Assembly: GCF_000014265.1 (NCBI RefSeq) | Contig: NC_008312.1 | Span: 3,480,001 to 3,512,000, forward strand | From: Trichodesmium erythraeum IMS101 | GTDB taxonomy: Bacteria > Cyanobacteriota > Cyanobacteriia > Cyanobacteriales > Microcoleaceae | Direction: 5' to 3' | DNA length: 32,000 nt | In this document: in pieces, positions 1 to 32,000 of the stretch | How positions within the stretch are numbered: the stretch's first letter is position 1 | Layout of the letters: every line of letters starts with the position of its first letter | Program-made: the position numbers and the translations under genes | The notes under the pieces: generated by a model | Databases searched by the model: none | Told to the model about the DNA's origin: nothing | The model's input: only the letters and a program-made list of their open reading frames with translations

Positions 1-319
1 CAAAATTTTGGTTTTCTGAAAAAATTTTTTTTAGTAAAAAAATAAGAGTAGAAAGTTGTGAATATGTTTGGTAAAGTTCTTCAATTAATGGATAGTCCTC
101 ACTAACAATTTTAACAAAATCAACAATAAGTTCTGTATTATTTAGCTCAATGATTAAATTAATCAACCTTGTATGATAGGTATCTCCTTTAATTTTATTA
201 TAAAAATTAGCTCCAAATTTCTCTGGATATTCAGAAAATATACTTGTCAGTTTATCCTCACTTAATACCTTTTCAATCTCTTCACGAAATTTGATTCTTT
301 GCTTATCAGTAAATTTCAT
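1..319 (-). CDS. Partial CDS (5' end only; continues past the left window edge). Its N-terminus is a diverged seventh copy of the ~83-aa helical adaptor-like module, fused to unknown downstream sequence
   Basis: The ATG at 317-319 has the same TTG-CAA-ATG context and the same 287-bp register as the five genes to its right. My hand translation is MKFTDKQRIKFREEIEKVLSEDKLTSIFSEYPEKFGANFYNKIKGDTYHTRLINLIIELNNTELIVDFVKIVSEDYPLIEELYQTYSQLSTLIFLLKKIFSENQNF. This frame has no stop down to base 2, whereas the other copies stop after YHNFAQDL. It is probably absent from the ORF track because it is open-ended. Confidence 0.5.
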   Translation of the reverse strand, partial: MKFTDKQRIKFREEIEKVLSEDKLTSIFSEYPEKFGANFYNKIKGDTYHTRLINLIIELNNTELIVDFVKIVSEDYPLIEELYQTYSQLSTLIFLLKKIFSENQNF

Positions 320-354
320 TTGCAATGTACTTACATTACTATTTTATCTACTAT

Positions 355-606
355 TTATAAATCTTGAGCAAAATTATGATACTCATACCTAACAACTTTA
401 ATAAAATCAAAAATAAGTTCTCTATTATTTAGCTCAATGATTAAATTAATCAACCTTGTACGATAGTCACCTCCTGGAATTTGATTATAAAAATTAGCTC
501 CAAATTTCTCTGGATATTCAGAAAATATACTTGTCAGTTTATCCTCACTTAATACCCTTTCAATCTCTTCACGAAATTTGATTCTTTGCTTATCAGTAAA
601 TTTCAT
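355..606 (-). CDS. Free-standing helical adaptor-like module, array copy 1 (83 aa from ATG, 85 aa from the TTG at 612); variant FGAN...PGGD
   Basis: ORF track 355..612. An ATG at 604-606 lies two codons inside the TTG start. The protein is near-identical to the last ~80 aa of the CHAT protein at 1790..3208. The heptad-like helical sequence resembles effector-associated/death-like adaptor domains (pattern recognition only). Confidence 0.75.
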   Translation of the reverse strand: MKFTDKQRIKFREEIERVLSEDKLTSIFSEYPEKFGANFYNQIPGGDYRTRLINLIIELNNRELIFDFIKVVRYEYHNFAQDL

Positions 607-641
607 TTGCAATGTACTTACATTACTATTTTATCTACTAT

Positions 642-893
642 TTATAAATCTTGAGCAAAATTATGATACTCATACCTAACAACTTTAATAAAATCAAAAA
701 TAAGTTCTCTATTATTTAGCTCAATGATTAAATTAATCAACCTTGTACGATAGTTATCTCCAGAAATTTGATTATAAAAATTATCTCCAAATTTCTCTGG
801 ATATTCAGAAAATATACTTGTCAGTTTATCCTCACTTAATACCCTTTCAATCTCTTCACGAAATTTGATTCTTTGCTTATCAGTAAATTTCAT
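642..893 (-). CDS. Free-standing helical adaptor-like module, array copy 2; variant FGDN...SGDN
   Basis: ORF track 642..899, exactly 287 bp from copy 1. The ORF is intact and differs from its neighbours only in the loop patch at 753-764. Confidence 0.75.
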   Translation of the reverse strand: MKFTDKQRIKFREEIERVLSEDKLTSIFSEYPEKFGDNFYNQISGDNYRTRLINLIIELNNRELIFDFIKVVRYEYHNFAQDL

Positions 894-928
894 TTGCAAT
901 GTACTTACATTACTATTTTATCTACTAT

Positions 929-1180
929 TTATAAATCTTGAGCAAAATTATGATACTCATACCTAACAACTTTAATAAAATCAAAAATAAGTTCTCTATT
1001 ATTTAGCTCAATGATTAAATTAATCAACCTTGTACGATAGTCACCTCCTGGAATTTGATTATAAAAATTATCTCCAAATTTCTCTGGATATTCAGAAAAT
1101 ATACTTGTCAGTTTATCCTCACTTAATACCCTTTCAATCTCTTCACGAAATTTGATTCTTTGCTTATCAGTAAATTTCAT
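929..1180 (-). CDS. Free-standing helical adaptor-like module, array copy 3; variant FGDN...PGGD (same protein as copy 4 and as the CHAT C-terminus over the shared region)
   Basis: ORF track 929..1186, in 287-bp register, ORF intact. Confidence 0.75.
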   Translation of the reverse strand: MKFTDKQRIKFREEIERVLSEDKLTSIFSEYPEKFGDNFYNQIPGGDYRTRLINLIIELNNRELIFDFIKVVRYEYHNFAQDL

Positions 1181-1215
1181 TTGCAATGTACTTACATTAC
1201 TATTTTATCTACTAT

Positions 1216-1467
1216 TTATAAATCTTGAGCAAAATTATGATACTCATACCTAACAACTTTAATAAAATCAAAAATAAGTTCTCTATTATTGAGCTCAATG
1301 ATTAAATTAATCAACCTTGTACGATAGTCACCTCCTGGAATTTGATTATAAAAATTATCTCCAAATTTCTCTGGATATTCAGAAAATATACTTGTCAGTT
1401 TATCCTCACTTAATACCCTTTCAATCTCTTCACGAAATTTGATTCTTTGCTTATCAGTAAATTTCAT
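1216..1467 (-). CDS. Free-standing helical adaptor-like module, array copy 4; variant FGDN...PGGD
   Basis: ORF track 1216..1473, in 287-bp register. It carries one synonymous Leu change (CTA to CTC, base 1291) that it shares with copy 5. Confidence 0.75.
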   Translation of the reverse strand: MKFTDKQRIKFREEIERVLSEDKLTSIFSEYPEKFGDNFYNQIPGGDYRTRLINLIIELNNRELIFDFIKVVRYEYHNFAQDL

Positions 1468-1502
1468 TTGCAATGTACTTACATTACTATTTTATCTACT
1501 AT

Positions 1503-1754
1503 TTATAAATCTTGAGCAAAATTATGATACTCATACCTAACAACTTTAATAAAATCAAAAATAAGTTCTCTATTATTGAGCTCAATGATTAAATTAATCA
1601 ACCTTGTACGATAGTTATTTCCAGAAATTTGATTATAAAAATTATCTCCAAATTTCTCTGGATATTCAGAAAATATACTTGTCAGTTTATCCTCACTTAA
1701 TACCCTTTCAATCTCTTCACGAAATTTGATTCTTTGCTTATCAGTAAATTTCAT
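1503..1754 (-). CDS. Free-standing helical adaptor-like module, array copy 5; variant FGDN...SGNN
   Basis: ORF track 1503..1760, in 287-bp register. Its loop patch is at 1614-1625. Confidence 0.75.
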   Translation of the reverse strand: MKFTDKQRIKFREEIERVLSEDKLTSIFSEYPEKFGDNFYNQISGNNYRTRLINLIIELNNRELIFDFIKVVRYEYHNFAQDL

Positions 1755-1789
1755 TTGCAATGTACTTACATTACTATTTTATCTACTAT

Positions 1790-3193
1790 TTATAAATCTT
1801 GAGCAAAATTATGATACTCATACCTAACAACTTTAATAAAATCAAAAATAAGTTCTCTATTATTTAGCTCAATGATTAAATTAATCAACCTTGTACGATA
1901 GTCACCTCCTGGAATTTGATTATAAAAATTATCTCCAAATTTCTCTGGATATTCAGAAAATATACTTGTCAGTTTATCCTCACTTAATACCCTTTCAATC
2001 TCTTCACGAAATTTTCTTCTTTGTTCCCCCGTTAAACTCAAGAAACCATTTTTTTTCTGAGTTATCTCCATAGATTCTTTGGCAAATAAATAACCATCTA
2101 AAGCATTCATAAACACAACAGGAATTGCAAAATCTCTTGCCTCATAACCCTTCTCAATACGCAACTTAAACCGAGCCTTCTGTACCGCCATCTCAACAGA
2201 ATTACCATCTATTATTTTTGAATAAAACTCCTTCACAAAAATAATCGCCGTTTGATTAGAAACCTTATATTGCATAGCTATAACCACCGGAATTCCCTCA
2301 AGCATTAAGCGAGAAGCCAGACTACTAAAAGCATTAGTTTCAGATTGTTTTCCAGTTTCACAAGCTTGTAAAATCACAACTTTAGGTTGATGACCAGTAA
2401 ACAATTGACAAAACATTTTAGCATCTTTCCAATCAGCTTCACCAAACTCATTAACAAAAGCAACCTGTCCTAAATCTTCTCCATTTTTCTCAACTAATTG
2501 ACCGTGACCAATAAAATGAAAAATATCCGGTTTCTCAGTTTCTAATCTTTCTACAATACTATAGAAATCTAGAGAATTCATAACAGGTAAAAATTTAACT
2601 TGCTCCTGTTTAGTATCTATACTTTTTAAGTATTTATGTACCTCATAATATTCCACATCACTTAATCCAGAATCAGCCGTCGGTTTCGAGACAACTAAAG
2701 CAATTTTTAACTGTTCATCCTGATTAATTTTAATAGATAATTTATTTGATTCTTCTAATTGATATCTACGACGGTAAAAACTTAATTTACGATTAGTAGC
2801 GAAATAAATTTGACCTTGATTATATTTCTCAGGTAAACACATTAACTCCCAAGGATAAGCTACAACTTCCGGCATAGCTTCCTCATTTATTTCTAAAATA
2901 ATTCCCAAATTTGCATCCTGTTGTTTGAGAATATCTTGATAGTATGCCAAAAAATATTCTCTTAACTGAGCATCAAACAAAGCCTCAAACAAAGCTTCTC
3001 CCACCTTAGTAATTTGTTCACCTTTCAAATTAGTAGGAGCTTTAATAATTTCTCTAATCTTATCGTTAATTTTGTCAAGATTTAACTTACCTATTAACTG
3101 CTCTTTAGTAGCTAACTGAGGAGTTAATTTTATGAGTTTAACCGTATTTTCATTAGAAACAATAACATTACAAAAACATTGATTCATCGTCAT
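1790..3193 (-). CDS. CHAT-domain (caspase-fold, clan CD-like) cysteine protease with a C-terminal helical adaptor-like module (about aa 392-472, nt 1793-2035)
   Basis: ORF track 1790..3208 starts at a TTG. ATGs at 3191-3193 and 3185-3187 are more likely starts. The His motif DIFHFIGHG has its GHG His codon at 2504-2506. The Cys motif VVILQACETG has its Cys codon at 2360-2362. Both match the CHAT/caspase catalytic dyad as I remember it. The C-terminal sequence EQRRKFREEIERVLSEDK...YHNFAQDL equals the downstream small genes. Confidence 0.85.
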   Translation of the reverse strand: MTMNQCFCNVIVSNENTVKLIKLTPQLATKEQLIGKLNLDKINDKIREIIKAPTNLKGEQITKVGEALFEALFDAQLREYFLAYYQDILKQQDANLGIILEINEEAMPEVVAYPWELMCLPEKYNQGQIYFATNRKLSFYRRRYQLEESNKLSIKINQDEQLKIALVVSKPTADSGLSDVEYYEVHKYLKSIDTKQEQVKFLPVMNSLDFYSIVERLETEKPDIFHFIGHGQLVEKNGEDLGQVAFVNEFGEADWKDAKMFCQLFTGHQPKVVILQACETGKQSETNAFSSLASRLMLEGIPVVIAMQYKVSNQTAIIFVKEFYSKIIDGNSVEMAVQKARFKLRIEKGYEARDFAIPVVFMNALDGYLFAKESMEITQKKNGFLSLTGEQRRKFREEIERVLSEDKLTSIFSEYPEKFGDNFYNQIPGGDYRTRLINLIIELNNRELIFDFIKVVRYEYHNFAQDL

Positions 3194-3224
3194 AAAAATT
3201 AAGAACAATCAAAAAGTAAATAAT

Positions 3225-4160
3225 CTACAGTTTTGGTAAGCTAATTTGTTTTTCCCACTGACTAGTCCATTCTTCCTTTATCCCAACCGCAAAACTCTTA
3301 GCTGCTTTATCTTTACTCCCAAACAAATTTTTTAAATGACCTGGTAAACTTGATATTACATGAGTTAATTCACCATTCAACCAATCAATGTTAGGTTCAA
3401 TCCAAGCATGACCAATTAAATCAATAAACTCCCATCCCTTAGGAACCTTAAAAATAACGCTAAATTCTACAGTAGACTTATCCTGAATTTCTGGTTTTTC
3501 AAGCCGCCATTCACACCAAGAATTATTTTCCCCATGAGCAGAGATATTAAACTTACCAAATCGATAATTTAAACTATCAAAAACAATAAAAGTTTTAAAT
3601 TTATTTTTAGCTCTTAAATCAACTTTTAATTGATCATAATTAGGAAGATTAGCTATTTTCATTAACTCAGAACTATCACCTCCAACTCCCACATCCAAGT
3701 TAGCATCTAATCCTAAATTAAAGTTAACTCCTGCACTTAATATTGTTTGCCATTTACTATCTGGAATAATACGATGAACTATTGGCTCCTCTTTTCCTTG
3801 AGCACCAAAATCAAGCCGACATTCTAACTTTGAAATTAAAACACTTGGTTGAGGTCTTAGATCAATACTCACAACCATAGAATAGAAATCAAACCGCTTC
3901 ATTAACTGTTTAACTTCGTAATTTAACTCTATTCCTTCTGCTTCAAAACCTTTTGCAGTAAGAGGAATTAATCTACTATCAGGATTACCAAAAGTAACAG
4001 TAGTTTCCTTCAATCTTTTAACCGCAGTTGCTCCTCTTTTTAACTCTTGAGCTTCCCCTCCCCCTAACTCATTTTCCTGGCTTTTTACTTTTTCAAATAA
4101 ATCATTAAGTAAATCTTCTGCCTTCTCAAAATTAGGTAGATTCAATTTCTGATTTGTCAT
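3225..4160 (-). CDS. Uncharacterised 311-aa protein with a charged helical N-terminus followed by a beta-rich body; first gene of the CHAT cluster
   Basis: ORF track, ATG at 4158-4160. It stops 31 nt upstream of the CHAT ATG on the same strand. I recognise no family motif. I see no N-terminal signal peptide or TM segment. Confidence 0.7.
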   Translation of the reverse strand: MTNQKLNLPNFEKAEDLLNDLFEKVKSQENELGGGEAQELKRGATAVKRLKETTVTFGNPDSRLIPLTAKGFEAEGIELNYEVKQLMKRFDFYSMVVSIDLRPQPSVLISKLECRLDFGAQGKEEPIVHRIIPDSKWQTILSAGVNFNLGLDANLDVGVGGDSSELMKIANLPNYDQLKVDLRAKNKFKTFIVFDSLNYRFGKFNISAHGENNSWCEWRLEKPEIQDKSTVEFSVIFKVPKGWEFIDLIGHAWIEPNIDWLNGELTHVISSLPGHLKNLFGSKDKAAKSFAVGIKEEWTSQWEKQISLPKL

Positions 4161-4275
4161 TAATTTTTTGGGAAATACTTTTTAGGAAATAAGGTTTGAC
4201 TTAGACGTCTCCAAAAACTAAGATTTAACAATATGTTTAAAAGACTTTCTCATTAATTATTCAGAGATGTCTATT

Positions 4276-4303
4276 GTAGAGATATTTAATGAAACATCTC
4301 TAC
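4276..4303. other. Perfect 8-bp hairpin (GTAGAGAT / ATCTCTAC, 12-nt loop) between the 73-aa gene and the CHAT cluster
   Basis: Read directly: 4276-4283 pairs with 4296-4303. An alternative pairing is AGAGATGT (4264-4271) with ACATCTCT (4295-4302). There is no clear U-tract on the minus strand, so a terminator role is uncertain. Confidence 0.3.
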
Positions 4304-4317
4304 ATTTTGTGGACAAA

Positions 4318-4539
4318 TTATTCTATAGTAATTGATTGAGGACCTTCATCTTTAGTATTATTGCTTGTATCTTTAGGAGAACCATTAGTGTAAGTATCAC
4401 CTGTCTGATTATTAAGCCAAGTTTTAACAGGGTCATCATTAAGATTTAGCCGCAGCATACCAGAAAAAAAGCCTCCGAAGAAGGCAGCTGGTTGTTCAAT
4501 CAATTCTTTTATAACTGGGGTCAATTCATCTAAGAACAT
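4318..4539 (-). CDS. Small hypothetical protein (73 aa)
   Basis: ORF track. The N-terminal half (ELTPVIKELIEQPAAFFGGFFSGMLRLNL..DPVKTWL) looks like a real folded or amphipathic segment. The C-terminus is polar and low-complexity. Confidence 0.5.
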   Translation of the reverse strand: MFLDELTPVIKELIEQPAAFFGGFFSGMLRLNLNDDPVKTWLNNQTGDTYTNGSPKDTSNNTKDEGPQSITIE

Positions 4540-4959
4540 AGAGTTTTTTCTGCTCCATAAAGCTGATATAAAACGTCACAATAGGTGATATTTTAATGTT
4601 TACTCCCTGCTTCTATCAGAACTGTCACTAGCAGCCTGTCCACAGGTATTCACGGTCAAAATAACCGCAATTATCAAATTTTTACTAATGTATAGTATAC
4701 TTAAACATCTAATTTTATAATCATTTTTTCATTAAGTCAACGCTCTTTGCCTTGAGTATATGTTTTTATAGTATTGAATGATACGGGCAAGCTCCCCCCT
4801 TAACTTTACCCGCTGCATCTTACATCAAATCAAACTTATGAACTAGTTTCTTTTAACTTGAAAATTTTACTGAAAAGTTGGGTTTAAAGCCTCACCAATA
4901 AGTGCGCAACTTTTTAATTGTTTTTTTTTGAATATAGTATGTTAAGATATTAATTTGTA

Positions 4960-5165
4960 TAAGTAAAAAGTTAGAGACAAAAAGACAAACGTAGAGACAA
5001 GGGTAGTCCATCCTAGCTCACTCCTAATATCTCCCCGAAAAGAGAACAAGAGTGGGTGTAGTCTCGCCGTAAAGCACTCAAAGTGTGCTAAGTTAAAATC
5101 TCACCTATGCTTGAGCTTCTGCTGGCAATAAGCCCCCTATGCCTAACAGCGGGGGAAGACGCCAA
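4960..5165 (-). repeat. Non-coding element, copy A (homologous to 25597-25795 when read on the minus strand)
   Basis: Three collinear conserved blocks are shared with copy B. TTCCCC[C/G]GCTGTTAGGCA matches at 19 of 20 positions. The others are TTTACGG..AG.CTA.ACCCAC..TCTTG and GTTTGTCTTT. No ORF is present. Confidence 0.45.
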
Positions 5166-5909
5166 TAATTAATCCTAGAAACAACTTCCATATTTAAGAC
5201 AGGACGCTTAATCATGTAAATAATATAAATTTAAATTATCAACTAAGGCCAACCAATATTATATCTATATCTATTTGAAGAATTATACTTTAGAGGATGT
5301 TGGCAGAAGTTTCTGTTGCTCTTAGTACCAGAATAAAGCATAAAATTGGCAATTAGAGTCGAAAGTTTTTTTTGATCACTGATTATTCTGACATGATATA
5401 AGTCATGTAAATTCCCATAAGTTATTACTATACTTAGATCATACTTAAGTTATTAAGTAAGTTATTAAGTAATAAACACAGGTAGAATAACCTTTTTGCA
5501 ATCAGAGCCAAAACAAATTAATGTTAATTTCATAAATGTTTTATATCTCTACTCTAAGTGCCAAGTTAAAAAGTTTCTGAGAAAAGCTTAAGGCATCCTT
5601 TGCCATCCCATCTAGCCATCCCATCTATTAGTTCAGCTTCTCTTCTTCCCTCAAGTCAACAGGGTTGCCCAGAAGTTACCCCCAATTAAATTTTAATGGG
5701 GATACTTCAGAAGTCGATACTAATAACTAACTGTTTCCCTAGGTGACATGAAAAACATAGTTCCTCCGGAAAAGGTTAACTAATAATTGATAACTAAAAT
5801 AAGGGGATGAAAAGAAAAAACTATTAATATAGCAAATATTTCAGGGGTCCGTACTTATAGCTGATAGCTCATAACTGACATGACCAAAATCTCCTGCCTT
5901 TTTTCTATA

Positions 5910-6572
5910 TTACCTGCTCTGAGATAGCTTGGCCTCCTGAGCAACCTGTTCAACTTCATCCTCAGCCAACTGTGCTATTATCTCTTTTGCTTCTGGGGTT
6001 CCTAACCTCTCTAAGGCCTGTAAAACTCTATAGCGTATTTGCCAGTCACTGTGGACAGCAAAGGGTTTGAGTAAAGGAATGGCTTCTAAATTTCCTAGTT
6101 CCCCTAGAGCGCTAATGGCAATAGTCTGTATTAATTCATTCTCTGAATTGAGAGCATCCTCAAGTAAAGAAAAAGCTTTTGGTTCTCCCATTTCTCCTAT
6201 TGCCGCAACTATACTGAGTTTTACTAACCATTCTGAAGTATTTTGGTATACCCGCACTAGGTCATCAAAAGCTTGAGTTATTTTTAATGCTCCGATAGCA
6301 TCTGCTGCTGCTGCTTGCACATCTGCTTCTTTATCTTTGAAGAGACGCTCACACAATATTTCTTGGGATATTGTTAAGTTTTGCTTTCCCAAGCTTGACA
6401 TTTGGCTGACGGCAGCGTACCTAACACGAGTATTTTTATCCTTGATCGGAATTTGAATTAATTCAAAGGCGATCGCAGGTTCTATTTGACGTAATTTATT
6501 AACTCCTCGCAAGCGATCGCCTAGTTCTTCGGATATCAGTAGTTGCTTAACTGAATTTGGGTTAACACTCAT
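5910..6572 (-). CDS. HEAT-repeat protein (phycobilin-lyase / NblB-like PBS-lyase HEAT repeats)
   Basis: ORF track 5910..6662 starts at a GTG. I prefer the ATG at 6570-6572 (MSVNPNS...). The sequence has repeated units of the type ...VRYAAVSQM..LG..., ...VQAAAADAIGAL..., ...LSIVAAIGEMGEP..AF..L, ...IQTIAISALGELG..EAIPLL and ...WQIRYRVLQALERLG. Confidence 0.8.
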   Translation of the reverse strand: MSVNPNSVKQLLISEELGDRLRGVNKLRQIEPAIAFELIQIPIKDKNTRVRYAAVSQMSSLGKQNLTISQEILCERLFKDKEADVQAAAADAIGALKITQAFDDLVRVYQNTSEWLVKLSIVAAIGEMGEPKAFSLLEDALNSENELIQTIAISALGELGNLEAIPLLKPFAVHSDWQIRYRVLQALERLGTPEAKEIIAQLAEDEVEQVAQEAKLSQSR

Positions 6573-6879
6573 TTTATATTTGTTTTCTGTACTTAGTCCG
6601 TATATCCTAGCTCCTAAATCAAATCCAAATCTAGGAACAGCTTTTTGGGGGTAGGAAAGCACTTATACATAAGGGCATAGGATTTTTCCAATTTTGACCT
6701 GATTTTATGCACAGGACTTACACAATATTAAATCATAAACTATCTAGAAGGGGGTTGACAAATAAAAATATTACTAGTATTTGTATTCATGCATAAGTTT
6801 TCATCCCAATATTATCCCAACGGAGTTGATCTCAAAAGCATAAACTTCAGCTGTTGATTTTTTACCATCAAATTACACC

Positions 6880-7341
6880 TCACTCAGCTGCCATAGCTCT
6901 AATGATGTCACCACGGGTTAGTATACCAATAACTTTGCCATTTTCATCTACCACTGGCAAACGATGAATACTACGCTCGTTCATAAGTTTAGCTGTTGCC
7001 GAAAGTCGTTCTTGTGATCTAGTAGTCAAAGGATTTTTAGTCATTATCTCCTCAACAGTTTCTCCTAAAGCTTTATGAATTTCTTTTTCATAACGCCCTG
7101 GATTTTCTAAGAAGATAATACTATCTAGCAGCATAATATAAGGTGGAGGGGTAACTCCACTCTCTTGCCACATTAAATCTGTTTCTGATACTATACCAAC
7201 TAACTTTCCGTTGTCATCGACTACAGGAAGACCACTAATGTGTTTTTCTGCCAAGATCTTAATTGCTTCTTTCAAAGGCGTTTTCGGTTTGACGGTGATG
7301 GGATTAGAACTCATAACCTCTGATACAATTTTGTTGGTCAT
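6880..7341 (-). CDS. CBS domain-pair protein (153 aa)
   Basis: There are two CBS-type units: VMSSNPITV...ISGLPVVDDNGKLVGIVSETDL and IMTKNPLTT...IHRLPVVDENGKVIGILTRGDII. Confidence 0.9.
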   Translation of the reverse strand: MTNKIVSEVMSSNPITVKPKTPLKEAIKILAEKHISGLPVVDDNGKLVGIVSETDLMWQESGVTPPPYIMLLDSIIFLENPGRYEKEIHKALGETVEEIMTKNPLTTRSQERLSATAKLMNERSIHRLPVVDENGKVIGILTRGDIIRAMAAE

Positions 7342-7532
7342 ACTTACCTCTGATTTTTTTTTCTGAATAATTGAGCAATGATTATAGTTATATGATCAAA
7401 ATTTTGATTTTGACTTTTGCTTTTTGCTTCTATTAAGGTCAGAAAAGAAAGTGCAATTTACTATAGTATTGCACCTTGATTAAATCAAACCTTTATTTTT
7501 TGTAATTAATATATATTAAGAATTTATGACTA

Positions 7533-7862
7533 ATGTTAACTCATAAAGGCCAAAAGCAGAAAATTAATTCTGGGGATCGCTATGTATTTGTTTGTCAAAA
7601 TCATTCTTGTTTGCGCCAAAACTCTCAAGAAGTTCTCAAGGCCTTTAAAGCTGAGACCGAAAACTTGGTTGGGGTCTATATTGAGTCCAGTAGTTGTCTA
7701 GGCCAATGTAGTATTAGCCCTACAGTAAGAATTATCCCGGATGAAATTTGGTACTACCGAGTCCAACCCGAGCATGTCCCATTAATAGTTACACAACATT
7801 TCGTGGGCAATAAACCTGTAGATGATCTGCTCAACCCCAGAATTCATCCTCGTTTTTACTGA
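7533..7862 (+). CDS. Thioredoxin-like [2Fe-2S] ferredoxin family protein
   Basis: It has paired Cys motifs, C-x4-C (VCQNHSC) and C-x3-C (CLGQC), separated by about 40 aa. This is typical of the (2Fe-2S) ferredoxin / NuoE-like fold. Confidence 0.75.
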   Translation: MLTHKGQKQKINSGDRYVFVCQNHSCLRQNSQEVLKAFKAETENLVGVYIESSSCLGQCSISPTVRIIPDEIWYYRVQPEHVPLIVTQHFVGNKPVDDLLNPRIHPRFY

Positions 7863-7892
7863 TTAGAAAATAATAAAAGCCTATTGCGTATC

Positions 7893-8798
7893 CTAGAACC
7901 TTTTAACTGTTGAGAAAACCCATTCCTGAATTAACTTATTAACAAGATCAGGAGCTTCGTCATGGGGACAATGACCTGCTTTTAAGAAGTATTCTGTTAA
8001 CTGAGGATAATATTTACGAAATTGGACACTCCGGCTTCTTGTATTGATCCAAGGGTCAGCTTCTCCCGAAAGCATAAGTAGAGGAGACTCTAAGTCACCC
8101 AACAACTCATCTACTTTCTTACCAGATGGTGCCTTAAAAATAGAAGCAAAGACTTGAGCTGCACCGGGGTCACAAGAAGGTCGATATATATCTTCTATTA
8201 ATTGGTCTGTAATAGCACTTTGATCCAAATAAACTTTTTGTAATATTTTTCTAATAGTGCTACGTCGTCGGGTCCATTGAAATAATAAAAAACTAGGTAG
8301 GGTTTGCAGAAATAACCACTTTGTGATCCGAGAAATAAATTGTCTAAATATTGGGGGCTTAGGAGTAGGTTGAGATTCGCTAAATGGTCCAGCACTGTTA
8401 AGAAGTATCAAACCTGCTGTAGAAGTTGGATATTCAGCTGCTACGCACAATGCTACATAACCTCCAAGAGAATTTCCTACTAAGACTACTGATCTACCTA
8501 TAACTTGGGTAATAAAGTCATTGATCTGTTGTTGCCATAGCTTACCACTATATTGCCAGTTTGGTTTACCTGAACGTCCAAATCCTAATAAGTCAATAGC
8601 CCAAACTTGAAAAAACTCGCTGAGAGCTGCAATATTTTTGCGCCAATGGTCTGTAGAGCCTCCAAAGCCATGTATTAATAGTAAGGGTGGATGGGTAGGG
8701 TTAGACTTACCTGCACATAAGTAGTAGATTTGCTGATTCTTCCATAGCCAATAACTTCCAGGAACTGAAATTGTAGTAGTTATAGATTTAGTCAACAT
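7893..8798 (-). CDS. Alpha/beta-fold hydrolase
   Basis: It has an HG oxyanion motif (LLLIHGFGGS), a nucleophile elbow (GNSLGG) and a C-terminal His (AGHCPHDE). Confidence 0.9.
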   Translation of the reverse strand: MLTKSITTTISVPGSYWLWKNQQIYYLCAGKSNPTHPPLLLIHGFGGSTDHWRKNIAALSEFFQVWAIDLLGFGRSGKPNWQYSGKLWQQQINDFITQVIGRSVVLVGNSLGGYVALCVAAEYPTSTAGLILLNSAGPFSESQPTPKPPIFRQFISRITKWLFLQTLPSFLLFQWTRRRSTIRKILQKVYLDQSAITDQLIEDIYRPSCDPGAAQVFASIFKAPSGKKVDELLGDLESPLLMLSGEADPWINTRSRSVQFRKYYPQLTEYFLKAGHCPHDEAPDLVNKLIQEWVFSTVKRF

Positions 8799-9227
8799 AC
8801 ATTAAATATTTATTAAATGTTTATTAAATTACATTAAATACTATATCAAAAATATAATGGAATAAGATTATATTGCTACAGAATAAATATTGTCAATGAT
8901 CCCAAATCAGAGTCATACTAAATCCCATTTATAGAATACAGTACCCTTTTGTGTAGATAATGAGATGGGACTGTAGTAGAGATCAAGAGGTAAAAAAATA
9001 GTTAAAGAGGATCAGAAAAAAAAATGTCTTTTGATAACTGGATCTAGTACCAGAATCAATCTTTATCTTTTAGATACTTTATTTTTCTGAGGAGTTTTGA
9101 TATTATAGTAAATATGAGAGCAGTAATGCTCACATAAAAGCTTTTTAAACTGTAGAGGAGATTCAGAACTCTTGACAAAAGTAGTTGCTGACTATGCCCC
9201 ATACAAAAGCTAGGGAGTTTGTTTTAA

Positions 9228-9707
9228 GTGATTGCTACATCATCACGTCCACGTCAAATATGTCAAAATTGGGTGACAATTAGTTTCGCTTCTACCCTCT
9301 ATTTGTGTCCTATCCTTAATCTGTTACTAGCTGATGTTCCTAAACAATGGCACCCAGAACTCCGATTAGGACTACAAGAGGCGTTAGTTAATGCTACAAA
9401 GCATGGCAATAATTTAGACCCTACTAAAACTGTTTTAGTACGTTTTTCAATTGTTAAAGACGACTATTGGTGGGTGATATCAGATCAAGGTTCTGGTTTT
9501 CAACCACCCATTAGAGCTAACCAATATCGGCAACTAATTGGTGATACTCCTGAACAATACACACATGATGAGGATGAAAAAGAATGTGGTCGAGGAATAT
9601 ACATTATCTACCAGGTCTTTGATTATATTGAATGGAACTCCAAGGGCACAGAGTTAATGCTATGTAAAAAAGTAAAGAATAACTCTAGATTGCCCCTGGT
9701 AGGATGA
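9228..9707 (+). CDS. Anti-sigma regulatory factor / Ser-Thr protein kinase of the RsbW/SpoIIAB type (HATPase_c-like)
   Basis: It has an N-box-like EALVNATKHGN and a G-box-like ISDQGSGF ... GRGIYII. The start is a GTG at 9228. Confidence 0.7.
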   Translation: MIATSSRPRQICQNWVTISFASTLYLCPILNLLLADVPKQWHPELRLGLQEALVNATKHGNNLDPTKTVLVRFSIVKDDYWWVISDQGSGFQPPIRANQYRQLIGDTPEQYTHDEDEKECGRGIYIIYQVFDYIEWNSKGTELMLCKKVKNNSRLPLVG

Positions 9708-9737
9708 ATAATTAATTTAAGTTAAAGTTAAAGTAAT

Positions 9738-10052
9738 TTATTTTTTATGAGAACCATGACTTGGACACGGAGGTGCTGATATAGATTGATTTAACCATTT
9801 AGTTGCTTGCTGTAGCCGTGTGATCGCTTCAGTAGTTTTACCCTTAATCATAAAAACTAAGGCAGCTATAGTTAGCTCTAATGCACGAACCTGGCGATTA
9901 GATTTGAGTTTATGCCAGTCTCTTTCTGGTATTGCAAGTCTTGCAGCTAATGCTTGGGCTAGTTCTAGTGTACTATATTCTTCTAAATCTCTATGGTGAA
10001 AAGTATGTACTTTATTAGAAGTGTTTGTAGAAATAGAGTTAGGTTTAAGCAT
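9738..10052 (-). CDS. Hypothetical protein (104 aa)
   Basis: ORF track with an ATG start. Its composition is plausible for a helical protein. I recognise no family. Confidence 0.5.
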   Translation of the reverse strand: MLKPNSISTNTSNKVHTFHHRDLEEYSTLELAQALAARLAIPERDWHKLKSNRQVRALELTIAALVFMIKGKTTEAITRLQQATKWLNQSISAPPCPSHGSHKK

Positions 10053-10103
10053 ATCTATCTAGATAATGTTTTTCAGTAAACTTACTATATTAAGTATGAC
10101 AGT

Positions 10104-10517
10104 ATGAACTCTTCTCCAGAAGATTCTCCGAAAAAATTAAATGATGAATTTTCAAATTATGTCCCAGTTAATCAAGACTCAGAAGTTACGGAGACGAAGT
10201 TAGCACAAGCATTGGCAGAGGTAGAACATAACCTGAGTTCGCTGAAAGAACGTTATTCCCAAGTCCAGTACTACCAAAAACGCAAAGTAGAACTGCAGCA
10301 TCGTTTAGAAGAAGTACGGCCGGAAGTAGGTCGCCAAAAAACTCATAAATTAGAAGAAGAGTTACAACTGATACGGACAGAATTAGAAACAATAGAATTA
10401 AATCTAGAAAGTAGTTTATTTCGTTTTGATACCATAAAAAAACCATTTTGGCAAGCTGTAAGATTTGGAGGTTTAGGAATTGTTATTGGTTGGCTTTTAA
10501 AATCTTGTACTGGATAA
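10104..10517 (+). CDS. Hypothetical coiled-coil protein with a C-terminal hydrophobic anchor (137 aa)
   Basis: ORF track. It has a long charged heptad-like stretch (LKERYSQVQYYQKRKVELQHRLEE...LEEELQLIRTELETIELNLE) followed by FGGLGIVIGWLL. Confidence 0.55.
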   Translation: MNSSPEDSPKKLNDEFSNYVPVNQDSEVTETKLAQALAEVEHNLSSLKERYSQVQYYQKRKVELQHRLEEVRPEVGRQKTHKLEEELQLIRTELETIELNLESSLFRFDTIKKPFWQAVRFGGLGIVIGWLLKSCTG

Positions 10518-13144
10518 TATCAAGTCTTTATATTTTTTTTTGTAGATAGTTAAGAATAAAAAATCATACTGGGAATTAGATAAGGTAAACAGATCTTATA
10601 TTTTTTTCTTTAGAACTGCCCGTGTTGAGTCGTACTTGCGCCATTGTTACTATAAGTGGCCGAGTTCCTGATCAGCCAATTCCTATCTAGGTATTGTCAA
10701 TTAACCTCTGTCACTAAAAGCGAGGTCTCAAACCTCTTATTTCAGGGTTCGGAGAAAAAAATCAACTTTAATATTTCAATCTGGATGTTGAGCACTGCTA
10801 GGTACTGACAACTAATAGATAAATGCTAATAACTAAGATGTCATGTTTAGTAAAAGCGTTTACAAGAAGAGCTGATAAAAATCGGGATATACTTCTAATA
10901 TAGACAAATCTTTACTATGTATTTTTAACAAACGTTAGCACTTTAAATCAGAGCATAAATTTAGATGGAAAAAAAATTAAACTAGAAAAACTATGATACA
11001 AACCAATTTTTCTGAAGCGCAGGAGCATTGTGAAGCGCGAAGAAAATCTTGATCGAAGTTTTTGGGACTTAGAATGCAGTTTAGACTGGGGCTATGCTTG
11101 AAAACTTAATAGATGCTAAAGTAGTATATTTGACTACTGCTCATAAAAATTGGAAAGAATATATGCTCTACTGGAATCAGATAATTAAAGATTTTATCGT
11201 ATAGATTTTGGCTATAGTAATGGTAACAATGCTTTATGGTTATCGTAACAAAAAGGCTCTAAAGTAATACGAGTTAATACTAGTAGTGGGTCTAGTTTGA
11301 AAAGTGTGGGTGAAAAAACCTAGCTCCTCCTTAAAAAGGGGTTGACTGTTTTATTAAGTGTGAAAAACACAAGAGGTTAAGGGGTGTAGATTTAATTTGT
11401 TCGCTCCTTACCGAAAATTTTAGTCATATAGTTCTAGTAGCTGGAGAAACAATACCATTTATCAAAAACTCTTCAAAGGGGGATTTTGATTAGAATTAGG
11501 GACATTGTCTGCAATGTTTAGTAAAACACCACCTAAGATTAACATTAATTTAGCTGCAAAAAAGTTATTTCCTTTGTGTTAATCATTTTGAATTATTATT
11601 CAATAACAGAAGTTTGACAAAAAGTTAGCATTAATACATAAGAATTGGTATGATTTAGTTAAAAAAAAAATTACAGCTCGGAAGCCTTCTGAATGTGCCA
11701 GTTTTTCAAAGTCAAGAGCAAAGCTTGACGATCTGCTTGGCAGATATGGAAGGGGATATTTATGCTAGTTTAGCGATCGCTCCACTAGAGCTCAAAACTA
11801 TGATCTAGCGAAATGAAGATAACTGATAAGCAAAAAGCCAATAACTAATTAGGACTTACTCAGGCACTACCTTATATAGTAGGAAGAAGAACAACCTTAA
11901 CACACCTAATTTTGGTGTATAGTTACACTTTGAATACATAATATTATGTCCGCCTGAATACTTATACTTTTACTTTGGTGGATAATTTTTCTGCTTTATT
12001 TTTATAGGAAATTTTTATGCTGTGGCGATCGCTCTATGGCCAAACTCTAGGACAGTGAATGCACAAGCTGATATTAAGACAGATAGAGTTCCTAATGCTT
12101 GTTGGTTATAGAGAAAACTTAAGAGTTTGCTTTCTCAGTATCAGTATTATTGCCTTTTCATCTCAGGGATAGCTGACACCTAAGCTACTGGACTGACACA
12201 GCTAAAATGGTGCAATAAATTGGGGTTGGGTTGAAAGACATTAGCAAAGCTTATCCTTAGAATAAACTAAACCAGAATAAAGCACATATTGGATTTCACT
12301 TAGTTCTATAAGAGCTTACATTCTTAAGGGAGTCAGTCCATTAGTCTAGATTTAATATTACTTTGACAAACAATGTCTAATCCCTATTTATTAATTGAGT
12401 GAGACATATAGTTAGGTTTGCATCTTACCATTCTAGTGTGTCACTTTTGCTTTTGCGACATGAAATACTTTTTTAGCGACTTGAAGTATGTATGTTAAAT
12501 AATTGGAGAATTTCAGCATAAATGCAAGATTCAGATGACCCAGACTGGGACAATTAAATATTTAACCTCTCCAAAAATGCTAATTTGGTAACGACGGGAT
12601 CAGATTTTGGGAATCTTTTGGTGGAGATATCTATTAGGTAAATGCTTACCACCTTTATCTTGCTTTATCTTGTTGAGCTTTAATGGTTCTTTTCCCTTCA
12701 GTTCATACCATGCTTATGCTTAAGTTAGCTTTTGTGTTGTTTTTTGAGTAAAATTGGCAAGCCATATCAAAGATTTGTTCTTAATAGTTAATAAAAATAT
12801 TATTTATTTCGTTGTGATGTGCCTAAATATAGCAAATGAGCAAGCAAACGACACACAAGGGAAATTACGATAATTATAAAAGTTCAGACATCTTGCACGG
12901 TAGATGTGTACCTCACAGACAATGGGAAACGCTTTAAATATCTTTATTTAGGATAGCATCTAAACTTATGGAATTTTTCCTATGAGAGATACTGATCATA
13001 GCATAATATTCTATAATAGAAAGCCAAACTACACCAGATGGTTAAGGCCGGGATTTATCTCGTACTGACGCTATCCCTTGCAGGCGTAGGGCTTTTGCCG
13101 GATAAAGCTAAACTTTATAATACTATAAAAGCAGGATTAAATAT

Positions 13145-14536
13145 ATGACAAAGCAACGAATTGCAAAAATATTAGGAAGCGGTCAACCTGATGCCAAAGT
13201 AACAATTCAAGGGTGGGTACGCACTAAGCGAGAATTGAAAGAGTTTGCTTTTGTAGAAGTTAATGACGGTTCATGTTTAGCTAATTTGCAAGTAGTATTA
13301 AATCCTGATCTACCAAATTATCAGGAAAGTTTGCAGCAAATGAATACAGGTGCCTCAGTAGAAATGACTGGTATTTTGGTAGAGTCCCCAGCAAAGGGGC
13401 AAAGAATTGAATTAAAGGCAGAAAGTATTACTGCTTATGGTGATGCCGACCCTGAAACATATCCTTTGCAGAAAAAACGTCATTCTTTTGAGTTTCTCCG
13501 CACTATTGCACATTTGCGAGGACGTACTAATACTTATGGAGCAGTTTTTCGGGTAAGAAATACTTGTGCTAATGCCATTCATCAATTTTTTCAAGAACGA
13601 GGTTTTTTGTGGGTTCACACTCCTATTATTACTGCTAGTGACTGTGAAGGTGCGGGAGAAATGTTTACTGTTACTAATTTAGATTTAAAGAAAATTCCTC
13701 TCACAGAAAAACAAGATATTGATTTTAGTCAAGACTTTTTTGGAAAGTCGGCTTTTCTGACAGTTAGTGGTCAGTTAGAAGCAGAAATTATGGCAACTGC
13801 TTTGAGTAATGTTTATACGTTTGGTCCGACTTTTAGAGCAGAAAATTCTAATACTTCTCGGCATTTAGCTGAGTTTTGGATGATTGAACCTGAGATGGCT
13901 TTTTGCGACTTGGAAGGAGATATGGATTTAGCTGAGGAATTCTTAAAATATATTTTTAAATCTGTTTTAGAAGGTTGTCCGGAGGATATGGAATTTTTCA
14001 ATAAACGGATTGATAAAACAGTTTTTGAAACCGCGGATACAATTATTAATAATAGTTTTGAACGGATTACTTATACTGAGGCAGTTTCTTTATTAGAAAA
14101 GGCGGATAAAAAGTTTGATTACCCGGTAGACTGGGGTTTGGATTTACAGTCAGAACATGAACGTTATTTGTGTGAGGAGTTGTTTAAAAAACCTGTTATT
14201 GTGACTGATTATCCTGCAAAAATTAAGGCTTTTTATATGCGGTTAAATGATGACGCTAAAACAGTTAGAGCAATGGATGTTTTAGTGCCGAAAGTAGGAG
14301 AAATTATTGGTGGTTCTCAGAGGGAAGAACGTTTAGATGTTTTGGAGAGGCGCATAGATGAACAGGAGATGAATAAGGAAGAATTATGGTGGTATTTAGA
14401 TTTGCGGAGGTATGGTACTGTCCCTCATGCGGGGTTTGGTTTGGGATTTGAAAGAGTGGTACAGTTTATGACAGGAATGGGGAATATTCGAGATGTGATT
14501 CCTTTTCCGAGGGCACCTCTAACTGTGGATTTTTAA
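13145..14536 (+). CDS. asnS: Asparagine--tRNA ligase (class IIb aaRS)
   Basis: It has an OB-fold N-terminus ([11 protein letters not shown]), motif 2 ([28 protein letters not shown]), GGSQREER, and motif 3 ([12 protein letters not shown]). The 463-aa length fits AsnRS rather than bacterial AspRS. Confidence 0.95.
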
Positions 14537-14626
14537 AATTATAAATTGTTGGAAAAGTAGGGGACGATATAGTTTAATTAATGGGCAAAAGTTAAAATTT
14601 AAAAGTTAAAATGTAAAAGTCTAGTA

Positions 14627-14689
14627 GGGTGCTTTATACAGACCTAATTCAGGGTATAAAAACTATTTAAAAATATATCGTAACGCACC
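14627..14689. repeat. Small palindromic element GTAGGGTGC...ACGCACCATTT, copy 1, downstream of asnS
   Basis: GGTGC (14628-14632) is complementary to GCACC (14685-14689). The element shares both conserved ends with the copy at 18749-18796. Confidence 0.4.
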
Positions 14690-16048
14690 ATTTATATTTC
14701 TTAAGTCTACTACTTTTCGCAAAATTTATAGTGTTCCCACAGTTTAATGGTAAGTAGATAATATACATAATATATAATCCTATTTTGCTAATAGTCAAAA
14801 TGATAATTTGCCTGAAGCTATTAATGCATTATCTATGGGAGGTTTGGTTGGCAAGTAATGTTAGGATATAATATCTTTAATTAGATCAATAAAAAAACGA
14901 TATTTGATATAAAATTATGGTTTATAAATAGAATAAATTTAAATAATTGAGTCAATTAATGTTAAAAGTTTGTGTTAATTACCCAGATTTTATCAACAGT
15001 AAAGTTTACATTAGGCAAAGCTTAAATTATGTTAGTTTAACTGCACTGAAAACTATGGGCAATTTCATAATTATTTGCAGCAGTTTACTGGTAAATTTCC
15101 AGACATTTTTGAGGAATATTCACCAAGCAAACTTCAAGATCGTTATTCTGGTGTTGGTAAATTAACATCAAAAAATCTAAATATGGCTAAACATAAATTT
15201 TTTTTCAGTTAATAGTTAGGCGATCGCTATTAAAGGATAATCACGTGCCAAAATCACTAACACCCTGATTTTGAGCATAGAGCATATAAGAGAATTTTTA
15301 CTTATTGGTCATATTTAATTGTTATATTAGACATTTCTATGAGGAGAAATATACAGGGCATTCGGTGGTTTATGAGGTACAGTAGTAACAGTGTTGAAAA
15401 TATTGTTTGAAGTGGTTAGTCTTTAAACAAAAGTACAGTAGAAAATATTATACCAACCATTTTTGCAGTGGTAGTCTGAAACTGATACAAAAAAAATGTT
15501 CTTATGTAAATTTCAGTCTATTAATACTATACTTAGGGCTTTATGAAAAACTATGCATGGGTTCGCCTATAACTCAGAACTCAGGAGTATTTTATCCCCC
15601 CTTCCTCCTCCTGAAAATCCTCTGTTGAAGATAAAAGATAGAAATAGAAAAGTTTTTGATAAATGGTTGAAACTCTAGAGCAGATTTCATCAATGGTGAT
15701 GTAAGGTTTTAACAGGCAATATTATTTTACTACAAAGGTTTGATCATTAATATTTATACAACATAAATTTGGAATTCCCTATAAACTTAGCTTGTTAATA
15801 AGTCGATCAAGTCCTCAGTGATAGGACAACCTGTTTACTTTTTAAAATGAAAAAATATTGGATTAAGAAAGAGGGAAATAAACAAATATCTAAATATTCA
15901 GCTATTATTTATTTTCCCATAATAGCTTATGTGATATTGATTCTAGTTCAACTTTATACTTAATACTTATTATAGTTATGAAAAGTAACTAAGATACCTT
16001 TTAAAATTTTCTATCAACCCATATTAATTTAGTAGATATTAATCATAG

Positions 16049-16810
16049 ATGACTAAACTACCCAATGATATAAATGAGGCAATTGTCCAAGGAATGGAAG
16101 CGACTAAAGCAGCCCTCCAAGATGGTTATACTAGAGTCCAAATTGAGATAGTTGTTCCAGATATAGAACTTCAAGCTCAATCTCTGGCAAAACAATTTAT
16201 CCCTGCTTTGCTCGAAACAAGTACTAAGCTCAAAGTCTTTTTTCCTGACTCGGGAGCAGCAGCTTTAGCTAGACGAGATTGGCAAGATGCCACGTTTAAA
16301 ATAGAAGATCTTGGTACAAGTAGATCTCCTGTTGACAAAAAAGTTGAACCTGAAGACCAATGTTTCTTATTAATTGCTCCTTCTGCTATAGAAGTGGCCC
16401 AGACTGAAAAATTGTCTAATCTTGCTGGCGATCGTCCAGTTATTATGTTAATCCCGAAATTGGAGGATGTTTCTATTGTGGGAATTGGTTATGCAGCACG
16501 CCAACTTCGAGAAAGGTTTATCAAAACTATTGAATCTTGCTATTATATTAGGTCTCTTGGTGGGGCAGCACTATATCGTTGTTATCCTTCTCCCTGGCAA
16601 GTTTGGCTTGAAGAAAACGGCCAGTATAAGTTAATTGCTGAACAACCAGAAAAACCAGTAGGAGATGAAGTAGATATGATTTTAGCTAAAGCTACTGGTA
16701 CAGCTAAAACAGATAACTCTATTTCATCTTCTCAGACTATGAATAGTTCTCCAAAAAAGAAAAGTTTATTAACCGAAATTCAAAAATTTTTCCGTGCTTT
16801 GAGTAACTAA
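16049..16810 (+). CDS. Conserved cyanobacterial/plastid-type protein, DUF1995-like
   Basis: ORF track. The N-terminal pattern (LP..I.EAI.Q..EATKAAL.DGYTR.Q.E...P) matches my memory of DUF1995. The family assignment is from memory only. Confidence 0.7.
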   Translation: MTKLPNDINEAIVQGMEATKAALQDGYTRVQIEIVVPDIELQAQSLAKQFIPALLETSTKLKVFFPDSGAAALARRDWQDATFKIEDLGTSRSPVDKKVEPEDQCFLLIAPSAIEVAQTEKLSNLAGDRPVIMLIPKLEDVSIVGIGYAARQLRERFIKTIESCYYIRSLGGAALYRCYPSPWQVWLEENGQYKLIAEQPEKPVGDEVDMILAKATGTAKTDNSISSSQTMNSSPKKKSLLTEIQKFFRALSN

Positions 16811-16825
16811 TTTTCTATAAAGACC

Positions 16826-16865
16826 GAAGGTATTGATGATATTTATGTAGTCTGAAAATACCTTC
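16826..16865 (+). terminator. Hairpin downstream of the DUF1995-like gene (9-bp stem GAAGGTATT / AATACCTTC)
   Basis: 16826-16834 pairs with 16857-16865, leaving a 22-nt loop. It starts 16 nt after the stop codon. No U-tract follows, so support is weak. Confidence 0.3.
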
Positions 16866-17027
16866 CAAAATCATGTGATATACTATCAATAATTAAGTAT
16901 AGTATTAAAATATCTTTACTATACTTGAATGAAAACTTAAACTTAGTATGATGTAAAATTTTTTCTTTTGCCTACTTTAATAAGCAAGGAGATCAGGGTA
17001 TGATAGTCAAACCTATTAGAAGCAAAA

Positions 17028-17783
17028 ATGAACCAGAGACGTATTATTATTGGCGATATACATGGGAATTATGATGGCCTAATCGCTTTATTAGATATGG
17101 TAGCTCCTGGCATAGATGATATGGTATATTTTCTAGGAGATTTAATTGATAGAGGTCCGAAAAGTTCTCAAGTAGTAGAATTCGTCAGAAATAGTCCTTA
17201 TCAGTGTGTCATGGGAAACCACGAACACATGATGATTCAAGCTCTTTCAGATACAGAACTCAAGCATGAGGCATGGCCACATTGGTATAATAGTGGTGGT
17301 CTTGAAACTGTGGAGAGTTATCGAAAAACAGGAGCAATGCCTTATGATGATTTAGAGTGGATGCGATCGCTACCTCTATATCTAGACTTAGGAAATATTT
17401 GGTTAGTTCATGGAGGAATTAATCCTAAACTACCTATTGAAAGGCAAACTTCCCATGAATGTTGTTGGATTCGCCATGAGTTTCATTCTGTGAAAAAACC
17501 TTACTTTTCTGATAAATTAATTATTATAGGTCATACTATAACTTTTACTTTTGATGATGTTGAACCCGGAGAATTAGTTTGTGGACAAGGTTGGTTAGGT
17601 ATTGATACTGGTGCATATCATTCTCACAGTGGGTGGCTCACAGGGTTAGATGCTGATAATAATATTATTTATCAGGTTAATATTAAGGATAATCAAACTA
17701 GGAAAGTACCCTTAAATGAACTTGTGAAATCTTATAAATCTAGGAAAAAATTTTTTCAAAATTTATCAAAATTTTCTCAATAA
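17028..17783 (+). CDS. Metallophosphoesterase / PPP-family Ser-Thr phosphatase (PrpA/ApaH-like)
   Basis: The canonical motifs GDIHG, GDLIDRG and GNHE are present in the correct order and spacing. Confidence 0.9.
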   Translation: MNQRRIIIGDIHGNYDGLIALLDMVAPGIDDMVYFLGDLIDRGPKSSQVVEFVRNSPYQCVMGNHEHMMIQALSDTELKHEAWPHWYNSGGLETVESYRKTGAMPYDDLEWMRSLPLYLDLGNIWLVHGGINPKLPIERQTSHECCWIRHEFHSVKKPYFSDKLIIIGHTITFTFDDVEPGELVCGQGWLGIDTGAYHSHSGWLTGLDADNNIIYQVNIKDNQTRKVPLNELVKSYKSRKKFFQNLSKFSQ

Positions 17784-18005
17784 TCAAACAAAACTAAGAA
17801 AAGTTTAAAGTGAAAAAATATTGGTTATAATAGCCTGAAGCCATCAAATAAAGTCAAAATATTGAAGATAAAAGATTTAAATTTTATTGAGTTGCCAACA
17901 TTTTTTTGTAGTCATATAAATAAAAGCTTTTTCCATAATTTTGAATCTTATTTATTCTGGCTTCACTTCTACTTTATCTACTCATATAGTTGAAATTAAT
18001 GTTGA

Positions 18006-18710
18006 ATGGAAATAGGAAAAAAACAACAATTAATTACTTATTTAAGTCAATTTATAACTCCAGCTCGTCGGGAAAAAATCTTATCAGTTTTACAGCAACG
18101 AACCCGCGACATTACTGTTATTTTAGAAGATATTTATCAGCCCCACAATGCTAGTGCAGTCCTGAGAAGTTGTGACAGTTTTGGTGTACAAGATGTGCAC
18201 ATTGTAGAGAATAAAAATATTTTTACAATCACTCAGAGTGTAACTATTGGTTCAGATCGTTGGTTAACATTATATCGTTATAATGAACAAAGTATAAACA
18301 ATACAGAAGAATGTTTAAAGAGATTAAAAAATGAGGGCTATGTAATAGCAGCAACAACTCCCTATAAAGAGCATATAACCATTGAGGAATTATCTGTAAA
18401 TACAAAAGTAGCGTTAATGTTTGGTTCAGAAATAAATGGGTTATCAGAATATGCTAAAAACAATGCAGATGTATCGGTCAAAATTCCCATGGTGGGGTTT
18501 AGTGAAAGTTTTAATATTTCTGTTAGCGCCGCTCTATGTTTATATAATTTGATGAGTCGCCTCAAAAAAGAGCATAATAATTGGAAATTAACGGAGACAG
18601 AAAAATTAGATTTGGAATTAAATTGGTTGCAGAAATCTATTAAAGGCGGGGAACTTATTGAGAAGAAATTTTTCAGAGATATTTATCAGACTACAGGCGG
18701 TGGGGAGTAG
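18006..18710 (+). CDS. trmH: SpoU/TrmH-family RNA 2'-O-methyltransferase (likely tRNA Gm18 methyltransferase)
   Basis: The SPOUT motifs present are VILEDIYQPHNASAVLRSCDSFG, LMFGSEINGLS and IPMVGFSESFNISVSAA. Confidence 0.85.
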   Translation: MEIGKKQQLITYLSQFITPARREKILSVLQQRTRDITVILEDIYQPHNASAVLRSCDSFGVQDVHIVENKNIFTITQSVTIGSDRWLTLYRYNEQSINNTEECLKRLKNEGYVIAATTPYKEHITIEELSVNTKVALMFGSEINGLSEYAKNNADVSVKIPMVGFSESFNISVSAALCLYNLMSRLKKEHNNWKLTETEKLDLELNWLQKSIKGGELIEKKFFRDIYQTTGGGE

Positions 18711-18748
18711 GAAATATAGGGAGATAGAAAACAATATTTAGTCAGGTA

Positions 18749-18796
18749 GGGTGCGTATTTACGGCTTAAATTTAAGCTGTATTTCTCTCACGCACC
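18749..18796. terminator. Palindromic element GTAGGGTGCGT...ACGCACCATTT, copy 2, between the convergent trmH and M48 genes; probable bidirectional terminator
   Basis: GGTGCGT (18750-18756) pairs with ACGCACC (18790-18796). The loop contains the perfect palindrome GCTTAAATTTAAGC. Confidence 0.4.
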
Positions 18797-18816
18797 ATTT
18801 TAGCTGTGTTAGTCTG

Positions 18817-19671
18817 CTAGGGCAGCAACCTATTTAAAATTACCTGATAACGTCTATCATCTAACCCATCACCATTATAGGCAAATTCAGGATTAATCAT
18901 TTGTTTCATCTGAGAAATTCGCGTCGATGTTGCTGGGTGAGTGCTAAGAAAAGATGGCGGCGAAGATTTTTTCAACAATTTTTGCATAAATGTAATTGCA
19001 GCATATTGAGCATATCCTGCTTTTCCTAATGTTTCAATTCCAATTTGATCAGCTTCAAATTCTGCCTGGCGGCTTTTGGGGCGACGTAATGCTAATTCTA
19101 CCGCTATTTGAACTGCAACACTATTATCTACACCTGCTGCAGTCGCTAAACCTTGTGCTAATAATGTTTGACGTAATTGTTTTAGTGCATGGCGATCGGC
19201 AATATGAGCAATTTCATGAGCAATAACACTAGCTAATTCTGCTTCATTATCGGCAGCTTTCATTAAACCAGTATTGATGTAAACAAAGCCTCCCATAGTA
19301 GCAAAAGCATTTATACTATCATCCTCTACTACCTGAAAAGTATAGGGAATATCTGAGCGGGGACTTGCTAAAACTAATCTTTGCCCAATTCTATCAATAT
19401 ATTTCTTAGCTGCGCGATCGCGATAAAGTTTAATATTTCCACTTTCCAATAACTGTTGATTAATTTGTTTACCTAGTTCAACTTCTTGAGTTTTAGACAG
19501 GTTAGAAATTGAGATCATTTGAATACTGCGAAAAATTAATTCTCTCCAGGGAATAGCTTGGCTGGGAAGTACTGTACCTGTCCATAAACTAACAGCGACT
19601 ATCACAGATATTAATGGGTATAATATTCTACGATAGGAGGACTGAGAAATCAAAGATAGTTTTTTCAACAT
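18817..19671 (-). CDS. M48-family zinc metalloprotease with an N-terminal signal/anchor
   Basis: It has an HEXXH motif (AHEIAHIADRH), a hydrophobic N-terminus (ILYPLISVIVAVSLWTGTVL), and a downstream EFEADQIG as the third ligand region. Confidence 0.9.
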   Translation of the reverse strand: MLKKLSLISQSSYRRILYPLISVIVAVSLWTGTVLPSQAIPWRELIFRSIQMISISNLSKTQEVELGKQINQQLLESGNIKLYRDRAAKKYIDRIGQRLVLASPRSDIPYTFQVVEDDSINAFATMGGFVYINTGLMKAADNEAELASVIAHEIAHIADRHALKQLRQTLLAQGLATAAGVDNSVAVQIAVELALRRPKSRQAEFEADQIGIETLGKAGYAQYAAITFMQKLLKKSSPPSFLSTHPATSTRISQMKQMINPEFAYNGDGLDDRRYQVILNRLLP

Positions 19672-20065
19672 GATGAATTTTTTTTATTTAGAGGTACTAG
19701 ATTTTGGGTCTATCAAGATATCATAAATTCGCAAACTATGTTTTGCTAATCTTGTTATTAACTACAAAAGTTATATATAGGTTTTCCGCAAAGCAAAAAC
19801 TAAATTTTTTCTGGAATATAAGGGAATTTAGCTAATAAAAACTTCCTTATCTTCCCCCTTAAAACTAATTTTTATCCTAAGTTACTGTGTAAGCATTCAG
19901 CCCTCAGACATCAGCATTTAGCTATTATAAAGATTTCCTAAAGTCTTGGCCGTATTAATCTCTAAATTTTTATCAGCATATCAAACCATTCTAGTAATAT
20001 TTTATGAAATTGGGATTTTAATTTTTATTAAAAGTAATACTATACTTAAAAAGTAGTAAAAATTA

Positions 20066-20350
20066 TGTAAGCATTCAGCTCTTTAGCAGTCAGCTTAAGC
20101 GCTTTTCCTAGACCATTGTGCGCAAAAAAAGATGAAGTTGAGCTGCTGATCTTTTTTATGTCGAACTTTTCATTCTTCTTGGAAGCTCATTATTTTTTCT
20201 AGCTAATTTGGAGCAGTCAGCTTGAGGGCTTTTCCTGAAAAATACGGGAAAAAAAGATAAAGTTGAGCTGCTTATCTTTTCGGTGTCAGACTTTTAATTC
20301 TTCTTACAAGCTAATTCCTCTAGCTGATAACTGATAGCTGAATCCTTACA
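20066..20350. repeat. Element bounded by inverted repeats and containing two 127-bp tandem units (MITE-like or a structured RNA locus)
   Basis: The inverted repeats are TGTAAGCATTCAGC (20066-20079) and GCTGAATCCTTACA (20337-20350), matching at 13 of 14 positions. The tandem units start at 20085 and 20212. A solo left end with a partial unit lies at 19888-19925. Confidence 0.6.
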
Positions 20351-20438
20351 AAATTACTAGAAACATCACAGAGGTTAGTCAACAATAAAATTACCTCAAT
20401 AAATAGTATTTATAAATATAAAATTTAAGTATCAAAAC

Positions 20439-20727
20439 TTTTTTTGATAATTAGTATTAGCTATTAATTGATAGTTTGCTCTGTAGCAATTATTATTAAT
20501 ATATTTAAGGATAATTAAAAGTATTATAAAAAAAATCCCAAGAATTTTTTTTTACTTTAATATGTTTAAAAAAATGAACTTTTTTTTGATAATTAGCATT
20601 GGCTATTAATTGATAGTCTGCTCTGTAGCAATTATTATTAATATATTTAAGGATGATTAAAAGTATTATAAAAAAATCCCAAGAATTTTTTTTTACTATC
20701 CATTTTAATATGTTAAAAAAAATGAAC
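20439..20727. repeat. Tandem duplication of a very AT-rich unit of about 141-148 bp
   Basis: Copy 1 is 20439-20579 and copy 2 is 20580-20727. They are near-identical apart from a few substitutions and a 7-bp insertion (atccatt) in copy 2. Confidence 0.8.
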
Positions 20728-21149
20728 CTTTAGCTCTTATTACCTCCTCATTAAGTATAAGTTACTAAGAATTAATAATCGAAATTATCTTGACTTATAA
20801 AGTATATATTTATTATTTATAAAACAGCTAAAAATGACTGCAAGCGAACTTAATAGTTACATCATTGTGATTTCTTTAAAAAGATGTTTTTCTGAGGAGT
20901 ATTATTAATTTTATTTACTGCACCTTTTTACATACAAGAATACTCATGATACTCATATAAATTTTCCCACACTGTCTACAATGGATAGTTTATGTGGTAA
21001 ATGTAGAAAAGTGATTAATCTTGACTTTGTGCTCAGACAACTAACTATATAGTATATGGGATATGTTGGAAGACTATAAAAAGCTCACTTGATAATTGGG
21101 CTATTTAATGTTGAGCAGTTTACTTTTGTAAAAATTAAGTTATAAAGTT

Positions 21150-21677
21150 ATGAAAATTTTGGATTCTCAAGGACGATTATTTGGTAAAATCAGTATCTTA
21201 GACCTTGGTGCCGTGTTAATAATTTTTATGGTATTGGTGGGAATATTTGTCTTTCCTGGTACTAACAAAAATTCTGTTGCTCAAGTGGGCAATGTTATTA
21301 CGAAACCAGTTGAAGTAGATGCTATTGCTTTAGGTTTAAAAGGTCGTTACCCTGAAAAATTATTAAAGGAGGGGGAAAAAACTCAATTAATTATCCGGAA
21401 CCAACCTTATGGAGAAGTCGACCTAAAATCTGTAGAGTTTTTGACTCGAAAAGTGGCAGTTCCTCAACCGGATGGAACGGTAAGAGCTTTACCAGATCCT
21501 AGAGATAAAGAACTATTTAGTAGAAATGTTTTACTAACATTAAAAGGTCAAGGCAGAGTTACTAATGATGGTCCTGTTTTAGGAAATATTAAGGTAAAAA
21601 TTGGGATGACAATTGAGCTAGAAGGTAGGGACTATAATTTTAATGCTAGTGTAATTGATGTACGAGTACAAGAGTAA
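21150..21677 (+). CDS. DUF4330-like membrane-anchored protein (175 aa)
   Basis: The N-terminus MKILDSQGRLFGKISILDLGAVLIIFMVLVGIF matches my memory of the cyanobacterial DUF4330 family. It has a single N-terminal TM segment. Confidence 0.7.
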   Translation: MKILDSQGRLFGKISILDLGAVLIIFMVLVGIFVFPGTNKNSVAQVGNVITKPVEVDAIALGLKGRYPEKLLKEGEKTQLIIRNQPYGEVDLKSVEFLTRKVAVPQPDGTVRALPDPRDKELFSRNVLLTLKGQGRVTNDGPVLGNIKVKIGMTIELEGRDYNFNASVIDVRVQE

Positions 21678-22114
21678 TTTATACTATTTCTCTGTAATAA
21701 CTTGCTTAATAATTGTTGCTTATATCTTATTTACACTGACTATTTTTAATCTTGAGATATTATACAAAGTGTCAAAACAAAATTTGAATTTGTTTTAATA
21801 ATCAGTGTGATTAAAAGACTTTAAATAAGATTTCTCTTTGGCAAAAAAATATAATTTCTAACCTCAAGAATGGTATTGCAGCTATTTATTATGAATCTTA
21901 ATTCCTAATAAATGGTTCCTAGTAATTTGTAGCCAATATTTATCATTATTGCTTAGTATTACAGTATGTTTAATAATCAGTGAGATATACTTTTGCTAAG
22001 TAAGATGCTCATAGTAAAATATTTTACTATTCACAGATTGTAGATAATTTTATTATCAATGCTGTATCTGTAATTTCCTATAAGTATTAGACTACTTAAC
22101 TCCTAACTCTCAAG

Positions 22115-22145
22115 AAGTAGAAGTTTGGTAACTGAACTTCTACTT
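22115..22145. terminator. Perfect 11-bp hairpin (AAGTAGAAGTT / AACTTCTACTT, 9-nt loop) just downstream of the methyltransferase stop
   Basis: 22115-22125 pairs with 22135-22145. TTGCTATT follows on the plus strand. The element lies 19 nt beyond the stop of the minus-strand gene at 22164. Confidence 0.4.
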
Positions 22146-22163
22146 TTGCTATTAATCAGAAAT

Positions 22164-22964
22164 TTATTTAGTTGCTACTACTGCTAAATTCCAAGCAAAT
22201 TTTTTAATTAAAGGCAACTTTTTTAACACCACATCCAACTTTTCTAATCTCCTATACATTGGTTCTAATCTTTGATGTTCAATAATAATCTTCTTCCAAT
22301 AACGTTCTTGATTTGGATTAACTTTTTCAATTAAATAAAACCTGAGAAAAATCCACAGAGTTGCTAACCAAAAAGTATCATAAGCTGTTTCTGAATAAAG
22401 AGATTTGATAAAATCAATAATATTAATATCCAGAGGCGTTTCATCCTCAGTTCTCACTTTTGTCGCAATGCGTCGATAAATATTAATAACTGGATTATGT
22501 TTTAATGGGTCCCAAAAACAAGCTTTACCGCCAGGTTTAAGAACCCGATGCATTTCCCTAATTGCTAATTTTGGATTTGGTAAGTGGTGAAGTAAGTTAG
22601 AAGCATAGACAAAATCAAAGGTATTATCAGGAAATTCTAATGCCATAGCATCCATAACTTTACCTTCAACTTTTACACTATTTTTTTCTGCTAAATTAAC
22701 AGCAACATCTACCATCCCTGAAGAATAATCTGTCGCTAAACACCGTGCTCCTTTTTTGGCAAAATAAACACTATTTTCTCCAGCTCCACAACCTAAATCT
22801 AACAAGTATTTATCTATTAAATCTCCCATTTGTTTAAGAATAAATCTGTTTTCTGGTGCGGTACAACTTTCAAAATAATCAACTACTCGGATACCTTCAA
22901 TATCAATAGTTGATGCCCAAACATCGTGAAATTTTCGCTCTTTAGCTAATACTTTGTCTTCCAT
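22164..22964 (-). CDS. Class I SAM-dependent methyltransferase
   Basis: Motif I is LLDLGCGAGENSVYFAKKG, the acidic post-I residue is in LATDYS, and motif II/III is FDFVYASNLLHHL ... LKPGG. Confidence 0.9.
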   Translation of the reverse strand: MEDKVLAKERKFHDVWASTIDIEGIRVVDYFESCTAPENRFILKQMGDLIDKYLLDLGCGAGENSVYFAKKGARCLATDYSSGMVDVAVNLAEKNSVKVEGKVMDAMALEFPDNTFDFVYASNLLHHLPNPKLAIREMHRVLKPGGKACFWDPLKHNPVINIYRRIATKVRTEDETPLDINIIDFIKSLYSETAYDTFWLATLWIFLRFYLIEKVNPNQERYWKKIIIEHQRLEPMYRRLEKLDVVLKKLPLIKKFAWNLAVVATK

Positions 22965-23653
22965 TGATTACTTCCTGATATTTTAAATATGTAAAAAAAA
23001 ATTGCTTTTACAGTAACATTAATTATTGTATTTGTTTTCAACCCAAATGATTACGGGATTTTAAATTCAATTTAGGTCTAAATTTTTATTGGATATAAAT
23101 AATATTAAATATAGCACTAGTTGTTAATTTATTGATTTTTTTTGACATCTAATTCCCTTTAGCAAATTGTTGTTCGATCACCTTTAACTTCTCTTATTAC
23201 TACATCAGTAACAGGATAGGAATTTTCACTCAAATACAGCGCTTGACCTTGTTATCAGGTATACCCCGCGGGCAAGATGCATGCACTACATAATTTTCAC
23301 AAAATATAGCCGTACATTATTTGCCTGATCGGATGCTGTATATAGTTTGACGATCTAGAGCTAATTTAGTACTTTTCTTAAATTCATCAAATAAATTATA
23401 TCAGTATTTACCCATAATAACCTTATGTAGTAGAGGTTTTCATATTGTGGAGCATGAGCTGCCATTAACCCCTACAAATGCTATATATATAGTTGTTTTA
23501 TAGTAAATGGGGTTTTTCCTAATAACTGAGCGTTAGCACTCCCAAATACTTGAAGTTTTAGTAGGTTTTACCGAGTTTATTGCCCTAATTATTATTGTTC
23601 AAATCAAGAAATTTTGTTAATAAACCCGGTTTCTACAATAAGTTTTAAGCTAG

Positions 23654-25279
23654 TCAACTACCAGCTACTACTTCCGTAGGTTGATCCTTTGGTAAATTTA
23701 TTTTCTCTACACCTCTTTGCAAAACTGCATACAACCGATTTAAAGCACTTAGATAAGCCTCAGCAGATGCCACAATAATATCAGTATTAGCAGCATGACC
23801 AGAATAAACCCGCCCTTCATGGCGCACGCGAATAGTGACTTCCCCAATAGCATCAATACCAGCAGTTACAGACTGCACAGAAAACTCAACTAAATCATTT
23901 TCTACATTCACCACTCGGTTAATTGCTTTGTACACAGCATCTACAGGACCAGTACCAATGGCAGCATCAGTTAATTCTTCCCCATTGGGAGTGCGGATAA
24001 TAACTGTAGCTGTAGGGCGAGAGCGATCGCCACAAGAAACCTGCACCAACTCCAAACGGAATAGTTCCGGTGGTTGTTGAATTTCAGCATTAACAATAGA
24101 TTCCAAATCCCAATCTGTTATTTCTTTCTTTTTATCTGCCAAGTCTTTGAACTTGATAAACGCCTTATTAATTTCTTCATCTGAAAGTTTAAACCCAAGC
24201 TCTTGCAACCTACTTTGGAAAGCATGACGACCCGAAAGTTTACCCAAAACAATCTGATTATCTGTCAACCCAATTGACTGAGCATCCATAATTTCATAGG
24301 TCAGTTTATTTTTGAGTACCCCATCTTGGTGAATACCTGACTCGTGAGCAAAAGCATTAGCACCAACAATAGCTTTATTTGGTTGCACGAACATTCCTGT
24401 CAAACTAGAAACCAAACGAGATGTTTTGTAAATATGACGAGTATTAATATTAGTTAGTGGTGTTTCTGACTCTGGTGGGCGACCAAAAAATGGGTTGAAA
24501 TATTGTCGCCGAACGTGAAACGCCATTACCAATTCTTCTAAAGCAGCATTACCAGCACGTTCCCCAATGCCATTGATAGTACATTCTAACTGACGAGCCC
24601 CATTTTTCACTGCTTCCAGAAAATTAGCGACTGCCAAACCCAAATCATTGTGACCGTGAACTGAAATAATAGCTTGGTCAATATTTGGTACATTTTCTTT
24701 AATACCCCGGATCAGCCCCCCAAACTCAGCAGGAGTTGTATAACCTACAGTATCAGGAATATTCACAGTAGTAGCTCCAGCAGCGATCGCCTTTTCCAAT
24801 ACTTGATAAAGAAATTCTGGGTCAGAGCGACCCGCATCTTCCGGAGAAAACTCTACATCGTCTACAAAGGTTTTAGCATAGGCAACCATTTCTGAAGCAA
24901 TCTCCAATACTTCTGCTCTAGTTTTCTTCAGTTTGTAAGCTAAGTGAATATCAGAGGTAGCAATAAAGGTATGAATACGCGCTTTAGCTGCTGGTTTAAG
25001 GGCTTTACCTGCTGCCTCAATATCTGCACGAGTTGTTCTTGCCAAACCGCAAATAGTTGGGCCTCCTTCTACTCCCACTATCTCAGCAATTTTTTGTACT
25101 GCCTCAAAATCCCCAATACTAGCATAGGGGAAACCAGCTTCAATGACGTCTACTCCCAAAAGAGATAGTTGTCGAGCAATGGTCAATTTTTCATCTATAT
25201 TGAGAGTTGCTCCTGGAGATTGTTCTCCATCCCTGAGGGTAGTATCAAAAATAATAACTCGGTCTTGACTGGTGATCAT
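23654..25279 (-). CDS. leuA: 2-isopropylmalate synthase
   Basis: It has [26 protein letters not shown] and a C-terminal LeuA dimerisation/regulatory region. The 541-aa length is typical of cyanobacterial LeuA. Confidence 0.95.
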
Positions 25280-25596
25280 TGCTTTTTCTTCTTTTACTCT
25301 ATAATGTTAAAGGGAAGTTGGCTTTATTTTATGCAATTTCTTTTCAAGTCCCTACACAAGCGACCGACTATAAAAGTTACAATACAAGACCGGACTTAGT
25401 TTGTAAACTTTTAGCTAATAGTCGGTAGGACTTATGCACGCACTTTAAATTATACACCAAAAATAGGGGTTAAGAACCAAGTGCTATGGCAAATGAAAAC
25501 CTCTACTATTTATGGTAATTATGGGTAAGTCCTAGTAGGATTTTTCTTTAACTGCTACTTATATTGTTCAAGCTTGGCCACTATCTCTAGTTGATA

Positions 25597-25795
25597 TTTT
25601 CCCCGGCTGTTAGGCACCCTTAAACAACTGACCCGTGGCTCTGATGAGAGTTAATGTTTTACGGTTAGCCTAACCCACCCCTCTTGGGAAGTGAACCGTC
25701 CATTTAAAGTCTGAGAATGCCTGAGGGCGACTTACTAAAAATTCTTGTTTGTCTTTGCTTGTTTCTTCAGGGTGCGAATTTCTCCGAAACCTAAA
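25597..25795 (+). repeat. Non-coding element, copy B (homologous to the reverse complement of 4960-5165)
   Basis: It shows the same three collinear blocks as copy A, with variable-length spacers between them (42 vs 67 nt, then 60 vs 56 nt). It lies in the 1.2-kb divergent intergenic region between leuA and the EgtC-like gene. Confidence 0.45.
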
Positions 25796-26524
25796 AGCTG
25801 CTCAAGTTCAACTTGAGGGTACGCGGAGAGTTTCTTAGGATCTCTTCTGTTGGAGGGTTTTTAGTGATACAAGGCGCGTGTTCAAAAACTACTTATTAAA
25901 AAGCTTGATGGGCGGGCGAGGCTTTAGAGCAAATTTTTCCCTAAATTTTAGATAAATGTTAGTATAATCTGTGAAAATTATAATCCACTTCCATCTCCTC
26001 CCAGGATTTGGAGTTTTAGGGTTATAGCACTTTACTCACTATTTTATGGTAAGATAAATATATCAGTTTTACTAAGCTCATTACTTTGAGTTTAGTAAAA
26101 GATTTATTGAAAGCATCTACTAAACCTATTCAATAAAAAGATTTATTGAAAGCACTGACTGAATAAATCGACTAAATAAATATTTAAAAGGACTGGTTCT
26201 ACTATCAAACTAGGGATAATGTACTGGCAATTTGAAGTTCTATAAGTGCTGGCGATCGCTGATTATTAGAAAATAGTTTTACTATCTTAAATTTAAGTTG
26301 CGATCGCTCAATTTGATCAGTTTTCTATACCCTACCTTTTCAACCTTAGTCGGTCTAAAACAGATATTTTAAATTATTTTTTTTTAATTGATGGTATTAC
26401 TCTATTGAATAAATTTCTCTCGATCTGAATTAGTTAAAAATGGATTGTATTGTTCATCAAAATGTTATGGTAATTAAATTACTAATATGTAGATGTATAC
26501 TAAAATCAAAAATCAAAAAATTAT

Positions 26525-27313
26525 ATGTGTAGATTATTAGGTTATCTTGGTGAGCCAATCTTATTAGAGTCCATTCTTACTCAACCAAAACACTCGTTAA
26601 TAGTCCAAAGTTATCAACCCCAAGAAATGCAAGAGTCATTACTAAATGCTGATGGATTTGGATTAGGTTGGTATGATACTCAAAAGCAGACTTCACCTTT
26701 TACTTATAAAAATACCCAACCTATTTGGAATGATATAAATCTTAAGAGTCTTGGTGGTTATATAGAGTCAGGCTGTATTCTAGGTTATGTTAGAAGTGCA
26801 ACTCTTGGTCAAGGAATTGATATCAGTAACTGTCAGCCATTTAATTACAAAAATATACTATTTATTCACAATGGCTATATTGATCAATTTCGATCTACTC
26901 TTTATAAACCCATACGGGATTCTCTCCAAGATATTCCATATTTATTGATTAACGGTAATACGGACTCTGAACATATTTTTGCTTTGTTAATTAATGAAGT
27001 TCTTGAAATAATTAAGTATAACTTTCAAGAAGCTTTACATAATATATTAATGTTTTTGAAAAAAATTGCTCAGGAAAATAAAGTCAAATTTTTGGCAAAT
27101 ACAATTATTACAGACGGACATCAATTAGTTGCTTCTAGATTTGCTCAAGAGGCAAGTTCACCTAGTCTTTATTGGTTAAAAAATTCTTCTAAATTTCCTA
27201 ATTCTGTAATTATAGCTTCCGAACCTTTGTTTGCAGATGATTGGCAAAAGTTTCCAGAACAAAGTATCACTAAAGTCAGTGAAAATCTTGATATTCAGAT
27301 CTATCAAATATGA
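26525..27313 (+). CDS. Class II (Ntn) glutamine amidotransferase, EgtC-like
   Basis: The N-terminus is Met-Cys (MCRLLGYLG), and LNADGFGLGWY follows. This closely resembles the N-terminal signature of EgtC-type amidohydrolases as I remember them. Confidence 0.8.
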   Translation: MCRLLGYLGEPILLESILTQPKHSLIVQSYQPQEMQESLLNADGFGLGWYDTQKQTSPFTYKNTQPIWNDINLKSLGGYIESGCILGYVRSATLGQGIDISNCQPFNYKNILFIHNGYIDQFRSTLYKPIRDSLQDIPYLLINGNTDSEHIFALLINEVLEIIKYNFQEALHNILMFLKKIAQENKVKFLANTIITDGHQLVASRFAQEASSPSLYWLKNSSKFPNSVIIASEPLFADDWQKFPEQSITKVSENLDIQIYQI

Positions 27314-27324
27314 AAGAGAAATAT

Positions 27325-27359
27325 GAGATATTTATCCCAAGAAAAATATCTCTATTTTA
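27325..27359 (+). terminator. Rho-independent-type terminator after the EgtC-like gene
   Basis: A 9-bp stem pairs GAGATATTT (27325-27333) with AAATATCTC (27344-27352) around a 10-nt loop, followed by TATTTTAG. Confidence 0.55.
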
Positions 27360-27803
27360 GATATTATATTTTAAGTGAAGTTAATTAATACAATAACCCC
27401 GATACAAAATACTATTTTGGGGTCAAAAAATCGACCATAAGTGAATTATAAAAAATTGCTTATTTTACCTGGTAAGACCTAGATATTATACTTAATACTT
27501 GAGTATTAGTGTCTGAAATTAAATTAAATAAAGGGAGAGCGATCGCCTGTTTAGCACAAAATATTTTTTTTAGAAAAAAAATATAAAATTTAACCATATT
27601 AAACTTCATGAGTAGTATAATTACTCATTAAAGAAAAGAGAAGCTGACTTAATATGCAGTGTATAGTGCATCTATAGACCTAAAATTTATTGTATGGGTA
27701 AAACTCTACACAATCATCTGAATTCTATATTTTTGAGAGAATCAAAGGATGATGAGTATCCTCAGTAAATTACCAATTAATTAAGACAAAAGGAGAATAA
27801 TTA

Positions 27804-30800
27804 GTGTCTAAAGTTGCTACTAAAAATATTACATTCTGGAATACTACTGGTTATAATTATCCAGGATTTGGCAAAACCGTAGAAGTCCCTGATGGCCTAG
27901 GTGGCACAATAAGTATTACTTATAATCAAATTGATTATAATGACCGTAACTGGAAAGCCAAACCAGATGGCAGTGTTCCTGTGACAGAAAATCGCTTCCT
28001 CTCAGGAGAAGTAGGGAATAATTTTAGCTTAACAGGCCAAGTACAAGGCATAACTGCTACTATGCCTCTTATAAGAACTCTAGGAGCTGAAAATAACTAT
28101 TCTGTCACTTTAGATTTTAGTAAATACAAAGCCTCCGCAGGAGGTTCAAAAGCAACTGATGGTGCAACCTCTGGTGACACCTATTTAGCCATATCAAGAT
28201 TTTTTAACGGTAGCAAAACTGGATATACAACCATTAAAGTCACTGCAAGAACTCTCGATGGTAGCGAACTTAACCTAGGTGATTGGAAATTATTCAACAG
28301 TGGAACTCTCGGCCAAGGCAATAATGCTCGGATATTCTTAAATGCAGCTACTCAAATTCTTTCTGGTAAAAACTCTCAAGGCAAACCAGAATTCTGCCCA
28401 ACTCCACCTAACCCAAACTCTTCTCTTGGTAAAGGCACAGGGCTAGGTTTATTTGAGTTAGCAAGTAATCAACGTTATGTATCTATTACTCTTAGCTTTA
28501 AACAAAAAAAAATTACAGGTTCTTTGCCTAATGATTTACACGATATTTATGTTGCTAGCAATACTAGTTCTACAAGTCCAATTGATGTAACTCCTCCACC
28601 GATGGATATAAATCGTGGTTTACAAGTACATTTGCCATTGAATGAAATAGTCAAAAATGCCGAATCAAAAAAAGAAGTAGTTGATATTTCAGGAGCTCAA
28701 GTTAATGGCAAAGTTAATGGTGCAAAAGTTGTCGCCGACTCAAAATTTGGTCATTGTCTAAGTTTTGATGGGGTGGATGACTATCTTGAACTACCAACAG
28801 CAACTATTCCTCAAACAGGGGCAATCACAATTAGTTTTTGGGCTAATGGTGATAACTCTTTACCCAAGGATAATTCCATAATAGCTGCATACGACCAAAG
28901 TAATAACAGGGTGATTAATATTCATTTACCTTGGAATAATAGTTACATTTACTTTGATTGTGGAAATACGGGAAACAGTTATGACAGAATAGAAAAATTA
29001 GCTAAAGCTGCTGATTTTAAAGGGAAATGGACTCACTGGGTATTTACGAAGAATGTTACCACTGGAGAGATGAAGATATATCTCAATGGTGCTTTATGGA
29101 GTAGTGGTAAGGATAAGAGTAAGCAAATAAGTGGCATGACCCTGGTGAAGCTTGGTTCTGGTTATGGATTTTATCATGGTCAAGTTGCTCATCTGCGAAT
29201 TTATGACCGAGTGTTGTCTGCAGAAGAAATTAACGAATGTATGAAGGTGGATGTAACTCCTCCACCGATGGATATAAATCGTGGTTTACAAGTACATTTG
29301 CCATTGAATGAAATAGTCAAAAATGCCAAATCAAAAAAAGAAGTAGTTGATATTTCAGGAGCCCAACTCAATGGCAAAGTTAATGGTGCAAAAGTTGTCG
29401 CCGACTCAAAATTTGGTCATTGTCTAAGTTTTGATGGGGTGGATGACTATCTTGAACTACCAACAGCAACTATTCCTCAAACAGGGGCAATCACAATTAG
29501 TTTTTGGGCTAATGGTGATAACTCTTTACCCAAGGATAATTCCATAATAGCTGCATACGACCAAAGTAATAACAGGGTGATTAATATTCATTTACCTTGG
29601 AATAATAGTTACATTTACTTTGATTGTGGAAATACGGGAAACAGTTATGACAGAATAGAAAAATTAGCTAAAGCTGCTGATTTTAAAGGGAAATGGACTC
29701 ACTGGGTATTTACGAAGAATGTTACCACTGGAGAGATGAAGATATATCTCAATGGTGCTTTATGGAGTAGTGGTAAGGATAAGAGTAAGCAAATAAGTGG
29801 CATGACCCTGGTGAAGCTTGGTTCTGGTTATGGATTTTATCATGGTCAAGTTGCTCATCTGCGAATTTATGACCGAGTGTTGTCTGCAGAAGAAATTAAC
29901 GAATGTATGAAGGTGGATGTAACTCCTCCACCGATGGATATAAATCGTGGTTTACAAGTACATTTGCCATTGAATGAAATAGTCAAAAATGCCAAATCAA
30001 AAAAAGAAGTAGTTGATATTTCAGGAGCCCAACTCAATGGCAAAGTTAATGGTGCAAAAGTTGTCGCCGACTCAAAATTTGGTCATTGTCTAAGTTTTGA
30101 TGGGGCGGATGACTATCTTGAACTACCAACAGCAACTATTCCTCAAACAGGGGCAATCACAATTAGTTTTTGGGCTAATGGTGATAACTCTTTACCCAAG
30201 GATAATTCCATAATAGCTGCATACGACCAAAGTAATAACAGGGTGATTAATATTCATTTACCTTGGAATAATAGTTACATTTACTTTGATTGTGGAAATA
30301 CGGGAAACAGTTATGACAGAATAGAAAAATTAGCTAAAGCTGCTGATTTTAAAGGGAAATGGACTCACTGGGTATTTACGAAGAATGTTACCACTGGAGA
30401 GATGAAGATATATCTCAATGGTGCTTTATGGAGTAGTGGTAAGGATAAGAGTAAGCAAATAAGTGGCATGACCCTGGTGAAGCTTGGTTCTGGTTATGGA
30501 TTTTATCATGGTCAAGTTGCTCATCTGCGAATTTATGACCGAGTGTTGTCTACAGAAGAAATTAACGAATGTATGAAGGTGGATGGTACCGATGCCACAT
30601 CAACTACTGATGAGACTGATACCATATCAACTAATGATGTTACTGATGTCACCCCAACTACTGATGGTACTGATACCACATCAACTACTGATGGGACTGA
30701 TACCACACCAACTACTGGTGGGACTGACACCACACCAACTACTAGTGAGACTGATACCACACCAACTACTGATGGGACTGATACCACATTAACTACTGAT

Positions 30801-31928
30801 AGGACTGGTACCACATCAACTACTGATATTACTGATGCCACATCAACTACTGATGGGACTGGTACCACATCAACTACTGATGGAACTGATACCACACCAA
30901 CTACTGATGGAACTGATACCACATTAACTACTGGTGGTAATGATACCACATCAACTAATGATGTTACTGATGCCACATCAACTACTGATGGGACTGGTAC
31001 CACATCAACTACTGGTGGTAATGATACCGCATCAACTAATGATGTTACTGTTACCACACCAACTACTGATGGGACTGATACCACATTAACTACTGATGGG
31101 ACTGTTACCACACCAACTACTGATGGGACTGGTACCACATCAACTACTGATGGGACTGTTACCACATCAACTACTGGTGGGACTGATACCACACCAACTA
31201 CTGATGGGACTGATACCACACTAACTACTGATGGGACTGATACCACATTAACTACTGATAGGACTGGTACCACATCAACTACTGATATTACTGATGCCAC
31301 ATCAACTACTGATGGGACTGGTAACACATCAACTACTGATGGGACTGGTACCACATCAACTACTGATGGAACTGATACCACATTAACTACTGGTGGTAAT
31401 GATACCACATCAACTACTGGTGGTAATGATACCACATCAACTACTGGTGGTAATGATACCGCATCAACTACTGGTGGTAATGATACCACACCAACTACTG
31501 ATGGTACTGATACCACATCAACTACTGGTGGGACTGATACCATATCAACTACTGATGGTACTGATACCACATTAACTACTGGTGGTAATGATACCACATC
31601 AACTAGTGATGTTACTGATGCCACATCAACTACTGATAGTACTGATACAACCCAAAAACCTATGGAATATCAGATTTATCAGGTAAAAGGTAATCCCACA
31701 ATTAAAACCGGATATCAAGGATCAGAATGGACTGCAGTTATTGCTGGATTTAATTGCGGAGCAAAGAAGAAACACAAAGCAACAGCATTCACTATCATGC
31801 CTGTTCTAGATGATGGAGAATGGAAAATTAAGTGCGATATTAAGGATGTAGATGATCGCTATTGGGATGTAGCAGTTCTATTTATCAGGAACAACATGGT
31901 AAATATGTTAAACCATTTTCACCGTTAA
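27804..31928 (+). CDS. Large repetitive protein (1374 aa): unknown N-terminal domain, three LamG/ConA-like (Laminin_G_3-type) domains, a Thr-rich nonapeptide stalk, and an unknown C-terminal domain
   Basis: The GTG start at 27804 has a GGAG at 27791-27794. The LamG signature recurs three times: CLSFDG.DDYLELP, ITISFWANGD, KWTHWVFTKN, MKIYLNGAL and GQVAHLRIYDRVLSAEEI. I see no obvious N-terminal signal peptide. Confidence 0.9.
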   Translation: MSKVATKNITFWNTTGYNYPGFGKTVEVPDGLGGTISITYNQIDYNDRNWKAKPDGSVPVTENRFLSGEVGNNFSLTGQVQGITATMPLIRTLGAENNYSVTLDFSKYKASAGGSKATDGATSGDTYLAISRFFNGSKTGYTTIKVTARTLDGSELNLGDWKLFNSGTLGQGNNARIFLNAATQILSGKNSQGKPEFCPTPPNPNSSLGKGTGLGLFELASNQRYVSITLSFKQKKITGSLPNDLHDIYVASNTSSTSPIDVTPPPMDINRGLQVHLPLNEIVKNAESKKEVVDISGAQVNGKVNGAKVVADSKFGHCLSFDGVDDYLELPTATIPQTGAITISFWANGDNSLPKDNSIIAAYDQSNNRVINIHLPWNNSYIYFDCGNTGNSYDRIEKLAKAADFKGKWTHWVFTKNVTTGEMKIYLNGALWSSGKDKSKQISGMTLVKLGSGYGFYHGQVAHLRIYDRVLSAEEINECMKVDVTPPPMDINRGLQVHLPLNEIVKNAKSKKEVVDISGAQLNGKVNGAKVVADSKFGHCLSFDGVDDYLELPTATIPQTGAITISFWANGDNSLPKDNSIIAAYDQSNNRVINIHLPWNNSYIYFDCGNTGNSYDRIEKLAKAADFKGKWTHWVFTKNVTTGEMKIYLNGALWSSGKDKSKQISGMTLVKLGSGYGFYHGQVAHLRIYDRVLSAEEINECMKVDVTPPPMDINRGLQVHLPLNEIVKNAKSKKEVVDISGAQLNGKVNGAKVVADSKFGHCLSFDGADDYLELPTATIPQTGAITISFWANGDNSLPKDNSIIAAYDQSNNRVINIHLPWNNSYIYFDCGNTGNSYDRIEKLAKAADFKGKWTHWVFTKNVTTGEMKIYLNGALWSSGKDKSKQISGMTLVKLGSGYGFYHGQVAHLRIYDRVLSTEEINECMKVDGTDATSTTDETDTISTNDVTDVTPTTDGTDTTSTTDGTDTTPTTGGTDTTPTTSETDTTPTTDGTDTTLTTDRTGTTSTTDITDATSTTDGTGTTSTTDGTDTTPTTDGTDTTLTTGGNDTTSTNDVTDATSTTDGTGTTSTTGGNDTASTNDVTVTTPTTDGTDTTLTTDGTVTTPTTDGTGTTSTTDGTVTTSTTGGTDTTPTTDGTDTTLTTDGTDTTLTTDRTGTTSTTDITDATSTTDGTGNTSTTDGTGTTSTTDGTDTTLTTGGNDTTSTTGGNDTTSTTGGNDTASTTGGNDTTPTTDGTDTTSTTGGTDTISTTDGTDTTLTTGGNDTTSTSDVTDATSTTDSTDTTQKPMEYQIYQVKGNPTIKTGYQGSEWTAVIAGFNCGAKKKHKATAFTIMPVLDDGEWKIKCDIKDVDDRYWDVAVLFIRNNMVNMLNHFHR
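28584..30581 (+). repeat. Three tandem 666-bp (222-codon) repeats, each encoding one LamG-type domain, more than 99% identical
   Basis: Unit starts (GATGTAACTCCTCCACCG) are at 28584, 29250 and 29916. The only protein differences are E/K, V/L, V/A and A/T. Confidence 0.95.
30583..31652 (+). repeat. About 40 tandem 27-bp repeats encoding the Thr-rich nonapeptide T-T-[STPL]-T-T-[DG]-G-T-[DG]
   Basis: The unit is of the type ACCACATCAACTACTGATGGGACTGAT. A block of 17 units (459 bp) is duplicated: GATAGGACTGG occurs at 30798 and again at 31257. Confidence 0.95.
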
Positions 31929-31966
31929 ATAGCTGTAACTTAAAACCGTATTTGATAGATTTTTTA

Positions 31967-31998
31967 AGGGTAGTTTTTTATAGCTACCCTGTTTTTTG
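31967..31998 (+). terminator. Rho-independent terminator of the large repetitive gene
   Basis: A 7-bp stem pairs AGGGTAG (31967-31973) with CTACCCT (31984-31990) around a 10-nt loop, followed by GTTTTTTG. Confidence 0.7.
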
Positions 31999-32000
31999 TA

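Follow-up and report, generated by a model that had tools for sequence, protein, structure and literature searches.

A tandem array of EAD6-only genes beside the CHAT protease gene in a VMAP ternary conflict system of Trichodesmium erythraeum IMS101

Gene content of the locus

At its left end, the window (the whole stretch of 32,000 nucleotides analyzed) contains the genes Tery_2230 to Tery_2237 of Trichodesmium erythraeum IMS101, and all ORFs of this cluster in the window are on the minus strand. The cluster makes up the front part, the protease arm, of a VMAP ternary conflict system; such vWA-MoxR-VMAP systems with EAD coupling were described previously (Kaur, Burroughs, Iyer, Aravind 2020, eLife, PMC7159879). 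The genes are arranged in the order Tery_2237, CHAT-EAD6 (Tery_2236), five EAD6-only genes, EAD6-VMAP (Tery_2230), MoxR AAA+ ATPase (Tery_2229) and vWA-FGE-sulfatase (Tery_2228), and the last two are located immediately left of the window. Other assemblies of the same locus were used to read the order VMAP, MoxR AAA+ and a vWA protein with two FGE-sulfatase domains, and the IMS101 records hold the same three proteins. The sequence-only reading had predicted an NTPase left of the window, and MoxR, between VMAP and the vWA protein, is such a protein. The ORFs, 287-bp spacing and catalytic His and Cys codons given in that reading were all reproduced on recomputation.

The identity of every component of the cluster was established. 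Pfam matches were obtained for CHAT, VMAP-M12 and VMAP-C, for AAA domains on MoxR and for the two FGE-sulfatase domains, and the vWA protein has a SAV_2336-type N-terminus (NCBIfam SAV_2336_NTERM, 1.9e-114). The MoxR N-terminus contains the motifs WLFFYG and PPWRKF, which, like the order VMAP, MoxR, vWA, is consistent with the published definition. Tery_2236 (1790..3208, minus strand) encodes a protease of the CHAT (caspase-fold) type that ends in an EAD6 adaptor (Pfam CHAT E 7.8e-22; PADLOC SAVED_CHAT 1e-11). Its catalytic residues are encoded at 2504-2506 (His, GHG motif) and 2360-2362 (Cys, QAC motif), whereas its start is uncertain (TTG at 3208, 472 aa; ATG at 3193, 467 aa; or ATG at 3187, 465 aa). 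The 5' end of Tery_2230 (1..319, minus strand, 106/106 identity) encodes an EAD6 at the N-terminus and, after it, the beginning of VMAP-M12. This gene runs on left of the window to a total of 507 aa, and the full protein matched VMAP-M12 (E 2.3e-92), VMAP-C (3.5e-15) and, weakly, EAD6.

The repeated module of the cluster is EAD6, a known adaptor and not a new domain. The Pfam EAD6 profile covered a free copy over its full length (E 9e-5, one free copy) and was matched by 13 of the 16 family members, with one Okeania paralogue above the curated cut-off; the proposal of a homotypic adaptor that serves a conflict system is thereby supported. A Death/CARD fold, to which the module had also been likened, received no statistical support: in the Foldseek search of PDB every match had an E of 2 or more, and the best TM-score, 0.53 to the Apaf-1 CARD, had an E of 6.5.

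The IMS101 cluster resembles published VMAP ternary systems in its core genes and their order, the tripartite VMAP protein (EAD, VMAP-M12, VMAP-C), the N-terminal aromatic motifs of MoxR, the SAV_2336-type N-terminus and C-terminal FGE-sulfatase domains of the vWA protein, and the adjoining caspase-superfamily peptidase that bears VMAP's own EAD type. EAD6 is named among the EADs that recruit signaling peptidases (PMC7159879), and the base architecture, an effector-EAD gene beside an EAD-VMAP gene, is already known as exactly the published EAD-coupling principle. There are, however, two differences. First, IMS101 adds five genes for the EAD alone. EAD-only genes and tandem EAD arrays are not mentioned in the texts of Kaur et al. 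2020 (PMC7159879) and Kaur et al. 2021, in agreement with the earlier statement that no amplified adaptor-only architecture is known to have been described in bacteria. Second, an alpha/beta-hydrolase neighbor is always present beside caspase domains in the published systems (PMC7159879), whereas IMS101 and 48 related loci have the 311-aa family of Tery_2237 in its place.

Tery_2237 (3225..4160, minus strand, 311 aa) belongs to a family without annotation, and it had no match in Pfam, NCBIfam or PADLOC. Homologs with 34-86% identity were found in filamentous cyanobacteria and Chloroflexi, and in 48 of 56 loci a gene of this family was directly upstream of a co-directional CHAT gene; this upstream partnership with CHAT proteases is conserved. 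The Tery_2237 protein was found in proteomes of cultured IMS101. With its AF2 model (pTM 0.77), nearly all of the top 50 Foldseek matches in PDB were toxins of the alpha-hemolysin/leukocidin type (E from 2.8e-6, TM-scores of only 0.25-0.33), which points weakly to a hemolysin-like fold. Similar to these toxins, the model has a beta-sandwich core and a low-confidence stretch with two strongly amphipathic beta segments (residues 146-157 and 179-185) resembling a pre-stem hairpin. On the other hand, identity to the toxins was 5-12% and no match was found at the sequence or profile level, Tery_2237 has additional N-terminal helices, and it lacks a signal peptide and would need to act from the cell interior. 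From gene context and the model, Tery_2237 is possibly a protease-activated pore-forming effector.

A related arrangement was recently described by Evans et al. (2025, PMC12642450), whose protease-effector modules include bacterial gasdermin, Pepco, EACC1, MBL and alpha/beta-hydrolase, two of these families being protease-licensed pore formers. Common to both are a small or medium non-enzymatic protein encoded directly upstream of a caspase-like protease and the coupling of this protease to varied sensors. However, the 311-aa family matches none of their families (Pfam, PADLOC), and the structure predicted for it bears a weak likeness to alpha-hemolysin/leukocidin toxins rather than to gasdermin or Pepco, cleavage and a toxin role being putative.

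Structure and origin of the EAD6 array

Seven units, each composed of a 35-nt spacer and a 252-nt EAD6 coding segment, form a 287-bp tandem array at 68..2076 (minus strand). Tandem Repeats Finder reported a period of 287 with 6.7 copies and 97% matches (span 102-2023), and a separate repeat search gave seven copies at a spacing of exactly 287 nt. A pattern spanning two successive free copies had 4 matches in the window and none in 100 shuffles. The seven-unit alignment showed identical spacers at 320-354, 607-641, 894-928, 1181-1215, 1468-1502 and 1755-1789 (minus strand). The first unit is the EAD6 at the CHAT C-terminus (1790..2041, minus strand). It is followed by five free ORFs of 83 aa each (85 aa counted from TTG), which end at 1503, 1216, 929, 642 and 355. 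These minus-strand genes are Tery_2235 (free gene 5, 1503..1754, loop variant SGNN, Pfam EAD6 E 9.3e-5), Tery_2234 (free gene 4, 1216..1467, loop PGGD with CTC at a synonymous site; five helices in an AF2 model with pLDDT 92.6), Tery_2233 (free gene 3, 929..1180, loop PGGD), Tery_2232 (free gene 2, 642..893, loop SGDN, the state in most relatives) and Tery_2231 (free gene 1, 355..606), whose D37A is common to the adjoining VMAP EAD6. Loop peptides that tell the free copies apart are …NQISGNNYR, …NQISGDNYR and …FGANFYNQIPGGDYR.

The EAD6 of VMAP is more diverged (62/76 identical to one free copy), but the 35 nt upstream of Tery_2230 and its first about 140 nt are nearly the same as in the free copies. 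The description of this segment as a diverged seventh copy at the N-terminus of the left-edge ORF was accurate as to divergence and position; it is not, however, a decayed member of the array, for it is the N-terminal domain of VMAP and as such the second EAD6 that the system had from the outset. Because the spacers are identical to VMAP's own upstream spacer and the minus strand of the array showed no internal terminator-like site, a single operon is plausible for the cluster.

The free genes had been regarded as copies of the protease C-terminus. This was half right, because each of them is chimeric: its 3' two-thirds, with the stop, were contributed by the CHAT tail, which from codon 10 to the stop is the same as the free copies save for one synonymous site, whereas the 5' spacer, the start codon and the first 10 codons are derived from VMAP. 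The same chimera pattern and 287-nt spacing occur in two other haplotypes, in which the crossover point is in a small patch of identical sequence (codons 10-16). We infer from these alignments that the pattern is a signature of unequal crossover between two neighboring EAD6 segments. The first free copy would have arisen by such an event within the identity patch, and later unequal crossovers among the now perfect 287-bp repeats may have produced five copies and also partly converted VMAP's own EAD6.

State of the locus in relatives

In most relatives the two anchored EAD6 copies are the only ones, with no free copy. This ancestral two-copy state was found in Okeania, Coleofasciculus, Dolichospermum and another Trichodesmium. 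At least three other lineages have EAD6-only or EAD-only-fusion genes at the same position. An adaptor-only gene occupies this position in a Tara Trichodesmium lineage (L031); Okeania SIO3C4 has a free copy together with a 286-aa EAD6-VMAP-M12-EAD6 protein; and in lineage L027/L028 an 84-aa free copy, with about 13% DNA divergence from its neighbors, has an intact ORF with no stop or frameshift. Distinct mosaic variants of the free copy were also observed (P0131, P0132 and P0134). Sister lineages show decay of the locus: thiebautii-like Trichodesmium has lost the 311-aa gene by deletion and retains CHAT only as a pseudogene with a frameshift, and in Okeania KiyG1 VMAP is broken into three ORFs.

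Possible role of the free copies

Our best explanation, which jointly comprises the VMAP system, the crossover origin, Tery_2237 as the effector and free EAD6 as a competitive decoy or threshold setter, has in our judgment an even chance of being correct. According to this scheme, the vWA/FGE-sulfatase, MoxR and VMAP core would sense an invader, EAD6-EAD6 contact (binding predicted by Kaur et al.) would dock the CHAT protease on VMAP and activate it, and the protease would then cut Tery_2237, leading to membrane damage and cell death. Since each free gene inherits the VMAP translation start, the shared transcript probably also yields free EAD6. Because free EAD6 has the interface and lacks the protease and the VMAP body, it would be a competitor for EAD6 sites and would set a higher threshold for activation. 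Thus, the free copies may blunt or tune the system, and a decoy or threshold setter, proposed by analogy with CARD-only proteins, is our best guess for their role.

In humans, CARD16, CARD17 and CARD18 lie beside CASP1 and are adaptor-only genes derived from the adaptor domain of the neighboring caspase through local duplication. The IMS101 genes are likewise adaptor-only products of local duplication that may interfere with homotypic recruitment. They differ in that they are chimeras of two partner genes and near-identical tandem units in one probable operon, the fold family of EAD6 is unrelated or unproven, and inhibition by them is putative. The second proposed parallel is a CARD-only inhibitor of type II bacterial gasdermin systems that is encoded by a phage and reduced effector cleavage and defense in experiments (Wein et al., PMC10312443). 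It is also a free-standing copy of an adaptor domain from a bacterial protease-based suicide system; however, it is encoded by the attacker as a single gene and has a CARD-like fold, whereas the IMS101 copies are EAD6 encoded by the system itself.

It is nearly as likely as a decoy or threshold role that the free copies are neutral duplication debris, an explanation to which we give a substantial, though lesser than even, chance. Adjacent direct EAD6 repeats invite unequal crossover, and in a genome that is polyploid, rich in repeats and to a large extent non-coding (the protein-coding share of IMS101 is just 60%, PMC4143802) EAD6-only ORFs could persist without a role of their own, kept homogeneous by gene conversion from selected flanking copies. 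The free copies are indeed 94-100% identical to one another, with differences limited to a few sites, so that intact ORFs are expected even without selection. Selection specific to them was not found, as dN/dS was 0.5-1.9 in anchored and free copies alike. They are not among the proteins listed in two IMS101 proteome tables that include their neighbors, although EAD6 peptides would be common with Tery_2236. The absence of a free copy from most relatives and the loss of the protease or breakage of VMAP in sister lineages also fit neutrality. On the other hand, all five ORFs are intact with VMAP's own start context, and EAD6-only ORFs recur in other lineages, including the diverged yet intact copy and the mosaic variants described above. 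Moreover, an interface-only protein at five-fold gene dosage, if translated, is unlikely to be inert in an interface-dependent system.

A positive role, in which free EAD6 co-assembles with anchored EAD6 as a filament or hub extender and helps to cluster and activate the CHAT protease, appears improbable. It would agree with the polymeric, Death-domain-like EAD assemblies proposed by Kaur et al. and with bridging-like bipartite adaptors in related loci (EAD1-...-EAD6, 346 aa, and the 286-aa EAD6-VMAP-M12-EAD6). However, a one-domain protein is unable to bridge two different partners. Human CARD16, CARD17 and CARD18, which are adaptor-only, are inhibitory. Inhibition was also the outcome for the adaptor-only protein tested by experiment, that of the phage (Wein et al., PMC10312443).

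Finally, an error of the reference assembly in the array or its copy number is very improbable: at the array, other assemblies of the locus do have no free copy or a single one, a CHAT-VMAP fusion, an N-gap or the end of a contig, but these are short-read assemblies in which the array collapsed, just as a true near-identical tandem repeat would, whereas the 7.75-Mb IMS101 genome is finished, four of the five free units have a unique variant combination (free 3 and free 4 differing at one synonymous site), RefSeq holds four distinct 83-aa proteins, and independent assemblies from Tara and ENA, as well as a MAG, contain free-copy ORFs with both junctions.

Identity of the gene cluster and of its repeated module

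A sequence-only reading of the window had placed a 311-aa ORF, a CHAT protease with an intact catalytic dyad and five 83-aa ORFs on the minus strand, and the ORF call returned all of them. The 311-aa ORF (3225-4160) was assigned to Tery_2237 by exact-sequence match. The protease gene (1790-3208 from the first possible start), which sits between Tery_2235 and Tery_2237, is Tery_2236, a name taken from a published proteome supplement; its product matched Pfam CHAT (PF12770, E 7.8e-22) and both residues of the dyad were present (GHG His codon 2504-2506, QAC Cys codon 2360-2362). The five small ORFs correspond to Tery_2231 to Tery_2235, with stops that begin at 1503, 1216, 929, 642 and 355, and are 85 aa long when read from an upstream TTG, Tery_2235 being the 85-aa free protein of IMS101.

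The ORF that leaves the window at its left edge was identical in 106 of 106 residues to the N-terminus of Tery_2230, a 507-aa protein (P0025) in which VMAP-M12 (E 2.3e-92) and VMAP-C (E 3.5e-15) domains both follow an N-terminal module. An NTPase had been anticipated further to the left, and the VMAP gene is indeed followed there by a 381-aa MoxR AAA ATPase (Tery_2229) and then by the vWA component, a 1196-aa 'DUF323' protein (Tery_2228), seen at 15258-18848 in L001, another assembly of the locus. The three IMS101 tags run consecutively, and the order VMAP, MoxR, vWA was the same in every assembly reaching that far (L001, L002, L003 and L006). In Tery_2229, AAA domains were found and the N-terminal strings AWLFFYGDG and PPPWRKF were read in the sequence; the MoxR N-terminal motifs WxhapG and PsWRxa are specific to VMAP ternary systems (Kaur et al., PMC7159879). 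Tery_2228 matched NCBIfam SAV_2336_NTERM above the cut-off (E 1.9e-114) and has two FGE-sulfatase (DUF323) domains at its C-terminal end. The Pfam vWA model found no match in this protein, and inspection revealed a DxSxS-type motif, VVDQSDSM. The T. erythraeum diversity-generating retroelement, for which 12 targets have been reported, acts on domains of this FGE-sulfatase type (PMC4143802). Because the VMAP domains, the MoxR motifs, the SAV_2336_NTERM and FGE-sulfatase matches and the order of the three genes all fit, we assign the cluster, by domain content, to the VMAP ternary conflict systems as defined in PMC7159879.

The repeated module could be placed in a described family. Free copy 5 matched Pfam EAD6 (PF19958) over its full length with E 9.3e-5 and 23 bits, which is below the 27-bit cut-off, and free copy 4, which has a different loop, gave no match to this model at E 0.01. 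Matches were obtained for 13 of 16 aligned homologues (best E 4.3e-7), an Okeania paralogue scored above the cut-off (33 bits), and a 57%-identical Coleofasciculus protein carries the NCBI name 'EAD6 domain-containing conflict system protein'. EAD6 is paired, at the CHAT C-terminus and the VMAP N-terminus, in IMS101 and in eight related loci. In the layout of Kaur et al., one EAD is present on VMAP and the same EAD on the enzyme of the adjacent gene; EAD6 is listed there among the EADs that recruit 'signalling' peptidases, and homotypic EAD-EAD binding is a published prediction (PMC7159879). Judging from the profile matches, the repeated module is probably EAD6; the base architecture is hence known, and earlier publications already cover the system type, the adaptor family and the principle of coupling. 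The earlier remark that the reader knew of no described system of this kind holds for the array itself: EAD-only genes and tandem EAD arrays are not mentioned in the text of Kaur et al. 2020 (PMC7159879) or of the 2021 follow-up, and the literature searched contained neither the amplified adaptor-only array nor an account of how it recurs or of its chimeric origin.

An adaptor of the effector-associated, death-like or CARD-like type had been expected, and the first of these designations agrees with the full-length EAD6 match, whereas similarity to Death or CARD folds was without significance in Foldseek. The AlphaFold2 model of the 83-aa protein (pLDDT 92.6) is all-alpha with five helices; the Death-fold superfamily (CARD, DD, DED and PYD), in contrast, is a six-helix bundle. 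A Foldseek search of PDB with this model gave nothing significant (every E at least 2), the top TM-scores being 0.53 for the Apaf-1 CARD (E 6.5), 0.46 for a DR6 death-domain-like chain and 0.44 for the CASP8 DED, all with E >6. When the EAD6 profile was compared with PDB sequences, only a weak match to annexin V repeat 2 was obtained (E 6e-4, 44 positions), and it was not echoed by the structure search. A Death/CARD assignment was therefore dropped, and Death-fold membership is, as far as the model goes, neither confirmed nor excluded. A broad search for relatives returned 44 representatives among 1.84 billion proteins, about ten of them short and some of those fragments. One representative, the 1048-aa protein P0170, combines a huge Asp/Gly/Glu-rich tract with six stretches that weakly resemble EAD6 (E 5e-6); it is probably eukaryotic, and the match may be due to chance or reflect a very distant repeat relative.

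Structure, origin and recurrence of the EAD6-only genes

The spacing of the small genes was exactly 287 bp, as previously read. Tandem Repeats Finder reported a 287-nt period with 6.7 copies and 97% matches at positions 102-2023, a second repeat search found seven copies at a spacing of exactly 287 nt, and a pattern demanding two consecutive free copies had four matches in the window but none in any of 100 shuffles.

We aligned the seven 287-nt units in coding orientation. The 5' part of each free unit, which comprises a 35-nt spacer, the ATG and ten codons (MKFTDKQRIK), is identical to the same region at the start of VMAP and its spacer but unlike the CHAT linker, whereas the free units match the CHAT tail from codon 10 to the stop, bar a few sites. 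The EAD6 of VMAP itself is the same as the free copies over the first ~140 nt and divergent beyond. A free copy consists of a VMAP 5' part joined to a CHAT 3' part. The view that the small genes were copied from the C-terminus of the protease is thus correct from codon 10 onwards but not for the spacer, the start and the first codons, which derive from VMAP. An unequal crossover that pairs the EAD6 of the CHAT tail with that of VMAP would be expected to yield such a chimera, and the 287-nt period equals the distance between these two segments (252 + 35 nt).

The same chimeric construction and the same 287-nt spacing were found in L007, a Tara contig of the T. erythraeum type, and in L031, a more diverged Tara lineage. 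In L007 the VMAP EAD6 is just 57% identical to the free copy and the switch point lies inside a short identity patch at codons 10-16; in L031 the free copy matches the CHAT tail of L031 itself. We infer that the first free copy arose by one crossover in a short identity patch, and that it was probably then multiplied by crossovers between the resulting perfect repeats, which also converted part of the VMAP EAD6 in IMS101. A CHAT-VMAP fusion would be the reciprocal crossover product. An 889-aa fusion ORF of this kind is present in the Logan assembly L003, and it could equally be the reciprocal product or a collapse of the repeat.

The five free copies and the CHAT tail differ from one another in just three respects. 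D37A occurs in the free copy adjoining the VMAP gene and is also present in the VMAP EAD6; five nucleotide changes within 12 nt convert the loop PGGD to SGDN or SGNN; and a single synonymous site varies between CTA and CTC. SGDN is the loop state in most relatives, and the IMS101 array therefore holds both the common and a derived loop. The amino-acid differences all lie between invariant residues of the most conserved family motif, FG.NFYN.I.G..Y, which in the EAD6 model is the long loop joining helices 3 and 4, a placement compatible with a binding surface. As these changes may represent only two or three events, no statistical conclusion is drawn from them. An origin of the loop variants by a diversity-generating retroelement was rejected on inspection, since adenines are not specifically affected and the changes span a tract of just 12 nt.

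A two-copy locus, with EAD6 on the CHAT tail and the VMAP N-terminus, was detected in several Okeania, three Coleofasciculus and one Dolichospermum, and also in a tar-biofilm cyanobacterial MAG and Trichodesmium MAG_R04. Extra adaptor-only genes occurred in three further lineages, one of which (L031) has one free copy. In Okeania sp. SIO3C4 a free copy 3' of the CHAT gene is interrupted by an N-gap, and a 286-aa ORF (L025 3425-4285, plus strand), created by an 897-bp duplication upstream of the intact VMAP gene, consists of EAD6, a partial VMAP-M12, the CHAT linker and a second EAD6. Downstream are the intact VMAP gene, MoxR and then a vWA protein with Response_reg, Peptidase_C14 and FGE-sulfatase matches. 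A second MAG contig (L026) reproduces the SIO3C4 junctions without gaps. On sequence evidence, this duplication is an independent route to an adaptor-only protein at the orthologous locus. In the third lineage (L027/L028) the order is CHAT-EAD6, a 346-aa protein, an 84-aa free EAD6 and a further EAD6 start at the contig end. The 346-aa protein (L027 6907-7947, plus strand; also in L028) has an N-terminal EAD1 (E 5e-16) and a C-terminal EAD6 and could bridge EAD1-bearing and EAD6-bearing components, in the way that ASC bridges pyrin and CARD domains. The free copy in this lineage differs from its neighbours at 13% of nucleotides, yet contains no stop or frameshift, and distinct mosaic variants of it were present in other samples (P0131, P0132 and P0134).

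Decay of the locus was also observed. In thiebautii-like Trichodesmium (contigs L013-L020) the 311-aa gene is deleted and CHAT is a frameshifted remnant, the EAD6 tail of which is called as a 90-aa ORF, with VMAP and MoxR intact, so that this clade no longer has the protease arm of the system. In Okeania KiyG1, VMAP is broken into three ORFs.

The 311-aa protein as a partner of CHAT

Tery_2237 had no match in Pfam, NCBIfam or PADLOC, and its family is unnamed in these databases. A word-indexed search returned 46 homologues at 38-99% identity, and a scan of one genome per species gave 56 family loci (L032-L087) in filamentous cyanobacteria and in Chloroflexi, the latter represented by Ardenticatenaceae, Promineifilaceae and Ca. 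Leptofilum. In 48 of these 56 loci a CHAT gene starts <400 nt downstream on the same strand, and four of the remaining eight are truncated by contig ends. The partner CHAT protein may stand alone, be EAD6-linked or directly fused to VMAP, or be fused to long regions at its C-terminus. In Planktothrix the two neighbouring genes converge, and no VMAP system lies close to them. Such pairing follows the pattern of the protease-effector modules of Evans et al. (PMC12642450).

The AlphaFold2 model of Tery_2237, built from 33 sequences, had a pTM of 0.77 and a low-confidence stretch at residues 144-201. Its top 50 Foldseek matches in PDB were almost only alpha-hemolysin, leukocidin, NetF, Epx, CytK and related beta-barrel toxins (E 2.8e-6 to 4e-4, probability ~1), but with TM-scores of just 0.25-0.33 and 5-12% identity; no gasdermin was among these 50, and a sequence-level PDB match was not found. 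Of all amphipathic-beta segments in the protein, the two strongest (146-157 and 179-185, each >2 SD above the mean) lie in this low-confidence stretch, where the conserved sequence is GV.LNLGLDANLDVGVGVD. With moderate to low confidence, the modelled structure makes Tery_2237 a candidate protease-licensed pore former. The family has no conserved catalytic triad. Identities as a gasdermin, alpha/beta-hydrolase, Pepco, EACC1 or CATASP protein were rejected, given the lack of a Pfam or PADLOC match and of an invariant triad.

Caspase domains in VMAP systems are always accompanied by an alpha/beta-hydrolase, according to Kaur et al. (PMC7159879), whereas the IMS101 cluster has the 311-aa protein in its place. 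An alpha/beta-hydrolase gene is located at 7893-8798 on the same (minus) strand, 3.7 kb upstream of the cluster, with UPF0426, HEAT-repeat, CBS and thioredoxin-like genes in between. It keeps its position even in contigs that do not contain the CHAT gene, and is therefore probably unrelated to the caspase/hydrolase pairing described by these authors.

Possible roles of the free copies

According to the published model, the vWA/FGE-sulfatase, MoxR and VMAP core would respond to an invader, and the CHAT protease would dock onto VMAP by EAD6-EAD6 contact and become activated. We suggest in addition that the substrate of the protease may be Tery_2237 and that cleaved Tery_2237 would kill the cell through membrane damage. 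Free EAD6, if translated, would offer the same surface as both partners without an enzyme or a VMAP body, and its competition for docking sites would be expected, at up to five-fold gene dosage, to raise the threshold. The sole experimental precedent in bacteria, a phage CARD-only protein that lowers gasdermin cleavage and defence, is inhibitory (PMC10312443). By the unit alignment, the EAD6-only ORFs share with regulators of the CARD-only type a derivation by duplication from the adjacent caspase or partner genes. In its most extended form, which we consider unlikely, competition would make the EAD6-only array a host-encoded, copy-number-variable rheostat, in which 287-bp crossovers would set the dose of free adaptor and thereby CHAT recruitment and release of the pore former. 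The main rival, only a little less probable than competition, is that the free copies are neutral products of a recombination-prone layout.

Pairwise dN/dS was 0.5-0.9 for free copies compared with their neighbours and 0.6-1.9, with small counts, for anchored CHAT tails between lineages. EAD6 evolves fast everywhere, so dN/dS cannot separate functional from idle copies; with anchored and free copies both within 0.5-1.9, it was discarded as a test of function. Between two Trichodesmium lineages, the CHAT-tail EAD6 of IMS101 (1790-2041) and that of L031 (2455-2706), non-synonymous changes number 23 and synonymous ones 3; the resulting dN/dS of about 1.9 hints, on small counts, at diversifying selection on the adaptor.

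No terminator-like site was found within the array on the coding strand, and VMAP's own 35 nt lies upstream of each free ORF; it is therefore plausible that the free ORFs are translated from a common transcript. A promoter scan gave no enrichment over shuffles. A literature search did not find the IMS101 locus tags in the main text of any paper, and an iron transcriptome supplement has no entries for them. Tery_2237 was detected in 24 of 24 samples of one IMS101 proteome study (PMC4931248). In a second proteome, Tery_2237 and Tery_2228 had 0-3 spectral counts, and Tery_2230 and Tery_2236 are also in the table (PMC6411698). Tery_2231 to Tery_2235 are absent among the matches listed in both tables, and EAD6 peptides would be shared with Tery_2236. 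Copy-specific loop peptides are FGANFYNQIPGGDYR, FGDNFYNQISGDNYR and FGDNFYNQISGNNYR, and the N-terminal peptide of the free copies is MKFTDK/QR.

If the array did act as a rheostat, filaments or strains differing in copy number would differ in suicide threshold, in a host that is multicellular and polyploid, and the hair-trigger state would correspond to a direct CHAT-VMAP fusion. With this array, bacteria would have their first counterpart of CARD-only or pyrin-only regulators, and a defined locus would be tied to Trichodesmium cell death. If the free copies proved inhibitory, bacteria and animals would have evolved adaptor-only dampening of caspase-type pathways independently of each other. 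VMAP ternary systems are widespread in multicellular bacteria, and we know of no experimental tests of them. The array provides a natural dosage experiment, in which the copy number of the EAD6 interface is one, two or seven and an enzyme may or may not be attached; the 311-aa family is a concrete candidate for proteolytically licensed killing, beside gasdermin, Pepco and EACC1; and the cluster offers a specific gene set with which to address caspase-like activity and the collapse of blooms, a long-standing question in Trichodesmium.

IMS101 is a finished genome of 7,750,108 bp, whereas the other assemblies of the locus are all short-read and collapse or break at the array. L001 has no free copy and a chimeric VMAP N-terminus, L002 (the GBRTRLIN201 MAG) has a 100-N gap within the array, the contigs L004 and L005 end inside the repeat, and L006-L008 have one free copy each. 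The disagreement of these assemblies with one another could suggest that the array is an assembly artefact, but it is the usual behaviour of short reads at near-identical tandem repeats, and an artefact is unlikely in view of the distinct variant combinations of the IMS101 units (unique in four of the five free units, with free copies 3 and 4 differing at one synonymous site) and because both junctions of free-copy ORFs are present in independent environmental assemblies, as well as in the ALOHA_ZT_67 MAG. RefSeq has four distinct 83-aa proteins for the IMS101 free copies. Copy number in the other assemblies was set aside as evidence because of this collapse and breakage. An exact-pattern scan of JGI metagenome contigs found neither two consecutive free copies nor the single-free-copy pattern; since not even a single free copy is present, this collection lacks the locus and says nothing either way.

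Other repeats were noted in the window. A 1374-aa ORF with three Laminin_G_3 (concanavalin-like) domains is located at 27804-31928 on the plus strand and contains, at 30582-31648, a 27-nt tandem repeat of 39.5 copies that forms a 9-aa repeat tract. Two adjoining intergenic tandem duplications occupy 20085-20697, one of 125 nt x 1.8 (80% matches) and the other of 142 nt x 1.8 (95% matches).

Follow-up and report, generated by a model that had tools for sequence, protein, structure and literature searches.

In Trichodesmium erythraeum IMS101, a conflict operon contains a tandem array of stand-alone adaptor genes that, in what we consider the probable account, arose by crossing-over between the adaptors of two neighboring genes; gene conversion would have homogenized the copies, their few variable sites would be recombination markers, and the free copies would act as adaptor-only competitors or bridges. 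Within the window (the whole 32,000-nt stretch analyzed, NC_008312.1:3480001-3512000, with positions counted from its first letter), Tandem Repeats Finder reported an array of period 287 bp at 102-2023 (6.7 copies, 97% matches). The five free module copies match Tery_2231 to Tery_2235 exactly.

Array units and their differences

One array unit comprises the 3' part of a tail-type domain, a stop codon, a 35-nt spacer, and a VMAP-type start with its first 11 codons. The free copies, each consisting of the EAD6 module only, lie on the minus strand at 355-606, 642-893, 929-1180, 1216-1467 and 1503-1754 (copies 1 to 5). We compared the 287-bp units column by column, taking unit 929-1215 as reference; its copy 3 carries the loop sequence PGGD (1040-1051), and its protein was recovered identically in Tara Oceans contigs. 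Unit 355-641 shows a single difference, at 497, where copy 1 (PGGD, 466-477) has Ala37 (GCT, 496-498), a residue shared with the VMAP head; the same protein occurs in an ALOHA MAG and one Tara contig. Unit 642-928 differs at 755, 757, 762 and 764, and copy 2 accordingly reads SGDN (TCT GGA GAT AAC, 753-764). The single difference of unit 1216-1502, at 1291, is a Leu codon CTC in copy 4 (PGGD, 1327-1338). Unit 1503-1789 differs at 1578 (again Leu CTC), 1616, 1618, 1619, 1623 and 1625, with copy 5 (Tery_2235 type) reading SGNN (TCT GGA AAT AAC, 1614-1625).

The C-terminal tail of the adjacent CHAT gene (1790-2038, minus strand, loop PGGD) matches the free copies exactly over 1790-2014 and departs from them from 2015 onward, so that the coding stretch common to all six copies is 225 nt and not the ~245 bases that an earlier note on this DNA had given. 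Over those 225 bases the six copies vary at seven sites and are otherwise identical. These are exactly the variable sites that note had listed, and the translations agree with its PGGD, SGDN and SGNN variants, its Ala in copy 1 and its NKIKGDTYH in the left-edge copy; the unit comparison likewise found the spacers invariant. Its spacer length of 29 nt holds for a TTG start, whereas the likely start is an ATG (giving 83 aa) 35 nt past the preceding stop. Where it had counted one silent difference, at the Leu codon, there are two, CTA/CTC and the third base of CCA/TCT, which brings the ratio of nonsynonymous to synonymous differences to 5:2. Five of the seven sites fall within 10 nt (12-nt window of 225 nt; permutation P ~4e-4). 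Copy number and order in IMS101 come from one assembly, other assemblies of the same species breaking or collapsing here.

The VMAP-type operon

By its gene content, the locus is a VMAP-type conflict operon (VMAP/AAA+/FGE-sulfatase) on the minus strand. Its genes run in the order 311-aa protein, CHAT protease with a C-terminal EAD6-like tail, five adaptor-only genes, and VMAP with an N-terminal EAD6-like head; an AAA+ ATPase and an FGE-sulfatase protein, the putative sensor, follow VMAP past the window edge. The CHAT (caspase-like) protease gene at 1790-3187 encodes 465 aa from its ATG, the length also annotated in independent assemblies (a longer ORF version starts at TTG 3208), and was recognized by Pfam (CHAT, 7.8e-22, residues 68-355) and by PADLOC (SAVED_CHAT, 1e-11). 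Its His (FIGHG) and Cys (QACETG) motifs are intact in translation, and a family HMM matched the equivalent tail in a related locus (L016). The VMAP gene (1-319, minus strand) is cut by the left window edge, leaving its first 108 codons, with edge-truncated Pfam matches to EAD6 (2e-4) and VMAP-M12 (8e-4): the EAD6-like head, with loop KGDT at 179-190 and Ala37 at 209-211, is followed by the first VMAP-M12 residues. The complete gene in the near-identical locus L001 matched VMAP-M12 (2.3e-92) and VMAP-C (3.5e-15). Downstream of VMAP, a 381-aa protein matched the generic models AAA, AAA_5 and AAA_2 (E 5e-8 to 3e-6) and no MoxR-specific model, and a 1196-aa protein matched FGE-sulfatase in two stretches (6e-113) and no vWA model at E ≤ 0.01. 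Rfam found no RNA family anywhere in the window.

A divergent EAD6 adaptor

We assign the module, from its sequence relationships, as a divergent EAD6 adaptor domain. Membership rests on transitive homology, because the window copies score below the 27-bit gathering threshold of Pfam EAD6 (PF19958): 16 bits (E 0.014) for a free copy and 21.9 bits (E 2e-4) for the VMAP head, each over 71 of the 75 model positions. A profile search with the module gathered 46 proteins, with relatives at E down to 1e-31, and Pfam EAD6 matched 30 of the 40 aligned family members (best 1.7e-19). Relatives carry the domain at the N-terminus of 460-520-aa VMAPs or at the C-terminus of CHAT, trypsin-like, TIR and cyclase proteins, the same terminal positions that the CHAT tail and VMAP head occupy within this one operon. 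Three proteins with multi-stretch matches in the representative search (P0053, P0071 and P0074) were rejected as unrelated repetitive proteins, not EAD arrays.

The EAD adaptor concept comes from Kaur, Burroughs, Iyer and Aravind 2020 (PMC7159879), where EAD-EAD binding that couples an effector to a core is a prediction; the searched literature gives no experimental demonstration of such binding. The Trichodesmium locus resembles the EAD6/VMAP ternary conflict systems described there (PMC7159879, PF19958) in having a small, all-helical, non-enzymatic domain, with one copy on the VMAP N-terminus and another on an adjacent peptidase gene, adjacent copies being more alike than distant ones, in an operon with an AAA+ ATPase and an FGE-sulfatase protein. 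It differs in that the domain also occurs as one to five unfused stand-alone genes, in a perfect tandem array, and in scoring under the Pfam threshold. Two papers from the Aravind group (PMC7159879 among them) describe EADs fused to core or effector domains; adaptor-only arrays are not described there.

An AlphaFold2 model of the module (pLDDT 93) is all-helical, with five helices in 83 residues, and the module matched no enzymatic family. The patch residues 44-47 sit just ahead of a predicted helix at 48-61, in agreement with the earlier suggestion of a loop between helices. In the family alignment variability is greatest at position 37 (3.8 bits), with position 44 one of the five most variable columns, and the variable positions of the loop alternate with conserved I43, G45 and Y48. 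We are thus confident, on the model, that the patch is an inter-helix loop at positions that vary family-wide. Membership of the Death-like superfamily (CARD/DD/DED/PYD) was rejected: the best Foldseek match against the PDB had a non-significant E of 3.6, the similarities to the Apaf-1 CARD (TM 0.52/0.48) and the caspase-8/cFLIP DED (0.49) were likewise not significant, and the model has five helices, not six. A profile search against PDB sequences gave nothing below E 0.15, where weak annexin-repeat matches appeared and were set aside.

Origin of the array

In a DNA alignment the free copies follow the VMAP type for the first ~55 columns and the tail type from there on; each, by this pattern, is a chimera of a VMAP-type 5' end and a CHAT-tail-type 3' end, the product expected when two adaptor sequences at a distance of 287 bp cross over unequally. 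We therefore strongly infer from the sequences that the array originated by unequal crossing-over of the CHAT-tail and VMAP-head adaptors. In the ancestral layout the VMAP-head adaptor would have lain ~37 nt after the CHAT-tail adaptor, the two forming direct repeats ~287 bp apart. A crossing-over would then have yielded a chimeric stand-alone gene, in which spacer, start and codons 1-11 are VMAP-type whereas codons 12-83 and the stop are tail-type; more rounds would have led to the five copies in IMS101, and continuing gene conversion would hold them identical.

Other genomes present layouts of both kinds. In Okeania (L025) and a metagenome contig (L032) the head comes straight after the tail and no free copy lies at the locus, while T. 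erythraeum assemblies from Tara and ALOHA have the tail, at least one free copy, and an unconverted head. In the IMS101/GBR lineage, gene conversion would also have overwritten the greater part of the VMAP head: when L022 is compared with L001, identity is 72-80% over the initial 270 nt of VMAP and 96-100% over the remainder. The loci L001 and L003 are joined otherwise, with no free copy or with a CHAT::VMAP fusion; these may be collapsed assemblies or else real deletions. Among JGI metagenomes a pattern spanning the patch had no matches, and a looser one found one contig, from a different cyanobacterium; a scan of genome contigs with the close alignment as query returned only the Trichodesmium sp. 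MAG_R02 locus. A phage origin, or a phage-encoded decoy, was rejected, neither 50,697 phage records nor IMG/VR giving a match.

Concerted evolution of tandem arrays by unequal crossing-over and gene conversion is familiar from rDNA and from bacterial repeat families. The present array shares with it near-identical copies that form a mosaic of few markers, all four marker combinations, and a copy number that varies between strains or assemblies. Pure neutral homogenization would not predict that the surviving differences concentrate in one loop that varies family-wide, although homogenization can produce this.

Recombination mosaic or selection on the loop

The patch alleles have counterparts outside the array. 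The "S" patch TCTGGAGATAAC matches exactly, down to its silent base, the VMAP-head allele carried by wild T. erythraeum strains. Its codons TCT GGA GAT AAC, reported for the copies starting at 642 and 1503, share the silent T with that wild allele and are one silent base off the CHAT-tail allele of T. thiebautii-like genomes. The Ala37 codon is the VMAP-type state and is found in free copies from the wild as well. Patch type and Leu codon occur in all four possible combinations, which indicates recombination within the array. The few differences between copies thus look like recombination between two old loop versions, judged from the sequences, rather than proven diversifying selection: TCT-GGA-GAT-AAC would be an old 'head-type' allele and CCA-GGA-GGT-GAC the 'tail-type' one, GAT>AAT and CTA>CTC would be single mutations, and the seven variable sites would be recombination markers plus one or two point mutations. 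The differences probably survive in the loop because it holds the least constrained positions of the family, directly after the most conserved DNA island (NFYNQI). Of the readings offered in the earlier note, mosaic conversion between two allelic types fits best, with patch alleles that match the wild head, and its view that recombination homogenized the remainder of each unit is supported.

A possible alternative, of lesser probability, is that the array is a neutral and recent by-product of repeat instability, the free copies having no role and the loop varying as the least constrained segment. The five copies resemble each other too closely to reveal purifying selection and could thus be neutral duplicates; dN/dS over the whole domain is 0.6-0.75 in the orthologous comparison; and the syntenic T. 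thiebautii-like locus is decaying. The T. erythraeum genome is only ~60% coding, with other long tandem arrays (PMC4143802), and is rich in repeats and pseudogenes. Against neutrality, several wild assemblies, independent and from different oceans, and a second lineage (L018) have at least one intact free copy; in IMS101 the five free ORFs, the partner genes and the catalytic motifs of CHAT are all intact; and each copy carries the VMAP translation start.

We think it unlikely that diversifying or balancing selection acts on the loop (residues 37, 44, 46 and 47) as a specificity surface of the adaptor, with copies serving distinct partners. Homogenization would then erase neutral differences, while selection kept or repeatedly created those in the loop. 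The significant clustering of the variable sites agrees with this, as do the confidently modeled loop with its alternation of variable and conserved residues, the occurrence of Pro44 in the tail and Ser44 in the head at 3 of 4 related loci, and the further wild loop variants (PGDD, PGGE, SGSS and R49L). So does the overwritten IMS101 VMAP head, whose remaining differences from the free copies lie mainly in the loop and are, all 13 of them, nonsynonymous (chance of zero synonymous ~0.06). However, the excess of amino-acid changes from which the earlier note had argued for diversifying selection disappears when sites are counted: 5 nonsynonymous and 2 synonymous differences stand against 180 and 42 sites (4.3:1), a dN/dS of ~0.6 by Nei-Gojobori counts, which is indistinguishable from neutrality. 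The independent events, only about four, are too few for any codon test to have power. In the orthologous comparison dS in the loop is roughly twofold higher and dN likewise, pointing to older alleles or weaker homogenization rather than faster amino-acid change. The silent base accompanies the patch and the S allele is already present elsewhere, so this allele would have been imported or retained, not newly selected; and residue 44 follows no consistent head/tail rule across the family.

That the variants or the copy number are assembly or sequencing chimeras in the IMS101 record is very improbable. Short-read assemblies of the same species do end, gap (100 N) or collapse at exactly the array site, and S-type free copies occur only in IMS101; but a true multi-copy repeat would itself break assemblies, the variant bases reproduce real alleles of independent wild assemblies and so are not random errors, and P-type free copies with D37 and with A37 were each recovered independently outside the IMS101 record. 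We dismiss a diversity-generating retroelement (DGR) or other templated mutator as writer of the 12-nt patch: T. erythraeum does carry an active-type DGR with 12 or more targets (PMC4143802), and the FGE-sulfatase protein of the operon is of a class targeted by DGRs, but DGR variable regions are C-terminal FGE-sulfatase/C-type-lectin domains of ~17 codons whereas the patch is 4 codons in an unrelated helical domain, the window holds neither a template repeat nor, among its ORFs, a reverse transcriptase, and the S allele is a fixed haplotype common to several lineages.

A possible role for the free copies

Each free copy has the VMAP translation start and the array contains no terminator, so the copies are probably co-expressed. 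A separate promoter and terminator for each unit was rejected, promoter-like matches being at chance level. No paper in the searchable literature mentions the locus tags Tery_2229 to Tery_2237, and the search found no expression or protein data for Tery_2231 to Tery_2235.

The human CARD-only proteins COP/CARD16, INCA/CARD17 and ICEBERG/CARD18 are encoded next to CASP1, and pyrin-only proteins are comparable. By analogy with these we infer a decoy or bridging role: as adaptor-only proteins the free copies would compete in, or bridge, the EAD-EAD contact through which CHAT is coupled to VMAP, and their number would set the threshold for activation, in the way that CARD-only proteins act on caspase-1. 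In both cases adaptor-only genes derive from local duplication of the adaptor part of a neighboring caspase-type protease, and competition in homotypic adaptor assembly is expected, on the Trichodesmium side by analogy. Homology has no support from Foldseek, whose similarities to CARD, DED and DD are non-significant (E > 3, TM ~0.5), and unlike CARD-only genes the Trichodesmium copies would be chimeras from unequal crossing-over of the adaptors of two genes.

A more elaborate version is decidedly speculative: P-type (PGGD) copies would mimic the CHAT tail and S-type (SGDN/SGNN) copies the ancestral VMAP head, the two serving as dosage-tunable decoys or bridges, with the loop a specificity determinant protected from homogenization. 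They would set the threshold of an inflammasome-like cascade running from the FGE-sulfatase sensor through AAA+/VMAP and EAD assembly to the CHAT protease and the hemolysin-like pore protein. If true, prokaryotes would have, in these genes, a counterpart of CARD-only regulators that arose through unequal crossing-over.

EADs are proposed bacterial counterparts of Death-fold adaptors, an idea that is purely computational in the literature searched. The locus amounts to a natural experiment in which the adaptor stands apart from both partners and has been amplified in two loop types; IMS101 is culturable and known for caspase-linked cell death, while wild relatives carry one copy and the sister genus none, so the adaptor hypothesis is directly testable here. 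It would also illustrate the one-step birth of adaptor-only regulators from two adjacent homotypic domains. For genome scanning it offers a caution, namely, that where a small patch within a repeat array seems to hold too many amino-acid changes, the pattern can be a recombination mosaic; claims of selection in such arrays first need a synonymous-site baseline and outgroup alleles.

A candidate effector beside CHAT

The first gene of the operon (3225-4160, minus strand) is an ORF for a conserved 311-aa protein with no Pfam or PADLOC match. Homologues at 55-77% identity occur in filamentous cyanobacteria, and their genes adjoin a CHAT gene in all three contexts examined. Its AlphaFold2 model (pLDDT 77; disordered segment 179-200) gave 54 Foldseek matches in the PDB at E ≤ 1e-3, nearly all to alpha-hemolysin/leukocidin beta-pore-forming toxins (best 9.5e-6, probability 1.0), with TM of only 0.25-0.35 and large rmsd; at the sequence level it matched none of these toxins. 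The predicted fold resembles that of beta-barrel pore-forming toxins, and the protein is a candidate effector paired with CHAT.

Bacterial gasdermin-protease pairs offer an analogue. As in these, the gene for a ~300-aa putative pore-forming protein directly adjoins that of a caspase-like protease in a conflict locus; unlike gasdermin, the predicted fold resembles alpha-hemolysin/leukocidin, at low TM, and PADLOC gasdermin models gave no match. In T. thiebautii-like genomes, at the decaying syntenic locus, the CHAT gene is pseudogenized and the gene for the 311-aa protein has been lost.

Organization of the locus

The locus belongs to the VMAP-type conflict systems described by Kaur et al. 2020 (PMC7159879); section 30 of that paper proposes that small effector-associated domains (EADs) carried by a core protein and by an adjacent enzyme couple the two through homotypic binding. 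Its genes all lie on the minus strand: an ORF for a 311-aa protein (3225-4160), the CHAT protease gene (Pfam CHAT, 7.8e-22) whose last ~83 residues are the adaptor module (the tail), five genes that encode the module only (the free copies, named by unit start as 355, 642, 929, 1216 and 1503), and the start of a longer protein that opens with another 83-residue copy of the module (the head), a VMAP-M12 match beginning next. Near-identical longer assemblies contain the full VMAP gene (VMAP-M12, 2.3e-92; VMAP-C, 3.5e-15) and, downstream of it, an AAA+ ATPase and a protein of 1196 aa in which two stretches match FGE-sulfatase. The free copies match Tery_2231 to Tery_2235 of Trichodesmium erythraeum IMS101 exactly. 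By translation their ORFs are intact, with ATG the likely start (83 aa), as are the His/Cys motifs of CHAT; no terminator was found within the array, and DNA alignment places the VMAP spacer and start in every free copy. Computational work has already described both this type of system and its adaptor family; a description of tandem arrays consisting of adaptors alone was found neither in two Aravind-group papers nor elsewhere in the literature that could be searched.

Assignment of the adaptor module to EAD6

Against Pfam EAD6 the module scores 16-22 bits, below the 27-bit threshold. A profile of the module retrieved 46 proteins, where the domain is either N-terminal, in VMAPs, or C-terminal, in CHAT, trypsin-like, TIR and cyclase proteins, and EAD6 was matched by 30 of 40 aligned members (best 1.7e-19). 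We assign the sub-threshold module to EAD6 because of these relatives and matches together with a confident AlphaFold2 model (pLDDT 93; helices at residues 5-18, 21-30, 32-35, 48-61 and 65-75). The PDB yielded no significant structural or sequence relative, and a Death fold was rejected, its matches in PDB structure comparison being weak (TM ~0.5, E>3). Some relatives, such as the 346-aa P0042, join an N-terminal EAD1-like domain (judged by eye) to a C-terminal EAD6-like domain, and at one compared locus (L013, 514-711) the ORF that comes after an EAD6 tail has the N-terminal sequence of such proteins; proteins of this kind could act as bridges between two sorts of EAD.

Variation among array units

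Tandem Repeats Finder places the array at 102-2023 (period 287 bp, 6.7 copies, 97% matches). Column-by-column comparison of the five free units and the CHAT tail gave variable positions at 497; 755, 757, 762, 764; 1291; 1578; and 1616, 1618, 1619, 1623, 1625, with no differences in the spacers between units. An earlier note, made from sequence by eye, had listed these same sites with invariant spacers, and its list, like the 287-bp period, stands. Three points are corrected: the shared coding stretch is 225 nt rather than ~245 nt (the tail equals the free units over 1790-2014 and diverges from 2015 onward), translation of the free copies probably begins at the ATG, and the Leu change is not the only silent difference, the third base of CCA/TCT being a second of silent type.

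By translation, the 12-nt patch encoding residues 44-47 reads PGGD (P-type) in the tail and copies 355, 929 and 1216, SGDN in copy 642 and SGNN in copy 1503 (both S-type); the VMAP head at the left edge has NKIKGDTYH. Outside the patch, copy 355 has Ala for Asp, and copies 1216 and 1503 have Leu codon CTC for CTA. Five of the seven variable sites in the 225 shared coding bases fall within 10 nt (permutation test, p ~4e-4). The loop variants would be told apart by k-mers CAAATTTCTGGAGATAACTATCGT, CAAATTTCTGGAAATAACTATCGT and CAAATTCCAGGAGGTGACTATCGT, with an expected ratio of ~1:1:4 in IMS101 reads, and tryptic peptides FGDNFYNQIPGGDYR, FGDNFYNQISGDNYR, FGDNFYNQISGNNYR and FGANFYNQIPGGDYR discriminate among adaptor variants. 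The patch had been predicted to be a loop between helices, and in the AlphaFold2 model residues 43-47 do form a loop directly before helix 4, and residue 37 belongs to that long connector too. Across the aligned family, variability peaks at position 37 (3.8 bits), position 44 ranks about fourth and positions 46 and 47 show average variability, while I43, G45 and Y48 are conserved.

We read this variation as concerted evolution in which loop alleles that already existed form a mosaic in the segment under least constraint. The S-type patch of copy 642 (TCT GGA GAT AAC) is identical to the allele carried by wild T. erythraeum heads, within a 33-nt identical stretch, and lies one silent base from a T. 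thiebautii-like tail allele (TCT GGA GAT AAT), while another lineage has the intermediate CCA GGA GAT GAC (PGDD); both loop types are thus old alleles, and of the two explanations offered in the earlier note, mosaic conversion and diversifying selection, the former gains support from the presence of S-type alleles in wild heads and T. thiebautii-like tails. Ala37 (GCT) is likewise what the neighbouring VMAP head has, and it occurs in wild free copies (an ALOHA MAG and a Tara contig). The CTA>CTC change is common to two adjacent copies of differing patch type, and each patch type is found with each Leu codon, so that all four pairings occur and either recombination or recurrent mutation is needed to account for them. 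Wild proteins also vary elsewhere than at the patch (I15V, an N-terminal GKKL mosaic, R49L).

Selection keeping tail-type and head-type loops distinct is possible. Pro44 in the tail with Ser44 in the head is seen at three of four related loci, with no such rule family-wide, and between the IMS101 head and the free copies there are 13 nonsynonymous differences and no synonymous one, a count suggestive of selection (chance of zero synonymous ~0.06). The counts do not support diversifying selection: in the array, 5 nonsynonymous-type against 2 synonymous-type sites, out of 180 against 42, give dN/dS ~0.6, and in orthologous tails the loop (codons 36-49) has ~2x the dS and ~2x the dN of the remainder, with dN/dS ~0.6-0.7 in both.

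Origin of the array

A simple layout is found in Okeania sp. KiyG1 and in a single metagenome contig: ~37-39 nt separate the protease-tail EAD from the VMAP-head EAD, and neither has a free copy between tail and head. Wild T. erythraeum-clade assemblies (Tara Oceans, ALOHA) run from tail through at least one free copy to a head strongly diverged from the tail; the one copy is a lower bound, because identical repeats would be merged in short-read assembly. When all units were aligned as DNA, each free copy proved to be chimeric, with spacer, start and first 11 codons of VMAP type and the remainder through the stop codon of tail type, the product expected of unequal crossing-over between direct repeats 287 bp apart. 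Comparing VMAP between locus L022 and the IMS101-like assembly L001, the first 270 nt are 72-80% identical and the remainder 96-100%: the head has been overwritten by free/tail-type sequence in the IMS101/GBR lineage. At position 270 the IMS101 head has Lys (AAG) where all free copies and an otherwise identical Great Barrier Reef MAG (L002, 12540 region) have Arg (AGG), a strain-specific point change in adaptor helix 1.

Assemblies with flanks 99.9-100% identical to IMS101 have, at the array, a contig end, a 100-N gap, no free copy or a CHAT::VMAP fusion. L003 (7355-10024) has an in-frame fusion of 889 aa, L001 (10974-13930) a VMAP with a P-type loop in its head directly after CHAT, and L002 (12188-12287) the 100-N gap. 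These differing resolutions of the array are probably collapsed repeats, but they may be real deletion alleles.

In T. thiebautii-like genomes the 311-aa gene is gone and CHAT has become a pseudogene, leaving only the tail ORF and VMAP. Their syntenic locus (L007, 1200-2280; L006, 8709-11027) is decaying, with many stop codons in CHAT and the catalytic His replaced; the remaining tail ORF is 84-90 aa, and VMAP and the AAA+ gene are truncated in some contigs. On metagenome contig L012 (103-1013), a Te-type module end precedes a second, more diverged stand-alone EAD with a PGGE loop, and the next ORF has an ATP-dependent DNA-ligase-like KLDGIR motif in place of VMAP, an arrangement that could be a rearranged locus or a mobile element insertion.

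Proposed role of the free copies

Judging from sequence, the free copies would be co-transcribed, and translated roughly like VMAP; their adaptor-only products, P-type identical to the CHAT tail and S-type with a head-type loop, would either compete with the contact between tail and head or form a bridge in it. Free-copy number would then tune protease activation. In this proposed role the free copies resemble, by analogy, the CARD-only proteins that adjoin CASP1.

The upstream 311-aa protein

Directly upstream of CHAT, the 311-aa protein has relatives of 55-77% identity across filamentous cyanobacteria; a search for a family match found none. Its gene adjoins a CHAT gene in each of the three contexts examined, where that CHAT accompanies a VMAP system, accompanies an iSTAND system or stands alone. 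The model (pLDDT 77) gave 54 Foldseek matches at E<=1e-3, nearly all to alpha-hemolysin/leukocidin toxins, with TM only 0.25-0.35. In translation the segment GVNFNLGLDANLDVGVGG alternates hydrophobic and polar residues and would fit a membrane hairpin. We offer as a lead that this protein may be a candidate protease-activated pore effector.

Other features of the window

Two stretches (10518-13144 and 14537-16048) have no ORF of at least 80 aa and no Rfam match, consistent with the low coding density reported for the T. erythraeum genome (PMC4143802). Between the Peptidase_M48 and DUF4330 genes sit two intergenic tandem repeats, at 20085-20316 (period 125, 1.8 copies, 80% matches) and 20439-20697 (period 142, 1.8 copies, 95% matches). 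A 27-nt tandem repeat at 30582-31648 on the plus strand (39.5 copies, 86% matches) encodes a 9-residue repeat region inside ORF 27804-31928, whose 1374-aa product has three Laminin_G_3 (concanavalin-like lectin) stretches.
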